DNA of 64,000 bases from Coxiellales bacterium (GCA_965242995.1 CBDETP010000009.1:645-64644), one strand, 5' to 3'; positions 1 through 64,000 are shown, numbered from the stretch's first letter. Numbers and translations are program-made. Notes: generated by a model from the sequence alone, not told the origin.

Positions 1-182
1 TTGCTCAAAATTTCATCTTATTTAAGATTTCCTTAAGGATTAAATTTTGACGTAGGGCTCCTTTTTCGTTACTTCAAGTACAATATTACTGCATTTTAAT
101 TAAATTGTAAAGTATTTGTGCAGTATATCCTTGGATTTTGTTGTTTTTTTTTCCATTTTTCTTTTATTGTTGTTTTTGTTCA

Positions 183-1223
183 CTATTGACTAATCGCAGT
201 TGCCAGCATTGCATACGAACCGTACATCCATAGGATTCCCGCAGCCGTTAAGAAAAGTGCTGCTACATTAAAGACATTAGCTAAAATAGTCATTTTACTT
301 TTTAACGATTTATACGTTATATCTGCCATGGATTCATATATTTTCTCTTGATTTTCCTCATCGACAAAGCGAGAAATTAAATCCAAATCATTAATTTGTT
401 CATCGCTAAATAACCCTTGATCCATGGCTTCTCCCATGTTTTGCTGTCCGGATGATATAGCCTGATACATTTTGCTATAGCAGTGATTAAGGAAGCCTTT
501 TTTGTGTTGTCTTTTTAAAATATTAATAATCTCAGGAGTACCAATGCCATTTCTAGACAAAAGAGACATTATTTTTAGTGTTTTATAAGAGTTTATAGCT
601 TTATAGACAGGCATAAAAGGGACGGCTATTTTCATTAGTAAGCTTTTCTTATTATAATAAATAATACTATAGCGAATGAAAAAGCTCATTATAATTAAAA
701 ATCCTATTATTATTTGATAGTTATAATAGATGAATTTAGAAAAAGCGAACAAATAAAGAGACATGTCAGGCCATACTTCAACATATTCACCAATAGTAGG
801 AAGAAATCTAGTTCCAATAATGGCAATAAAGCTAAGAACGGCGATTAAATAAAATATTCCAGTAAAACACTTTCCCAAAGGAGATAAAAAGTTTTTAGTT
901 GAGTTCAGGTACTCAATAGAATTTTTAAGCCCTTCTGCTAAAGCCCCTTTTTCTTCAGATATTTTTATAATTTCACAAATAGAATGGGGAAACCAATCAC
1001 TCATTTCATGCATTATTTTTTTACCCTCAGACGAGTTTCTTATCATTTTTTCACAGGAAAGAGACAAGCCTTTCTGACGTTTTTTATCATAAATTTTTTT
1101 CATGTTTATCAAGGCATCTGTAGCAGGAACTCCGGCAGAAACCAATTGATAAAGGTGAGATAAAAGCCTTGTCTGGCTGCCTCGCCTAAAACCCATTCTT
1201 TCAAGTTTTTTAGTAAATGACAT
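183..1223 (-). CDS. Type IV pilus/T2SS inner-membrane platform protein (GspF/PilC family; positional equivalent of R64 PilR)
   Basis: 346-aa polytopic membrane ORF with a GspF-type cytoplasmic domain (..EIIKISEEKGALAEGLKNSIEYL..). It starts 11 nt downstream of the GspE-type ATPase gene on the same strand. Confidence 0.8.
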   Translation of the reverse strand: MSFTKKLERMGFRRGSQTRLLSHLYQLVSAGVPATDALINMKKIYDKKRQKGLSLSCEKMIRNSSEGKKIMHEMSDWFPHSICEIIKISEEKGALAEGLKNSIEYLNSTKNFLSPLGKCFTGIFYLIAVLSFIAIIGTRFLPTIGEYVEVWPDMSLYLFAFSKFIYYNYQIIIGFLIIMSFFIRYSIIYYNKKSLLMKIAVPFMPVYKAINSYKTLKIMSLLSRNGIGTPEIINILKRQHKKGFLNHCYSKMYQAISSGQQNMGEAMDQGLFSDEQINDLDLISRFVDEENQEKIYESMADITYKSLKSKMTILANVFNVAALFLTAAGILWMYGSYAMLATAISQ

Positions 1224-1234
1224 AATACCGCCTA

Positions 1235-2734
1235 TTAGTAGATGAATTCGTTTTTTTCATTTTTTTCACTAGACTTTAGTGAAAACACATCAATTTCTCC
1301 TGATATGATATCTTTCTTTATCCTTTTGTCAATATTCATGAAATTGTTTTTTTCTAGATATTTTTCCCAGCCACGAATGTCCATTTTAGCAATAAATTCT
1401 CTGCCTATTTTGTCAAGCTTAATAACTTCAGCATAAACCTTTCTGTTTGTAATTCCTGTTCCATTACAGTTAGGGCAGTTTTTGTTGATAGAAACTGTTT
1501 TTATAGTTGATAATTCCTCTTGGCTATACTGATCACTTAAGTTAGCTTTTTCATCCGTAGTTAATGATCTTGAGCATTTTTTACAGAGCTGGGGATGAAG
1601 TTGTTGGGCTATGATCATTTTTAACATGCCAGGTGTTGCTAAGTTTGCTGCTGGCACACCAAGTTCGTTTAATCGCATGATGGCATTAACGGCATGTTTT
1701 GTATGCAGCGTTGATACAATCAAGTGTCCTGTAAGTGCGCCCTGTATAGATACTTTAGCCGTTTCTGTGTCTCTAATCTCACCAACCATAATAACATCAG
1801 GATCTGATCGGAGTAGGGCGCGTAGGTAGTGAGCAAAGTTTTTCTTATCATTTCTAGTGTCAATAGGGCACTGCTCAACATTATCAATGTATATTTCCAC
1901 AGGATCTTCAATGCTGTATGTGGATTTTCTCGGATCAATTTCGCTTAAAACACTAGCAAGAGACGTTGTTTTACCACTTCCAGTTTCACCACAAAACAAG
2001 ACTAAACCACTGCCAATGTTTTTAATTTCTTTTAATAATTCTTGCTGATCAACAGCATAACCTAATTTTTCTAGGGTGGGGGCCCTAAACTTACCAATGG
2101 ACAATAACCGATAAACAATTTTACAGCCGCCTTCTTTGGTGCCAATGTTTGATGATCTGATTCTGATATTACCTAATGACTCAAAATTTTCAGTGAAAGA
2201 CATGTCTTGCGGCAAGCTCATTGAGAATGAATCTTGTTTGTTTGTAGATAGATGGTTGTAAGCAACACTATGAACTTTAACACCCGTTTCACTGTCCCAT
2301 ATGGTATAAGGAATTAATTGCCCATTTACCCTAAACTTAATCTCAGCCTGATTGCTTTTTTGATTAATAATCATGTGAATATCTGAGGCATTCATTTCTG
2401 CTGCATTATGAATCAGCTGTCTAAGCTGATTGTGACTTTTTGATATTTCATCTTTTTTGATATTCTTGATCGAATTTATTTTTAATTCTCGTATGATGCT
2501 TGCAGATGTTTTTATTATGCTTCCGTGTTTTAAGCCATGGTAGCCCATGTGTTTTTTACATTCATTAACATCTGATGATATTGGATCTGACGATAGAATG
2601 TCTCCATTGGTTAGGACGACAATATCAGATTTACTGTTACACCAGTCAAGCATAATTGCGTCAATGCTGTGGCTTATTTCACCAATATCTTCGATGTGGT
2701 CAATATTTTTTTTAGTGTTATTTTTAATTTTCAT
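1235..2734 (-). CDS. GspE/PilB-family secretion ATPase (positional equivalent of R64 PilQ)
   Basis: Walker A GETGSGKTT, Asp-box/Walker B LRSDPDVIMVGEIRD, His box GHLIVSTLHT, and a C-terminal tetracysteine motif CKKC..CPNC. Confidence 0.9.
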   Translation of the reverse strand: MKIKNNTKKNIDHIEDIGEISHSIDAIMLDWCNSKSDIVVLTNGDILSSDPISSDVNECKKHMGYHGLKHGSIIKTSASIIRELKINSIKNIKKDEISKSHNQLRQLIHNAAEMNASDIHMIINQKSNQAEIKFRVNGQLIPYTIWDSETGVKVHSVAYNHLSTNKQDSFSMSLPQDMSFTENFESLGNIRIRSSNIGTKEGGCKIVYRLLSIGKFRAPTLEKLGYAVDQQELLKEIKNIGSGLVLFCGETGSGKTTSLASVLSEIDPRKSTYSIEDPVEIYIDNVEQCPIDTRNDKKNFAHYLRALLRSDPDVIMVGEIRDTETAKVSIQGALTGHLIVSTLHTKHAVNAIMRLNELGVPAANLATPGMLKMIIAQQLHPQLCKKCSRSLTTDEKANLSDQYSQEELSTIKTVSINKNCPNCNGTGITNRKVYAEVIKLDKIGREFIAKMDIRGWEKYLEKNNFMNIDKRIKKDIISGEIDVFSLKSSEKNEKNEFIY

Positions 2735-2752
2735 TAATATTTCCTCACTTTT

Positions 2753-3415
2753 TTATATAAGTTCCATATTGTTTGACAGGGTTATATTTCTTGTTTTTTT
2801 GGTTTTTTCGTCAATTAGAAATATTGAATCCTTTGTAATTTTATCGATAATAATGTCACTATTTTCAATCTTACTATCTCTGCCAACATCACTTGTTTTT
2901 TTATCAATGGTTATTGTCGCCTTGTAAGAACTTTTGTCTGCATAAATAAGATTAAGCTTTATTCTTTGTATTAGGCTTTCTCCGACCTTGTCGTTGTGAA
3001 TTATTTTTCCCGAAGACCCTGATATTTCACTTAATTTTTTTCTTGACTCATGAAGTTCTAGCTTTGCTTTATTGAGTTCAAGCTCCATGTTAATTTCTTT
3101 CATTTTTATTGAGTAGTTGTCTATATTCTTAATTGCTTTTTTATCCCCGGTAGATTCGACATTTACTCCATTTTTATTGCTCAATGGAAAAATTGTTTTT
3201 TTCACAGGAGAGGGGGTTGTATTTTTATTCAATGAAGGAATGTTGTTCTTCTGCACGTTCAGACGAGGTGTTTTACTTGTTGTTTTTGTTATAGAGTCAT
3301 GTTCAGCTAGCGCATTATGTTTTTTCAGGTCAGGCGCATTACTGAATGCCAATGGCGATACTAGAAAAAACCCCAATGTTGTAAATATAGCTATTTTTAT
3401 TTTGTTATTTTTCAT
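2753..3415 (-). CDS. PilP-like secreted pilus-assembly protein (function tentative)
   Basis: Signal peptide (IAIFTTLGFFLVSPLAFSNA), K/N-rich coiled-coil middle, C-terminal beta-rich domain. Position matches pilP in IncI1-type clusters. I prefer ATG 3415 (GGAG upstream) to the TTG at 3433 used by the ORF track. Confidence 0.45.
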   Translation of the reverse strand: MKNNKIKIAIFTTLGFFLVSPLAFSNAPDLKKHNALAEHDSITKTTSKTPRLNVQKNNIPSLNKNTTPSPVKKTIFPLSNKNGVNVESTGDKKAIKNIDNYSIKMKEINMELELNKAKLELHESRKKLSEISGSSGKIIHNDKVGESLIQRIKLNLIYADKSSYKATITIDKKTSDVGRDSKIENSDIIIDKITKDSIFLIDEKTKKTRNITLSNNMELI

Positions 3416-3422
3416 CTCTATT

Positions 3423-4556
3423 TTACTCCCCAATAATCTTAAAGTTTATCTCGCCAGAAAAAAGCCCCAATGTCAAACTTCCTGTCATTCCAGTCATTTT
3501 TACAGGATATTTTTGTAAAAATGATATTTCTTCTGGTATAACACTTACAGGGTATTCGGTTAGTTTCATGGAAAACCCCTGAGTTTTGTGCGTATTTTTT
3601 CCACTCTCCTTATTAGAGAATTGCACATTAATGTCATTTTTCACTGCATATTTGTCTATTAATAATGACCGTACTTCATCTATTTTGTATATTTCCTTGT
3701 GATTTTCTTTTTTGTTGATTATTATTTTCTTCTCTATACTGAATTCATTTTTATTCCATTTGTTTAATTTGAATCCTTTCTCTTTTGACCAGAATAATAT
3801 TTGTTTCGTTGGGATCCCATTGTTTGCCATGTCTATTAATATTTTATCATTCGAGTAGGTTATTTTTTTAATCACGGCTTTGTCAAGAAGTCTTGCTGGC
3901 GATAAAGCATGGTTTATTTTCTCTGCAATTTCTCCAGGCATGGCGAAAAACATATCGCGTTTGTATTTATTCCATTTATCAGTCGTGGCTTCGAATTTTT
4001 TATGAACTTGAATATCTTTTGCTTCGAATGATTTAAATGAAAAAACAACCAAAACTGACAATATAGCCAGGCTTAAGAAAGCATAAGAAGCATGTCTTAT
4101 CTTTGCTTCTAATTGTATTCTTTTGATCGGCTTTAGTTGAGCAATGTTTTTCTTGAAAGTCCCGATCACTTCTATCGACTTATTTTTAACGTCTCCTTTA
4201 TATGGGTTTTCTCCCTTGTAATAAAATACCACTCCATTATTAATTTTAAATGAATATTTTTCTATTATGTTCCCTACATTTTCCTTAAGAACTTCCTCAG
4301 ATAATAATATTTTTTCATTAATGCATATTAACAAAAAAACATGGTAATTATCTGTTTCTGATGAGTATATGAAGCTGCTGTCAGATATATTATTTATAAC
4401 AGTATCTTGATATGACTCTCCATCAGACTTAGATAGTGAAATATGATTTTTTGCAATATAAGCAAAAGAGCTGGCATGATCTTTCAGGAGCGATGAAGCT
4501 TCTGACTTTTTCATGCCAACAGTTGTTATGCTGTATATTTCAAAATTCTTTTTCAA
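3423..4556 (-). CDS. PilO-like bitopic inner-membrane pilus-assembly protein (function tentative)
   Basis: 377-aa ORF with a single central TM helix (ASYAFLSLAILSVLVVFSF). It lies between the secretin and PilP-like genes with 4-7 nt gaps. The functional call rests on position only. Confidence 0.45.
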   Translation of the reverse strand: MKKNFEIYSITTVGMKKSEASSLLKDHASSFAYIAKNHISLSKSDGESYQDTVINNISDSSFIYSSETDNYHVFLLICINEKILLSEEVLKENVGNIIEKYSFKINNGVVFYYKGENPYKGDVKNKSIEVIGTFKKNIAQLKPIKRIQLEAKIRHASYAFLSLAILSVLVVFSFKSFEAKDIQVHKKFEATTDKWNKYKRDMFFAMPGEIAEKINHALSPARLLDKAVIKKITYSNDKILIDMANNGIPTKQILFWSKEKGFKLNKWNKNEFSIEKKIIINKKENHKEIYKIDEVRSLLIDKYAVKNDINVQFSNKESGKNTHKTQGFSMKLTEYPVSVIPEEISFLQKYPVKMTGMTGSLTLGLFSGEINFKIIGE

Positions 4557-4560
4557 TTTC

Positions 4561-6090
4561 TTACCTTATTATTGTTGGTTGTATTAAAATTATCATCTCT
4601 TTTTGGTTTGATAATTGCTTTTTATTCCCTAAAGCATCAATGTAAAAGTTTTTTGATGAGTCCTCAGAGTTTTCCTTTGTTTTTAATCCGCTCATGACGA
4701 TCAAGTGATTATTTTCCACCATCACTTGCTGATTAAAGGTTTTTGAACTTATTTCTGGCAGTTGAAGATGTAAGTCCGTTCCTTTTTTTCCTGATCCGTA
4801 GGATTTAGTCTTCAAGTTAACTAAGTTAGATAATGCACCATCAATTGTCATGTATACTTTATCACCTTTAATATGTGGGATAAGCGTTAGCTTTAGCCCT
4901 GTTGATATATTACCAGGCGTTACCGCATAATTTGTTGTGTCTAACCCCATTCCTTGGTTTTGCTGCTGAAGGCTAGTTGATTTTATATAGGCAGTATTAT
5001 TTGTAACCGATATTGTGCTCGGCGTATTATTCAGCGTGGTTACCGTAGGTTCATTAACAACCGTTGTTTTCCCTTGTGTGCTGAATACATTAATTAAGCC
5101 TGAGCTTCCTTTAAATGCACCTGAAATAATGTTGGGAGTATCAGAGTCATTGTTTTGACCTAATTGATAGCCAGGCACATTTGGGTTTGTGTTGCCAATA
5201 AGCCCACCATAACCAATACCTTTATATACCAAGCTCCAATCAATCCCATATTGATGGCTTTTGTCTAAGTGAATTTCAATAATCTTAACTTTAATTGAAA
5301 CTCTTTTTGATAAATTTTTATTATACTTTTTCAAAAAGTTTGATATTTTTCTCATGTTAAGAGGTTTGTCTGTGACAGTAATAGAGCTATCAGATTGGTT
5401 TATATTGTATTGACCATCTTTAGATAATAATGTTTTTATTGTTTTAGTCATGTCAGCCCACACATCAACTTTACCCGTCAATGAGTTCTGCGCACCATTT
5501 TCCGTAATACCACCTTCAGCAGTATTGTCATTATTATTGTTATTATTATTGTTATTGTTATTGTTGCTATTATCATTCCCTAGCATAAAAGAAGTGCTTC
5601 CAGGAAGATAGGCAATATTAAATGTTTTAGTCTCCATATCAGACCAAGACACAGTGTTTTGATCGGCATTGTCTATTGAAAAATGCATGTCATTTTTAGC
5701 AACTATTTGTTTAAAAGCATCTAATAGTGATCCTTTGAAGTTAATGTTAATGAGCTTTTGTGCTATAGCATCATTATAAATAAAATTTATTCCACTGTTC
5801 TTAGTCATTCTATTCATGACTTGAACTAGAGGCTGTTGATAAGCAGACATCTCTACCTGTTTTTTAGTCCAGCTTGGCATTATTATATGAGCACTTTGAT
5901 TAATATATCTTCCATCGTTGACTGAAAAAGAAGATTGTTGATTCATGCCTTTAATGCTTTGTGAAATGGCTTTTTTACCTTGCTCATAAGCAGTATTGTT
6001 GCTTTTCGTCATTGAAGGACTACTGCATCCTGCCAATGAAGATATAGCAATAGAAATAGTTATTGTTGATAATAATTTTTTATTCTTCAT
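4561..6090 (-). CDS. Outer-membrane secretin lipoprotein of a type IVb pilus (PilN/BfpB/TcpC-like)
   Basis: Lipobox SSLAGC after a basic N-terminus. C-terminal secretin-like region ending ..KEMIILIQPTIIR. GAGGG RBS 8 nt before ATG 6090 (alternative ATG at 6114). Contains a poly-Asn tract. Confidence 0.8.
   Translation of the reverse strand: MKNKKLLSTITISIAISSLAGCSSPSMTKSNNTAYEQGKKAISQSIKGMNQQSSFSVNDGRYINQSAHIIMPSWTKKQVEMSAYQQPLVQVMNRMTKNSGINFIYNDAIAQKLININFKGSLLDAFKQIVAKNDMHFSIDNADQNTVSWSDMETKTFNIAYLPGSTSFMLGNDNSNNNNNNNNNNNNDNTAEGGITENGAQNSLTGKVDVWADMTKTIKTLLSKDGQYNINQSDSSITVTDKPLNMRKISNFLKKYNKNLSKRVSIKVKIIEIHLDKSHQYGIDWSLVYKGIGYGGLIGNTNPNVPGYQLGQNNDSDTPNIISGAFKGSSGLINVFSTQGKTTVVNEPTVTTLNNTPSTISVTNNTAYIKSTSLQQQNQGMGLDTTNYAVTPGNISTGLKLTLIPHIKGDKVYMTIDGALSNLVNLKTKSYGSGKKGTDLHLQLPEISSKTFNQQVMVENNHLIVMSGLKTKENSEDSSKNFYIDALGNKKQLSNQKEMIILIQPTIIR
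5527..5577 (-). repeat. AAT/AAC codon run encoding a poly-Asn tract (NDNSNNNNNNNNNNNNDN) inside the secretin
   Basis: The plus strand reads attattattgttattattattgttattgttattgttgctattatc, a near-perfect trinucleotide repeat. Confidence 0.9.
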
Positions 6091-6104
6091 TTTCTTCCCT
6101 CTTA

Positions 6105-6680
6105 TTATTTGCACGAACTTGTGTTACTAATACAGATAACTCTATTGCCATTCCATACAGTGGTATTAAGTTTGTATAGACCTAATATGTTATGCAGTAT
6201 TCCTAGATCATTTTTTCCTGTTATGTCCTCATTGCCAATCCAGTTGAAATCAGCTTTTAATCCCGAATCAATATCAGTGACTTTCCAAATAATGGTGTAA
6301 TTAAATTTTTTTCCAAATTTTTCAATATTGTCTTTAAGTGATCCACCTTTTACAGTAAATGAAATATTATTATTTGTTGTTATCTTGTCTTGTGTGTTTT
6401 CTTTATGAATTTCTTGGTTTGTCATCATGCTTGATTCCATCGGTCTTTCTGTTTCGGTAATAAATGCTCCTTTCGAAAGATCCTCTTTTTGCAATTCAAT
6501 TTCCGCTTGATCATGGCTGTCATGTTCTTTTGCTATGCTTTTGTTGGTGCACGAGACTGAATCACAAGCTGCTGCCTGTGTAACAAGTTGATTATTCTGC
6601 ATTGGGGCAGCAATGGCTGTTTGATTGCCTACTATAAGTGCTAGGCTAGTAATGCTGGCTAATGTGACTAATCTTTTCAT
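6105..6680 (-). CDS. TcpQ/PilM-like periplasmic pilus-biogenesis protein; first visible gene of the operon
   Basis: Signal peptide (LALIVGNQTAIAAP). The C-terminal segment FTVKGGSLKDNIEKFGKKFNYTIIWKV..NGNRVICIS resembles, as I recall it, the TcpQ-type domain found next to type IVb secretins. In the track's 6114-start reading, the secretin ORF overlaps it by 10 nt. Confidence 0.5.
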   Translation of the reverse strand: MKRLVTLASITSLALIVGNQTAIAAPMQNNQLVTQAAACDSVSCTNKSIAKEHDSHDQAEIELQKEDLSKGAFITETERPMESSMMTNQEIHKENTQDKITTNNNISFTVKGGSLKDNIEKFGKKFNYTIIWKVTDIDSGLKADFNWIGNEDITGKNDLGILHNILGLYKLNTTVWNGNRVICISNTSSCK

Positions 6681-6976
6681 AAAAACCTCTTTTAATTCAA
6701 ATGACTACAGGACTTGCAGGCGAAGGAATCTTTTCCTGGTCGCTATAAGCTTTCCTTAATGTTTCTATTTTTGTAAGTTATTGATTCTATTGATTTTTGC
6801 TGTTTTTTCTTTATTTAATGTACCTTAACTATACATTATGTACACACCAATGTCCAGCTTTTGACCAATATGCTTGTATTTAAGGCATTGAAATTTTACT
6901 TTTTATTTTGCTTTGATTGTCTATACTGGGTAGACATGTAACAGTTGTGCGGATTACAAATTATGGAGGGGTTATT

Positions 6977-7555
6977 ATGGGATTATTAACGTGGATTTTG
7001 GTTATTTTAGGTGTGCTCGCTGTTTATGGTGTTACTATTTATAACGCCTTAATTGCGATGATTGAAAGCGTAAAAAACAATGAAAAACAGATTGATATTC
7101 AACTAGATAGAAGATATAAGGTTTTTGAGTCTTTAATAAATGTTGTTAAAAAATACATGGATTATGAAAAGAGTACACTAAAAGATGTGGTCGCCTTGCG
7201 TAATCAAGCGCAGACAGCAAAGTCAGCTGGCGATGGCAGCGCAAGAATAGCCGCTGAAAATAAAATATCACAAATTGCTGGTGGCATTAATGCGGTATTT
7301 GAGCAATATCCAGACCTAAAAGCTGATAAAAATGCGATGCAATTGCAGGAAGAAATTGTCAATACTGAAAACAAGCTAACTTATGCAAAACAAGCATTTA
7401 ATGACAGCATAGAGCGTTATAATGCTAAAAAGAAATCGCTTTTCCCTTCAGTTATTGTAGGCATAGCATCAAGCAAGCTTGATTTCAACTTTCCTTATTG
7501 GCAGCTGGATGCCGCAGATATTAAGTCAAAAGAAGACTATAAGGTTGACTTATAA
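6977..7555 (+). CDS. lemA: LemA family membrane protein
   Basis: N-terminal TM helix followed by ..YNALI..VKNNEKQIDIQLDRRY..LRNQAQ..YPDLKAD..LQEEI..TENKL..A...FN..IERYN, the typical LemA pattern. GGAGGG RBS 7 nt before ATG 6977. Confidence 0.85.
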   Translation: MGLLTWILVILGVLAVYGVTIYNALIAMIESVKNNEKQIDIQLDRRYKVFESLINVVKKYMDYEKSTLKDVVALRNQAQTAKSAGDGSARIAAENKISQIAGGINAVFEQYPDLKADKNAMQLQEEIVNTENKLTYAKQAFNDSIERYNAKKKSLFPSVIVGIASSKLDFNFPYWQLDAADIKSKEDYKVDL

Positions 7556-7591
7556 AAAGTACAAATTGGTTAATTATTCTGGAATTTAAAA

Positions 7592-8647
7592 ATGACAGAT
7601 AAAATTAGTGACTTTAAACAAACCGCAACAGACTGGCGTGCTCAGCTGAAGTTGAATAACAAAAGAACTTGGCTTGTTATGGGGACTTTTGTTTTAATTT
7701 ATTTGTCTTTAGGCGTTTTAATAGATTTGCTGATTTACTCAGGTCAATATCCTCATGCGAGCCTTTGGCAAATTAGCAAAGCACTGTTTACGCTTCATTT
7801 AACGCCATTTGCCACGATTATTACTGCTATTATTGCCGTCATTTCTATTTTTGTAACCTTATCTTATCATGATAAATTAATGTTACTTGGTACTAAATAT
7901 CATGAAGTAACCGGTGAAAATGCTGACAACCTAGCTGAAACACAGCTTTACAATGTTGTTGAAGAAATGAAAGTTGCTGCAGGGTTGAGATACGTGCCAA
8001 AAGTTTATGTGATTGATGCTGATTACATGAATGCATTCGCCAGTGGCTATAGTGAAAAGTCAGCGATGATTGCTGTTACCAAGGGCTTGCTTCATAATTT
8101 AAATAGGGCGGAGTTGTGTGCTGTGGTTGCCCATGAGATGAGTCATATTAGACATGGGGATATAAAGTTGACGCTTGTTGCTTCCGTGCTGGCAAACTTA
8201 CTTTTAATTATTATTGATATTTTATTTTATAGTGTTATTTTTTCTAATAACCGTCAAAATAACAGCAATAAAAATCAATTAGTCATTGTCGTTATTGTGC
8301 TTCGTTACGCGCTTCCTTTAATTACAGTATTATTAATGCTGTATTTAAGCCGAACGCGTGAATATATGGCCGATGCTGGCTGTGTTGAGTTGATGCGAGA
8401 TAATGAGCCGCTGGCAAGTGCTTTATTGAAAATCAGGCAAGGTAGCGAAGAGAACAAAGAAAAGTTTGCAGAAGATTATCAAAAAACCCCACACGAAGCT
8501 GTCCGGCGAGCAGCCTATATTTTTGACCCTATCCAGGCTGGCATTGAGCCAGTTAAATCCTTATCAGATAGCTTTTCAACGCATCCAGGCATATTGAAGC
8601 GCTTGGCTGCTATTGGTTTTACTAAGCCAGAAAAAGAAAAATCCTAA
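7592..8647 (+). CDS. M48-family Zn metalloprotease, HtpX-like
   Basis: HEMSHIRHGD (HExxH) between TM helices, further TM helices, and a downstream ..REYMADAG.. segment. Confidence 0.85.
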   Translation: MTDKISDFKQTATDWRAQLKLNNKRTWLVMGTFVLIYLSLGVLIDLLIYSGQYPHASLWQISKALFTLHLTPFATIITAIIAVISIFVTLSYHDKLMLLGTKYHEVTGENADNLAETQLYNVVEEMKVAAGLRYVPKVYVIDADYMNAFASGYSEKSAMIAVTKGLLHNLNRAELCAVVAHEMSHIRHGDIKLTLVASVLANLLLIIIDILFYSVIFSNNRQNNSNKNQLVIVVIVLRYALPLITVLLMLYLSRTREYMADAGCVELMRDNEPLASALLKIRQGSEENKEKFAEDYQKTPHEAVRRAAYIFDPIQAGIEPVKSLSDSFSTHPGILKRLAAIGFTKPEKEKS

Positions 8648-8768
8648 GCTTTTTTCTGTTTTAATTGCTTCCTTAGTTTTCTCCTGTAAATTTCCTCATG
8701 CGAGTTTTTTTTTATCTGCTAGACTTAAGATTAGGGTTTGCATTTAGCGGCTGGAGGAGGGTGCTGAT

Positions 8769-9775
8769 ATGAAAATATTACGTAATATAGTACTACTTTT
8801 TTCTGCGTTATTATGGCTTTACTCTGCATCTGGCCATGCTGCAAGCTATCAAGATTCCTGGTCAGTAAAGCCAAATTGGAAGACCTGGGTTAAGCAGTTG
8901 AAAGAAGAAGCAATGGATAGGGGCATCAGCTCCAGAACTTTTGATCGGGCATTGAAGGGCGTCAAGCCCAGTAAGCGAGTTTTGTCATTAGACAGAAATC
9001 AGCCGGAAAGACGAATTAGCTATTTAAAATATCAAAAAACACGCGTCAGCGCATATCGAATCAAGCTGGGCAAACAAAAATTGAAGCAATATAGCGGGCT
9101 GCTAAATGAAATATCCAGCCTCTATGGCGTTAATCCTTGCTATATTACTGCATTTTGGGGCCTAGAGAGTAGCTATGGCAATTATCTAGGAAAGTTTCCG
9201 GTTATTCAGTCATTAGCCACACTGGCTTATGATTCAAGACGCGGAGAGTTTTTTCGCGAGCAGTTGCTCTATGCCTTACAGATTGTTAATGATGGTCATG
9301 TCCCGCTACATAAGTTTAAAGGGGAGTGGGCCGGCGCCTCAGGCCATCCGCAATTTCTTCCTTCTAGCTGGTACAACTATGCAATAGATCATAACGGTGA
9401 TGGGCGTAAAGATATTTGGAATACCTATGGTGATGTGTTCGCATCCATTGCTAACTATTTAAGAGAAAATGGTTGGCAGCCACATCAACCGACATTGTAT
9501 GAAGTAAAATTAAGCAAAAAAATACCTAAAGCATTACTAACCCTTAAAACCACAAAAACCGTTAAACAATGGGAAAAACTGGGGTACTGATTCCAAAATC
9601 AATGCCATCTGACTTTTTAAAGGAGGAAGCATCGTTAATATACCCTGATGGCGGACCTTATTTATTAACATTTAATAACTTCAAAGTTATTATGCTTTGG
9701 AATCGCTCAACTTACTATGCTGGCACAGTTGACTACTTAGCAAGAAAGGTCTGTGCTAATCGGTCAGCATATTAA
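8769..9775 (+). pseudogene. mltB: Lytic murein transglycosylase B-like gene split by a single frameshift
   Basis: ORF 8769-9590 (signal peptide, ..FWGLESSYG.. catalytic-Glu context) continues in another frame as ORF 9569-9775. The two join as ..QWEKLG|VLIPKS.. if one G is added to the GGGG run at about 9583-9586. Confidence 0.75.
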
Positions 9776-9779
9776 ATCT

Positions 9780-11813
9780 TTACAGCTGCTTGCGAATCTT
9801 GTGTTGTGCTCTTAATTGGTAGTAAACAAAGTAACAGCAAATGGCGGTAAAACTAATAAAGCCTAGAATCTCTGCTGTTCCTTTAAAGTTTGCCCCAACT
9901 AAGGAGAATGGATTTTGACTGCTAGAAAATCCGATCCAAATCGCCAAAATAATACCAAACAAGGAACTACCAACAATAAAACCAGATGAGAATAGTGTGC
10001 CGCATTGCTCAGTATAAAAAGCAACATCTTTATTTTTATCGGTTTTTAATTTAATTATATAGCTTAGTATTCCACCTAAAATTAAAGGTATGTTGATTTC
10101 TGGTGGCAAATAAATAGCAATACCGATACTTAAAACAGATAATTGCCAATTCCTTTTATTTAAAAAGAATTGATTAATTAGCAGCAATACAGCACCGATA
10201 CCCGCACCAAGATAAAGCATACCCCATTCCATATTACCGGTAACAATCCCTTTGGCAATAGCCATCATGAGGGTTGCTTGGGGCGCATTCAGTGCTTCTG
10301 TCGGGTTCATGCCTGGGCGAGGCATCGCGCCAACAAAGCCATAGGCTTGATACAATTGATTTAAAATTGGGGCTAGAACCATAGCACCAACGACCACGCC
10401 AAAGACAAGAGCAACTTGTTGTTTCCAGGGAGTCGCCCCAAGCAGGTGGCCTGTTTGTAAATCTTGTAAGTTATCATTAGAAATGCAGGCAACACTTAAA
10501 ATACCAGCAGTGATGAATATAACTAAGCCAACAATAAAGTGTGAATTAATATGGTGGTTAATCGGCTGCATTGTTTTAAAGATATAGGTCATTACTAAAG
10601 CAACCGCAATAACAGCAATAATAGCAATACCAGAAATAGGACTGTTAGAAGAACCCACAAGGCCTGCCATATACCCACTAACCGCAGCGACTAAAAAGCC
10701 AATTAAAAAAACCAAGAACAAGCTAACTACAACTAATGAGATAATAAAGCCAGCACTGTAAACAGATGATGCCGCATCATTAGCAATAAAGTCACCAAAT
10801 ACGGCCATCAGCGGAAGCGCTAAAAAGATACAGGTGACTAACACCCACATGATAGGTATATCACGCTCATGAACCGGTACAGAGTGGCTGCCTTCAAGCA
10901 TCCGCTGTTGCATGCTGGCAAAAGAGTATTTCATGCCTTTATAAAGCGGTTTAAGAAGGGCGAAAATAGCCCAAATTGCTGCAATTCCAATAACACCTGC
11001 ACCGATATAGCGGACTTTATTGGTCCATATATACATTATTAAATCGCTTGTAGACATGCTGCTAGTCGCATGTGCTGCTGATGTCATCAGGGGAACCGCT
11101 ACCGCCCAGCTAATCAACGTGCCGACAAAGAGAGCAATAGCAACACGAATACCAATTAAATAGCCTGCACCAATTAAGGCAAAGGAATATTGAAAACCAG
11201 CGCCGGAATAAATGCCTGCTATTTTGCCGTAGTAAGAGAAGCCGTCAGAAAAAATTTGGAAACCACTGCTGAATAGTGAGAATAAAAAAGATAATCCTGT
11301 GCCTAAACTAATATCTAAGATAGGTGTACCAATAGCCTTAGCGTTTTTGTTTGTGGATTTCCGACTTCCAGCCTCCAGTGTTTTAGCAGCCGCTGTTCCT
11401 TCAGGAAAGGGGAGGGTGCTCTCAACCACTAGGGCACGGCGCAGTGGAATAGTGAACATGACACCTAAAACACCACCAATCCCGCAAAGTATAAAGGTCT
11501 GCCAAAAAGGAAAACCTTGCCAAAAACCAACCATGACCAATGCAGGTAAAATAAAAACCGTTGCAGAAATTGTGCCAGCAGCCGAGGCAATGGTTTGCAC
11601 AATGTTATTTTCAAGAACGTTGCTATCTTTAAAGAAACGTAATATTGCCATGGATATAACAGCAGCAGGAATCGATGTGGCAAAAGTTAAGCCGACCTTT
11701 AAGCCCAAATAAACATTAGCTGCGGTGAACAACACTGTTAAAATACAGGCCAAGAAAAAACCACGCCATGTTAGCTCTCGCAAACATTCGTTTTTCTTTA
11801 TAGAATCAGTCAT
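9780..11813 (-). CDS. OPT-family oligopeptide transporter
   Basis: 677-aa ORF that is highly hydrophobic throughout, with many TM helices. Length and sequence character are typical of bacterial OPT transporters. Confidence 0.8.
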   Translation of the reverse strand: MTDSIKKNECLRELTWRGFFLACILTVLFTAANVYLGLKVGLTFATSIPAAVISMAILRFFKDSNVLENNIVQTIASAAGTISATVFILPALVMVGFWQGFPFWQTFILCGIGGVLGVMFTIPLRRALVVESTLPFPEGTAAAKTLEAGSRKSTNKNAKAIGTPILDISLGTGLSFLFSLFSSGFQIFSDGFSYYGKIAGIYSGAGFQYSFALIGAGYLIGIRVAIALFVGTLISWAVAVPLMTSAAHATSSMSTSDLIMYIWTNKVRYIGAGVIGIAAIWAIFALLKPLYKGMKYSFASMQQRMLEGSHSVPVHERDIPIMWVLVTCIFLALPLMAVFGDFIANDAASSVYSAGFIISLVVVSLFLVFLIGFLVAAVSGYMAGLVGSSNSPISGIAIIAVIAVALVMTYIFKTMQPINHHINSHFIVGLVIFITAGILSVACISNDNLQDLQTGHLLGATPWKQQVALVFGVVVGAMVLAPILNQLYQAYGFVGAMPRPGMNPTEALNAPQATLMMAIAKGIVTGNMEWGMLYLGAGIGAVLLLINQFFLNKRNWQLSVLSIGIAIYLPPEINIPLILGGILSYIIKLKTDKNKDVAFYTEQCGTLFSSGFIVGSSLFGIILAIWIGFSSSQNPFSLVGANFKGTAEILGFISFTAICCYFVYYQLRAQHKIRKQL

Positions 11814-11926
11814 CTATGCTCTCATTTTGTTTTTATTGGAAGGTATGACAGCGATTGTACAATATTGAGATGTTTTTTTATAGTGCTAATTTTAATTTAA
11901 GACCTTGGCTTAGCTTTCTGTCATGG

Positions 11927-13165
11927 CTATTCATCAGGCAACAGAGACTTTCCTTTCCCTGATTTGTGCCTAGCCTGATGCTCTGCATCATTATACAGAT
12001 CTGTTGTCGCGCTGCTAGCATGGCCTGCATCATCACGAACATGAATCATTGGTCTTTGTCGCTTATTGATATCATCAGAAATGCCTGTGTGTCTTAGCCA
12101 GTGAGCCGTGGCTTCCTCTAGGTTCTTTGCATCATCAAAAAAGCCTTCTTTTTCCATAAGAGCAACAGCCTGGTCAAAGCAGTCTTGAACAATCTTTCTT
12201 ATGTGTCGGCTACTCTCAACAGCACCATTTCCTCGGTTTTTATGTACTAGTGGGGTGCTTTCTTCTGCCATTGGTAAGTCTGGCGATAAGTTTAGGTATT
12301 GTCTGTAGCGAATTAATGCTTTGAGCATGGTATCGCTAACCGCAATATCCCTTTCTTTATTGCCTTTGCCAACCGTTTTAAACCACCAACTTTCACTGCT
12401 GTCTTTATAAAAATGCCCCATTTTAGGTTGCCAACGAGCATTACTAGCCAACTCTGATACACGCAAGTACATTAAATAAAGCGTAGACATGACAAATAAG
12501 GTTCTTTCGTGAATAAGTGCATTTTTGCTGGCCATTTTTTCTGCCGTTTCAATAACAAATTCCCACTGTAAATGGGTTAACCTACGAACAAGGCGCTTAG
12601 AAGATTGCTTACGAATGAGTTTGCTCTTTTGTCGTATTTGAGTAATGGGGTTGATGTCATTTAAATTTTCACAAATCAAAAAATTATAAAAACTATTTAG
12701 ACTGGAAAAAACAGACTGCAGTGCTTTTTGAGAAAAATGATAATTATTTTTTGATGGGCTTTCGCCTTGCTTGATTTTATTTTTTTTCAGTGTAGCAACA
12801 AACAAGCACCACTCCGGGTTAGGGCGCCTGCCTCCTTGACGAGTGACATAGCGATGAACTTTTTTTGTGCCGATCCAACGTTTCGGCGGATTTTGACAAA
12901 ATTTCAAGTACTGTTCTATATCCGCCCGTTTTAATCGTTGAACTGATTTTTTAGCAATAAGCCATGCCCATTGCGCAAGACGTTCGCACTCTCTGCGATA
13001 AGTATTGAAGGTATCAACACTGCCATCGTACTGCAAAAGGAATGATTTCATCACAAAAAAATCATCTTCTGCAAAAGGCACGGAATATATATCATGAAAG
13101 CGCTGGGTTTTTATTTCACGTATCGAATCAAATAATGGCACTGGTTGATTGGTAGCGGCTGTCAT
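11927..13165 (-). CDS. Tyrosine site-specific recombinase / integrase
   Basis: C-terminal catalytic pattern ..HWLRHTG.. and ..AGHASSATTDLY... N-terminal SAM-like core-binding region (..YRRECERLAQWA..IEQYLKF..). Confidence 0.85.
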   Translation of the reverse strand: MTAATNQPVPLFDSIREIKTQRFHDIYSVPFAEDDFFVMKSFLLQYDGSVDTFNTYRRECERLAQWAWLIAKKSVQRLKRADIEQYLKFCQNPPKRWIGTKKVHRYVTRQGGRRPNPEWCLFVATLKKNKIKQGESPSKNNYHFSQKALQSVFSSLNSFYNFLICENLNDINPITQIRQKSKLIRKQSSKRLVRRLTHLQWEFVIETAEKMASKNALIHERTLFVMSTLYLMYLRVSELASNARWQPKMGHFYKDSSESWWFKTVGKGNKERDIAVSDTMLKALIRYRQYLNLSPDLPMAEESTPLVHKNRGNGAVESSRHIRKIVQDCFDQAVALMEKEGFFDDAKNLEEATAHWLRHTGISDDINKRQRPMIHVRDDAGHASSATTDLYNDAEHQARHKSGKGKSLLPDE

Positions 13166-13241
13166 AATGCTATTCTTATGGAAATTAGCTTAAGAATATT
13201 CTGCCTGATTCTTTTTTAAAAAACTATCTTTAAAGTAAAGT

Positions 13242-14324
13242 TCAGGTAAGAGCATGTTGAATAATGCCACCACCAAGACAGTGATTACCCTTATAAAGAA
13301 CAATTGATTGGCCCGGAGTAATTGCCCATTGTGGCGTGTCAAATACCACCTTATATTGATTATTGTCCATTAAGCTAACGATACAATTTTGAGCATCTTG
13401 CCTATAGCGAATTTGTGCCTGGCAGTGCAAGGGAAATGAGGGCGGAGCGTTAATCCAGTGAAGTGGCTGAGTCACAAGGCTTGTGTTTTTTAATAGTGGG
13501 TGATCATGCTGTTGCCCAACAATGAGCGTGTTTTCAGCCAGCTTTTTTTCAACAACATACCATGGTGCTTCCTTTGCTTTTTTTACACCGCCAATATTCA
13601 ACCCTTTCCGTTGGCCAATTGTATAAAACATTAAACCATCGTGCTGTGCAATTGTGTCGCCTTCTGTGGTTTTTATCGGGCCAGGCTTGTTGAGCAAATA
13701 TTTTTGCATAAAAGGCTTAAAGTGTTTTTCACCAATAAAACAAATGCCCGTGCTGTCTTTTTTATTGTGGTTAATAAGGCCCGCAGATTCTGCTATTTGA
13801 CGAATTTCAGGCTTGGTATATTTTGCTAAAGGAAATAAGCATTGCTCAAGTATCTTTTCAGTCAGCGTGTATAAAAAATAACTTTGGTCTTTGTTGTCAT
13901 CAATGGGGCAATGAAGTTCATATCGATCATTTTTGTTTTCAATTGCTGCATAATGGCCTGTTGCCAGAAAGCTAGCACCCAAGGATTTAACATGATTAAG
14001 TAATCGTTTAAATTTAATTTCTCTATTGCAAAGTATGTCTGGGTTAGGTGTTCTTCCTTGGGTGAGCTCATCGAGCATATTTTCAAAAACTTCTTGCCAA
14101 TAAGCATCTGAGAAATTAACTGTTTGAAGTGGAATATTCAGCTTGTCACAAACAGCACGAGCATCGCTCAGGTCTTGCTCTGCCTGACAGTCGGCATCTG
14201 AATCTTCTTGCCAGTTTTGCATAAAAACACCCAGAAGAGGGTACCCTTGCTTTTGCAAAAGTAAGGCAGCAACAGCTGAGTCAACGCCACCGGACAAGCC
14301 GACAGCGACAAGTGGTTTTTCCAT
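13242..14324 (-). CDS. mnmA: tRNA 2-thiouridine(34) synthase MnmA
   Basis: PP-loop VGLSGGVDSAV and conserved ..PNPDILCN.EIKF.. I prefer ATG 14324 to the TTG at 14351 used by the ORF track. Confidence 0.9.
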   Translation of the reverse strand: MEKPLVAVGLSGGVDSAVAALLLQKQGYPLLGVFMQNWQEDSDADCQAEQDLSDARAVCDKLNIPLQTVNFSDAYWQEVFENMLDELTQGRTPNPDILCNREIKFKRLLNHVKSLGASFLATGHYAAIENKNDRYELHCPIDDNKDQSYFLYTLTEKILEQCLFPLAKYTKPEIRQIAESAGLINHNKKDSTGICFIGEKHFKPFMQKYLLNKPGPIKTTEGDTIAQHDGLMFYTIGQRKGLNIGGVKKAKEAPWYVVEKKLAENTLIVGQQHDHPLLKNTSLVTQPLHWINAPPSFPLHCQAQIRYRQDAQNCIVSLMDNNQYKVVFDTPQWAITPGQSIVLYKGNHCLGGGIIQHALT

Positions 14325-14455
14325 GCCCGCTAGTGTAGAGGATTTAAACAAGCAGTCAAGTTTTTATCAGAAAAGGGGCTTATGTTTGGGCTATTGTTTT
14401 TCAAGTGAGGGTGCTATGATGTCGACCGATTATTGAATAGATAAGGAGTTAAATT

Positions 14456-15715
14456 ATGTCATTTGAAAAAATCAAGATTCCAGCCCAAGGTGAAAAAGTT
14501 TCAGTCAATGCTCAGGGTGAACTAAGCGTACCAAATCAGCCAATTGTACCTTTTATTGAGGGCGATGGGATTGGTGTGGATATCACTCCGGTAATGAAAA
14601 AAGTCATTGATACGGCCGTTGAAAAAGCCTATGGCGGTGAAAAAGCCATTCAGTGGATGGAAGTTTATGCAGGTGAAAAAGCCACTAAAGTCTATGGTGA
14701 TGACCAATGGCTACCAGAAGAAACATTAACTGCATTACAGGAATATGCCGTTTCTATTAAAGGCCCACTAACAACACCGGTTGGCGGCGGCATTCGCTCT
14801 TTAAATGTTGCTATGCGCCAAATGCTAGATTTATACGTATGCCTGCGTCCAGTTCGTTATTTCAACGGTGTTCCTAGTCCGGTTAAACACCCTGAAAAAA
14901 TTGATATGGTTATTTTCCGTGAGAATTCAGAAGACATTTATGCGGGAATTGAATGGGAATCTGGCAGTAAAGAAGTTAAACAATTAATTGAATATTTACA
15001 GACTGAAATGCAAGTTGAAAAAATTCGTTTTCCAGCAACCAGTGCATTAGGTATAAAGCCTGTATCTAAAGAAGGAACATTTCGCCTGGTACGTAAAGCC
15101 ATTCAGTATGCAATAGATCAAAATCGTGATTCAGTCACATTGGTGCATAAAGGTAATATTATGAAGTTTACTGAAGGTGCTTTTCGTGACTGGGGTTATG
15201 AAATCGCTAGAGAAGAATTTGGCGCGGTTGCCTACGAAGGGGGTCCTTGGCATGTGCTAAAAAATCCAAATAACGGCAAAGATATTATTATCAAAGACTC
15301 TATTGCTGATGCATTTTTACAACAAATATTATTGCGCCCAGCAGAATACTCTGTAATTGCAACGCTTAACTTAAATGGCGATTATGTTTCTGATGCTCTA
15401 GCTGCTCAAGTGGGTGGCATTGGTATTGCACCAGGCGCTAACTTAAGTGACAACGTAGCCTTATTTGAAGCAACGCATGGCACCGCACCTAAATATGCCG
15501 GTCAAGATAAAGTAAACCCGGGTTCTTTGATTTTATCCGCTGAAATGATGCTGCGACATATGGACTGGCACGATGCAGCTGATCTTGTTATTAAGGGCAT
15601 GGAAGGCGCTATTATTAATAAAACGGTTACTTATGATTTTGCACGATTAAGTGATGATGCCACGGAAGTCAGCTGTTCTGGCTTTGGTGAGGCAATGATT
15701 AAGGCCATGAGCTAA
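14456..15715 (+). CDS. icd: NADP-dependent isocitrate dehydrogenase
   Basis: 419 aa, homodimeric Icd pattern (..[10 protein letters not shown].., ..[12 protein letters not shown].., ..NLNGDY.SDA..). Confidence 0.95.
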
Positions 15716-15734
15716 TTTAGGCTTAAATTCAATT

Positions 15735-15763
15735 AAAAAACCCAGCTTTAAGCTGGGTTTTTT
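15735..15763. terminator. Bidirectional rho-independent terminator between convergent icd and the desaturase gene
   Basis: aaaaaa-CCCAGCT-tta-AGCTGGG-tttttt: a perfect 7-bp stem flanked by an A-run and a T-run. Confidence 0.7.
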
Positions 15764-15780
15764 GTGTCTAATCAACTGTT

Positions 15781-16953
15781 TTAGCTAGTAAAAACCGTTT
15801 TTTCACTTGACGCCACCATGTTGGTCCAAACGGCCATAGATTGTTTCAGCTCAGATTTAGCACGTCTTAATTGCTTTTTATAATCTTTTAGCTTTTGCTG
15901 GCAGTCATCCATTTTGTTTTTCAGCTCTGCAATGTGTTTTTCAGAGAACATCTGATAGCTTTTTTCAAGATCATCCAGCTTCTGCAGGGCAGTTAAAACT
16001 GACTGGCGAGCCGGCTCCATTACATTAGTGACATGCGATGAAAAAGCACTTGATTCTTCAGATTTTACTTGCAGATTTTTTTCATCCATTTTTAAACGAT
16101 ATTTAATAATTCGCTGCTGATTAACCTCTTTTAGATCTGAGGCAAGACCTAGAAAATAAAGACCTTTAATTACCCATTTACTAGGATCAAAGTCATAAAA
16201 GCGAATACCATTTCGATAATCTAAAGGGAATTTATGGTGAAAGTTGTGATAACCCTCGCCATAAGTGAAAAGAGCAGTAAACCAGTTATCTTTCGCAGAG
16301 CTCGTATCACTATACGTTTGCTTACCAAAAATATGGCACACAGAGTTGATGCAGAATGTTGCATGGTGATTAAAAACAATTCTACAAGCGCCTGCAATTA
16401 AAAAACCACCTAGTGCATCACCCCAAAAACTAGCAATTATAGTTGGCAAAGCAAAGCCCATTAAAACCGCAATCCAGAGCCAGTATTTTTCTTGAAAACT
16501 CACAATAGGGTCAGCTTGCAAGTCGGTTACATTATCAAAATTACGAGTGCTTGTATCAAGATTAATTAGCCATCCCACATGGGCATGCCAAAAACCCTTA
16601 TTAACACTGTAGGGGTCTTTGTCGGTATCAGTGTGACGATGATGAACACGATGATCGGTACACCAGTCTAAAATAGTGCCTTCAAATGCTGCTGCGCCAA
16701 ATAATGCAAAAAACCAACGCACAATGGGTTTAGCTCTGTAGGTAGCGTGTGAGAATAAACGATGGTAACCTGCCGTTATGGACAAGCCGGTTATTCCTGT
16801 AAAAACTATAGCTAAAACAATAGTTTGCCAGTGTATAGCATGTGTAGCAATCAGGTAAATAAGGCCAATAATAGCAATAATTGGTGTGGCAATTAAAAAA
16901 GAGGTGTTATACCAATTAATTTTATTTTTTTTATTTGTCATTTGTACTTCCAT
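15781..16953 (-). CDS. Membrane acyl-CoA/acyl-lipid delta-9-type fatty acid desaturase
   Basis: Three histidine boxes (HRLFSH, HRVHHRH, HNFHHKF), N-terminal TM helices, and a C-terminal coiled-coil tail. Confidence 0.85.
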   Translation of the reverse strand: MEVQMTNKKNKINWYNTSFLIATPIIAIIGLIYLIATHAIHWQTIVLAIVFTGITGLSITAGYHRLFSHATYRAKPIVRWFFALFGAAAFEGTILDWCTDHRVHHRHTDTDKDPYSVNKGFWHAHVGWLINLDTSTRNFDNVTDLQADPIVSFQEKYWLWIAVLMGFALPTIIASFWGDALGGFLIAGACRIVFNHHATFCINSVCHIFGKQTYSDTSSAKDNWFTALFTYGEGYHNFHHKFPLDYRNGIRFYDFDPSKWVIKGLYFLGLASDLKEVNQQRIIKYRLKMDEKNLQVKSEESSAFSSHVTNVMEPARQSVLTALQKLDDLEKSYQMFSEKHIAELKNKMDDCQQKLKDYKKQLRRAKSELKQSMAVWTNMVASSEKTVFTS

Positions 16954-17467
16954 ATTAAGTGAAAAATTATGTTATAAAAATGCATTAGACAGAGCACTTT
17001 CATCGCTTATTATTAAGATCCGTTTTTTTACGCGGCTCGCAGGAGCCGGCGGCTAGATTGTATCATAGCCGTTACTTAGAAATACATTAAATATTCCATT
17101 CAACTATTATATATGTTTCCAGGAGCTAGGTCAAGGCAATAAGTTCTTTAATAACAATGATTTAATACTGATAATTAACCTTACGCCTAATGGGGTTAGG
17201 TTCCTTGCTCTTTTTTAGATGGAAAAAACTTTTTCTAAATATTTAATTCAAAATCAATTGGTTACAGATGCACTGGTGGGGGATTAATTGCCCATTTTAT
17301 CGCTTTAGCAATAATGCCTTAATGTGTTCACCCATGCGATGAAGTGTGTGCAGCATGAAAGAATTTTGATTGAGCTGATTAATGTTCCAACTAATGTCAG
17401 AAAATGACAAAAAACTTAACTATGCTTGAGTGTAAGAAGCTAATAAATACCCTTAAAGGAGTCTATT

Positions 17468-19759
17468 ATGTTTAGTAAACTATTAGAGCAAAGTCTTAAC
17501 GAAGCTTTTTCTAGGGCTAGAAATAAACGCTATGAATTTATTACCGTTGAGCATTTGTTATTGGAACTAACCAGTAACATTGAAGTGAGTGATGCACTGG
17601 GCGCTTGCGGTGCAAATGTTAATCGGCTAAGAAAAGGAATTGGCGTTTTTATTGAGGAAACCACCCCGGTTCTACCCGTTGATGCCGATAGAGATACCCA
17701 ACCAACATTAAGCTTTCAACGAGTTCTACAGCGCGCCATTTATCAAGCGCAAGTCTCTAGTGCACATGAGGTGAGTGGTTTGAATGTGCTTACAGCAATA
17801 TTTGGCGAACAAGAAAGCCAGTCTGTTTATTTTCTTTCTCAAGAGAATGTTAGCCGTATTGATGTCATCAATTATATTACTCATGGTATTGGAAAAAACA
17901 ATGATGCAAGTGGGTTTTATGAGCAACAAGATAGCGGGCCATCAGAAATGGATTCGCCTTTTAACAAACCTATTTTTGATCAACCTGAGCTAGAGACAGA
18001 TAATAGTGAAGAAGAAGCTTTAATTGAAAATTATACAGAAAATTTAAATAAGAAAGCCTTGCTTGGAAAAATTGATCCGTTAATTGGCAGAGAAGATGAA
18101 TTGGATAGGATGGTTCAAGTGTTATGTCGTCGGTCAAAGAATAATCCTTTACTGGTTGGTGAAGCTGGTGTTGGAAAAACTGCAGTTGCTGAAGGTTTAG
18201 CGCAATGCATTATAGAATCTCGCGTGCCTGAAGCTTTGAGAAATCATACCGTTTACTCACTTGATTTAGGGATTTTATTGGCAGGAACAAAATATCGTGG
18301 TGACTTTGAAAAAAGATTTAAAAGTGTTTTAAAAGCATTAAGTCGTGATTCAGGTGCTATTATTTTTATTGATGAAATTCATAATTTAGTTGGCGCCGGT
18401 TCTGCAACGGGCGGCACAATGGATGCTGCGAACATGATAAAACCGATGTTAAGTAGGGGAGAGCTACGCTGCATTGGTGCGACAACCTATGATGAGTTCC
18501 GAAACCACATAGCAAAAGATAATGCATTAGTAAGGCGTTTTCAAAAAATAGATGTTGAAGAGCCTTCAGCCGAAGATGCCGAGAATATATTAAAAGGCCT
18601 GCGCAATAAATTTGAAAAATTTCATGAATTGAAGTATAGCGATGAAGCATTGTCTGCAGCAGTTCACCTTTCTATTCGTTATTTAACTAATAGAAAACTT
18701 CCTGATAAAGCAATCGATGTTATTGATGAGGCTGGATCTTTCCGCCACTTGCATCCAAATAAAAAAAATGAAATCTCGGTTACTGATATTGAAAAAGTTA
18801 TTGCCAAAATGGCAAGAATACCAGAGCAACAAGTTAGTTGTTCAGACAGGGATTTACTAAAAAACTTAGCGTCGAATATGAAAAAACAAGTCTTTGGGCA
18901 GGATGAAGCTATTGCTCGCTTAAGCGATGCAATAAAATTATCGCGATCAGGTCTGCGTGATCAACGCAAACCAATAGGGTCTTTTTTAATGTCAGGACCA
19001 ACTGGCGTAGGAAAAACAGAAATCACTCGTCAGCTAGCAAAAGAACTCGGGGTTCCATTGGTACGATTTGATATGTCTGAATACATGGAAAAACATGCTG
19101 TTTCTCGCTTAATTGGTGCGCCACCAGGATATGTAGGATTTGATCAGGGCGGCCTATTAACAGAAAAAATTAACAAGCACCCGCACTGCGTATTATTATT
19201 GGATGAGATTGAAAAAGCGCACCCAGATTTATTTAATATTCTATTGCAAGTAATGGATTATGGCTCTTTGACAGATACTAATGGTCGAACAGCCGACATG
19301 AGGCATGTGATTTTAGTAATGACGACTAATGCTGGTGCAAGAGTGATTGAATCACAAAATATTGGTTTCGCGCCAGAAACAGAAGGGCAAGGCAATGATC
19401 TGTCTATTTTACAAAAACTATTTAGTCCTGAGTTTAGAAATCGACTCGATGCTATTGTGCCATTTAAACATTTGAGTCATGAAACGATTAGTTTAATTGT
19501 TGACAAACACATGGAAGAATTACGGACAAAACTATTAGAAAAAGAGACGGCACTTAAAATAAGTTCTTCAGCAAGAGATTGGTTGTCAAATGCTGGCTAT
19601 GACAAGAATATGGGAGCAAGACCTATGCAACGCTTAATTCAAGAGATTGTTAAAAAGCCCCTAGCTGAAGAGCTGTTATTTGGAAAACTTGCCAATAACA
19701 ATAAGAAAAAAGTTTCCATTGGTGTTACAAACAATAAGATAAAAATAAAAATTGATTAA
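17468..19759 (+). CDS. clpA: ATP-dependent Clp protease ATP-binding subunit ClpA
   Basis: Two AAA+ modules (GEAGVGKTA, GPTGVGKTE) with the ClpA N-domain. AAGGAG RBS upstream. Confidence 0.95.
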   Translation: MFSKLLEQSLNEAFSRARNKRYEFITVEHLLLELTSNIEVSDALGACGANVNRLRKGIGVFIEETTPVLPVDADRDTQPTLSFQRVLQRAIYQAQVSSAHEVSGLNVLTAIFGEQESQSVYFLSQENVSRIDVINYITHGIGKNNDASGFYEQQDSGPSEMDSPFNKPIFDQPELETDNSEEEALIENYTENLNKKALLGKIDPLIGREDELDRMVQVLCRRSKNNPLLVGEAGVGKTAVAEGLAQCIIESRVPEALRNHTVYSLDLGILLAGTKYRGDFEKRFKSVLKALSRDSGAIIFIDEIHNLVGAGSATGGTMDAANMIKPMLSRGELRCIGATTYDEFRNHIAKDNALVRRFQKIDVEEPSAEDAENILKGLRNKFEKFHELKYSDEALSAAVHLSIRYLTNRKLPDKAIDVIDEAGSFRHLHPNKKNEISVTDIEKVIAKMARIPEQQVSCSDRDLLKNLASNMKKQVFGQDEAIARLSDAIKLSRSGLRDQRKPIGSFLMSGPTGVGKTEITRQLAKELGVPLVRFDMSEYMEKHAVSRLIGAPPGYVGFDQGGLLTEKINKHPHCVLLLDEIEKAHPDLFNILLQVMDYGSLTDTNGRTADMRHVILVMTTNAGARVIESQNIGFAPETEGQGNDLSILQKLFSPEFRNRLDAIVPFKHLSHETISLIVDKHMEELRTKLLEKETALKISSSARDWLSNAGYDKNMGARPMQRLIQEIVKKPLAEELLFGKLANNNKKKVSIGVTNNKIKIKID

Positions 19760-19791
19760 ATTAGTGGTTAATTTTAACAGACAAAAACAAC

Positions 19792-27924: not shown

Positions 27925-30486
27925 TTATTTAGCTAAAACACTTAAATCATACAGTATAGCTAAAGCCTCTCTTGGGGTAATTTCATCAATTGCAATTGCA
28001 GCTAGCTTATCAATAATATTTTGATGATTATTTCTTGATGAATCAAATAAATCCTGCTGCCTGCATGAAGATGTCTTATTGTTGCTTTGAGGGCTTGACT
28101 CTAATTGTGCTAATTTATCCTGTGCATCCCGAATAACGGCAATAGGTATTCCAGCCAGCTTTGCAACTTGTAATCCGTAACTCCGATCAGCAGGGCCTGC
28201 TTGAATTGCATGCCGAAAAATTAAAGTGTCTTGATAATCACTTGCATCAAAGTGAACATTTTTAACAGAGGAGTAATGCTCAGATAATTCCGTGAGTTCA
28301 AAATAGTGCGTGGCAAATAAAGTAAGCGAAGACAGCTGTTTTGCTAAATACGTGGCAGCAGCCCAAGCTAATGACAAGCCATCGAATGTGCTAGTTCCAC
28401 GGCCCACTTCATCCATCAATACCAAGCTATTTTTAGTGGCATTATGAAGAATGTTGGCAGTCTCAGTCATCTCTACCATAAAGGTTGAATGGCCTTTAGA
28501 TAAATCATCACCAGCGCCAATGCGAGTGAAAATTCGATCGATCGGACCAATGTCTGCAGATTCTGCTGGAACAAAGCTGCCGATAAATGCTAACAAAACA
28601 ATAATCGCTGTTTGTCGCATGTAAGTTGATTTACCACCCATGTTTGGCCCTGTGATCATGAGCATGCGTTGCTGGTCATCCAATAAAACGTCATTGCCGA
28701 CAAAAGCTTCATCAATAACATGTTCAACAACAGGGTGCCGACCTTTGACAATTGAAATTGTCGGGTCATCAATGATAGTAGGGCAGTTCCAATTAAGCTC
28801 TTGTGCTTTTTTGGCAAGGTTGTTCAAGACATCAAGATTTGCTAATGCATCAGCACATGATTGCAAAGGCGCAATGGATTCATTTAATTGATCAACGAGT
28901 TGCTCGTACAACAGTTTTTCACGACTTAATGATTTACTTTGTGCGCTTAATACTTTTTCTTCAAAGGTTTTTAGTTCAGGAATAATAAATCGCTCAGCAT
29001 TTTTTAAGGTCTGACGTCGAATATATTCTACAGGAGCAGACTGACTTTGTGCTTTGCTTATTTCAATATAATATCCATGGACACGATTAAAACCAACTTT
29101 TAAAGTTGAAATGCCAGTACGCTCACGCTCCTGTGCTTCGAGCTTAACTAAAAAATCACTGCTATTTTTTGCTAACTGACGCAGTTCATCAAGCTCAGCA
29201 TCATACCCTGTTGCAATTACACCACCATCTCGTAAAACCATTGGTGGATTTTCAATAATCGCATTACTGAGTAATTCACTCATTGAGTCAAAGCCTGTTA
29301 ACGATTGACTGACTGATTTCACTGAAGAGCTAGAAAGAGAATTAATTAATGTAATCAATTCGGGTAATGCTTGTAAGGTTAAGCTTAAGCGACTCAAGTC
29401 GCGTGGCCGCGCTGATTTAAGCGCAATGCGTGAGACGATACGTTCGACATCACCGACTTGACTTAAAGACTCCGTCAATGCTGCAGATGCATGTTGAGTA
29501 ATGATTGCTTGAATAATTTGTTGTCTATTCAAAATGCTTTGTTTATTCCGAATCGGATGATGGATCCATCGACGTAATAAGCGAGAACCCATTGGCGTAT
29601 TAGTGTCATCTAAAATACCTGCAAGACTGTGCTTAGTGCTGCCATTGAGCTGCTCAGTAAGTTCTAAGTTTCGTCGCGTTGCCGCATCCATTTCAATATA
29701 TTCAGAATGACTTTCATAATGAATCGTTCGAATGTGCGGTAGTTGTGCCCGTTGGGTATATTGTAAATAACTCAATAGCGCACCGGCAGCTATAACGCCT
29801 TGTGGTACTTGCTGTATGTTAAACGCCGTTAAATCTTGTGTTTGCAATTGTCGGCATAACGCCTGATTTGCATCATCATAATTAAAATCCCAGCTAGGCC
29901 GTGGCGTAATTGAGCAATCTATATAAGCGGGTTTCCAGTTGTTTTCCTCATTAATAATAATCTCATTAGGATTCCAACGCGCTAGAATATCTTTTAATGC
30001 AGCCTCTGACTCGCATTGCTGAATAATAAAACGGCCACTACCAATATCTAATGCAGCCAAGCCAACACCCTGTTTAGCAAAGTGAACAGCTACCAGGCCA
30101 CTTTCTTGCTTTTGATCTAGCAAAGCTTCATCGGTAATTGTGCCAGGCGTGAGGATGCGAGCTACTTTTCGCTCTACCAGGCCTTTGCTCAATTTGGGGT
30201 CACCAACTTGTTCACAAATAGCCACCGCTTGGCCTGCTTTTAATAGTCTTGCCAAATACGATTCAGCTGCATGATAGGGTACGCCCGCCATAGCAATAGC
30301 TTGACCTGCAGTTTTACCACGTGCTGTTAATGTAATATCGAGTATGTCCGCTGCTATTTTTGCATCATCAAAAAAAAGCTCATAAAAATCACCCATGCGA
30401 TAAAATAAAAGTGTCTTGGGGTAATCGGCCTTAATTTTTAAATACTGACGCATCATTGGTGTATGTTGCTGATCTACTGTACTCAT
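27925..30486 (-). CDS. mutS: DNA mismatch repair protein MutS
   Basis: 853 aa. N-terminal ..TPMM.QY..IK...[14 protein letters not shown].., Walker [10 protein letters not shown], ..STF..EM.E... Confidence 0.95.
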
Positions 30487-30637
30487 AAAGCCATCCTATT
30501 TAATAAAAAAATCAGTTGTGAGCGATTATAGCAGGCTATGCTTATCTGCCAAGCCCTAGGTTGGTGCTATTTTCTTATTGTTTATAATGAATAAAAACGG
30601 ATAAAATAAAATAAGCAGCTAAATATGGGAAAAGCTT

Positions 30638-31114
30638 ATGCAAATCACAAAATTAATTGGAGATAGCCTAATAGAGCAGGGCGCTTGCTTATCTGTTGCA
30701 GAGTCTTGTACCGGCGGCTTATTATCCGCTGAATTGACTTCCATACCAGGTGCCTCTGCCTGGTTTGATCGTGGTTTTATTGCTTATAGCAATAAGGCTA
30801 AGGTTGAGTGCCTGGGGGTTTCTCTTAATTACTTGGAAGATTATGGGGCTGTCAGTGAACAAGTAGTTAAAGCAATGGCTCTTGGTGCTATACAAAAAAG
30901 TGACGCCACAGTCGCGTTAGCAACAACAGGTATTGCTGGGCCTTCTGGTGGCACAAAAGATAAGCCTGTCGGCTTAGTTTGGTTTGCACTAGCTTATAAG
31001 AATGAGGTCTACACAAAGAAGGCTATATTTACTGGTAATAGGCAAGCTATCCAGAAAAATGCAGTAGCATTGGCCATATCATGGCTTAAAGAATGTATCA
31101 ATCAAGCCTCTTGA
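30638..31114 (+). CDS. pncC: CinA C-terminal-domain protein / nicotinamide-nucleotide amidohydrolase PncC
   Basis: ..AESCTGGL......PG.S..F..G...YSN..K...LGV.......GAVSE.V...MA.G..., the typical CinA_C pattern. Confidence 0.85.
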   Translation: MQITKLIGDSLIEQGACLSVAESCTGGLLSAELTSIPGASAWFDRGFIAYSNKAKVECLGVSLNYLEDYGAVSEQVVKAMALGAIQKSDATVALATTGIAGPSGGTKDKPVGLVWFALAYKNEVYTKKAIFTGNRQAIQKNAVALAISWLKECINQAS

Positions 31115-32415
31115 GCGTCAGTCAATGTGTCGTTTACAGGAGCCTTAGCGGTTATTCTAGGTAATATAAAAGACAAAACAATGCTAATACCAAAGCCAAT
31201 CAATAATAAATTAAGCGCAAAAGTATAATCAGACGGCTGAAGATTGATGCCTGTACCACCTTGATGTTTTGCATGCGTCATCAACAACCAACCAAAGACG
31301 GGTTGAAATATAGCGGGTAATAACTCCATACACGTTGAAACAATGCTAGCCGACGTGCCTTTGAGTAATGAAGAAGCCTGAGCTGCCGCATAGGGGTATG
31401 AAAGCACTTGTGAACTCGTTAATACGCCAAAAGAGAAAAATAAAATCATCAACAAACTATAGGTCAGAGGGAGATAAATAATAGCAAGTAAAGCCAATAA
31501 AGAAGCGATAGAGAAAATGATCATCAATTTTTTTTGCGAAAAAAAGCGGTCTGAGAGATAGCCAATCAAAGGGCAACCAATCATTGAGCCAAAGTAGATC
31601 ATACCGCAAATATGCGCGCTGATATTAATAGAAAAGCCATATTTACTCATCAAATATCGAGTTCCCCAAAGCGCACCAATAATAAATACAGCTAAATTTA
31701 AGAAACTACCATAAAGGGCTGCACCCCAGATTTTCATATTAGATAAGATTTCTGTGATGGGTTTGCGAAGACCTTGAGATTTAACCGCCTGCTGTTCTTT
31801 CTGCATAACTGCCATATCAGGCGCATCTTTAATGATAAAAATCATTAACAACATAATAACAACACCTAAGGCGCCATTAAAGAGCATTGCTTCGCGCCAG
31901 CCAACCGCTTGCATGAGCATTGTTGCTGGGCCTTGAGCAATCATTCCACCAGCCATTGCGATAGTAACGATAATTCCTGTGATAAAAGCAAGACGCTCAA
32001 CCGGGAACCAGCGTGTCGCTAATCGAAAAGCACTAATAAAACAAAATGCACCACCAATACCTATGATAAAGCGGAGTGCTCCAAGCTGCCAAGCCGTTTG
32101 CGCCCAATAAAAGCCAAAGGTACCAATTGTACACAATGCTGTGGCAAATAAAATACAGCTCTTATTTGAATAGCGATCAAGCAAATTACCTGCGACGAAT
32201 ACTAGCGAGGCGTTAGCAATGAAATACATAGCAGAAATAGAGCTAATAGCAGCTGGAGACAAATGCAGCGAGCTGCTAATAAAAGGGTTCAGTGAGTTCA
32301 TTAAGTTGAGTTGAATAAACTCATAGAAGAATAGTAAACCGCCAGTAACACAAACTAACCAGGCAAGATATGAGGAGTGGGAAGGTTTTTGCGAACGCTT
32401 TGTGCTAGCTTGCAT
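31102..32415 (-). CDS. MFS transporter, substrate unknown
   Basis: 437 aa with about 12 predicted TM helices. Substrate is not inferable from sequence alone. Confidence 0.7.
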   Translation of the reverse strand: MQASTKRSQKPSHSSYLAWLVCVTGGLLFFYEFIQLNLMNSLNPFISSSLHLSPAAISSISAMYFIANASLVFVAGNLLDRYSNKSCILFATALCTIGTFGFYWAQTAWQLGALRFIIGIGGAFCFISAFRLATRWFPVERLAFITGIIVTIAMAGGMIAQGPATMLMQAVGWREAMLFNGALGVVIMLLMIFIIKDAPDMAVMQKEQQAVKSQGLRKPITEILSNMKIWGAALYGSFLNLAVFIIGALWGTRYLMSKYGFSINISAHICGMIYFGSMIGCPLIGYLSDRFFSQKKLMIIFSIASLLALLAIIYLPLTYSLLMILFFSFGVLTSSQVLSYPYAAAQASSLLKGTSASIVSTCMELLPAIFQPVFGWLLMTHAKHQGGTGINLQPSDYTFALNLLLIGFGISIVLSFILPRITAKAPVNDTLTDAQEA

Positions 32416-32551
32416 AAATAATAATCCGGGGTTATTAAAAAAGCATTTTAGTTGATAATTCGAGGTCTTACAAGGAAAATCTAAGGTTAAATTTTACCGG
32501 AAAATGACAAGTTTTTTTAGCTTGAAAATCATTATGTTAGCTGCAGCCAAG

Positions 32552-33559
32552 CTACTTAATTAATTCATGAGCATACAATGCAGCACCCTGTATGCCAACT
32601 TCTGTGTTTTCAATAACATGCAAAGGAATGTCTTCAAGCAACTTTGACATGCGACCCTTATCATAGAAATTATCCATAAAACTAGGGCTCTGTATTTGTT
32701 CAATTAAACAAGGAGCAATACCGCCGCCAATATAAAGGCCACCATATGGCAAGGTCGTTAATGCTAAATTGCCAACACTTGACCCGTAAACCTTAATGAA
32801 TATGTCAATGGCTCGCTTTGCCATAGGATCATGATGGGTTAAAGCAAATTCAGTAATTGAAGCCCCCGAAAAATTGGTCTTAAATAAGGCCTTTCTTAAG
32901 GCTGCACTTTCTTTTTCATGATACAGGGGGTTGTCTCTAACAAATTTATATATATTGACCAAACCAGGCCCAGATAAAAGGCGTTCTAATGAAATTCGGT
33001 GTAATTTTTTTCGCAAATAAACCAGAAGATCCATTTGAATATCATCCGTAGGAGCAAAATCCACATGTCCGCCTTCTGTTGGAATAATAGTGATTTCACC
33101 CTCTTGTCTTAAAATAATGGCAATACCCAAGCCTGTGCCTGCTCCAATAAGTGCTTTGGCTGAGCCATTATTAGGTTTGCCTGCTTGTAAGCAACAGCAA
33201 TCCTCATCTTTTAAAGTGAAAACACCGTATCCCATTGCCTCAAAATCATTAATCAGTGCAATATTAGCAATATCCATGCTTTTGCTTAAGTCGTTTAAAC
33301 TAATTTCCCAAGGGATGTTAGTTAATTTAGCAACACCATTAACAATCGGCCCGGCAACAGCAATGCAGGCACTTTCTATTTCTTTTACCTGGCATGATGA
33401 CTTTTCAATAAAGAGCTGAATAATATCAATTAATGATGGATGTTCATTATTATAAAAAGTCTCACGTGCAAGCACATCATTCTTTTCAGGTGACGTATAA
33501 TTAACCAGCATCAACCTTGTGTGCGTGCCACCAATATCTCCCGCAAGAACCATCGCCAT
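32552..33559 (-). CDS. glk: Glucokinase
   Basis: N-terminal LAGDIGGT.TR.., ..GAGTGLG.., ..EGGH.DF.P... It starts 3 nt downstream of the sugar porter gene on the same strand. Confidence 0.85.
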   Translation of the reverse strand: MAMVLAGDIGGTHTRLMLVNYTSPEKNDVLARETFYNNEHPSLIDIIQLFIEKSSCQVKEIESACIAVAGPIVNGVAKLTNIPWEISLNDLSKSMDIANIALINDFEAMGYGVFTLKDEDCCCLQAGKPNNGSAKALIGAGTGLGIAIILRQEGEITIIPTEGGHVDFAPTDDIQMDLLVYLRKKLHRISLERLLSGPGLVNIYKFVRDNPLYHEKESAALRKALFKTNFSGASITEFALTHHDPMAKRAIDIFIKVYGSSVGNLALTTLPYGGLYIGGGIAPCLIEQIQSPSFMDNFYDKGRMSKLLEDIPLHVIENTEVGIQGAALYAHELIK

Positions 33560-33562
33560 AAA

Positions 33563-34942
33563 TCACTGTCCTATTTTATTTAGTTTTTTGCCAGAAAGTA
33601 GGTTTTTTTCGATCTCTTCAAGCGAAACACCTTTAGTTTCAGGTGTGACAAACCGGACAAAAAATAGGCCTATAATACACATAACAGCAAATCCCCAGAA
33701 TATGTTGTAGGTGCCATAAACATGAACCAGTGATGGAAAAGCCTTGGTCAACATGTAGTTGAAGGTCCAGTTCCCCGCTGTAGTGATAATAATCCCAACC
33801 TCGCGATAAGCCAGGGGGAAAATTTCAGCACAAATAATCCAAACAATTGGCCCTAGACTTACGGCAAAACCAAAGATGTAAACCAAAACGGAAATAAGTG
33901 CTAACATGTTTGAAAAACTAGAGTGTGATGAAGACTGCATTGAAAAGCCTATGCAAACACAAGCGATCGTCATAATGGCTAAACCTGCGTATAAAATAGG
34001 CTTTCGGCCCCAGCGATCAACATATTTAATAGCAATTAATGTTGTCAATACATTTACAACGCCTACTGCAATAGTACATAGCAATTGCTCGTTAAGTGTT
34101 GCGAACCCAGCCGCTTTAAACACTGAAGGGGCATAGTACATAATTACGTTAATACCAGTCCACTGCTGTATGGCTTGAAGACCCAAACCAAGCAAAACGA
34201 CTAGGAAAAATAGTTTAAAGTTCACTTTGTGTTTTTTTTGTGACAATGTTTTTTTGATTGTGATTAATTCGCTTTCTGCTTCAGAAGCAGAATTTAAGAT
34301 CTTAGAAAGAACATCTTGAGCCTCGGCCTGGCGATCTTTTAACATTAGCCAGCGCGGGCTTTTAGGTAATTTGTGTAAAAAAAGCAACATTAAAAAAGCG
34401 GGGATAGCTACAATACCTAACATCATGCGCCAAGAAGAAAAGTAGTGAGCAATAAAAGTATCACTAACGAAGGACAACAATAGGCCAATAGTTATCATGA
34501 GCTGGTAGGTTGCAATCATACCTCCACGCTTTTCTTTGGTCGCAATTTCCGCAATATATAGTGGCGTGATATAGGATGCGACCCCCAGTGCTATCCCTAA
34601 GAAAAAACGAACAAAAATCAAAGAATCAATGGACTGAGCAAAAGCAGAGAAAATAGAGCAAACTGTAAATAGTATGGCACTAATAATAATAGAAAAGCGT
34701 CGGCCATATAAACGAGAAACAGGGCCACTCAAAATGGTTCCAAACACAGCGCCTGCTAATTGAATACTAACAATCCAACCAATGGTATTAGGATTTGAAA
34801 TTGCCCAATCACTTTTTATTAAAGGAACAGCACCGGCAATAACACCAGTATCCATGCCAAATAGTAGCCCAGCTAAAGCTGCAATCATGCCTGTAACAAA
34901 TAAAAATGTATTTTTTTTAATTTTTTTTGCTGTTGTTGTCAT
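33563..34942 (-). CDS. MFS sugar porter family hexose:H+ symporter
   Basis: Sugar-porter signatures GRRFS, LPKSPRWL, PETKGVSLEEIE; 12 TM helices. Confidence 0.85.
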   Translation of the reverse strand: MTTTAKKIKKNTFLFVTGMIAALAGLLFGMDTGVIAGAVPLIKSDWAISNPNTIGWIVSIQLAGAVFGTILSGPVSRLYGRRFSIIISAILFTVCSIFSAFAQSIDSLIFVRFFLGIALGVASYITPLYIAEIATKEKRGGMIATYQLMITIGLLLSFVSDTFIAHYFSSWRMMLGIVAIPAFLMLLFLHKLPKSPRWLMLKDRQAEAQDVLSKILNSASEAESELITIKKTLSQKKHKVNFKLFFLVVLLGLGLQAIQQWTGINVIMYYAPSVFKAAGFATLNEQLLCTIAVGVVNVLTTLIAIKYVDRWGRKPILYAGLAIMTIACVCIGFSMQSSSHSSFSNMLALISVLVYIFGFAVSLGPIVWIICAEIFPLAYREVGIIITTAGNWTFNYMLTKAFPSLVHVYGTYNIFWGFAVMCIIGLFFVRFVTPETKGVSLEEIEKNLLSGKKLNKIGQ

Positions 34943-35217
34943 TATGTTTTCCTTTTACAGTTATTTTTTACTAAAGCATAAGAAATAAACATCCAGCAAA
35001 ACCAGTTGTTAAGCTCCTGCTTTAAATTCTTAGGCTAGCAATCAATCCATAGGATAATGGATATTACGACACCCACCATACAACTAAAGTCAAAAAACAG
35101 CAACTTAAATTATAGCCTTGATTTTGTCTAATGGCCGTGGTTTTTTAAAGGTTTAAGTGTTTGTTATTTTAAGATACAATTTTCGCTTTTCTAAGATTAT
35201 TTAAAAGGGGTCATCCT

Positions 35218-36012
35218 TTGGATATAACTCAAATTGTTTTCGAGTGTGTTTTAGTTGCTTTTGCTGCTGGCATGATTTTTGGCCTTTTTGGGGGAGGATC
35301 AGGCTTAATTATGATGCCTGGTTATTATTATCTAATGAGGCACTTTAGCCTAGTCAGCTCACATCAAATGCAGGTAGCCGTAGGAACAACAGCATTTACT
35401 AGTGGGATTTTGGGTGCTGTTGCCGCTTATCAGCAATACAAAAGCGGGCATCTTAATATTGATATTATTAAAAAAATGATACCTGGGCTATTTATAGGCA
35501 CAATCCTTGCTGTGCTTTTATTAAACATAATCCCTAGTGCTGCCCTAAAACAAATGTTTGGCGTAGTCGTTATTCTGGTATCTATTTGGCTTTTTTTATA
35601 TAAAATGGAAAAGGATAAAAACCATTGGTCATTAAATGGTTTTTGGAACTATTTTAGGACCTCTTGCATTGCCTTATTGTGGTTTTTACTTGGCGTTGCT
35701 GTTTTCAATGTCCCTTACTTATATAAGTGTAAGATCTCGCTACGAAAAGCGGTTGGCTGCGCTACCTTTCTAGGTTCTTTGTTTTCCTTATTAGCTGGGC
35801 TGATGTTAATGCTAAGCGGCTCAATCGTGATGGGGGTTTCACCAACCCACATAGGCTATGTGAATGTTTTATTATGCTTGGTGAGCATAATCCCAAGCTC
35901 TCTTGCGGGATTTCTGGGTGCAAAAATTAGCGTCAAACTACCTCAAGACCTTATGAAAAAAGTGTATGCAAGTCTAATACTGGTTGTAGGGAGCTTAATG
36001 CTTTTTGGCTAG
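35218..36012 (+). CDS. TSUP (TauE/SafE) family anion exporter-like membrane protein
   Basis: 264 aa, polytopic, with the internally duplicated G-rich helices (GLFGGGSG..) typical of TSUP proteins. TTG start as in the ORF track. Confidence 0.65.
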   Translation: MDITQIVFECVLVAFAAGMIFGLFGGGSGLIMMPGYYYLMRHFSLVSSHQMQVAVGTTAFTSGILGAVAAYQQYKSGHLNIDIIKKMIPGLFIGTILAVLLLNIIPSAALKQMFGVVVILVSIWLFLYKMEKDKNHWSLNGFWNYFRTSCIALLWFLLGVAVFNVPYLYKCKISLRKAVGCATFLGSLFSLLAGLMLMLSGSIVMGVSPTHIGYVNVLLCLVSIIPSSLAGFLGAKISVKLPQDLMKKVYASLILVVGSLMLFG

Positions 36013-36109
36013 TAGAGGAGTTAAGCACCTCGCGTCCTTATACTTTACAAAAAACAGAAAAGAATCTTAAGTGATATTCCACTGTAAAATTCTCTTCTTG
36101 AATCCGTCG

Positions 36110-38953
36110 TTATTCTTTTCCTTTATCTGTGTTTGATTTTTCTTGCTGCTCTTTACTTTCCTCAACTTTAGAATGGCTATGCCTGGTCTGTTGATCTGTT
36201 GGCTTAGGCACATTTCCAGTTGGACGATTCTGCCTTGGGGGCTGATTTACTGGCTTAGGCGCATTAGCCGAAGAAGGGGGATTTCCTTGTTGTTGTGGCT
36301 TAGGCACATTTCCAGTTGGACGATTCTGCCTTGGAGGCTGATTTACTGGCTTAGGCGCATTAGCCGAAGAAGGGGGATTTCCTTGTTGTTGTGGCTTAGG
36401 CACATTTCCAGTTGGACGATCCTGCCTTGGAGGCTGGTTTACTGGCTTAGGCGCATTAGCCGAAGAAGGGGGATTTCCCTGTTGTTGTGGCTTAGGCACA
36501 TTTCCAGTTGGACGATTCTGCCTTGGAGGCTGATTTACTGGCTTAGGCGCATTAGCCGAAGAAGGGGGATTTCCTTGTTGTTGTGGCTTAGGCACATTTC
36601 CAGTTGGACGATCCTGCCTTGAAGGCTGATTTACTGGCTTAGGCGCATTAGCCGAAGAAGGGGGATTTCCTTGTTGTTGTGGCTTAGGCACATTTCCAGT
36701 TGGACGATTCTGCCTTGGAGGCTGATTTACTGGCTTAGGCGCATTAGCCGAAGAAGGGGGATTTCCCTGTTGCTGTGGCTTAGGCACATTTCCAGTTGGA
36801 CGATTCTGCCTTGGGGGCTGATTTACTGGCTTAGGCGCATTTGCCGAAGAAGGGGGATTTCCCTGTTGCTGTGGCTTAGGCACATTTCCAGTTGGACGAT
36901 TCTGCCTTGGGGGCTGATTTACTGGCTTAGGCGCATTAGCCGAAGAAGGGGGATTTCCTTGTTGTTGTGGCTTAGGCACATTTCCAGTTGGACGGTTTTG
37001 TCTGGGGGAGGGCTGTCTGTTGTCCTTTTGCTGTTGAGAAGGCGCTGCACCTGATGGCTGCGATTGATTTACTCGGGCCGGTTGTGATTTATTTGTCTTT
37101 GCTCCACCTTGTCGTGGGTTTTTCCCGCCAGGGCCATTGGGTGTGCTTTTGTTTTGATTAGCACCTGAGCGGCGGTTATTATATTGATTTCTTCTTCTAG
37201 TATTCGATTGACTTCTTTTTACTGGCTGGTTTTTTTGTTCTTTTTTTTCTGAAGTTTCTTCTTCGCTAGTAGCTAAGCCAAAAACCTTATCCCAAATTTG
37301 CTTTATTAATCCAGTTCCACCTCTTGGTGCTTTATTAATATCTTTAGGTAAAAAATCTTTAATTAATGGTTCCTCTACGGCTTTGTGTATTCGCTGTGGG
37401 ATTTCATGATCTTGTGGTTTCGCTTGCCTAATAAGCCTATAACTCGTAATTTTTTTCTCAAGGTCTGTGCCCAGATGCTCATCTTTGATTCTTTTTAAAT
37501 GATAATTAGGTGTTTCTAAGTGTTTGTTTGGAATGACAGCAATACGTGCAGAATAAGTTAGTTCAAGCTCTTCTAGCACATGACGCTTTTCATTGGTTAA
37601 ATATGTTGCCACATCAATCGGCGCTTGAAGTTGAAAGTGGATGTGCTTATCAACACAAGCCTGCTCCTGAATAATTCGAATAATGGATAAAGCAAGAGAC
37701 TCTACATTTCTAATATGCCCTTGCCCCTGACAACGGGGGCAAGCAATTTGGTTCGCCATATTTAATGGCGAGCGCAATCTTTGACGAGACATTTCAAGTA
37801 AACCAAATCGAGAAATACGACCCAGTTGAATTCTTGCGCGGTCATCACTAAGCGCTTGCCGTAGGCTCTCTTCTACTTTTTTCTGATGCTGTGAATCAAG
37901 CATATCAATAAAGTCAATAACCACAAGCCCACCAAGATCACGCAGGCGAAGCTGGCGAGCAATTTCTACAGCAGCCTCCACATTAATGGTTAATGCTGTT
38001 TCCTCAATACCTTTACCTCTTGTGGCTTTAGCAGAGTTAATGTCTATAGCAACAAGGGCCTCCGTTCGATCAATAACAATTGAACCCCCGGAAGGCAGCC
38101 GTACTTCTCGATGAAAAGCAGTTTCAATTTGCTGCTCAATGCGGTAAAAATTAAATAATGGCAAGGAACCTGAATAAAGGTGGAGACGGGGAAGAAAGCT
38201 TGGCTTTACTTGGTTAATGTATTGGTAGGCACGGTCATATAGTTTTTGATCATCAATTAACAGTTCATTAACATCTTCTCTAAGATAATCTCTTACAGTT
38301 CTTACAATTGCATCACTTTCCTGATGTATTAGATAAGGTCCAGCTTTGGCTACAGCCGCTTTTTTAACTGCCTGCCAATAGCCAAGTAGAACACTGAGGT
38401 CCCATTCAAGTTCTTTTTTGTTTTTGCCAATAGCTGCTGTACGAGCAATTACACCAATTCCTTCTGGGCGCTCCAGCTCTCCAAGTATTATTTTAAGTTG
38501 TTCGCGATCACTGCCATCGACTCGACGAGAAATACCGCCGGCTTTTGGACTGTTTGGCATTAAAACCAAATAAGAGCCAGCAAGACTTATATAGGTTGTT
38601 AGAGCGGCACCCTTATTACCTCGCTCTTCTTTTTCAACTTGCACAACAACTTCTTGCCCTAACTTCACTAGCTCTTGAATTTTAGGCTTTTGACCATCAT
38701 CCTTTGTTGGCTGTAGATAATATTCTGGTGAAACTTCTTTAAACGGAAGAAAGCCATGCCGTTCGCTGCCATAATTAACAAAAACGGCCTCTAAGCTTGG
38801 CTCAATGCTGGATATCACGCCTTTGTATATGTTTGCCTTTTTTTGTTCTAGGCCTGGCCGCTCAATATTGAGGTCTTTAAGTTTTCCGTTTTCAACGACT
38901 GCAATATGCAGTTCGCCATCTTCTGAGTTAATAAGTATTCTTGTAGTTGACAT
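36110..38953 (-). CDS. rne: Ribonuclease E with a repeat-expanded C-terminal region
   Basis: N-terminal S1 and catalytic domains (..RILIN...E....A.VE.G.L.DL.IE.., ..VAIDINS.., Zn-link CPRCQGQG). The C-terminal half is P/Q/N-rich with a 32-aa unit repeated 8 times. I prefer ATG 38953 (MSTTRILIN). Confidence 0.9.
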   Translation of the reverse strand: MSTTRILINSEDGELHIAVVENGKLKDLNIERPGLEQKKANIYKGVISSIEPSLEAVFVNYGSERHGFLPFKEVSPEYYLQPTKDDGQKPKIQELVKLGQEVVVQVEKEERGNKGAALTTYISLAGSYLVLMPNSPKAGGISRRVDGSDREQLKIILGELERPEGIGVIARTAAIGKNKKELEWDLSVLLGYWQAVKKAAVAKAGPYLIHQESDAIVRTVRDYLREDVNELLIDDQKLYDRAYQYINQVKPSFLPRLHLYSGSLPLFNFYRIEQQIETAFHREVRLPSGGSIVIDRTEALVAIDINSAKATRGKGIEETALTINVEAAVEIARQLRLRDLGGLVVIDFIDMLDSQHQKKVEESLRQALSDDRARIQLGRISRFGLLEMSRQRLRSPLNMANQIACPRCQGQGHIRNVESLALSIIRIIQEQACVDKHIHFQLQAPIDVATYLTNEKRHVLEELELTYSARIAVIPNKHLETPNYHLKRIKDEHLGTDLEKKITSYRLIRQAKPQDHEIPQRIHKAVEEPLIKDFLPKDINKAPRGGTGLIKQIWDKVFGLATSEEETSEKKEQKNQPVKRSQSNTRRRNQYNNRRSGANQNKSTPNGPGGKNPRQGGAKTNKSQPARVNQSQPSGAAPSQQQKDNRQPSPRQNRPTGNVPKPQQQGNPPSSANAPKPVNQPPRQNRPTGNVPKPQQQGNPPSSANAPKPVNQPPRQNRPTGNVPKPQQQGNPPSSANAPKPVNQPPRQNRPTGNVPKPQQQGNPPSSANAPKPVNQPSRQDRPTGNVPKPQQQGNPPSSANAPKPVNQPPRQNRPTGNVPKPQQQGNPPSSANAPKPVNQPPRQDRPTGNVPKPQQQGNPPSSANAPKPVNQPPRQNRPTGNVPKPQQQGNPPSSANAPKPVNQPPRQNRPTGNVPKPTDQQTRHSHSKVEESKEQQEKSNTDKGKE
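36201..36995 (-). repeat. About 8.3 tandem copies of a 96-bp unit, in frame within rne
   Basis: Unit ggcttaggcacatttccagttggacgattctgccttgg(g/a)ggctgatttactggcttaggcgcattagccgaagaagggggatttcc(t/c)tgttg(t/c)tgt begins at 36201, 36297, 36393, 36489, 36585, 36681, 36777, 36873 and 36969 (last copy partial). Only a few substitutions separate the units. Confidence 0.95.
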
Positions 38954-39347
38954 TTTTTCAGCACCTTTTTGTGGAGCGTCAAACAACAATTAATTTTTAG
39001 TAAAACAGCTACCTTTCGCCACTGTCGCAGTGAGCGAATATTAGTTTTTTTTATTTTTTTCATCAATTCTTTCAACTGTTTACACCTTTTTATGAAGGCT
39101 TTACTAGAGACTTTCTCCAGCATTATAAATTCATTTGTTGCTCATCGCAATTTAAAAAACATTGTATTCTAGAGTTTTAATTAGCTATATCTTAAGCTAG
39201 GATGGCGCTGACTAATGTTTGCTGCACCATCAAGCATAACTAAAACTATGCGAGAACAACTATAGCAGGCTTTTAGTATGGCTTCAATAAGGTTCGACAC
39301 CGAGATTTATTTCCTACTGGCTTGATTTTTAAGGACCTCTTTTTCAT

Positions 39348-40310
39348 ATGAAAACACAACTACTCACTATCGACCAAGATAACGAAGGCCAACGTCTGGA
39401 TAATTTTTTGTTTACACGCTTGAAAGGCGTGCCTAAGTCCAGGGTCTATAGAGCGCTTAGAAAAGGGGAAGTTCGGGTTAACAAAAAGAGGGTGAAACCA
39501 ACTTATCGGCTGGTTTTAGCCGATATTGTTAGGGTGCCGCCATTAAGACAAGCTGATGCTGCAAAAGTTAAAGTTGAGCCCAGCTTTCACCGATTAGAGA
39601 ACTTGGAAAGTCGAATCCTGTACGAGGACAAACAATTATTAATCATTAATAAGCCTAGCGGATTACCTGTTCATGGCGGCTCTGGGGTTGATTATGGCCT
39701 AATTGAAGCTTTACGAGTATTACGGCCACACTGCTCTTTTCTTGAATTGGTCCACCGTTTAGATAAAAACACATCCGGCTGTTTGTTAGTGGCAAAAAAA
39801 AGACAAATGCTGATAGAGCTGCAATCATTATTGCGCAATAGGCAGGTCTCAAAAAAATATTGGGCATTAGTCAAAGGCTGTTGGCAAGGAGGCAGTAAAA
39901 AGGTTGATTTTCCTTTAATTAAACAAACACTTGAATCAGGGGGCAGAATAGTCAAAGTGGATTATGAACAAGGACGTAATGCCACTAGTATTTTTCGTCC
40001 AGTCGCCTTTTTCTCAGAAGCAACACTAATGGAAGTCAACATTAAAACGGGGCGCACCCACCAAATACGCGTTCATGCAGCACAATTAGGCTATCCCTTA
40101 GCTGGTGATGACAAGTATGGTGACGACAACTTTAATCGTAAAATGAAAAAACAGGGGCTTAACCGGATCTTCCTTCACGCTAATCAGTGGTCTTGTTGTC
40201 TTGCAGACAATAGACCGCTGGGTATATGCTCATTATTAGACAGTGACTTGTCGGCATGCCTGTCGCGCCTGAAGAAATCTGCATCATATAAAAAACCCTC
40301 AGGTATTTGA
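39348..40310 (+). CDS. rluC: 23S rRNA pseudouridine synthase RluC (RluA family with S4 domain)
   Basis: S4 domain (..RLDNFL......PKS.VYR.LRKGEVRVN..), catalytic HRLDK.TSG, and divergent placement next to rne as in E. coli. Confidence 0.85.
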   Translation: MKTQLLTIDQDNEGQRLDNFLFTRLKGVPKSRVYRALRKGEVRVNKKRVKPTYRLVLADIVRVPPLRQADAAKVKVEPSFHRLENLESRILYEDKQLLIINKPSGLPVHGGSGVDYGLIEALRVLRPHCSFLELVHRLDKNTSGCLLVAKKRQMLIELQSLLRNRQVSKKYWALVKGCWQGGSKKVDFPLIKQTLESGGRIVKVDYEQGRNATSIFRPVAFFSEATLMEVNIKTGRTHQIRVHAAQLGYPLAGDDKYGDDNFNRKMKKQGLNRIFLHANQWSCCLADNRPLGICSLLDSDLSACLSRLKKSASYKKPSGI

Positions 40311-40377
40311 TAAGTAGTATGTTTTGCACTTTCTTTACATGAAAGGCAGTAAAAAACACGGTATTTATCGCAACCCT

Positions 40378-40406
40378 TTGACAGGGTCGTATTATCTCGT
40401 TAGTAT
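40378..40406 (+). promoter_or_regulatory. Candidate sigma-70 promoter for the rpmF-plsX-fab operon
   Basis: TTGACA (40378-40383), 17-nt spacer, TAGTAT (40401-40406); about 80 nt upstream of rpmF. Confidence 0.5.
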
Positions 40407-40484
40407 CGGCACTGATTTGATTTTATAATCAATTTAACTAATCAACTATTAATGCTTTAAAAAGCGTTTTTTTGGAGAAAAATC

Positions 40485-40682
40485 ATGGCAGTACAAAAAA
40501 GTCATACTACACGATCAAGACGGGGCATGAGACGATCTCATGACGCATTATCTTCAACCTGTTTGAGCAAAGACCCAGTTACTGGTGAAAGCCACCGCCG
40601 TCATCATGTGAGCCCTGAAGGCTACTATAAAGGTAAGCAAGTTATTGCTGCTAAAGACGACGCACTGGAAAATGAAGAGTAA
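40485..40682 (+). CDS. rpmF: 50S ribosomal protein L32
   Basis: MAVQK...[13 protein letters not shown].. N-terminus, the same as the bL32 family. GGAG RBS. Confidence 0.95.
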
Positions 40683-40688
40683 TTTCAA

Positions 40689-41717
40689 TTGAGCACAATA
40701 ACAATTGCAGTTGATGCTATGGGCGGTGATCACGGCCCATCAGTTACTGTTCCTGCTGCAATAAGCTCTTTAGAGAATCACCCTGGCTTAAACCTCATTT
40801 TAGTTGGCAATGAGAATAAGCTTCGCAACACCCTTGAAGAGTCAGGCTATAGCTCCTCACGACTTCAAATTCAGCATGCTTCGCAGCAAGTTGGAATGGA
40901 TGAATCACCTGTAGCAGCATTACGCTTTAAAAAAGATTCTGCTATGCGCGTTGCCATCAACTTAGTGTCGTCAGGGGATGCTCAAGCTTGCGTTAGCGCA
41001 GGCAATACGGGCGCTCTTATGGCAACAGCTCGGTTCGTTTTAAAAACCTTGCCCGGCATTGATCGCCCCGCAATAATAGCTGGGTTACCAACGGCTCAAG
41101 AAGGGAAGGACGTTAGACTGCTAGATTTAGGTGCCAACGTTGATAGTAACGCAGAACACCTTCGTCAGTTTGCCTTAATGGGCTCCATATTAATCTCCTC
41201 TACAGAAGGAATAAAGAATCCCCGTGTTGGTTTACTCAATATTGGTGAAGAAGACATAAAAGGGAATGATCTAGTTAAAAAAGCATCGGCACTACTAGCA
41301 GAAACAAAAAGCATTAATTATATTGGTTACATAGAGGCCAACCATATTTTCACGGGTGACGTGGACCTAGTGGTTTGTGATGGTTTTGTTGGCAATGTGA
41401 TGCTGAAAACCTGTGAAGGACTTGCAAAACTCATTGCTACTTTTGTAAAACAAGATGCCTATAGAAGCTGGCTTAGCAAATTATTAGCCTTTCCTTCTAA
41501 GTTTGTTTTCAAGGGGTTAAAGAAAAATCTTGACCCCAGGTCTAGGAATGGTGCAATTTTTTTAGGCTTAAATGGTGTTGTCGTTAAAAGCCATGGTCGA
41601 GCAGATATTAAAGCTTTCACTCATGCTATAAGCGAAGCAGTTTTAGAGGCTGAAAAAAACATTCCAGAGCAAATTCGTCAGCAATTAGAGGTTTTGTTGG
41701 TTAAGGATGATGCTTAA
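40689..41717 (+). CDS. plsX: Phosphate acyltransferase PlsX
   Basis: ..[11 protein letters not shown].., ..GN.GA.MA.., conserved position after rpmF. TTG start. Confidence 0.9.
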
Positions 41718-42676
41718 TGCCATTTTCAAAAATAGTAAGCACGGGTAGCTACCTGCCTGAAAAGGTTGTTAGCAATAAAGATTTAGAAAAGCTTGTTGAT
41801 ACTAATGATGAGTGGATAGTGCAGCGAGTTGGCATTCGCTCAAGGCGAGTGGTTAGTAAGGGTCAAAACTCCTCCTTTATGGCTTATGAAGCGGCAAAAA
41901 AAGCAATCGCTGCGGCTAACTATAATGCTAATGATATTGGCCTAATTGTTGTAGCAACCGCTACGCCAGATCGCCATTTTCCTAGTACCGCCTGTATTTT
42001 ACAAAATCGCTTAGGCATTAACAATGAATCACCGGCTTTTGATTTGAACGCAGCTTGTGCCGGCTTTATTTATGCGCTTAGTGTTGCTGACAAGTATATC
42101 CGTAGCGGTGCTGTTAAGTCAGCACTAGTTGTTGGTGTTGATGGGCTTTCTCGAATACTAGACTGGAGTGATCGCAATACCTGTGTTTTATTTGGTGATG
42201 GTGCTGGCGCAGTTTTACTAGAAGCAAGTGAAAGCCCTGGCATTATTTCAACAAAAATTCGTGCCAATGGAGAATATGAAAACTTGCTTTATGCGCCAAA
42301 TGCGCTCTGGGAGGATGAAAAAGAATCATCTCATATCAAAATGCAGGGAAGTGGCACATTTAAAATTGCTGTAAAAAAATTAGGCGAAATTGTTGATGAA
42401 ATTTTACAAACAGCAGACCTAAGCAAAGAGGATGTTGACTGGTTAATACCTCATCAAGCTAATACCCGAATTATTCAAGCCGTTGCAAAGCGACTAAACC
42501 TTCCAATGGAAAAGGTTGTATTAACAATTGCCGAGCATGGAAACACCTCTGCGGCTTCTGTCCCCTTAGCGCTTGATGTAGCCGTGAGATCCGGCCAAAT
42601 TAAACGGGGAGAAACTTTATTACTTGAAGCTTTTGGTGGTGGATTTGCTTGGGGAGCTGCGTTAGTAAATTATTAA
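41717..42676 (+). CDS. fabH: 3-oxoacyl-ACP synthase III
   Basis: Active-site context ..FDLNAACAGF.., ..HQAN.RI.., ..GNTSAAS.P.AL... Confidence 0.95.
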   Translation: MPFSKIVSTGSYLPEKVVSNKDLEKLVDTNDEWIVQRVGIRSRRVVSKGQNSSFMAYEAAKKAIAAANYNANDIGLIVVATATPDRHFPSTACILQNRLGINNESPAFDLNAACAGFIYALSVADKYIRSGAVKSALVVGVDGLSRILDWSDRNTCVLFGDGAGAVLLEASESPGIISTKIRANGEYENLLYAPNALWEDEKESSHIKMQGSGTFKIAVKKLGEIVDEILQTADLSKEDVDWLIPHQANTRIIQAVAKRLNLPMEKVVLTIAEHGNTSAASVPLALDVAVRSGQIKRGETLLLEAFGGGFAWGAALVNY

Positions 42677-42690
42677 TTAGGGTATAAGCT

Positions 42691-43638
42691 ATGACAAAAA
42701 AATGGGCTATGATATTTCCAGGACAAGGCTCACAATCTACTGGAATGCTATCTGAATTATATAAAAATCATAAGATTATAGAAGAAACCTTTTCTGAAGC
42801 ATCAAGTATATTATCCTATGATTTATGGGCGTTAATTCAATCCGATCCAGAAGGGAAATTAAATCAAACGTGCTACACCCAACCTGCCGTGTTTGTTGCT
42901 GATATTGCACTATGGCGTTGTTGGCAAACACTAACAGATTTAAAACCAACCTTTGTGGCAGGACACAGCCTTGGAGAATACGCCGCCCTTGTCTGCGCTG
43001 AGTCATTAAGCTTTAAAGAAGGTGTTGAGCTTGTTAAGAATCGTGCTAAATTCATGCAGTCTGCAGTGCCTGAAGGGCAGGGCGCCATGGCTGCAATCAT
43101 CGCACTAGATAATGAAACGCTCGAGTCTTTATGCCAAGAGGAAAGCTCAGAAAACGACATAGTCATGCCAGCTAACTTCAATTCAATTGGGCAAAGTGTT
43201 GTTGCAGGACATAAGAAAGCGGTTTTACGCCTTATTGAGGAAGCAAAAAACAAGGGCGCAAAAATTGCAAAGCTCCTGCCAGTCAGCGTTCCATCTCACT
43301 GCGCTTTAATGGTGCCTGCAGCAGTTAAACTGACTGCCTGCCTAGAATCAATTGAAATCAAGCAGCCCATTATCCCCGTAATCCAGAATTATGATGTTAA
43401 AGCACACTCTGAAACTGGGGTAATAAAAGAAGCTTTAATTAAACAATTAACCATGCCTGTCCGCTGGGTTGAAACCGTGCAAACACTTGCAGAGCAAAAA
43501 AATGATTTTTGTATCGAGTGCGGTCCAGGCAAAGTACTTAAGGGTTTAAATAAGCGAATCACAAAAAACATGCCAACCTATAATCTTTTAACAGAAGAAG
43601 ACATTCATCAAGCACTTGATGCAGTAAAAGGAGACTAA
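42691..43638 (+). CDS. fabD: Malonyl-CoA:ACP transacylase
   Basis: FPGQGSQ..GM and GHSLGEYAAL motifs. Confidence 0.95.
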   Translation: MTKKWAMIFPGQGSQSTGMLSELYKNHKIIEETFSEASSILSYDLWALIQSDPEGKLNQTCYTQPAVFVADIALWRCWQTLTDLKPTFVAGHSLGEYAALVCAESLSFKEGVELVKNRAKFMQSAVPEGQGAMAAIIALDNETLESLCQEESSENDIVMPANFNSIGQSVVAGHKKAVLRLIEEAKNKGAKIAKLLPVSVPSHCALMVPAAVKLTACLESIEIKQPIIPVIQNYDVKAHSETGVIKEALIKQLTMPVRWVETVQTLAEQKNDFCIECGPGKVLKGLNKRITKNMPTYNLLTEEDIHQALDAVKGD

Positions 43639-43641
43639 ATT

Positions 43642-44388
43642 ATGTCAACAGAACAAAAGCGTATTGCGCTAGTGACAGGGGCAAGCAGGGGTATTGGTAA
43701 AGCCATTGCATTTGCTTTAGCAGAAAAAAAAACAACTGTCATAGGGACAGCAACAACCGAAGAGGGTGCACAAAAAATTACTGATGCTTTTAAGCAAGCC
43801 AATTTAGACGGTGTTGGCCGTAAATTAGATGTTTGTGATAGTGAACAAATCACCTCCTTATTAGCAGAAATGAAAGCTAACTGGGGCTCCCCAGAGATTC
43901 TTGTAAATAACGCCGGAATAACGAGAGATAACATTATGTTAAGAATGAAGCCTAATCAATGGGATGAAGTTATTCAGACGAATTTAAATTCAATCTACCA
44001 CCTCACCAAAGCCTGTTTAAAACCCATGTTTCGTGCAAGGTTTGGGCGAATCATTAATATTAGCTCTGTGTCAGCAATCATGGGCAACCCTGGGCAAGCT
44101 AACTATGCTGCGGCTAAGGCGGGCGTTATTGGTTTCACCAAAAGTTTAGCTCAAGAAATGGCAAGCTTAGGCATCACTGCTAATGTTGTTGCCCCTGGCT
44201 TTATTCAAACAGATATGATTAAAGGAATGAGCGAGGAACAGCAAGCCCTAATTAATGAACGCGTTCCAATGGGCCGGGTGGGACAACCTGAAGAAATTGC
44301 AGCAGCAGTTACGTTTTTAGCCTCCGATCAAGCAGCTTATATAACGGGACAAACACTTAGCGTTAATGGCGGTTTAATTATGCCTTAG
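43642..44388 (+). CDS. fabG: 3-oxoacyl-ACP reductase
   Basis: SDR motifs TGASRGIGKAIA, NNAGI, YAAAKAG. Confidence 0.95.
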   Translation: MSTEQKRIALVTGASRGIGKAIAFALAEKKTTVIGTATTEEGAQKITDAFKQANLDGVGRKLDVCDSEQITSLLAEMKANWGSPEILVNNAGITRDNIMLRMKPNQWDEVIQTNLNSIYHLTKACLKPMFRARFGRIINISSVSAIMGNPGQANYAAAKAGVIGFTKSLAQEMASLGITANVVAPGFIQTDMIKGMSEEQQALINERVPMGRVGQPEEIAAAVTFLASDQAAYITGQTLSVNGGLIMP

Positions 44389-44560
44389 TGTCGGATATTT
44401 AAGCGTATTTGAATGGTTTTGCTTTAAAAATAAGCATTGTCGCGAGTAATCACTAATTACTGCTTGCAACTTCTGTATATTTTTATAAACTCTATTCTAA
44501 GTGCTTGCTGCTAGGTTTGCAGGAAGTTTTTTATTTTTCAATTAAAAAGAGGGAATGATT

Positions 44561-44794
44561 ATGTCAGCTACTGAAGATAGAGTAAAAAAAATTGTTATTG
44601 AGCAACTAGGCGTGAAGGAAGAAGATGTAAACTCCACATCGTCTTTTGTTGATGATTTAGGTGCAGATTCACTAGATACGGTTGAATTAGTTATGGCTTT
44701 AGAAGAAGAATTTAACACGGAAATTCCTGATGAAGACGCTGAAAAAATCACAACCATTCAAGAAGCTGTTAACTATATTGATTCAAACTCATAA
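44561..44794 (+). CDS. acpP: Acyl carrier protein
   Basis: ..[20 protein letters not shown].. with the phosphopantetheine-attachment Ser. Confidence 0.95.
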
Positions 44795-44858
44795 AAAAAA
44801 TCTTTTTATGTTTTTGTTTTTTTTATTAGACTCTAATATTTAGATAAAGGTGTTATTT

Positions 44859-46118
44859 GTGAAAAAACGTGTTGTAGTTACGGGTTTAGGGATGCTGACA
44901 CCTTTAGGCAATTCAGTAGAAGAGTCTTGGCAAAATATAACAAAAGGGCAGAGTGGTGTTCGCCCTATCACTCATTTTGACGCAAGTGACCTGCCTGTTC
45001 GTATCTCTGCCAGTGTGCAAAACTTTGATCCATCTGAGGTCTTAAACTCTAAAGAAACGCGCAAAACAGATCTATTCGTCCAGTATGCTTATGTAGCAGC
45101 TAAGGAAGCATTAAAAGATGCGAATATAGAAGTTACTGATGAAAATTCTGAGCGCATTGGTGTGGCTGTTGGCTCAGGGATTGGCGGATTACCATGGATT
45201 GAACGTAATCACATAAATCTATTAAAGGGTGGCGCCAGAAAAGTCTCCCCGTTTTTTATTCCTGCGGCTATCATCAACATGGCAGCGGGTTTTATATCAA
45301 TTAAAGAGGGCATCAAAGGCCCTAACTTATCTATTGTAACAGCTTGTACCACAGGCTCTCATAATATTGGTCATGCAGCTCGCATGATTGCTTATGGTGA
45401 TGCTGACATTATGATTGCAGGTGGTGCAGAAATGGCAACTTGTAACTTAGGCATCGCTGGCTTTGCTGCTGTTCGGGCGCTATCTAAACGGAATGATGAG
45501 CCAACCAAAGCAAGCCGGCCTTGGGACCGTGATCGCGATGGTTTTGTACTTGGTGACGGTGCTGGCGTGCTTATTTTAGAAGAACTTGAACATGCAAAAG
45601 CTCGTGGAGCAACTATTTATGCAGAATTATCTGGCTTTGGCATGAGCTCAGATGGCTATCATATTACCGCACCAGACCCTGAGGCCGATGGCTTTAAAAG
45701 GGCGATGCAAAATGCTATCCATGATGCAGAATTAGAGTCAAATAATATTGACTACGTCAATGCCCACGGCACATCAACGCCCGCGGCAGACCATTTAGAA
45801 GCACTAGCTGTTGAAAAAGTATTTGGCGACTATGCTTTAGATAAAGAACTGGCTGTAAGCTCAACAAAATCCATGATCGGCCATTTATTAGGTGCTGCAG
45901 GAGCTGTTGAAGCAATATTTTCTGTCCTTGCCATTCATAATCAAATGGCACCACCAACCATCAATTTAGATCATCCAGGCGAGGGATGCCGCTTAAATTT
46001 TGTTCCTCATGAAGCGAAAAAGATGCAAATTAAGCATGCCTTATCAAACTCTTTTGGCTTTGGTGGAACTAATGCTAGCTTAGTATTTAGCCAGTATGAT
46101 GCGTCTTCTGAATCATAA
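44859..46118 (+). CDS. fabF: 3-oxoacyl-ACP synthase II
   Basis: KRVVVTGLG.., active-site ..TACTTG.., ..NAHGTST.., ..GH.LGA.G.., ..NSFGFGG.N. I prefer GTG 44859 as the start. Confidence 0.95.
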
Positions 46119-46157
46119 AACTTTCTTATATTTCAAGGACATTTTTTAGGCGACAAC

Positions 46158-47207
46158 TTGAAAAAAAACAAATACTATCAACGAACCATTCTTTTTGCCA
46201 TTTCACTTATTATAGGGTGGCTCTTTATCTTTAGTTATGGTTTTTTTAGTAGTCCCATTTTAAAAAAAAACACACCCTCAAAAATTATTATTGTTACATC
46301 AGGCGGCGGCGTAAAAAAAATCGCCTCTGAACTTTATGAAAAAAAATTAATTAATCATCCTTTTTTTTTCGCACTTATAACACGTTTATCCGGTAAAGCT
46401 AAAAAACTACAAGCTGGGGCTTATGAAATAACACCTGGAATGACACAATATGGTTTTTTAAATCACTTAAGCCGTGGCCAAGTGGTAAAGTACTATATTC
46501 AGTTTATTGAAGGATGGACATTTTCACAATTTATTAATGCATTGCAATCGAATAACAACTTAAAGCATGAACTTGATTTCAGTAATAAGCAGCGCTTAGT
46601 CTCAGAGTTATCTATAAATAGAAGCAACCCAGAAGGCCTTTTTTTTCCCGACACCTATCAGTTTGACTATAATGATTCTGACAAAGACATTTTGTTAAGG
46701 GCTCACAAACGAATGATGAGCATTTTAAATAAAGAGTGGAGCGGCAGGGCGGTTGGCTTACCCTACAAAAACGCTTATCAAGCACTCACTGCTGCTTCAA
46801 TGATAGAAAAAGAGGCCACTCTAGACTCTGAAAAACCTATTGTAGCAGGTGTTATTATTCGGCGCTTAAAAAAAGGGATGCGTTTACAAATAGATCCAAC
46901 CGTTTCTTATGGTTTAAATCAAACCCTTGATAAAGCCCTGACCAAAAGTGACTTGCGAAAAAATACACCGTACAATACCTATGTTCATTATGGCTTGCCG
47001 CCCACGCCCATAGATATGCCAGGAGAAGCTTCTATTCACGCAGCACTGCACCCTGATCAAAGCAACTATATTTACTATGTCGCAAAAGGTGATGGCAGCC
47101 ATAAGTTTTCAACTAATTATCAAGATCACTTAAAGGCGATTGACATATATATTAAAAAGAAAACCTTACCGGTTAAAACAAGTAAAGGGGAATTTTATGC
47201 TCAATAA
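46158..47207 (+). CDS. mltG: Endolytic murein transglycosylase MltG (YceG)
   Basis: N-terminal TM anchor; ..EG..FPDTY.., ..ASM.EKE.., ..NTY...GLPP.PI..PG.. motifs; conserved position after fabF. Confidence 0.9.
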   Translation: MKKNKYYQRTILFAISLIIGWLFIFSYGFFSSPILKKNTPSKIIIVTSGGGVKKIASELYEKKLINHPFFFALITRLSGKAKKLQAGAYEITPGMTQYGFLNHLSRGQVVKYYIQFIEGWTFSQFINALQSNNNLKHELDFSNKQRLVSELSINRSNPEGLFFPDTYQFDYNDSDKDILLRAHKRMMSILNKEWSGRAVGLPYKNAYQALTAASMIEKEATLDSEKPIVAGVIIRRLKKGMRLQIDPTVSYGLNQTLDKALTKSDLRKNTPYNTYVHYGLPPTPIDMPGEASIHAALHPDQSNYIYYVAKGDGSHKFSTNYQDHLKAIDIYIKKKTLPVKTSKGEFYAQ

Positions 47208-47835
47208 TGGGTTGTTCATTAGTGTCGAGGGTATAGAGGGTGTTGGAAAAAGCACCGTTATTGCTTTTATTGAAAAATTACTTCAACAACAAAAAATTGA
47301 TCATACTATTACGCGAGAGCCTGGCGGCACCCCAATTGCAGAAGATATTCGACGTTTATTATTAGCCGAACAAAATAGCGCTATGTCTAGTGATTGCGAG
47401 CTATTATTAATGTTTGCCAGCCGAGCTCAGCATTTACACGCACTGATTATCCCTGAGCTTAAAGCGGGAAAATGTGTGGTTTCAGACCGATTTGTTGATG
47501 CCAGTATTGCTTATCAAGGAGGCGGAAGAGAAATTCCTGTTGAGCACATTCAACAGTTAGCAACCTGGTTAAATGATTATGTCTTACCAAAGCACACATT
47601 ATTATTAGATGCTCCTGTTGAAGTGAGCCTACAGCGCATGCTTAGTCGTGGGGCTAAGGATCGAATTGAACAAGAGGGCGTTGCTTTTTTTGAACGAGCA
47701 AGGCAGCAGTATTTAAAAAGTGCTAAAGAAGACCCTGAAAGATTTTTTGTTTTAAATGTAGATCGGCCTTTAGAGGCTGTTCTCTCTGATGTTGAGGTAA
47801 TAATAAAAAAATGGCTGAAACCCTTCATTCAATAG
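47197..47835 (+). CDS. tmk: Thymidylate kinase
   Basis: FISVEGIEGVGKST P-loop. AAGGGG RBS. Overlaps the mltG 3' end by 11 nt. Confidence 0.95.
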   Translation: MLNNGLFISVEGIEGVGKSTVIAFIEKLLQQQKIDHTITREPGGTPIAEDIRRLLLAEQNSAMSSDCELLLMFASRAQHLHALIIPELKAGKCVVSDRFVDASIAYQGGGREIPVEHIQQLATWLNDYVLPKHTLLLDAPVEVSLQRMLSRGAKDRIEQEGVAFFERARQQYLKSAKEDPERFFVLNVDRPLEAVLSDVEVIIKKWLKPFIQ

Positions 47836-48818
47836 CGATCAAAGCAGAGCTTTACCCTTGGTTAGAGCAACAATGGTCTTTTTTCATCGAACAGCATCAG
47901 CAGCAGCGGCTACCTCACGCGCTCATATTATCTGGCAAACAAGGCTTGGGCAAACAAGCCTTGGCTTTAACAATGGCAAAATATTTACTTTGCGCATCAC
48001 CTGCGGAGCAGGCTTGTGAAAACTGTAGGCACTGCTCTTTGTTAAAAGCTGGGTATCACCCCGATTTATGGTTTATTGCTCCTGAAGAGGGAAGCCATGT
48101 TATAAAAATAGAGCAAATCAGAAAACTGACCGCAGGTCTGCAGCAAACCGCTGCAGCTGCTGAATACCAAGTTGCCATTATTACTCCTGCAGAAAACATG
48201 AATGCCTCAGCCGCTAATGCGCTATTAAAATCACTGGAAGAGCCCCAAGGAAATACCGTTTTCATTTTAGTGGCAAACCAACCCTATAAATTGCCCGCAA
48301 CCATTTTAAGTCGTAGCCAAATACTATCGTGCACAAATCACAAAGAAACTGCGGCAATCAGTTGGCTACAAAAAAATATTCGTGAGCCAAAACAAGTGAG
48401 TTTTTTATATAAAGTGAGCCAGGGAGCGCCGCTACAGGCACTCTCCTTTGAAGAGCAGGGTTATTTAGACCAAAGAAACACTCTGTTAAAACACTTATCT
48501 TCATTAGATAACGCGACAAATGATCCTGTCAGTATTGCAGAGAGTTATATCAAGCAAGACAATTGGTTGTGGGTGGATATTTTTCAACTAGTCCTTAATG
48601 ATCTACTCAAGCGCAGCCAACAGTGTGAGGCCGCATACTTGACTAACGCAGACATGGCAACACAGCTTGATAAATATTTAGAACAGCATACTCTTCAAGG
48701 GCTGCTCATCGTACAAAAAAAAATAGATGAATTTAACCCATTAAGACAACAATCTGCTAATATGCAGTTACTTTGTGCAGATTTATTTATTGCTTGGACT
48801 GACAGCAAACAAGCTTAA
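47811..48818 (+). CDS. holB: DNA polymerase III delta' subunit
   Basis: ..YPW....W........RLPHA.L..G..G.GK...A...A..LLC..........C..C..C.L...G.HPD.. pattern, plus position after tmk. Confidence 0.9.
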   Translation: MAETLHSIAIKAELYPWLEQQWSFFIEQHQQQRLPHALILSGKQGLGKQALALTMAKYLLCASPAEQACENCRHCSLLKAGYHPDLWFIAPEEGSHVIKIEQIRKLTAGLQQTAAAAEYQVAIITPAENMNASAANALLKSLEEPQGNTVFILVANQPYKLPATILSRSQILSCTNHKETAAISWLQKNIREPKQVSFLYKVSQGAPLQALSFEEQGYLDQRNTLLKHLSSLDNATNDPVSIAESYIKQDNWLWVDIFQLVLNDLLKRSQQCEAAYLTNADMATQLDKYLEQHTLQGLLIVQKKIDEFNPLRQQSANMQLLCADLFIAWTDSKQA

Positions 48819-48827
48819 AGGAAAAAA

Positions 48828-49595
48828 ATGCTAATCGATTCACACTGCCATCTAGATATGGTTGATTTGACTCCTTACAATGGCGACTTATCCGCTTTAG
48901 TTCAAGCAGCCAGAGATGCTGGCGTTTCAACAATGTTAACTATTGGCGTAGACATCAGTCATGCCCAGCGAGTTATTGCAATCGCAGAACAATTCCCCGA
49001 GATTTATGCCACTGTTGGCCTTCATCCCGGCGAAAGCGAAAAAGACGAGCCTTCTGAGAGTGATTTAATTTCATTAGCTTCTCACCCTAAAGTCGTTGGC
49101 ATTGGTGAAACAGGGCTCGATTATTATTATCCCGGCATTGACAAAGATCTACAGCAGGAGCGCTTTAGACGTCATATACGAGTTGCCAAGCAGCTCAAAA
49201 AACCATTAATTATTCATACTCGATCTGCTCAAGCCGATACAATCAAAATCATGCAAGAAGAAAACGCATCTGCAGCCGGTGGTGTAATGCACTGTTTTAC
49301 CGAATCTTGGGACATGGCCGAGCAAGCATTGGAAATGGGCTTTTATATTTCAATTTCTGGCATTGTTACCTTTAAGAAAGCTGAACAAGTAGCCGATGTT
49401 GCTAAGCGCGTGCCATTAAATAAGTTATTAATTGAAACCGATTCACCTTATTTAGCCCCCGTGCCATTTCGAGGTAAAAAAAACGAACCCCAGTATGTTC
49501 GCTATGTTGCCGAGCACATTGCGATGATTCGTGAGATGGATTACGCTGAATTAGCATCAGCCACCAATAAAAATTTTAAAGCCCTTTTTCTATAA
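48828..49595 (+). CDS. TatD-family metal-dependent hydrolase (YcfH-like)
   Basis: MLIDSHCHLD.., ..GE.GLDY.., ..IH.R.A.., ..ETD.PYL.P.P.RGK.NEP... Confidence 0.9.
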   Translation: MLIDSHCHLDMVDLTPYNGDLSALVQAARDAGVSTMLTIGVDISHAQRVIAIAEQFPEIYATVGLHPGESEKDEPSESDLISLASHPKVVGIGETGLDYYYPGIDKDLQQERFRRHIRVAKQLKKPLIIHTRSAQADTIKIMQEENASAAGGVMHCFTESWDMAEQALEMGFYISISGIVTFKKAEQVADVAKRVPLNKLLIETDSPYLAPVPFRGKKNEPQYVRYVAEHIAMIREMDYAELASATNKNFKALFL

Positions 49596-49635
49596 GTAGA
49601 GCTTAGGTATTGATTCAATAAAGGAGTACTGAGTC

Positions 49636-50523
49636 ATGGTGAATTTCGCCGAAAACAACCCATCATCTAGCAACCGAGATATTATAAACTATCATGGTAG
49701 CAGGCTGCTATCCTGGCTTGCTTTCAGCGCCATTCTTATTGCTACGTCATTTCAAATCTATTTCATATCTACTCTACACTATGACGCACAACCGGCATTC
49801 TTTATGCTGTTTTTTTCTGGTGCAAGTATCTTATTATTACTGACTTTATTATTTAAAAAACAACGCCGGCCGCACTACTGTTTCACAACGATATTTTTAT
49901 TATCAACTTTCACCATGCTAATTACCTGGCGAATATCGGTCTTGATTGATATGCCGATGGCTAACTACATTTTCTTAGTTGCATTCATTGCTAAAGTTTT
50001 AAATTATATTCTTTGCGCATACAATGACATTAAAGATCAAAAAAAGAAGCCGAGCGATAATGCTTTTCACCACAACAACAGGTATGAATGGCAGCTTTTA
50101 TTCATACGTATGGTTATTGGTTTTATTTTTGTACCACACTTCACCGAGAAATTATTTGCAGGACCTGCCATTCGGGCAGATGACGTCCATGCTTTCATTC
50201 AGCTTGGCGTTCCTCATGCGCTTAACTTTGTTTATTTTGCTGGAATTTTAGAGTTCTGCAGCTGTTTTGCGATTGGCTGTGGCTTTTTAACTCGCGTAGG
50301 AGCCATCGGCGCTTTTATCTATTTAATGGTTGCAACCACCATGGGTCATCATTTTAGTATCGGTTTTATTTGGGCCTCCCCAGGCGGTGGTTGGGAATAC
50401 CCCGCACTTTGGGGCACATTATTGCTGAGCTTCGCTATTCTTGGTGCTGACACTTTCTCACTAGACACCGCATTAAAAAATGCCTTCAAGCTTCCTCGTT
50501 GGCTCAAATTTTTGATGGGATAA
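49636..50523 (+). CDS. Membrane protein with a C-terminal DoxX-like domain
   Basis: 295 aa. N-terminal four-helix region followed by ..LLFIRMVIGFIFVPHFTEKLF..GF.TR..A.. as in the DoxX family. Confidence 0.55.
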   Translation: MVNFAENNPSSSNRDIINYHGSRLLSWLAFSAILIATSFQIYFISTLHYDAQPAFFMLFFSGASILLLLTLLFKKQRRPHYCFTTIFLLSTFTMLITWRISVLIDMPMANYIFLVAFIAKVLNYILCAYNDIKDQKKKPSDNAFHHNNRYEWQLLFIRMVIGFIFVPHFTEKLFAGPAIRADDVHAFIQLGVPHALNFVYFAGILEFCSCFAIGCGFLTRVGAIGAFIYLMVATTMGHHFSIGFIWASPGGGWEYPALWGTLLLSFAILGADTFSLDTALKNAFKLPRWLKFLMG

Positions 50524-50529
50524 TTAGAA

Positions 50530-51096
50530 TCATAATTTATCACCATCTTCTTTCTTATGCGCAGGCTTATCTACCTTCAAAAACTTTGCCATATAAAAAG
50601 CCTGCAAGACCACAAAGATAAAAATAAGCCCTAAGGTACCGAATAGCTTGAAATTAACCCAAGCATTGGTACTGTAAAAATAGACCACGTATAAATTGAG
50701 CCAACCTAATCCAAAAAAGAATATAGCCCAGCTAAAGTTTAACGTTCGCCAGGCTTTATCAGGCAGATCAATCTTATCGCCCATCATTTTATTGACTAAG
50801 TTCTTTTTTCCAAACCAATGACTGCCAAGCAGCACAACAGAAAAAACCCAATAAATAACGGAAGGCTTCCATTTTATAAAAATTTCTTCATGAAAAATAA
50901 GCGTAGAACTGCCTAAAAATATAATCAAAATCAATGTAATGATGTGCATTTTTTCAAACTGCCTAAACTTTAGCCAATAAAGAACCACTTGCAGAGCAGA
51001 TGCAACCATTGCTACTGCAGTTGCAACATAAATTCCCCATATTTTATAAGCAACAAAAAAGGCAATAATTGGAATATAATCAAAAATAAACTTCAT
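50530..51096 (-). CDS. yciB: Inner-membrane septation/phospholipid-homeostasis protein YciB
   Basis: MKFIFDYIPIIAFFVAYK..GIY.AT...M.., the typical YciB (IspZ) N-terminus. I prefer ATG 51096. Confidence 0.85.
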   Translation of the reverse strand: MKFIFDYIPIIAFFVAYKIWGIYVATAVAMVASALQVVLYWLKFRQFEKMHIITLILIIFLGSSTLIFHEEIFIKWKPSVIYWVFSVVLLGSHWFGKKNLVNKMMGDKIDLPDKAWRTLNFSWAIFFFGLGWLNLYVVYFYSTNAWVNFKLFGTLGLIFIFVVLQAFYMAKFLKVDKPAHKKEDGDKL

Positions 51097-51285
51097 AATA
51101 ATTCTCTCATTTTTCAATCTATCAGCTAAAATGCGATCATAGCATTTTTTAAATGTTCCTAGCACCGCTATTCTTTAAGCTAAACCTTGATAAACCTAAT
51201 CTTTTTGCCCAACAATTGCATTAATCGATGACTCAGAGCCACAGCTAAGGTATTATGTGAATAATTTGTTAAGACAGAGAGCATT

Positions 51286-52095
51286 ATGGAACAAGAAGCC
51301 ACAGTAGAAAAAGAGCAAATATTAAGCAATCCTGTTAAGATTGCTGGCGAGCCACTCAATGAACTACCTAAAGACCTCTATATTCCACCACAAGCATTAA
51401 AAGTCTTTTTAGATGCCTTTGAAGGCCCGCTGGATTTATTGCTTTACCTAATTCGTAAGCAAAATATTGATATTTTAAACATTCCAATTGTCCAAATCAC
51501 AGAGCAGTACATTCAGTATATTGAGCTTATGCAGGAATTGCAGTTAGAATTAGCAGCCGAGTATTTAAACATGGCAGCTACGCTCGCGGAGATAAAATCT
51601 CGATTACTACTACCAAAACCTGAAATGCTTGAAGATGCAGAAGAGGGCGACCCCAGGGCTGAGCTCATTCGTCGTTTGCAAGAATATGAACGCTTTAGTC
51701 GTGCTGCCGAAGCTTTAGATGAAAGGCCTCGCATTGGCCGTGATATTTTCTTAGCACTTGCTACTTCACCTAAGTTTGATGATCAAGAAAATCTACCCGA
51801 TATTAAAATGACAGACCTATTAAAGTCACTTGCCAACGTTATTGAAAGAGCGCATGTATCCAAACACCACAAAATTGAATTCGAAACACTCTCTATTCGT
51901 GAGCGGATGTCAATTATTCTTTCAAAATTAACTCCCAAAGAACAAATGCACTTTCGTTATCTTTATACCAAAGAAGAAGGTGGTATGGGGGTCGCTGTTA
52001 GCTTAATTGCTATTTTAGAACTGGCTAAACAATCTGTACTTGAAGTTACTCAAGACGAGTTGTTTGCTGATATTTATGTGAGGGGATATGAGTAA
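51286..52095 (+). CDS. scpA: Segregation and condensation protein A
   Basis: ..FEGPLDLLLYLIRK..IDI..IPI..IT.QY..Y...M.....LE.A.EYL.MAA.L..IKS..LLP... Confidence 0.9.
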   Translation: MEQEATVEKEQILSNPVKIAGEPLNELPKDLYIPPQALKVFLDAFEGPLDLLLYLIRKQNIDILNIPIVQITEQYIQYIELMQELQLELAAEYLNMAATLAEIKSRLLLPKPEMLEDAEEGDPRAELIRRLQEYERFSRAAEALDERPRIGRDIFLALATSPKFDDQENLPDIKMTDLLKSLANVIERAHVSKHHKIEFETLSIRERMSIILSKLTPKEQMHFRYLYTKEEGGMGVAVSLIAILELAKQSVLEVTQDELFADIYVRGYE

Positions 52096-52882
52096 CTTAA
52101 CTGAAACAATAATAGATCAGACCATAGAAGCTGCATTATTTGCTTATGGTGAACCACTATCAGCCGTGAAATTACAACAGCTTTTTCCTGCTGATGAAAA
52201 ACTAACTATCGATATTATTAAAGCATCCTTAGAAAGAATTAAGCAATTCTATGAGGGCAGAGGAGTTGAACTTGTCCAAGTCGCCAGTGGCTGGCGCTTT
52301 CAAGCAGTTGCTGCAACCGCACCTTTATTACAAAAATTATGGGATAAAAAACCTAAACGTTACTCGCGTGCTGTGCTTGAAACACTTGTACTTATTGCTT
52401 ATAGACAACCTATTACGCGCGGTGAAATTGAAGAGGTCCGTGGCGTTGCAGTTAATGCTCAAATTATTAAGAGCTTGCTTGAACGAGAATGGATTGAAGT
52501 TGTTGGCACTCGAAATGTTCCGGGCAAGCCGGCATTATTTGGCACAACAAAAGCCTTTTTAGATTATTTTGAATTAACAAAACTGAGTGATTTGCCTCCA
52601 CTTGAAGAGATTCATAGCCCTGACCAACTGTCTGAAAGGCTGGCAGAACAATTGAGCTTACTAGCTGTTGGTGAAAATCTTACTAATGATGATGAAAACA
52701 GCTCTGATAGTGAAATTAAAAATGAGGGCTATGAAGAGCCACTAACCGAAAGTAATCAAGTTAAAGAAGAATTAGCGCAACCTCAAGCTGAAAGCACTGA
52801 CTCATCTGACGAAAGTAAATCAGTAAATAATAATGTGAAAGCTGAGGCAGATCAGCTAAGCTCCGTTGAAGAACAAATATAG
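52088..52882 (+). CDS. scpB: Segregation and condensation protein B
   Basis: ..IEAALFA.GEPLS...L........, ..LS.A.LETL..IAY.QPITR.EIE..RGV.......L.ER.WI...G....PG.P.L.GTT..FL..F.L. Overlaps scpA by 8 nt. Confidence 0.9.
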   Translation: MSNLTETIIDQTIEAALFAYGEPLSAVKLQQLFPADEKLTIDIIKASLERIKQFYEGRGVELVQVASGWRFQAVAATAPLLQKLWDKKPKRYSRAVLETLVLIAYRQPITRGEIEEVRGVAVNAQIIKSLLEREWIEVVGTRNVPGKPALFGTTKAFLDYFELTKLSDLPPLEEIHSPDQLSERLAEQLSLLAVGENLTNDDENSSDSEIKNEGYEEPLTESNQVKEELAQPQAESTDSSDESKSVNNNVKAEADQLSSVEEQI

Positions 52883-52891
52883 GTATAAATC

Positions 52892-53653
52892 ATGGCAGAA
52901 GAAAGAAAAAACCCCGAACGAATTCAAAAAGTGCTGGCCCGAGCAGGCATAGCCTCTCGCCGCAAAATAGAAGAATGGATTAAAGAAGGCCGGATCAGCG
53001 TTAACGGTAGCGTTGCTACATTAGGCGATCGAATTCATGAAAATCACCGTGTCTATATTGATAGTCGCTTAATTGATTTAAGTGCCGAGCAAACAACTCG
53101 TGTTTTATTGTACCACAAACCAATCGATGAAATTTGCACCCGCACAGACCCTGAGGACAGAGCAACAGTTTATGATAATCTGCCTGATTTGAAAACAGGC
53201 CGCTGGTTGAGCATTGGCCGACTAGACATCAACACATCAGGCTTACTATTATTCACCAATGATGGCGAGCTAGCGCATCGAATGATGCATCCTTCGTTTC
53301 AATTAGAAAGAGAATATAGCGCTAGAGTTTTAGGCAATGTAGACAAAGCAATGATGGAGCGCTTGACTCAAGGCGTAAAACTTGAAGATGGCGTGGGCCG
53401 CTTTGAGCACATTGTCTCAAGAGGTGGTGAAGGTGCGAATCGCTGGTATCAATTGGTTGTAATGGAGGGACGGAAACGTTTGGTTCGGCGTTTATGGGAA
53501 TCACAAGACCGCCAAGTAAACCGCTTAACTCGTGTTCGCTTTGGCCCGATTTCTCTACCAAGAGGCCTTCCTCTGGGAAAAACCAGAGAATTAAATGCTC
53601 GCTTAGTGAATCAATTAATTGAAGCCACAAGCTCAAAAAAAGAAAAAGGTTAG
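52892..53653 (+). CDS. rluB: 23S rRNA pseudouridine synthase RluB (RsuA family with S4 domain)
   Basis: ..RIQKVLA.AG.ASRR..E..I..GR..VNG, GRLD..TSGLLL.TNDGELA..L.HP....EREY..RV... Confidence 0.9.
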   Translation: MAEERKNPERIQKVLARAGIASRRKIEEWIKEGRISVNGSVATLGDRIHENHRVYIDSRLIDLSAEQTTRVLLYHKPIDEICTRTDPEDRATVYDNLPDLKTGRWLSIGRLDINTSGLLLFTNDGELAHRMMHPSFQLEREYSARVLGNVDKAMMERLTQGVKLEDGVGRFEHIVSRGGEGANRWYQLVVMEGRKRLVRRLWESQDRQVNRLTRVRFGPISLPRGLPLGKTRELNARLVNQLIEATSSKKEKG

Positions 53654-53660
53654 TGTTATC

Positions 53661-53945
53661 GTGAAAGTTTTAGTTTTTTATGTGGTTGAGTCACATATTG
53701 AAAAAGTAAAAGAAGCTATTTTCAAAGCACAGGGCGGTGAATCAGAGCATTTTGAACAATGCTCTTGGCAAACACTTGGTGATGGACAATATAAAGAAAA
53801 AACTCAAACTGATCTTGTCAAAAATCCCGAATACAAAGTCGAAATTCTTTGTGAAGATACTAAAATAAAACACGCCATAAAAGCACTACTAGAATCGCAC
53901 CCATGCGACCATCCGCCACACTATGTTTTAAGCCCAGATTCTTAA
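53661..53945 (+). CDS. Small PII-fold-like protein resembling the stand-alone Nif3/YqfO cap-domain family (tentative)
   Basis: VKVLVFYVVESHIEKVKEAIFKAQGG..FEQCSWQTLGDGQY....Q.....PEYKVEILCED..IKHAIKALLESHP.D.P.HYVL. The family assignment is recognised from memory only. GTG 53661 follows the rluB stop. Confidence 0.4.
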   Translation: MKVLVFYVVESHIEKVKEAIFKAQGGESEHFEQCSWQTLGDGQYKEKTQTDLVKNPEYKVEILCEDTKIKHAIKALLESHPCDHPPHYVLSPDS

Positions 53946-53967
53946 GTCAATAACGATCAAGAATACT

Positions 53968-56706
53968 TTAATCTTCTTTTTTTGGTGGGCCCGCAGCAAT
54001 TAGGCTAATTGTTTTCTCACCACAATTATCCGCTATTGCCTTGTACGCTTCATCACGAAGTCGTAATGACTCACTCCAACTATTTTCTACCGGAAAAATC
54101 AAACTGCTAACATGAATTTTAATGAAATTTGGTCGAAACATACAACTGCCGTCACGTAAAACAGTGCGAACACCTTGAATACTCACGGGGCACACAGGAG
54201 ACATTGTTTCAGCTGCTATTTTAAAAGTTCCCATTTTAAACGGCCTTAATCCCGTCGCATAAGTGAATGTTCCTTCTGCAAAAATCAAAACAGAACGGCC
54301 AGATTTTACAGTCTCAGTGATTTCAGCTATTTCACCAGGTGTTTTAGTGAAATCCACAGGATTCACAAAAATATAACCCAAATGCTGCATCAGTTTTTTC
54401 AAAAAACCAACATCAGAAAGTTCTTGTTTGCCGATATAAGAAATATCGCTAGGTAAAACAGAAATTAAAGCTACAATATCTAAATATCCAGTATGATTAG
54501 CAGTATAAACAATCGGTGTTTTTGATTCACCCACACTTGGATCTTCTGAATATTTAATAGGGCAAAACATACTAGCAAATAAAAACTTACACCATAATTT
54601 CAAGAATTTTGCTCCAAGCTTTCTTGGCAGGCACATTATAATTATCCAGCCAGGAGGCCCCGTTAAAACTAGGATTATTCCCACGTAAAAGGTATATATA
54701 ACGCGTAAGGAAAACTTTATTTTTCCCGACAATATATTCCATATTTTTTTTGATTTTACCTTGATTTTTTGAATTAAAGAGGGGGATAACTCTCTTCCCA
54801 GTGAATTATTCTCATAATCTTTCTTACATTGAAATCTTTTAATCTTACCACTCAAGGTTCTTGGCAAGCTATTATTTTTAAGAAAAATTATTTTTTCAGG
54901 CGTTGAAATTCCAGATTGCTTTAATTTCTTACTAACTATCTCTCTAACATTACTATGCTGGCTAGCAGAATCAACAGTTGTTTCAACCACCAATATATAG
55001 TTCTCATTTGAATCATTAAATGCGGCAACACTATTAGCATTAATATCCGGCAGCATGCCTACAAGATTTTCAATCACTTTAGCATAACACTGCTTGCTTT
55101 CTTTTAAATAAATCAAACCCTGCTCTCTACCAATCACAAATAAACTTTTATTAACGGTATAACCATAATCTCCTGAGCTAATCCAGCGCCTTGAATCATC
55201 CTCAAAGCTTGATGGGCGAGAAAATTGAATTTTTCCGATTTGTCTGTCTTTTAAAACCACACCATCACTATCTGCAATTCTAATATCATTATTTCCAACA
55301 ACTTCCCCACAATTAACATAATCAATACTTAGACTAGTGTCTGTTTTTTCCGCCGTATTTTCTTTTAGCAATCTATCAAGGCTTGCTTGATCTGTTTGAT
55401 ATTTATTTCCAGGGTTGCTTATTGTTAATAACGCTCCATTTTCTGTTAAAGCATAGGCAGGAGTTAAGCATGTTTCCTTAAACCCATAAGGGGAAAACTT
55501 TTGGTTAAATGCATTTAAAGTATCTACTTGCGGCTGGTCTGTGGCAACAAGTGCAACTCGACAGCTACTAATATCCAATCCATCTAATGTATGAAACTTT
55601 ATTTTTTGTGTGCACTGAGCAAGGTCAAAGTCACTCGCTACAGAAATAGTCCCTTGATGGAAATGAATTGCCCACAGCCAGCGTTCTGGCTGCTGTAAAA
55701 AATCATTATAATCAATTAAAACCAGGGGAATTCCTGCATACAAACTAGTTAAACACATTGAAATCAAACTGACACTATTATTTAAAGGGAGCCAATTTAC
55801 CACAATATCGCTTGGCGACATGCTCATTGCATCAATGGATGATTTGATATTTTCTAAAACACTTTCTTGTCTAAGAAGAATTTCTTTTTTATCCCCTGTA
55901 GTCCCAGCTGTTAATAAACCAACAACTCCGTTATTTTTTTCATTTATACAGATATTTTGATCTTTATGCTTAACGTCCAAAGCATCGCTAGGCGATAGAA
56001 ATATAATTTTCTTTAAATTCAATTGAGACTTTAGATTATCTTCTGCGATTACAAAATCAACATCGCCATCAATCAAAAAGGGGGGGAGAGACTGCTTTTT
56101 TTCTTTCAATAATAAAGGGGAAGAAATAATTGGCCTTCCGCCTAACAGCAGTGATGCAAAAAAGGCATAAAAAAACTCGCATGAGGTGGGCAATGCAATG
56201 ACAATTTTATTGCCTGGCCGCAACCCTTTTTCTTTTAAATAACAAGCCATGTTAATGGTCTCATTATATAATTCTTGATAACTGAGGGTTGCTTCTTTTC
56301 CGTCAGCGTTTTGCAAATATAACCAAGTCCGCAAAGGGTCTTGTTGCTTTCCCAATAATAAAATATCAACGAGTGATTCAGCCGAACGCATGTCAATTTC
56401 AGGAAGGTCAGCAATATGATCAACAAAATGATACTCTGGTTGCTTTTGCTCTAGCTTATTTAGAATTTCTTCATAAATGACATCTAAGTTGTCGGCTCTG
56501 GCGATAGAATTTTCTTCCAGTCGAATAGAAAATATTTTTTCTAATCGCTGCATTAGCTCTATTCTTTCAATGCTACCAATACCTAAATCATAAGTTAATG
56601 ATTTTTCAAGCGTCACCGCTCGATAAGCTTGCTTATGCCCAGACTCAATTAAAAAGCTTTGAGTTGCCTTGATAATAGCTGCTTGAATTGCTTGGTTTTT
56701 CTTCAT
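53968..56706 (-). CDS. Tri-functional fusion: N-terminal carrier (PP-binding-like) domain, acyl-AMP/acyl-CoA ligase-type adenylation domain, TM helices, and a C-terminal PlsC/LPLAT-type acyltransferase domain
   Basis: Carrier: ..DLGIGSIERIELMQRLE... Adenylation cores: LLTAGTTGDKKE, YALTENG, SSGDYGY, VIGREQGLI, LPRTLSGKIKR. Hydrophobic helices at about aa 655-720. Acyltransferase: NHTGYLD (HX4D), FAEGTFT, VCPVSIQG. Confidence 0.8.
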   Translation of the reverse strand: MKKNQAIQAAIIKATQSFLIESGHKQAYRAVTLEKSLTYDLGIGSIERIELMQRLEKIFSIRLEENSIARADNLDVIYEEILNKLEQKQPEYHFVDHIADLPEIDMRSAESLVDILLLGKQQDPLRTWLYLQNADGKEATLSYQELYNETINMACYLKEKGLRPGNKIVIALPTSCEFFYAFFASLLLGGRPIISSPLLLKEKKQSLPPFLIDGDVDFVIAEDNLKSQLNLKKIIFLSPSDALDVKHKDQNICINEKNNGVVGLLTAGTTGDKKEILLRQESVLENIKSSIDAMSMSPSDIVVNWLPLNNSVSLISMCLTSLYAGIPLVLIDYNDFLQQPERWLWAIHFHQGTISVASDFDLAQCTQKIKFHTLDGLDISSCRVALVATDQPQVDTLNAFNQKFSPYGFKETCLTPAYALTENGALLTISNPGNKYQTDQASLDRLLKENTAEKTDTSLSIDYVNCGEVVGNNDIRIADSDGVVLKDRQIGKIQFSRPSSFEDDSRRWISSGDYGYTVNKSLFVIGREQGLIYLKESKQCYAKVIENLVGMLPDINANSVAAFNDSNENYILVVETTVDSASQHSNVREIVSKKLKQSGISTPEKIIFLKNNSLPRTLSGKIKRFQCKKDYENNSLGRELSPSLIQKIKVKSKKIWNILSGKIKFSLRVIYTFYVGIILVLTGPPGWIIIMCLPRKLGAKFLKLWCKFLFASMFCPIKYSEDPSVGESKTPIVYTANHTGYLDIVALISVLPSDISYIGKQELSDVGFLKKLMQHLGYIFVNPVDFTKTPGEIAEITETVKSGRSVLIFAEGTFTYATGLRPFKMGTFKIAAETMSPVCPVSIQGVRTVLRDGSCMFRPNFIKIHVSSLIFPVENSWSESLRLRDEAYKAIADNCGEKTISLIAAGPPKKED

Positions 56707-56891
56707 GAATTAATACCATTTTTCTGGTTTTACTCTGCATTTTAAAAGTATAGCATTATCATGAAAAAAAAATTAAAAATCAAGAGATTGCGAGAACTTA
56801 ACTCAAAAAAATCACTAACCAATTATTGGACTGTATCCTGCCTACTGTTTGCGGTATCATAGCAAGAATTTTCATCATGCAAGGAAAGCAA

Positions 56892-58193
56892 ATGGGTGAT
56901 AATACAACACTACAGGGCAGGGCCGTCTATATTGTGGATGGTGCTCGAACTCCTTTCTTAAAGGCCATGACAGGGCCTGGGCCATTTTCAGCATCGGATA
57001 TGGCTGTCTCTTGTGGCCAATCACTACTTGCTCGCCAACCATTCAAACCAGAACAACTTGATGAAGTCATCATTGGTTGCATGGTTCCAAGTGAGGATGA
57101 GGCAAACATTGGTCGCTTAATTGCCTTGCGATTAGGCTGCGGCAATAATGTTCCTGGCTGGACAGTTCAGCGTAATTGCGCGTCCGGCATGCAGGCATTA
57201 GATTCTGCAATTAAAGACATCGCTATTGGCCGACACGACTTGATACTTGCCGGCGGTACAGAAACTATGAGCAGGGCACCTCTAATTTTTCCACCAGGCA
57301 TGGCCAAATGGTTAGTGGCCTGGCAAAAAGCAATGAGAAAAGGTGGACGACTTAAAACACTAACTCGCTTTCGTCTTGCCTTTTTGAAGCCTATTATTGC
57401 CTTACTACATGGCTTAACCGATCCCTTGATTGGCATGAGTATGCCGGAAACGGCTGAATTAATTGCTTATCGTTTTGGAATTACTCGTAAAGAAATGGAT
57501 GAATACAGTGTCACCAGCCAACACCGCGCAGCAAATGCTGAGCAAAATAATTTATTTAGCGAAATTGAGCCATTATACGATCACACCGGTAAAGTTTATC
57601 TAACTGACGATGGTATACGTAAAGATACTGATTTGGAGAAATTAACTAAGCTTAAGTCAATCGTTAATCGTCGCTATGGCATTGTCACGGCAGGGAATAG
57701 CTCACAAATTACTGATGGTGCAGCATTATTACTTCTCGCAAGCCAAGAAGCTGTTGAAAAACATAATTTACCCGTAATGGGGGAAATTAAAGATGTGCAA
57801 TGGTCTGGTTTAGCACCAGAGTTGATGGGGCTTGGTCCAGTTTATTCATCTACTGCCATTATGCAAAGACAACTACTCGCGCTAGATGACATTGATTACT
57901 GGGAAATTAATGAGGCCTTTGCAGGTCAGGTATTAGGCTGTTTAGCCGCCTGGGATAGTAACGATTTTTGCACAAAACAACTTGGTTTAGAGCAAAAAGT
58001 AGGTTGCTTAAATTTAGAAAAGCTTAACATTGACGGCGGCGCTATTGCCTTAGGGCATCCTGTTGGTGCTTCCGGTGCGCGTATTGTCTTGCATCTACTA
58101 CACGTACTTGCAAGAAAACAAGCCCGGTTAGGCATGGCTACTTTATGCATTGGTGGCGGGCAGGGTGGTTCTATGTTGTTGGAACGCAGCTAA
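56892..58193 (+). CDS. Acetyl-CoA C-acyltransferase (3-ketoacyl-CoA thiolase), FadI/FadA-like
   Basis: ..VYIVDGARTPF.., active-site ..QRNCASGMQA.., ..NEAFA.Q.., ..GGAIALGHP.GASG.R.., ..LCIGGGQG... AGGAAAG RBS before ATG 56892 (alternative ATG at 56877). Confidence 0.9.
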   Translation: MGDNTTLQGRAVYIVDGARTPFLKAMTGPGPFSASDMAVSCGQSLLARQPFKPEQLDEVIIGCMVPSEDEANIGRLIALRLGCGNNVPGWTVQRNCASGMQALDSAIKDIAIGRHDLILAGGTETMSRAPLIFPPGMAKWLVAWQKAMRKGGRLKTLTRFRLAFLKPIIALLHGLTDPLIGMSMPETAELIAYRFGITRKEMDEYSVTSQHRAANAEQNNLFSEIEPLYDHTGKVYLTDDGIRKDTDLEKLTKLKSIVNRRYGIVTAGNSSQITDGAALLLLASQEAVEKHNLPVMGEIKDVQWSGLAPELMGLGPVYSSTAIMQRQLLALDDIDYWEINEAFAGQVLGCLAAWDSNDFCTKQLGLEQKVGCLNLEKLNIDGGAIALGHPVGASGARIVLHLLHVLARKQARLGMATLCIGGGQGGSMLLERS

Positions 58194-58212
58194 AAGCAAG
58201 GAGAAATATACA

Positions 58213-60207
58213 ATGGATTATAAACAATATAAGAATTGGAAAATTAAAATAGACAATGATTTTGTTTTATGGTTAGGGCTCGATAAGCACAATGAACGTG
58301 TAAACACTTTAGATAGAAATGTTTTAGAGGAGTTTGAGCAACTCATTGAAGAAATCATTAAAAATAAGCCTCAGGGCGTTGTTATTTATTCTTGTAAATC
58401 ACAAGGCTTTATTGCCGGTGCTGACATAAAACAGTTCACCTTATTAAAAAACCGTGAAGAAGGGCTAGCACTAGTAAGGTACGTGCAAAAACTATTTGAT
58501 ACTTGGGAGCAGCTACCCATGCCAACCGTTGCCATGATTAAAGGCTTTTGTTTGGGTGGCGGCACTGAGCTTGCATTAGCTTGTAATTACCGCGTTGCTC
58601 AAGATCAGTTAAGCACTCGCATTGGTCTACCTGAAGTGAAATTAGGAATAAACCCTGGCTGGGGTGGCACAGTTCGCTTGCCACGTTTAATTGGTCCAAT
58701 GAAAGCCATGTCACTCATCTTATCTGGCAGGCTGCTTGCCCCACGAGCCGCAAAAAAACTAGGCATAGTCAATGCTGTCACTAAAGAAGCGGAACTAGAA
58801 AATGCAGCAAAATATTTTATAACAAAAAAACCAAAACCCAAGTCAATAGCACTATCTGAAAAAATTGCTAGCTTTTCATTTATTCGTCCCTTGGTAGCTA
58901 ATCAGATTAGAAAAACGCTCAATAAAAAAATACAAAAATCTCACTATCCGGCACCTTTTGCCATTGTCGATAATTGGGTGAAGTATGGCGCAAAAGGTGA
59001 AGCGGCAATGGTCAATGAAGCTGAGACCATTGCTGACTTACTCACAACACCAACTAGCCAAAATTTAGTTCGCGTGTTTTTCTTGCAAGAAAAACTAAAA
59101 GCTCAAGCGAAAAGTAGTGATTTTAAAGCCGAACATGTTCATGTTATAGGTGCTGGCACCATGGGTGGCGACATAGCTGCTTGGTGTGCGCTGCGCGGGC
59201 TACGTGTAACACTGCAAGATCAAACACCTGAGGCCATAGCCCCTGCAGTTGCCAGAGCTTACCAATTATTTAAAAAAAAGCTGAGGGTTCCTTTTTTAAT
59301 TAAAGCCGCAATGGACAGGCTACAACCCGATTGTGAAGGCTTCGGAGTCAGGCAGGCCGATGTTGTGATTGAAGCCATATTTGAAAATTTAGAAGCAAAA
59401 CAATCACTTTTTAAATCCATTGAAACTGAGCTTAAACCTGGCGCCATCATGGCATCGAACACATCAAGTATCCCTTTAAATGATATTTCAGCAGCACTCA
59501 ATGAACCAGAGCGCTTAATAGGTATCCATTATTTTAACCCTGTCGCTAAAATGCCGTTGGTTGAAATAGTTCATACCACACAAACCCATGAGAGCATCAT
59601 CAATAACGCCCTTGCCTTTACCAAACAAATTGGCAAATTGCCCTTATTGGTAACGAGTACGCCAGGATTTTTGGTTAATCGCGTGCTAATGCCTTATCTA
59701 CTTGAAGCTGTTTATTTGCTTGATGAAGGCTTTAGTGCTCAAGCAATAGATCAGTGCGCACTGGACTTTGGCATGCCGATGGGGCCAATTACACTAGCAG
59801 ATACCATTGGCCTTGATATTTGCTTATCAGTTGCCAAAAACCTAACCGCACACTTTGGCGGCAAAGTTCCAGAAAAATTACAAAAAAAAGTAGACCGTGG
59901 TGAACTAGGTTGCAAAAGTGAGCGTGGCTTTTATCACTACAAAAAAGGTAAAAAAGCAAGTAAAACAGGCTCCAGCGGCAAAGCAGCTGATAAAGACATA
60001 AGTCATCGATTAGTGCTGCGCTTTGTGAATGAAGCAATGAGCTGCTTGCGTGAAAAAGTAGTTGCTCACGCGGACTTTCTCGATGCTGGCATAATTTTTG
60101 GCACAGGCTTCGCGCCTTTTCGAGGTGGACCAATGCACTATGCAAGCAGCGTAGGGACTGATACCATTATCAAAGATTTAGAAGAGCTGGAAAAAAAAAT
60201 ATGGTGA
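58213..60207 (+). CDS. Fatty-acid oxidation multifunctional enzyme (enoyl-CoA hydratase plus 3-hydroxyacyl-CoA dehydrogenase), FadJ/FadB-like; 3' end apparently frameshifted
   Basis: N-terminal crotonase fold (..GFIAGADI.., ..G.C.GGG.ELALAC..R) and C-terminal HACD (VIGAGTMGGDIA). AAGGAG RBS before ATG 58213. The reading frame stops inside an A9 run; another frame continues ..YGERFKPDAGWKEEILAKKESV* to 60268. Confidence 0.9.
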   Translation: MDYKQYKNWKIKIDNDFVLWLGLDKHNERVNTLDRNVLEEFEQLIEEIIKNKPQGVVIYSCKSQGFIAGADIKQFTLLKNREEGLALVRYVQKLFDTWEQLPMPTVAMIKGFCLGGGTELALACNYRVAQDQLSTRIGLPEVKLGINPGWGGTVRLPRLIGPMKAMSLILSGRLLAPRAAKKLGIVNAVTKEAELENAAKYFITKKPKPKSIALSEKIASFSFIRPLVANQIRKTLNKKIQKSHYPAPFAIVDNWVKYGAKGEAAMVNEAETIADLLTTPTSQNLVRVFFLQEKLKAQAKSSDFKAEHVHVIGAGTMGGDIAAWCALRGLRVTLQDQTPEAIAPAVARAYQLFKKKLRVPFLIKAAMDRLQPDCEGFGVRQADVVIEAIFENLEAKQSLFKSIETELKPGAIMASNTSSIPLNDISAALNEPERLIGIHYFNPVAKMPLVEIVHTTQTHESIINNALAFTKQIGKLPLLVTSTPGFLVNRVLMPYLLEAVYLLDEGFSAQAIDQCALDFGMPMGPITLADTIGLDICLSVAKNLTAHFGGKVPEKLQKKVDRGELGCKSERGFYHYKKGKKASKTGSSGKAADKDISHRLVLRFVNEAMSCLREKVVAHADFLDAGIIFGTGFAPFRGGPMHYASSVGTDTIIKDLEELEKKIW

Positions 60208-60271
60208 GCGCTTTAAGCCCGATGCCGGCTGGAAAGAAGAGATATTAGCTAAAAAAGAGAGCGTGTAAAGT

Positions 60272-61056
60272 ATGAACACAGACCCCGCAAAAGACGACGC
60301 AAACACTCAAACTTCAGAGTTTTTTAAAATCGTTGGTTTATCTTTTCGTCATTATCTTAGTATATTAAAAAAATGCTGGCTGCTAATACTCATATTAATG
60401 CTTTGCAGAGAGTCCTTATCATTTTTTCCACCAGTGTCTGCAAGCATCGTACTCGACAGGGTTGTTTTAGGCGCATTTAGCTTAATTATTCTTTATTTTT
60501 TTCTGTGACACTTTACCTAACGCATTCATGCATCTTTAAAAAAGCAGACTCCATAGAGTCAGCTTTTTTAATTGTGCTAAAAAAATTCTGGAAAATCATC
60601 ATTACTTCCGTCGTTTTTTTGTTATTATTGCTTGCCGTCTTTTATACATCGCTGCATCTGCTAACGCTGCTCTCACATCATATGCAAAACAAAGGCAGTA
60701 TTGCTGTAATGCTGAGTTACTTTTTCATCCTCATTCTACCGCTAATGATTTATATTGGTTTTTTCTTTTTAACACTACCGATTGCAATCGTTAAAAACCT
60801 GAGCTTAGCTGATACCTACAAAAAATCCTTCATCATTGGAAAGAGCAATGCTATGAAAATGGTTTTAGCCTTTCTTTTACTGATTATTTTAGTTTGCTCT
60901 GTCCACCCTGAAACCATTTTCTTTCCAATTTTTAACAATCTATATTTGGCTTATTTTACAGACATGATTTACTGCTTTGTGGTTTATCCCTTTTTATTTT
61001 CTTTTCTTGTTTGCTTTTTACAGAAAACTGAACAAAAGGCTAGCGATCAAGCATGA
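60272..61056 (+). pseudogene. Polytopic membrane protein of unknown function, split by a frameshift in a T-run
   Basis: ORFs 60272-60508 and 60505-61056 are both hydrophobic and contiguous. Adding one T to the T7 run at about 60495-60501 joins them (..LIILYFFS|VTLYLTH..). Confidence 0.6.
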
Positions 61057-62243
61057 ACCTTTTGAAAAAAATAAAACAAAAAATTCACCTTGTTGTTGGT
61101 GTTTTTGTTCTTGCTGTTTTTATCGGCTTTGCCATTTACAGTTTTTTCATCAAAGGTTTTCATGTTAAAAAAAGCACTTTTTCAAAACTACCTGGCTGGT
61201 CACAGGCAAATTTACAAAAAAGCCTAGCGGCATGGCAGCAGTCGTGTCAGCGTATCATGAGCTTCCCTCATAAAATGAATGTCGGCTCCAGCACTATTAA
61301 GCTAAAAGCTGGTAACTGGCGGCCTGTCTGCCAAGCTGCTCTTTCACTAAAAAACCCCACTAACAATCAAATTAAAGACTATTTTCAAAACTGGTTTCAG
61401 CCATGGCAAATCAAATTTGGCTCACATACACACGGCATTTTTCACCGGTTACTATCTATATAGTTTGCAGGGTCGCCTAAAAAAGCAGTTGGGGGTTTAC
61501 GGTGCCGGTTTATGCCATGCCCAGTGATGCAGTAATGATATACCCGCACCAATTTTGATCACTCACAAAAACATACTAAATGGGTCGGCAAAGTGATGAA
61601 CAATCGCGTCAGACCTTATCCTATGCTTAAGCGTGCTGAGATCAATCGACACGGCTTGGCAGAGGCTAAAGTGTTAGCCTGGGTGCCTAGTCGGGTCGAT
61701 CGATTATTTTTAATGATTCAAGGTTCAGGCATAGTACATTTACCGAATGACAAAAGCTTGCTGCTAAGCTATGCCGGTGAAAATGGGTATAAGAATACTT
61801 TAATTGGCCACTTTTTTATTAAAGAAAATTTAATTCCACGCAGTCAACTTTCAATGGACAGCATCAAGGCTTGGATTAAAGCTCACCCCAGGCGGGGCAG
61901 GGAGCTGATGAACAAGAACCCAGCCTTTGTGTTTTTTAAAACATCGCGCCATGGTTCAGTGGTCGGTACTGAAGGTGTCCCACTAACCGGTGGCACCTCT
62001 TTGGCAGTTGATCCACACTATATGCCGCTAGGTGCGCCCATTTGGTTAAACACAACTTTCCCGGCAAGCAAGCAATCCCTTCAGCGTTTAATGGTGGCTC
62101 AAGACACCGGCGGTGCAATTTCAGGGGCCATTCGTGGTGATGTTTATTGGGGCGATGGTGACATAGCACGTAAAAGAGCATCGGTAATGCGGCAGACCGG
62201 GCAATATTGGGTACTAATGCCGAAGGGGTGGTCACCACATTAA
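61053..62243 (+). pseudogene. mltA: Membrane-bound lytic murein transglycosylase A with at least 3 frame disruptions
   Basis: The MltA-like sequence moves across frames within about 110 bp: ..THGIF (frame of 61053), then FTGYYLYSLQGRLKKQ, then WGFTVPVYAMPSDAVMI, then NFDHSQKHTKWVGKVMNNRVRPYPMLKRAEI... The C-terminal part (..AVDP..MPLGAP.WL..........L.RLM.AQDTGGAI.G..R.D.YWG.G..A) is intact. Confidence 0.8.
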
Positions 62244-62313
62244 GTATTGAAGGGCTGACTTTTTTAAAACAAAAGAAGCCCGCATACGGACTTCTTCTTT
62301 TACTACATAGACA

Positions 62314-62868
62314 CTATTTGGGAGATGAGCTTGGAGCTACTTTTTTGGAGGAGCTACCATACTGGCTTATCGCTGCTCTCTGACTAACCAGGTTACCTTG
62401 AGTATTCTTATCTATCACCACGGTTATATCATTTAAATTTAGTGACTTGGGCATGTTGGTCGCGCTTATTGGAAAAGCGATGGTATTATTAGTGACAGTA
62501 ATACCATGTAGCACAATAATTTGGGCTTTTTCACCTTTGGCAACTAATACAGCGTTGACTGGGTCTTTTTTAAAACTATTAACCCCTGTATTCCATAGAT
62601 TTTGCAAATCACTACCAGTGATATATTTGACAACCCGAAAAGGTTGGTCAGAAAACTCAATAACTTGATTTAAATTGACTTTTTTCATTATTAATAGATA
62701 TCCGCCATGTTTATGCTGCTTTATATTAGCCGTTTTAGACTGCACAACAAATAAATAAGAGGGCATTTTTTGGATACCAGAACTGGATTTTGCTTTAGCA
62801 ACAGCGATATTGCTACTCAAGGCTAGAGCAAGAACAGCTCCAACCAGTGTGACTATGAATTTTTTCAT
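62314..62868 (-). CDS. Secreted protein of unknown function
   Basis: 184 aa. Clear Sec signal peptide (MKKFIVTLVGAVLALALSSNIAVAKA). AAGGAG RBS. No domain recognised. Confidence 0.6.
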   Translation of the reverse strand: MKKFIVTLVGAVLALALSSNIAVAKAKSSSGIQKMPSYLFVVQSKTANIKQHKHGGYLLIMKKVNLNQVIEFSDQPFRVVKYITGSDLQNLWNTGVNSFKKDPVNAVLVAKGEKAQIIVLHGITVTNNTIAFPISATNMPKSLNLNDITVVIDKNTQGNLVSQRAAISQYGSSSKKVAPSSSPK

Positions 62869-63115
62869 TTTAAGCTCCTTTGATGTTTAAATAAAGAACA
62901 ACTGAAGTATAGGTTACTTTTAGGCGCTTTTTTTATTGAAATAAAGATATTACTGGGATTGCACTACGAAAAACCAGAAATACTTAAAAAATTTATTATC
63001 AATTAGCAGATTACCAACTAAGTATCGATTTTTTAATTCAGCTATTCTTAAGCATAAACATAGTAAAGAGGCTCTGACTGGGCCAGCTTACAGGATTTTC
63101 ATGGGAATTGATTGA

Positions 63116-63439
63116 TTACTCTTCTAAATACTGTCGCTTCTCTTTCACCTTTGCCCACTCATCAGCATCTTCTGGGGCAGGCTTAATCTCGGTGATCACT
63201 GGCCATTTTTCTGCTAGCTCAGCATTAATTTTAAGAAATTCTTGCTGATCTTCCGGTAACTCATCATCGGCATAAATAGCATCAACCGGGCATTCTGGTA
63301 CGCACAAATTACAATCAATGCATTCATCGGGATTAATCGCTAAAAAATTGGGACCTTCGTGAAAACAGTCCACAGGACAGACTTCCACACAATCGGTGTA
63401 TTTACACTTAATACAGGCCTCTGTGACCACAAATGTCAT
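63116..63439 (-). CDS. fdxA: 7Fe (3Fe-4S plus 4Fe-4S) ferredoxin, FdxA type
   Basis: [43 protein letters not shown]. Confidence 0.9.
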
Positions 63440-63516
63440 TTTTTTGCTTAACTCCGCTTTGCTCTGGCGTATTCATGCGGTATAGTATCTCAAATTTTAA
63501 CAAGAGGCACCTAAAA

Positions 63517-63765
63517 ATGGTTGACGTTACTCCTGAAGACATTAAACACTGGCTTGAAGCTGGCCTGAATAATGCCCAAGTTGCTGTAGAGGGCGATGGC
63601 AGACATTTCTTCGCAACCATCATATCGGACGAATTTTCTGGTGTCTCCACCCTGAAACGACATCGACTGGTTTACGATGTTCTAGGAGAGCGCATGAAAG
63701 AAGACATTCATGCCCTGTCCATTAAAACTTACACCCAAGCAGAATATCAGCCTGCAAATCAATAA
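63517..63765 (+). CDS. BolA-family protein (IbaG-like)
   Basis: ..V.V.GDG.HF...I.S..F.G.S.LKRH..VY..LG..M...IHALS.KTYT..E. I prefer ATG 63517 to the upstream start in the ORF track. Confidence 0.8.
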   Translation: MVDVTPEDIKHWLEAGLNNAQVAVEGDGRHFFATIISDEFSGVSTLKRHRLVYDVLGERMKEDIHALSIKTYTQAEYQPANQ

Positions 63766-63781
63766 AAAAGAGGATATTATT

Positions 63782-64000
63782 ATGAGCACACAAGAAAACA
63801 TTCAACAATTAGTCAGCGAAAATCCTGTGGTTTTATTTATGAAAGGCACAGCAGATTTTCCACAATGCGGCTTCTCCGGAAAAGCAATACACCTGCTGAA
63901 ACAAAACGGCGCAAACGCCATTAAGGTAATCAATGTGCTTGAAGATAATGAGATTCGTCAAGGCATTAAAACCTTTTCTAATTGGCCCACCATTCCGCAA
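63782..64000 (+). CDS. grxD: Monothiol glutaredoxin Grx4 (5' part; runs off the window)
   Basis: ..NPVVLFMKGT.DFPQCGFSGKA..LL........V.NVLED.EIRQGIK.FSNWPTIPQ. Not in the ORF track because the gene is truncated by the window end. Confidence 0.85.
   Translation, partial: MSTQENIQQLVSENPVVLFMKGTADFPQCGFSGKAIHLLKQNGANAIKVINVLEDNEIRQGIKTFSNWPTIPQ

What the first reader, a model, noticed from the sequence alone, without database searches (positions are those of the whole stretch)
53968..56706. 912-aa carrier - adenylation - TM - acyltransferase fusion: a self-contained fatty-acid activation and lipid re-acylation enzyme with unusual domain order
The N-terminus (about 80 aa) looks like a phosphopantetheine carrier (DLGIGSIERIELMQRLE). 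The middle ~500 aa carry all the adenylate-forming cores I could check: TAGTTGDKK, YALTE, SGD, GR.QG.I, LPRTLSGKIKR. After 2-3 hydrophobic helices there is a PlsC/LPLAT domain with HX4D (NHTGYLD), FAEGT and PV.I.G motifs. E. coli Aas joins the same two chemistries in the opposite order and uses free ACP. The myxobacterial ether-lipid enzyme ElbD, as I recall it, combines a ligase, a carrier, a reductase and an AGPAT domain. This carrier-first, reductase-less, membrane-embedded version is not an architecture I can name. The gene is more AT-rich than its neighbours by spot counts (about 35-37%). It lies divergent from a beta-oxidation pair, which suggests handling of exogenous (host-derived?) fatty acids.
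Basis: partly seen in the sequence, partly recalled or inferred. Interest (0 to 1): 0.65.

Follow-up and report, generated by a model that had tools for sequence, protein, structure and literature searches.

The report
Carrier-FAAL-acyltransferase fusion, divergent copy
This is a real 912-residue membrane enzyme that probably activates a free fatty acid, holds it on its own carrier domain and attaches it to a membrane lipid; the family is widespread but untested, and this copy has an unusually fast-evolving activating domain.

Summary
The ORF is real: 53968-56706, minus strand, 912 aa. All four parts are confirmed:
- an ACP-fold carrier with Ser45;
- a fatty acyl-AMP ligase (FAAL) with the FAAL-specific insertion;
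- a long hydrophobic helix plus an amphipathic helix;
- an LPLAT/AGPAT domain with an intact HX4D.

The carrier-first architecture is not rare. At least 594 species genomes across many phyla encode it, and an exhaustive protein search returned at least 150 clusters. Two FAAL surveys mention FAAL-LPLAT fusions. I found no biochemistry on them. The gene stands alone, and the beta-oxidation neighbours occur only in this genome.

The likely mechanism is like Aas but self-contained and CoA-independent: fatty acid to acyl-AMP, to acyl-S-carrier, to a lyso-lipid. The acceptor is unknown.

This genome has PlsX, PlsY, a YihG-type LPAAT and one Sfp-type PPTase. It lacks Aas, LplT and PlsB. The enzyme is therefore accessory.

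What is new is that this copy is an extreme outlier.
- Its nearest relative is 36% identical.
- It departs at 75 of 186 family-conserved columns, against a median of 5. Of these, 67 lie in the adenylation domain.
- The core catalytic residues survive.
- A strain variant gives pN/pS 0.30 for that domain, against 0.10 for LPLAT and 0.03-0.07 for the neighbouring genes.

Interest is moderate to low.

The parts
53968..56706 (-). Whole ORF, 912 aa plus stop: the carrier-FAAL-anchor-LPLAT fusion protein (P0001)
   Evidence: A strain variant in run X2 keeps the frame open, with no indel or stop.
56449..56706 (-). N-terminal ACP-fold carrier domain, residues 1-86. The presumed phosphopantetheine site is Ser45 (codon 56572-56574) in DLGIGSIER.
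   Evidence: Ser45 is invariant in 66 sequences. The family profile hits PDB ACPs at E 2e-13. The AF2 model and Foldseek find ACPs only. Ser45 sits at the N-terminus of helix 45-59.
56374..56448 (-). Flexible linker, residues 87-111, between the carrier and the ligase
   Evidence: No secondary structure is modelled here, and pLDDT falls to 59 over residues 91-100.
55123..56373 (-). FAAL N-terminal subdomain, residues 112-528. It holds A3 LTAGTTGDKKE (265-275), A4 WLPLNNSVSL (305-314), A5 YALTE (418-422), A7 SGD (511-513) and the A8 Arg527. It is strongly divergent from the family.
   Evidence: E. coli FAAL 3pbk, TM 0.83. It departs at 48 of 106 conserved columns. Motifs are shown.
55327..55410 (-). 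FAAL-specific insertion, roughly residues 433-460, after YALTE
   Evidence: It is an insertion of about 27 aa relative to the genome's own FadD and to FACL-type relatives. It aligns with the same segment of E. coli FAAL.
54799..55122 (-). FAAL C-terminal subdomain, residues 529-636, with A10 PRTLSGKIKR (Lys621). The hinge Asp is replaced by Gly530 and the A8 loop is remodelled.
   Evidence: It departs at 19 of 37 conserved columns. Motifs are shown.
54571..54774 (-). Membrane anchor: a long helix (645-692) containing the hydrophobic stretch 663-695 with a central P-x-W, then an amphipathic helix (695-712)
   Evidence: Hydropathy. AF2 helices. Residues 672-882 align with T. maritima PlsC 5kym residues 22-227.
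53992..54558 (-). LPLAT/AGPAT acyltransferase core, residues 717-905. Block I is NHTGYLD (His738-Asp743, 54478-54495), block III FAEGT, block IV PVCPV. The block II Arg is replaced (R783P).
   Evidence: N737, H738, D743, E811, G826, P840 and G845 are invariant. Motifs are shown.
56755..56783 (-). Sigma-70-like promoter candidate (TTGATT-17-GATAAT) in the 119-bp divergent intergenic region. There is no PmrA box here.
   Evidence: the number of such sites in the region is not above the shuffled expectation. The PmrA pattern occurs only at 24274 and 26173.
56826..60207 (+). Divergent neighbours, not part of the system: a thiolase (56826-58193) and an enoyl-CoA hydratase/3-hydroxyacyl-CoA dehydrogenase fusion (probable start 58212, end 60207)
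   Evidence: Pfam. No such genes lie near any of 80 related loci.

Best explanation
The gene encodes a divergent member of a widespread, biochemically untested family of single-polypeptide lipid-acylating enzymes. The domain order is ACP-like carrier, fatty acyl-AMP ligase (FAAL), helical membrane anchor, then an LPLAT/AGPAT acyltransferase.

Proposed cycle (inferred from the domain families, not shown):
1. The genome's only phosphopantetheinyl transferase, which is of the Sfp/HetI type, converts Ser45 to the holo form.
2. The FAAL domain uses ATP to turn a free long-chain fatty acid into acyl-AMP. Being a FAAL with the insertion motif, it passes the acyl group to a pantetheine arm and not to CoA. 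Here that arm is on its own carrier, tethered by a linker of about 25 residues.
3. The acyl-S-carrier docks on the membrane-anchored LPLAT domain. The HX4D His738 activates a hydroxyl of a lyso-lipid acceptor, and the acyl chain is esterified.

The acceptor is unknown. It is probably a lysophospholipid and not LPA, because block III is EGTF and not EGTR, and in this copy the block II Arg is also gone.

Functionally this is an Aas-like re-acylation or exogenous fatty-acid incorporation step that needs neither CoA, free AcpP nor LplT. In this 1.63-Mb host-associated gammaproteobacterium it is accessory to a complete PlsX/PlsY/YihG pathway.

This copy sits on a very long branch. Its adenylation domain has evolved about three times faster, relative to the family, than its carrier and LPLAT domains. 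It nevertheless keeps the catalytic residues and is still under purifying selection, so I take it to be active, possibly with altered specificity or kinetics.
For: Domains:
- establish the four parts.
- The FAAL insertion is present.
- The best sequence and structure matches are E. coli and L. pneumophila FAALs.

Family:
- Full-length carrier-first homologues occur in 10 of 41 genomes of the same class.
- At least 594 loci across many phyla encode relatives.
- An exhaustive search returned at least 150 representative clusters.
- Ser45, the P-loop T266/G268/T270/K274, E422, D513, R527, K621 and the HX4D are invariant in 66 sequences, this one included.
- There is no conserved neighbourhood, so the protein is self-contained.

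Genome context:
- One Sfp-type PPTase.
- PlsX, PlsY and a YihG-family LPAAT are present.
- No Aas, PlsB or LplT.

Selection, from a strain variant with 44 SNPs and no indel or stop:
- pN/pS is 0.22 overall.
- The adenylation domain gives 0.30, significantly below neutral (p = 9e-4).
- LPLAT gives 0.10.

Origin of the adenylation domain: it groups with the family (support 0.93) and keeps the family-specific PERWLWAIH motif.
Against: - No activity, product or acceptor is known for any family member.
- Pfam PP-binding is below threshold in this copy.
- This copy scores 209 bits on the FAAL model, against 410-439 for typical members. No NCBIfam model reaches its cut-off.
- It has lost 67 of 143 family-conserved adenylation-domain residues. 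These include the A4 His310, NGAEP, Gly419, the hinge Asp530 and the A8 loop GRN..P. There is also a deletion of about 13 aa after A6. Several of these line the pantetheine tunnel or adenine pocket in other ANL enzymes (my recollection of that literature), so one or both half-reactions could be impaired.
- pN/pS in this domain is higher than in the neighbouring genes (Fisher p = 0.02).
- Presence of the family does not anticorrelate with Aas among relatives, so functional replacement of Aas is not supported by distribution.
Confidence: 0.55

Rival explanations
1. In this lineage the adenylation domain is catalytically impaired, a pseudo-enzyme or scaffold. The protein then survives mainly as a membrane LPLAT that takes acyl groups in trans, from acyl-AcpP made by FASII or from acyl-CoA made by the genome's FadD. 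The carrier is vestigial or regulatory.
For: - The adenylation domain departs at 45-51% of family-conserved columns, against 15-18% in the carrier and LPLAT.
- Its identity to close relatives is half what those relatives share with each other. The carrier and LPLAT reach 86-89% of that level.
- Its terminal branch is 6.6 times the family median, against 2.1-2.9 times for the other domains.
- The A4 His, NGAEP, hinge Asp and A8 loop are lost, and there is a deletion.
- pN/pS is 0.30, against 0.10 in LPLAT and 0.03-0.07 in the neighbours.
- A relative with a 1.7-Mb genome carries a fully pseudogenised copy, so the gene is dispensable in reduced genomes.
Against: - Every residue I take to be directly catalytic in ANL enzymes is retained: the P-loop Thr/Gly/Lys, Glu422, Asp513, Arg527 and Lys621. 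With 47% loss at conserved columns, keeping 9 of 9 by chance has a probability of about 0.003 (my calculation).
- The domain is significantly constrained (p = 9e-4 against neutrality).
- The 1.6-kb domain has no frameshift or stop in two strains.
- The fold is modelled confidently as a FAAL.
- The difference in pN/pS between the adenylation and LPLAT domains is not significant (p = 0.24).
Confidence: 0.25
2. The family does not re-acylate glycerophospholipids. It O-acylates another acceptor, such as a lyso-aminolipid, a glycolipid, a lipid A or polysaccharide precursor, or diacylglycerol. It would then be a loading-and-transfer module for a specialised lipid.
For: - LPLAT block III is EGTF and not the EGTR typical of PlsC. 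The PlsC/AGPAT domain model is below its cut-off (88.7 bits against 102.95).
- The LPLAT superfamily includes OlsA and lipid A acyltransferases (PMC11631085).
- FAALs usually feed specialised metabolites (PMC8460268, PMC12820801).
- Earlier scan notes place some members at the edges of polysaccharide or lipid clusters (unchecked).
Against: - No partner gene is conserved around 77 loci.
- The best non-ligase matches are AGPAT/PlsC and the acyltransferase part of Aas-type proteins.
- The family occurs in taxa with very different envelope chemistry.
Confidence: 0.15
3. The AT-rich, fast-evolving copy is a horizontally acquired or secreted (Dot/Icm-type) effector that modifies host lipids.
For: - GC content is in the 5th percentile of the genome.
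- The genome carries PmrA-box effector cassettes elsewhere in the window.
- The branch is very long.
Against: - There is no PmrA box upstream.
- The nearest relatives in both the adenylation and LPLAT trees are the Berkiella-like gammaproteobacterial members, which fits descent within the lineage.
- Family members in free-living bacteria are ordinary cytoplasmic-membrane enzymes.
- The protein needs a bacterial PPTase and has a hydrophobic anchor.
Confidence: 0.03

Closest known systems
E. coli Aas (bifunctional 2-acyl-GPE acyltransferase / acyl-ACP synthetase), working with LplT
   Same: It joins an ATP-dependent fatty-acid-activating ANL domain to an HX4D LPLAT domain on the inner membrane. 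The acyl group travels on a phosphopantetheine arm. Its role is lysophospholipid re-acylation (PMC11416262).
   Different: - The order is reversed: Aas is LPLAT then ligase.
- Aas uses free AcpP and has no carrier domain.
- The Aas ligase is of the acyl-ACP synthetase type and not a FAAL with the insertion.
- Aas is coupled to LplT, whereas here there is no LplT and no conserved neighbour.
- The NCBIfam Aas equivalog scores 43 bits against a cut-off of 886.
Myxococcus xanthus ElbD and reductase-less ElbD-like proteins (ligase-ACP-AGPAT)
   Same: A ligase, a carrier and an AGPAT-like domain sit in one polypeptide. The ACS and ACP activities of ElbD have been shown in vitro (PMC9131029).
   Different: - ElbD has an N-terminal FAR-like reductase, and its carrier lies between the ligase and the acyltransferase.
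- ElbD was purified as a soluble protein, which suggests it is cytosolic, and it belongs to the elb ether-lipid operon.
- The reductase-less A-T-AGPAT proteins (P0008, P0015 and others) lack the FAAL insertion and align only in the shared domains.
- Here the carrier comes first, the ligase is a FAAL, and there is a hydrophobic anchor.
Stand-alone FAALs (E. coli FAAL 3pbk, L. pneumophila FAAL 3kxw/3lnv, mycobacterial FadD32/FAAL28) and FAAL-ACP loading didomains
   Same: It has the FAAL fold (TM 0.83 to 3pbk) and the insertion motif. Acyl-AMP is transferred to a holo-carrier and not to CoA (PMC8460268).
   Different: Those enzymes hand the acyl chain to PKS or NRPS machinery, and where a carrier is fused it follows the ligase. 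Here the carrier precedes the ligase and the acceptor enzyme is a fused LPLAT.
PlsC / YihG-type LPAATs
   Same: It has HX4D, EGT and PVxPV blocks and an N-terminal helical membrane anchor (5kym).
   Different: - Those are single-domain enzymes that take acyl-ACP or acyl-CoA in trans.
- Here block III lacks the Arg, and in this copy block II lacks it too.
- The genome already has a YihG-type LPAAT.

Membership tests
Carrier-first T-FAAL-LPLAT fusion family (unnamed; FAAL-LPLAT fusions are mentioned in PMC8460268 and PMC12820801) | Full-length collinear homology to proteins of about 920-970 aa with the same domain order | tested here: met
   Query residues 2-907 align at E 1e-161. At least 150 representatives align over roughly residues 10-900. 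See also alignments A2, A3 and A5.
Carrier-first T-FAAL-LPLAT fusion family (unnamed; FAAL-LPLAT fusions are mentioned in PMC8460268 and PMC12820801) | N-terminal carrier with an invariant Ser in (D/G)S(L/I)xRxEL | tested here: met
   S45, R48 and E50 are conserved. The ACP fold is confirmed.
Carrier-first T-FAAL-LPLAT fusion family (unnamed; FAAL-LPLAT fusions are mentioned in PMC8460268 and PMC12820801) | Family-typical adenylation motifs: YTSGSTGxPKG, WLPLYHDMGLIG, NGAEP, PVYGLAE, TGRxKDxIIxxGRNIYP | tested here: not met
   Only the catalytic residues are kept. It departs at 67 of 143 conserved adenylation-domain columns and has a deletion of about 13 aa. The family-specific PERWLWAIH motif is kept, and the domain groups with the family at support 0.93. 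It is therefore an aberrant member and not a non-member.
Carrier-first T-FAAL-LPLAT fusion family (unnamed; FAAL-LPLAT fusions are mentioned in PMC8460268 and PMC12820801) | A hydrophobic helix with a central P-x-W, followed by an LPLAT domain with NHxSYLD and FPEGTF | tested here: met
Fatty acyl-AMP ligase (FAAL) | FAAL-specific insertion after A5, relative to acyl-CoA ligases | tested here: met
   There is an insertion of about 27 aa relative to the genome's own FadD and to FACL-type fusions.
Fatty acyl-AMP ligase (FAAL) | A curated model score over its cut-off (NCBIfam NF006624 and related models) | tested here: not met
   It scores 209 bits against a cut-off of 600. Typical family members score 410-439, which is also below the cut-off.
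Fatty acyl-AMP ligase (FAAL) | Forms acyl-AMP, rejects CoA and transfers to a holo-carrier | not testable with these tools
   This needs enzyme assays.
Aas (acyl-ACP synthetase / 2-acyl-GPE acyltransferase) | LPLAT at the N-terminus, ligase at the C-terminus, no carrier domain, and an equivalog model over its cut-off | tested here: not met
   The order is reversed and a carrier is present. NF005959 scores 43 bits against 886, and NF006386 scores 71 against 1221.
Aas (acyl-ACP synthetase / 2-acyl-GPE acyltransferase) | Genetic or physical coupling to LplT | tested here: not met
   There is no LplT in the genome; the best match scores 30 bits against 297. No neighbour is conserved.
ElbD (ether-lipid multidomain enzyme) | A FAR-like reductase domain, a carrier between ligase and AGPAT, and the elb operon context | tested here: not met
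   There is no reductase or NAD-binding domain. The carrier is N-terminal. No elb-like neighbours are present.
PlsC/AGPAT (LPA acyltransferase) | HX4D and EGT blocks | tested here: met
   NHTGYLD and FAEGT are present, and the His and Asp are invariant.
PlsC/AGPAT (LPA acyltransferase) | A curated AGPAT model over its cut-off, and the phosphate-binding Arg residues of blocks II and III | tested here: not met
   TIGR00530 scores 88.7 against 102.95. Block III is EGTF. The block II Arg is replaced by Pro783 in this copy. That these Arg residues bind the acceptor phosphate is my recollection of the PlsC literature and was not tested.
Pfam PP-binding (PF00550) | Score at or above the gathering threshold | tested here: not met
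   It scores 15.8 bits in the whole protein and 20.2 for residues 1-95, against a cut-off of 20.8. Relatives L012 and L061 pass with 24.4 and 39.4. Profile and fold evidence support a carrier.

The most novel reading that the evidence does not exclude
In this host-associated lineage the ligase half has been retooled and is not decaying. The remodelled A4, hinge and A8 (pantetheine-tunnel) elements and substrate pocket, kept under purifying selection, would let it activate a different, possibly host-derived, carboxylic acid. Alternatively they would let acyl-AMP pass to the LPLAT site by a route other than the canonical domain alternation. The bacterium would then make an unusual membrane lipid from host material.
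Probability: 0.12. Interest if true: 0.6.

Novelty: new variant of a known kind. Interest (0 to 1): 0.36.

Why it matters
At family level, a one-protein route from free fatty acid to membrane lipid would be a further bacterial route for incorporating exogenous fatty acids and repairing membranes. It would need neither CoA, free ACP nor acyl-phosphate. It would stand beside FadD with PlsB/PlsC, Aas/AasS and FakAB-PlsX/PlsY. It is present in hundreds of environmental and some cultured species and has never been assayed.

For this window the added value is modest. It shows that one domain of such a fusion can run far ahead of the others in a reduced, host-associated genome while remaining constrained. 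This gives a natural contrast with canonical members for testing which FAAL residues are dispensable.

Tried and rejected
- **Conserved neighbourhood.** I clustered ORFs from 80 related loci. No neighbour family recurred in more than 8 loci, and none of the loci had a thiolase, FadB or RluB nearby. The beta-oxidation link was dropped.
- **PmrA/effector idea.** There is no PmrA box upstream.
- **Complementarity with Aas.** Among 41 genomes, 8 have only the family, 9 have only a full-length Aas-like protein, 2 have both and 22 have neither. This gives no signal.
- **Domain swap from another FAAL lineage.** Rejected. The adenylation domain groups with the family at support 0.93 and keeps PERWLWAIH. 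Its basal placement may be long-branch attraction.
- **Closer relatives for a better selection test.** None exists among 1.84 billion representatives; the best is 36% identical. The protein's 90% cluster is a singleton.
- **Expression evidence.** The runs holding the gene are of unknown library type, so no conclusion was possible.
- **Rfam scan of the locus.** No match.
- **Terminator scan.** None found.
- **Literature.** I found no biochemical study of the architecture. The supplements of the two surveys gave nothing further.
- **Inter-domain geometry.** I could not measure distances in the AF2 model, because coordinates are not exposed.
Full report
**Observation**

The window has one long ORF at 53968-56706. 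It lies on the minus strand and encodes 912 aa.

Pfam finds AMP-binding at residues 136-500 (E 7e-31) and the PlsC-type Acyltransferase domain at 728-843 (E 4e-24). PP-binding at 32-74 is only a sub-threshold hit (15.8 bits against 20.8). NCBIfam ranks fatty acyl-AMP ligase (FAAL) models first and AGPAT and Aas-type acyltransferase models for the C-terminus. None reaches its curated cut-off.

Against solved structures, the best sequence matches are the E. coli and L. pneumophila FAALs (3pbk, 3kxw). For residues 672-882 the best match is T. maritima PlsC (5kym).

No other ORF of 80 aa or more overlaps the gene. No Rfam family matches the locus.

**The carrier**

The N-terminal segment is a genuine ACP-fold domain.
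- In a 66-sequence alignment of the family, Ser45 is invariant within DLGxxS(L/I)xRxEL.
- A profile of the family's N-termini hits 164 solved acyl carrier proteins, best E 2e-13.
- An AF2 model of residues 1-95 (pLDDT 91) matches only ACPs among the top 50 PDB hits, with TM 0.75-0.91 and rmsd about 1.6-2 A.
- In the full-length model (pLDDT 85.7, pTM 0.67) Ser45 sits at the start of helix 45-59, the usual position for the pantetheine site. An unstructured linker (87-111) joins the carrier to the ligase.

**The ligase**

The full-length model's best structural matches are all FAALs, led by E. coli FAAL at TM 0.83. Relative to the genome's own FadD, and to FACL-type ligase-carrier-AGPAT proteins, this protein and its family carry an insertion of about 27 residues just after the YGLTE motif. 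That is where the FAAL-specific insertion lies.

**Anchor and acyltransferase**

Hydropathy shows one hydrophobic stretch (663-695) with a central Pro-x-Trp that recurs across the family. AF2 models it as part of a long helix (645-692), followed by an amphipathic helix (695-712) leading into the LPLAT core. The alignment with PlsC 5kym starts within these helices. I therefore read the segment as a PlsC-like membrane anchor and not a separate polytopic domain.

LPLAT blocks I (NHTGYLD), III (FAEGT) and IV (PVCPV) are intact. The block II Arg, conserved in more than 90% of the family, is Pro783 here.

**How common the architecture is**

The first word-indexed search found only one carrier-first relative, at 28% identity. 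It also found many proteins of about 900 aa in which the carrier lies between ligase and acyltransferase. Those are the reductase-less ElbD-like type.

Searches that read DNA or every protein changed the picture.
- 10 of 41 genomes of the same class hold full-length carrier-first homologues (27-34% identity), and one more holds a pseudogenised copy.
- A scan of species-representative genomes gave at least 594 confirmed loci. They fall in Gamma-, Beta-, Alpha- and Deltaproteobacteria, Acidobacteriota, Nitrospirota, Methylomirabilota and others. Cultured Marinobacterium, Halomonas, Neptuniibacter, Cupriavidus, Marinobacter, Halospina and Methylocystis are among them.
- An exhaustive phmmer search over 1.84 billion representatives listed at least 150 clusters, mostly collinear over the full length.

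Two FAAL surveys mention FAAL domains fused to, or in the context of, lysophospholipid acyltransferase domains, without any biochemistry (PMC8460268; PMC12820801). ElbD is described as FAR-ACS-ACP-AGPAT, and most non-myxobacterial relatives lack the FAR domain (PMC9131029). I found no experimental study of the carrier-first family. Earlier notes of this scan report the same family in several other genomes with the same conclusion. I treat those as leads only.

**Context**

Across 77 related loci no neighbouring gene family recurs in more than 8 loci. None has a thiolase, FadB or RluB nearby. The gene is therefore a stand-alone unit. The divergent thiolase and hydratase/dehydrogenase pair confirmed by Pfam is an accident of this genome.

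The genome is 1.63 Mb in 26 contigs.
- Its only other PF01553 protein is a YihG-family LPAAT at a contig edge.
- Its only other AMP-binding protein is a FadD-like ligase.
- Its only PPTase is a 244-aa Sfp/HetI-type enzyme.
- PlsX and PlsY are present.
- There is no PlsB, no Aas and no LplT.

De novo phosphatidate synthesis is thus complete without this protein, which must be accessory. A broad-specificity PPTase is available to modify Ser45.

Earlier notes describe the organism as an uncultured, Legionella- or Coxiella-like marine bacterium with PmrA-regulated effector cassettes. I found no PmrA box upstream of this gene. The gene has 35.6% GC, the 5th percentile of the genome's ORFs.

**What is unusual about this copy**

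Its nearest relative anywhere is 36% identical.
- In the 66-sequence alignment it departs at 75 of 186 columns that are at least 88% conserved. The next worst sequence departs at 14, and the median is 5.
- The departures are concentrated in the ligase: 48 of 106 columns in the N-terminal subdomain and 19 of 37 in the C-terminal subdomain. The carrier has 2 of 13 and the LPLAT 5 of 28.
- Identity to its closest relatives is 27-32% in the ligase, where those relatives share 57-59% with each other. In the carrier and LPLAT it reaches 86-89% of what the relatives share.
- Its terminal branch in the ligase tree is 2.32 substitutions per site, against a family median of 0.35. The LPLAT values are 0.92 and 0.44, and the carrier values 1.45 and 0.50. 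The nearest neighbours are the same Berkiella-like gammaproteobacterial members in both the ligase and LPLAT trees.
- Typical members score 410-439 bits on the FAAL model and 231-248 on Pfam AMP-binding. This copy scores 209 and 108.
- The five closest representatives all keep the canonical motifs.

The following family motifs are changed:

| Family motif | This copy |
|---|---|
| YTSGSTGxPKG | LTAGTTGDKKE |
| WLPLYHDMGLIG | WLPLNNSVSLIS |
| NGAEP | VATDQ |
| PVYGLAE | PAYALTE |
| GRxKD hinge | GREQG |
| GRNIYP | SKQCYA |

About 13 residues after A6 are also missing.

The following are kept, and are invariant across all 66 sequences: the P-loop Thr266/Gly268/Thr270/Lys274, Glu422 (A5), Asp513 (A7), Arg527 (A8) and Lys621 (A10). 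I regard these as the directly catalytic residues of ANL enzymes from general knowledge of that superfamily. With 47% loss at conserved columns, retaining nine such residues by chance has a probability of about 0.003. That figure is my calculation and should be taken as indicative only.

The ligase domain was not swapped in from another FAAL lineage. It groups with the family at support 0.93 and keeps the family-specific PERWLWAIH motif, although it sits at the base of the clade.

**Selection**

Contigs of a sponge-metagenome run carry a strain variant of the gene with 44 listed SNPs (1.6%) and no indel or stop.

| Region | Nonsynonymous | Synonymous | pN/pS |
|---|---|---|---|
| Whole gene | 20 | 24 | 0.22 |
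| Ligase | 18 | 16 | 0.30 |
| LPLAT | 2 | 6 | 0.10 |
| Carrier | 0 | 1 | - |
| Thiolase (control) | 1 | 11 | 0.03 |
| FadB-like (control) | 3 | 13 | about 0.07 |

- The ligase value is significantly below neutral (binomial p = 9e-4).
- The FadB-like figures are after removing three changes that lie upstream of its probable start.
- As computed before that correction, the ligase is less constrained than these neighbours (Fisher p = 0.02).
- The difference between ligase and LPLAT is not significant (p = 0.24).

The ligase is relaxed but not free to drift.

**Interpretation**

The anatomy fits a self-contained, CoA-independent acylation cycle:
1. pantetheinylation of Ser45;
2. adenylation of a free fatty acid;
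3. transfer to the enzyme's own carrier;
4. delivery to the membrane-anchored LPLAT;
5. esterification of a lyso-lipid.

Every step is inferred from the known chemistry of the domain families. None is shown.

The protein works like Aas but fails the membership tests for Aas, ElbD and PlsC. The acceptor is open. The family's EGTF block III, and this copy's loss of the block II Arg, argue weakly against LPA.

For this copy, the main rival is that the ligase is impaired and the protein serves as an LPLAT that takes acyl donors in trans. I give that 0.25, against 0.55 for a still-working fusion.

**Verdict**

The architecture is a widespread, noticed but uncharacterised variant of Aas- and ElbD-like enzymes, and it has been met repeatedly in this scan. 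The locally new point is the domain-specific acceleration of the ligase.

Noticed in passing
window 61053-62243 (+): mltA appears split. The reading frame shifts near 61440, where the conserved FFTGYY motif continues in frame +1. It then meets a stop and resumes in the original frame at 61593, where the MltA and 3D domains match. This is either a pseudogene or an assembly error.
   Followed up: partly
own genome G000, contig C23 about 14100-14830 (-): The only phosphopantetheinyl transferase detected in the 1.63-Mb genome is a 244-aa Sfp/HetI-type enzyme. No AcpS-type hit was found, so this one enzyme presumably serves both AcpP and the fusion's carrier.
   Followed up: partly
own genome G000, contig C19 70891-71226 (-), at the contig edge: The only stand-alone LPLAT is a YihG-family LPAAT that passes the NCBIfam equivalog cut-off. 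No canonical PlsC, PlsB, Aas or LplT was detected, while PlsX (window about 40701-41663) and PlsY (C14) are present.
   Followed up: partly
relative genome G038, contig C105 228-2161: A related genome of 1.7 Mb holds a pseudogenised copy of the same fusion gene, broken by more than ten stop codons. The gene has therefore been lost in at least one reduced genome.
   Followed up: no
window 58150-58212 (+): The listed 685-aa FadB/J-like ORF probably starts at the ATG at 58212. The strain in run X2 has three substitutions and a 2-nt deletion (at 58206) just upstream, which fits non-coding spacer.
   Followed up: partly
window 56080-56428 (gene residues about 93-209): SNP density against the X2 strain is several times higher in this 5' part of the gene than elsewhere, for both synonymous and non-synonymous changes. 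This could be a recombined tract.
   Followed up: no
window 53619-53945 (+): A 108-aa ORF convergent with the fusion gene overlaps the end of rluB and has no Pfam match. Whether it is a real gene is unclear.
   Followed up: no
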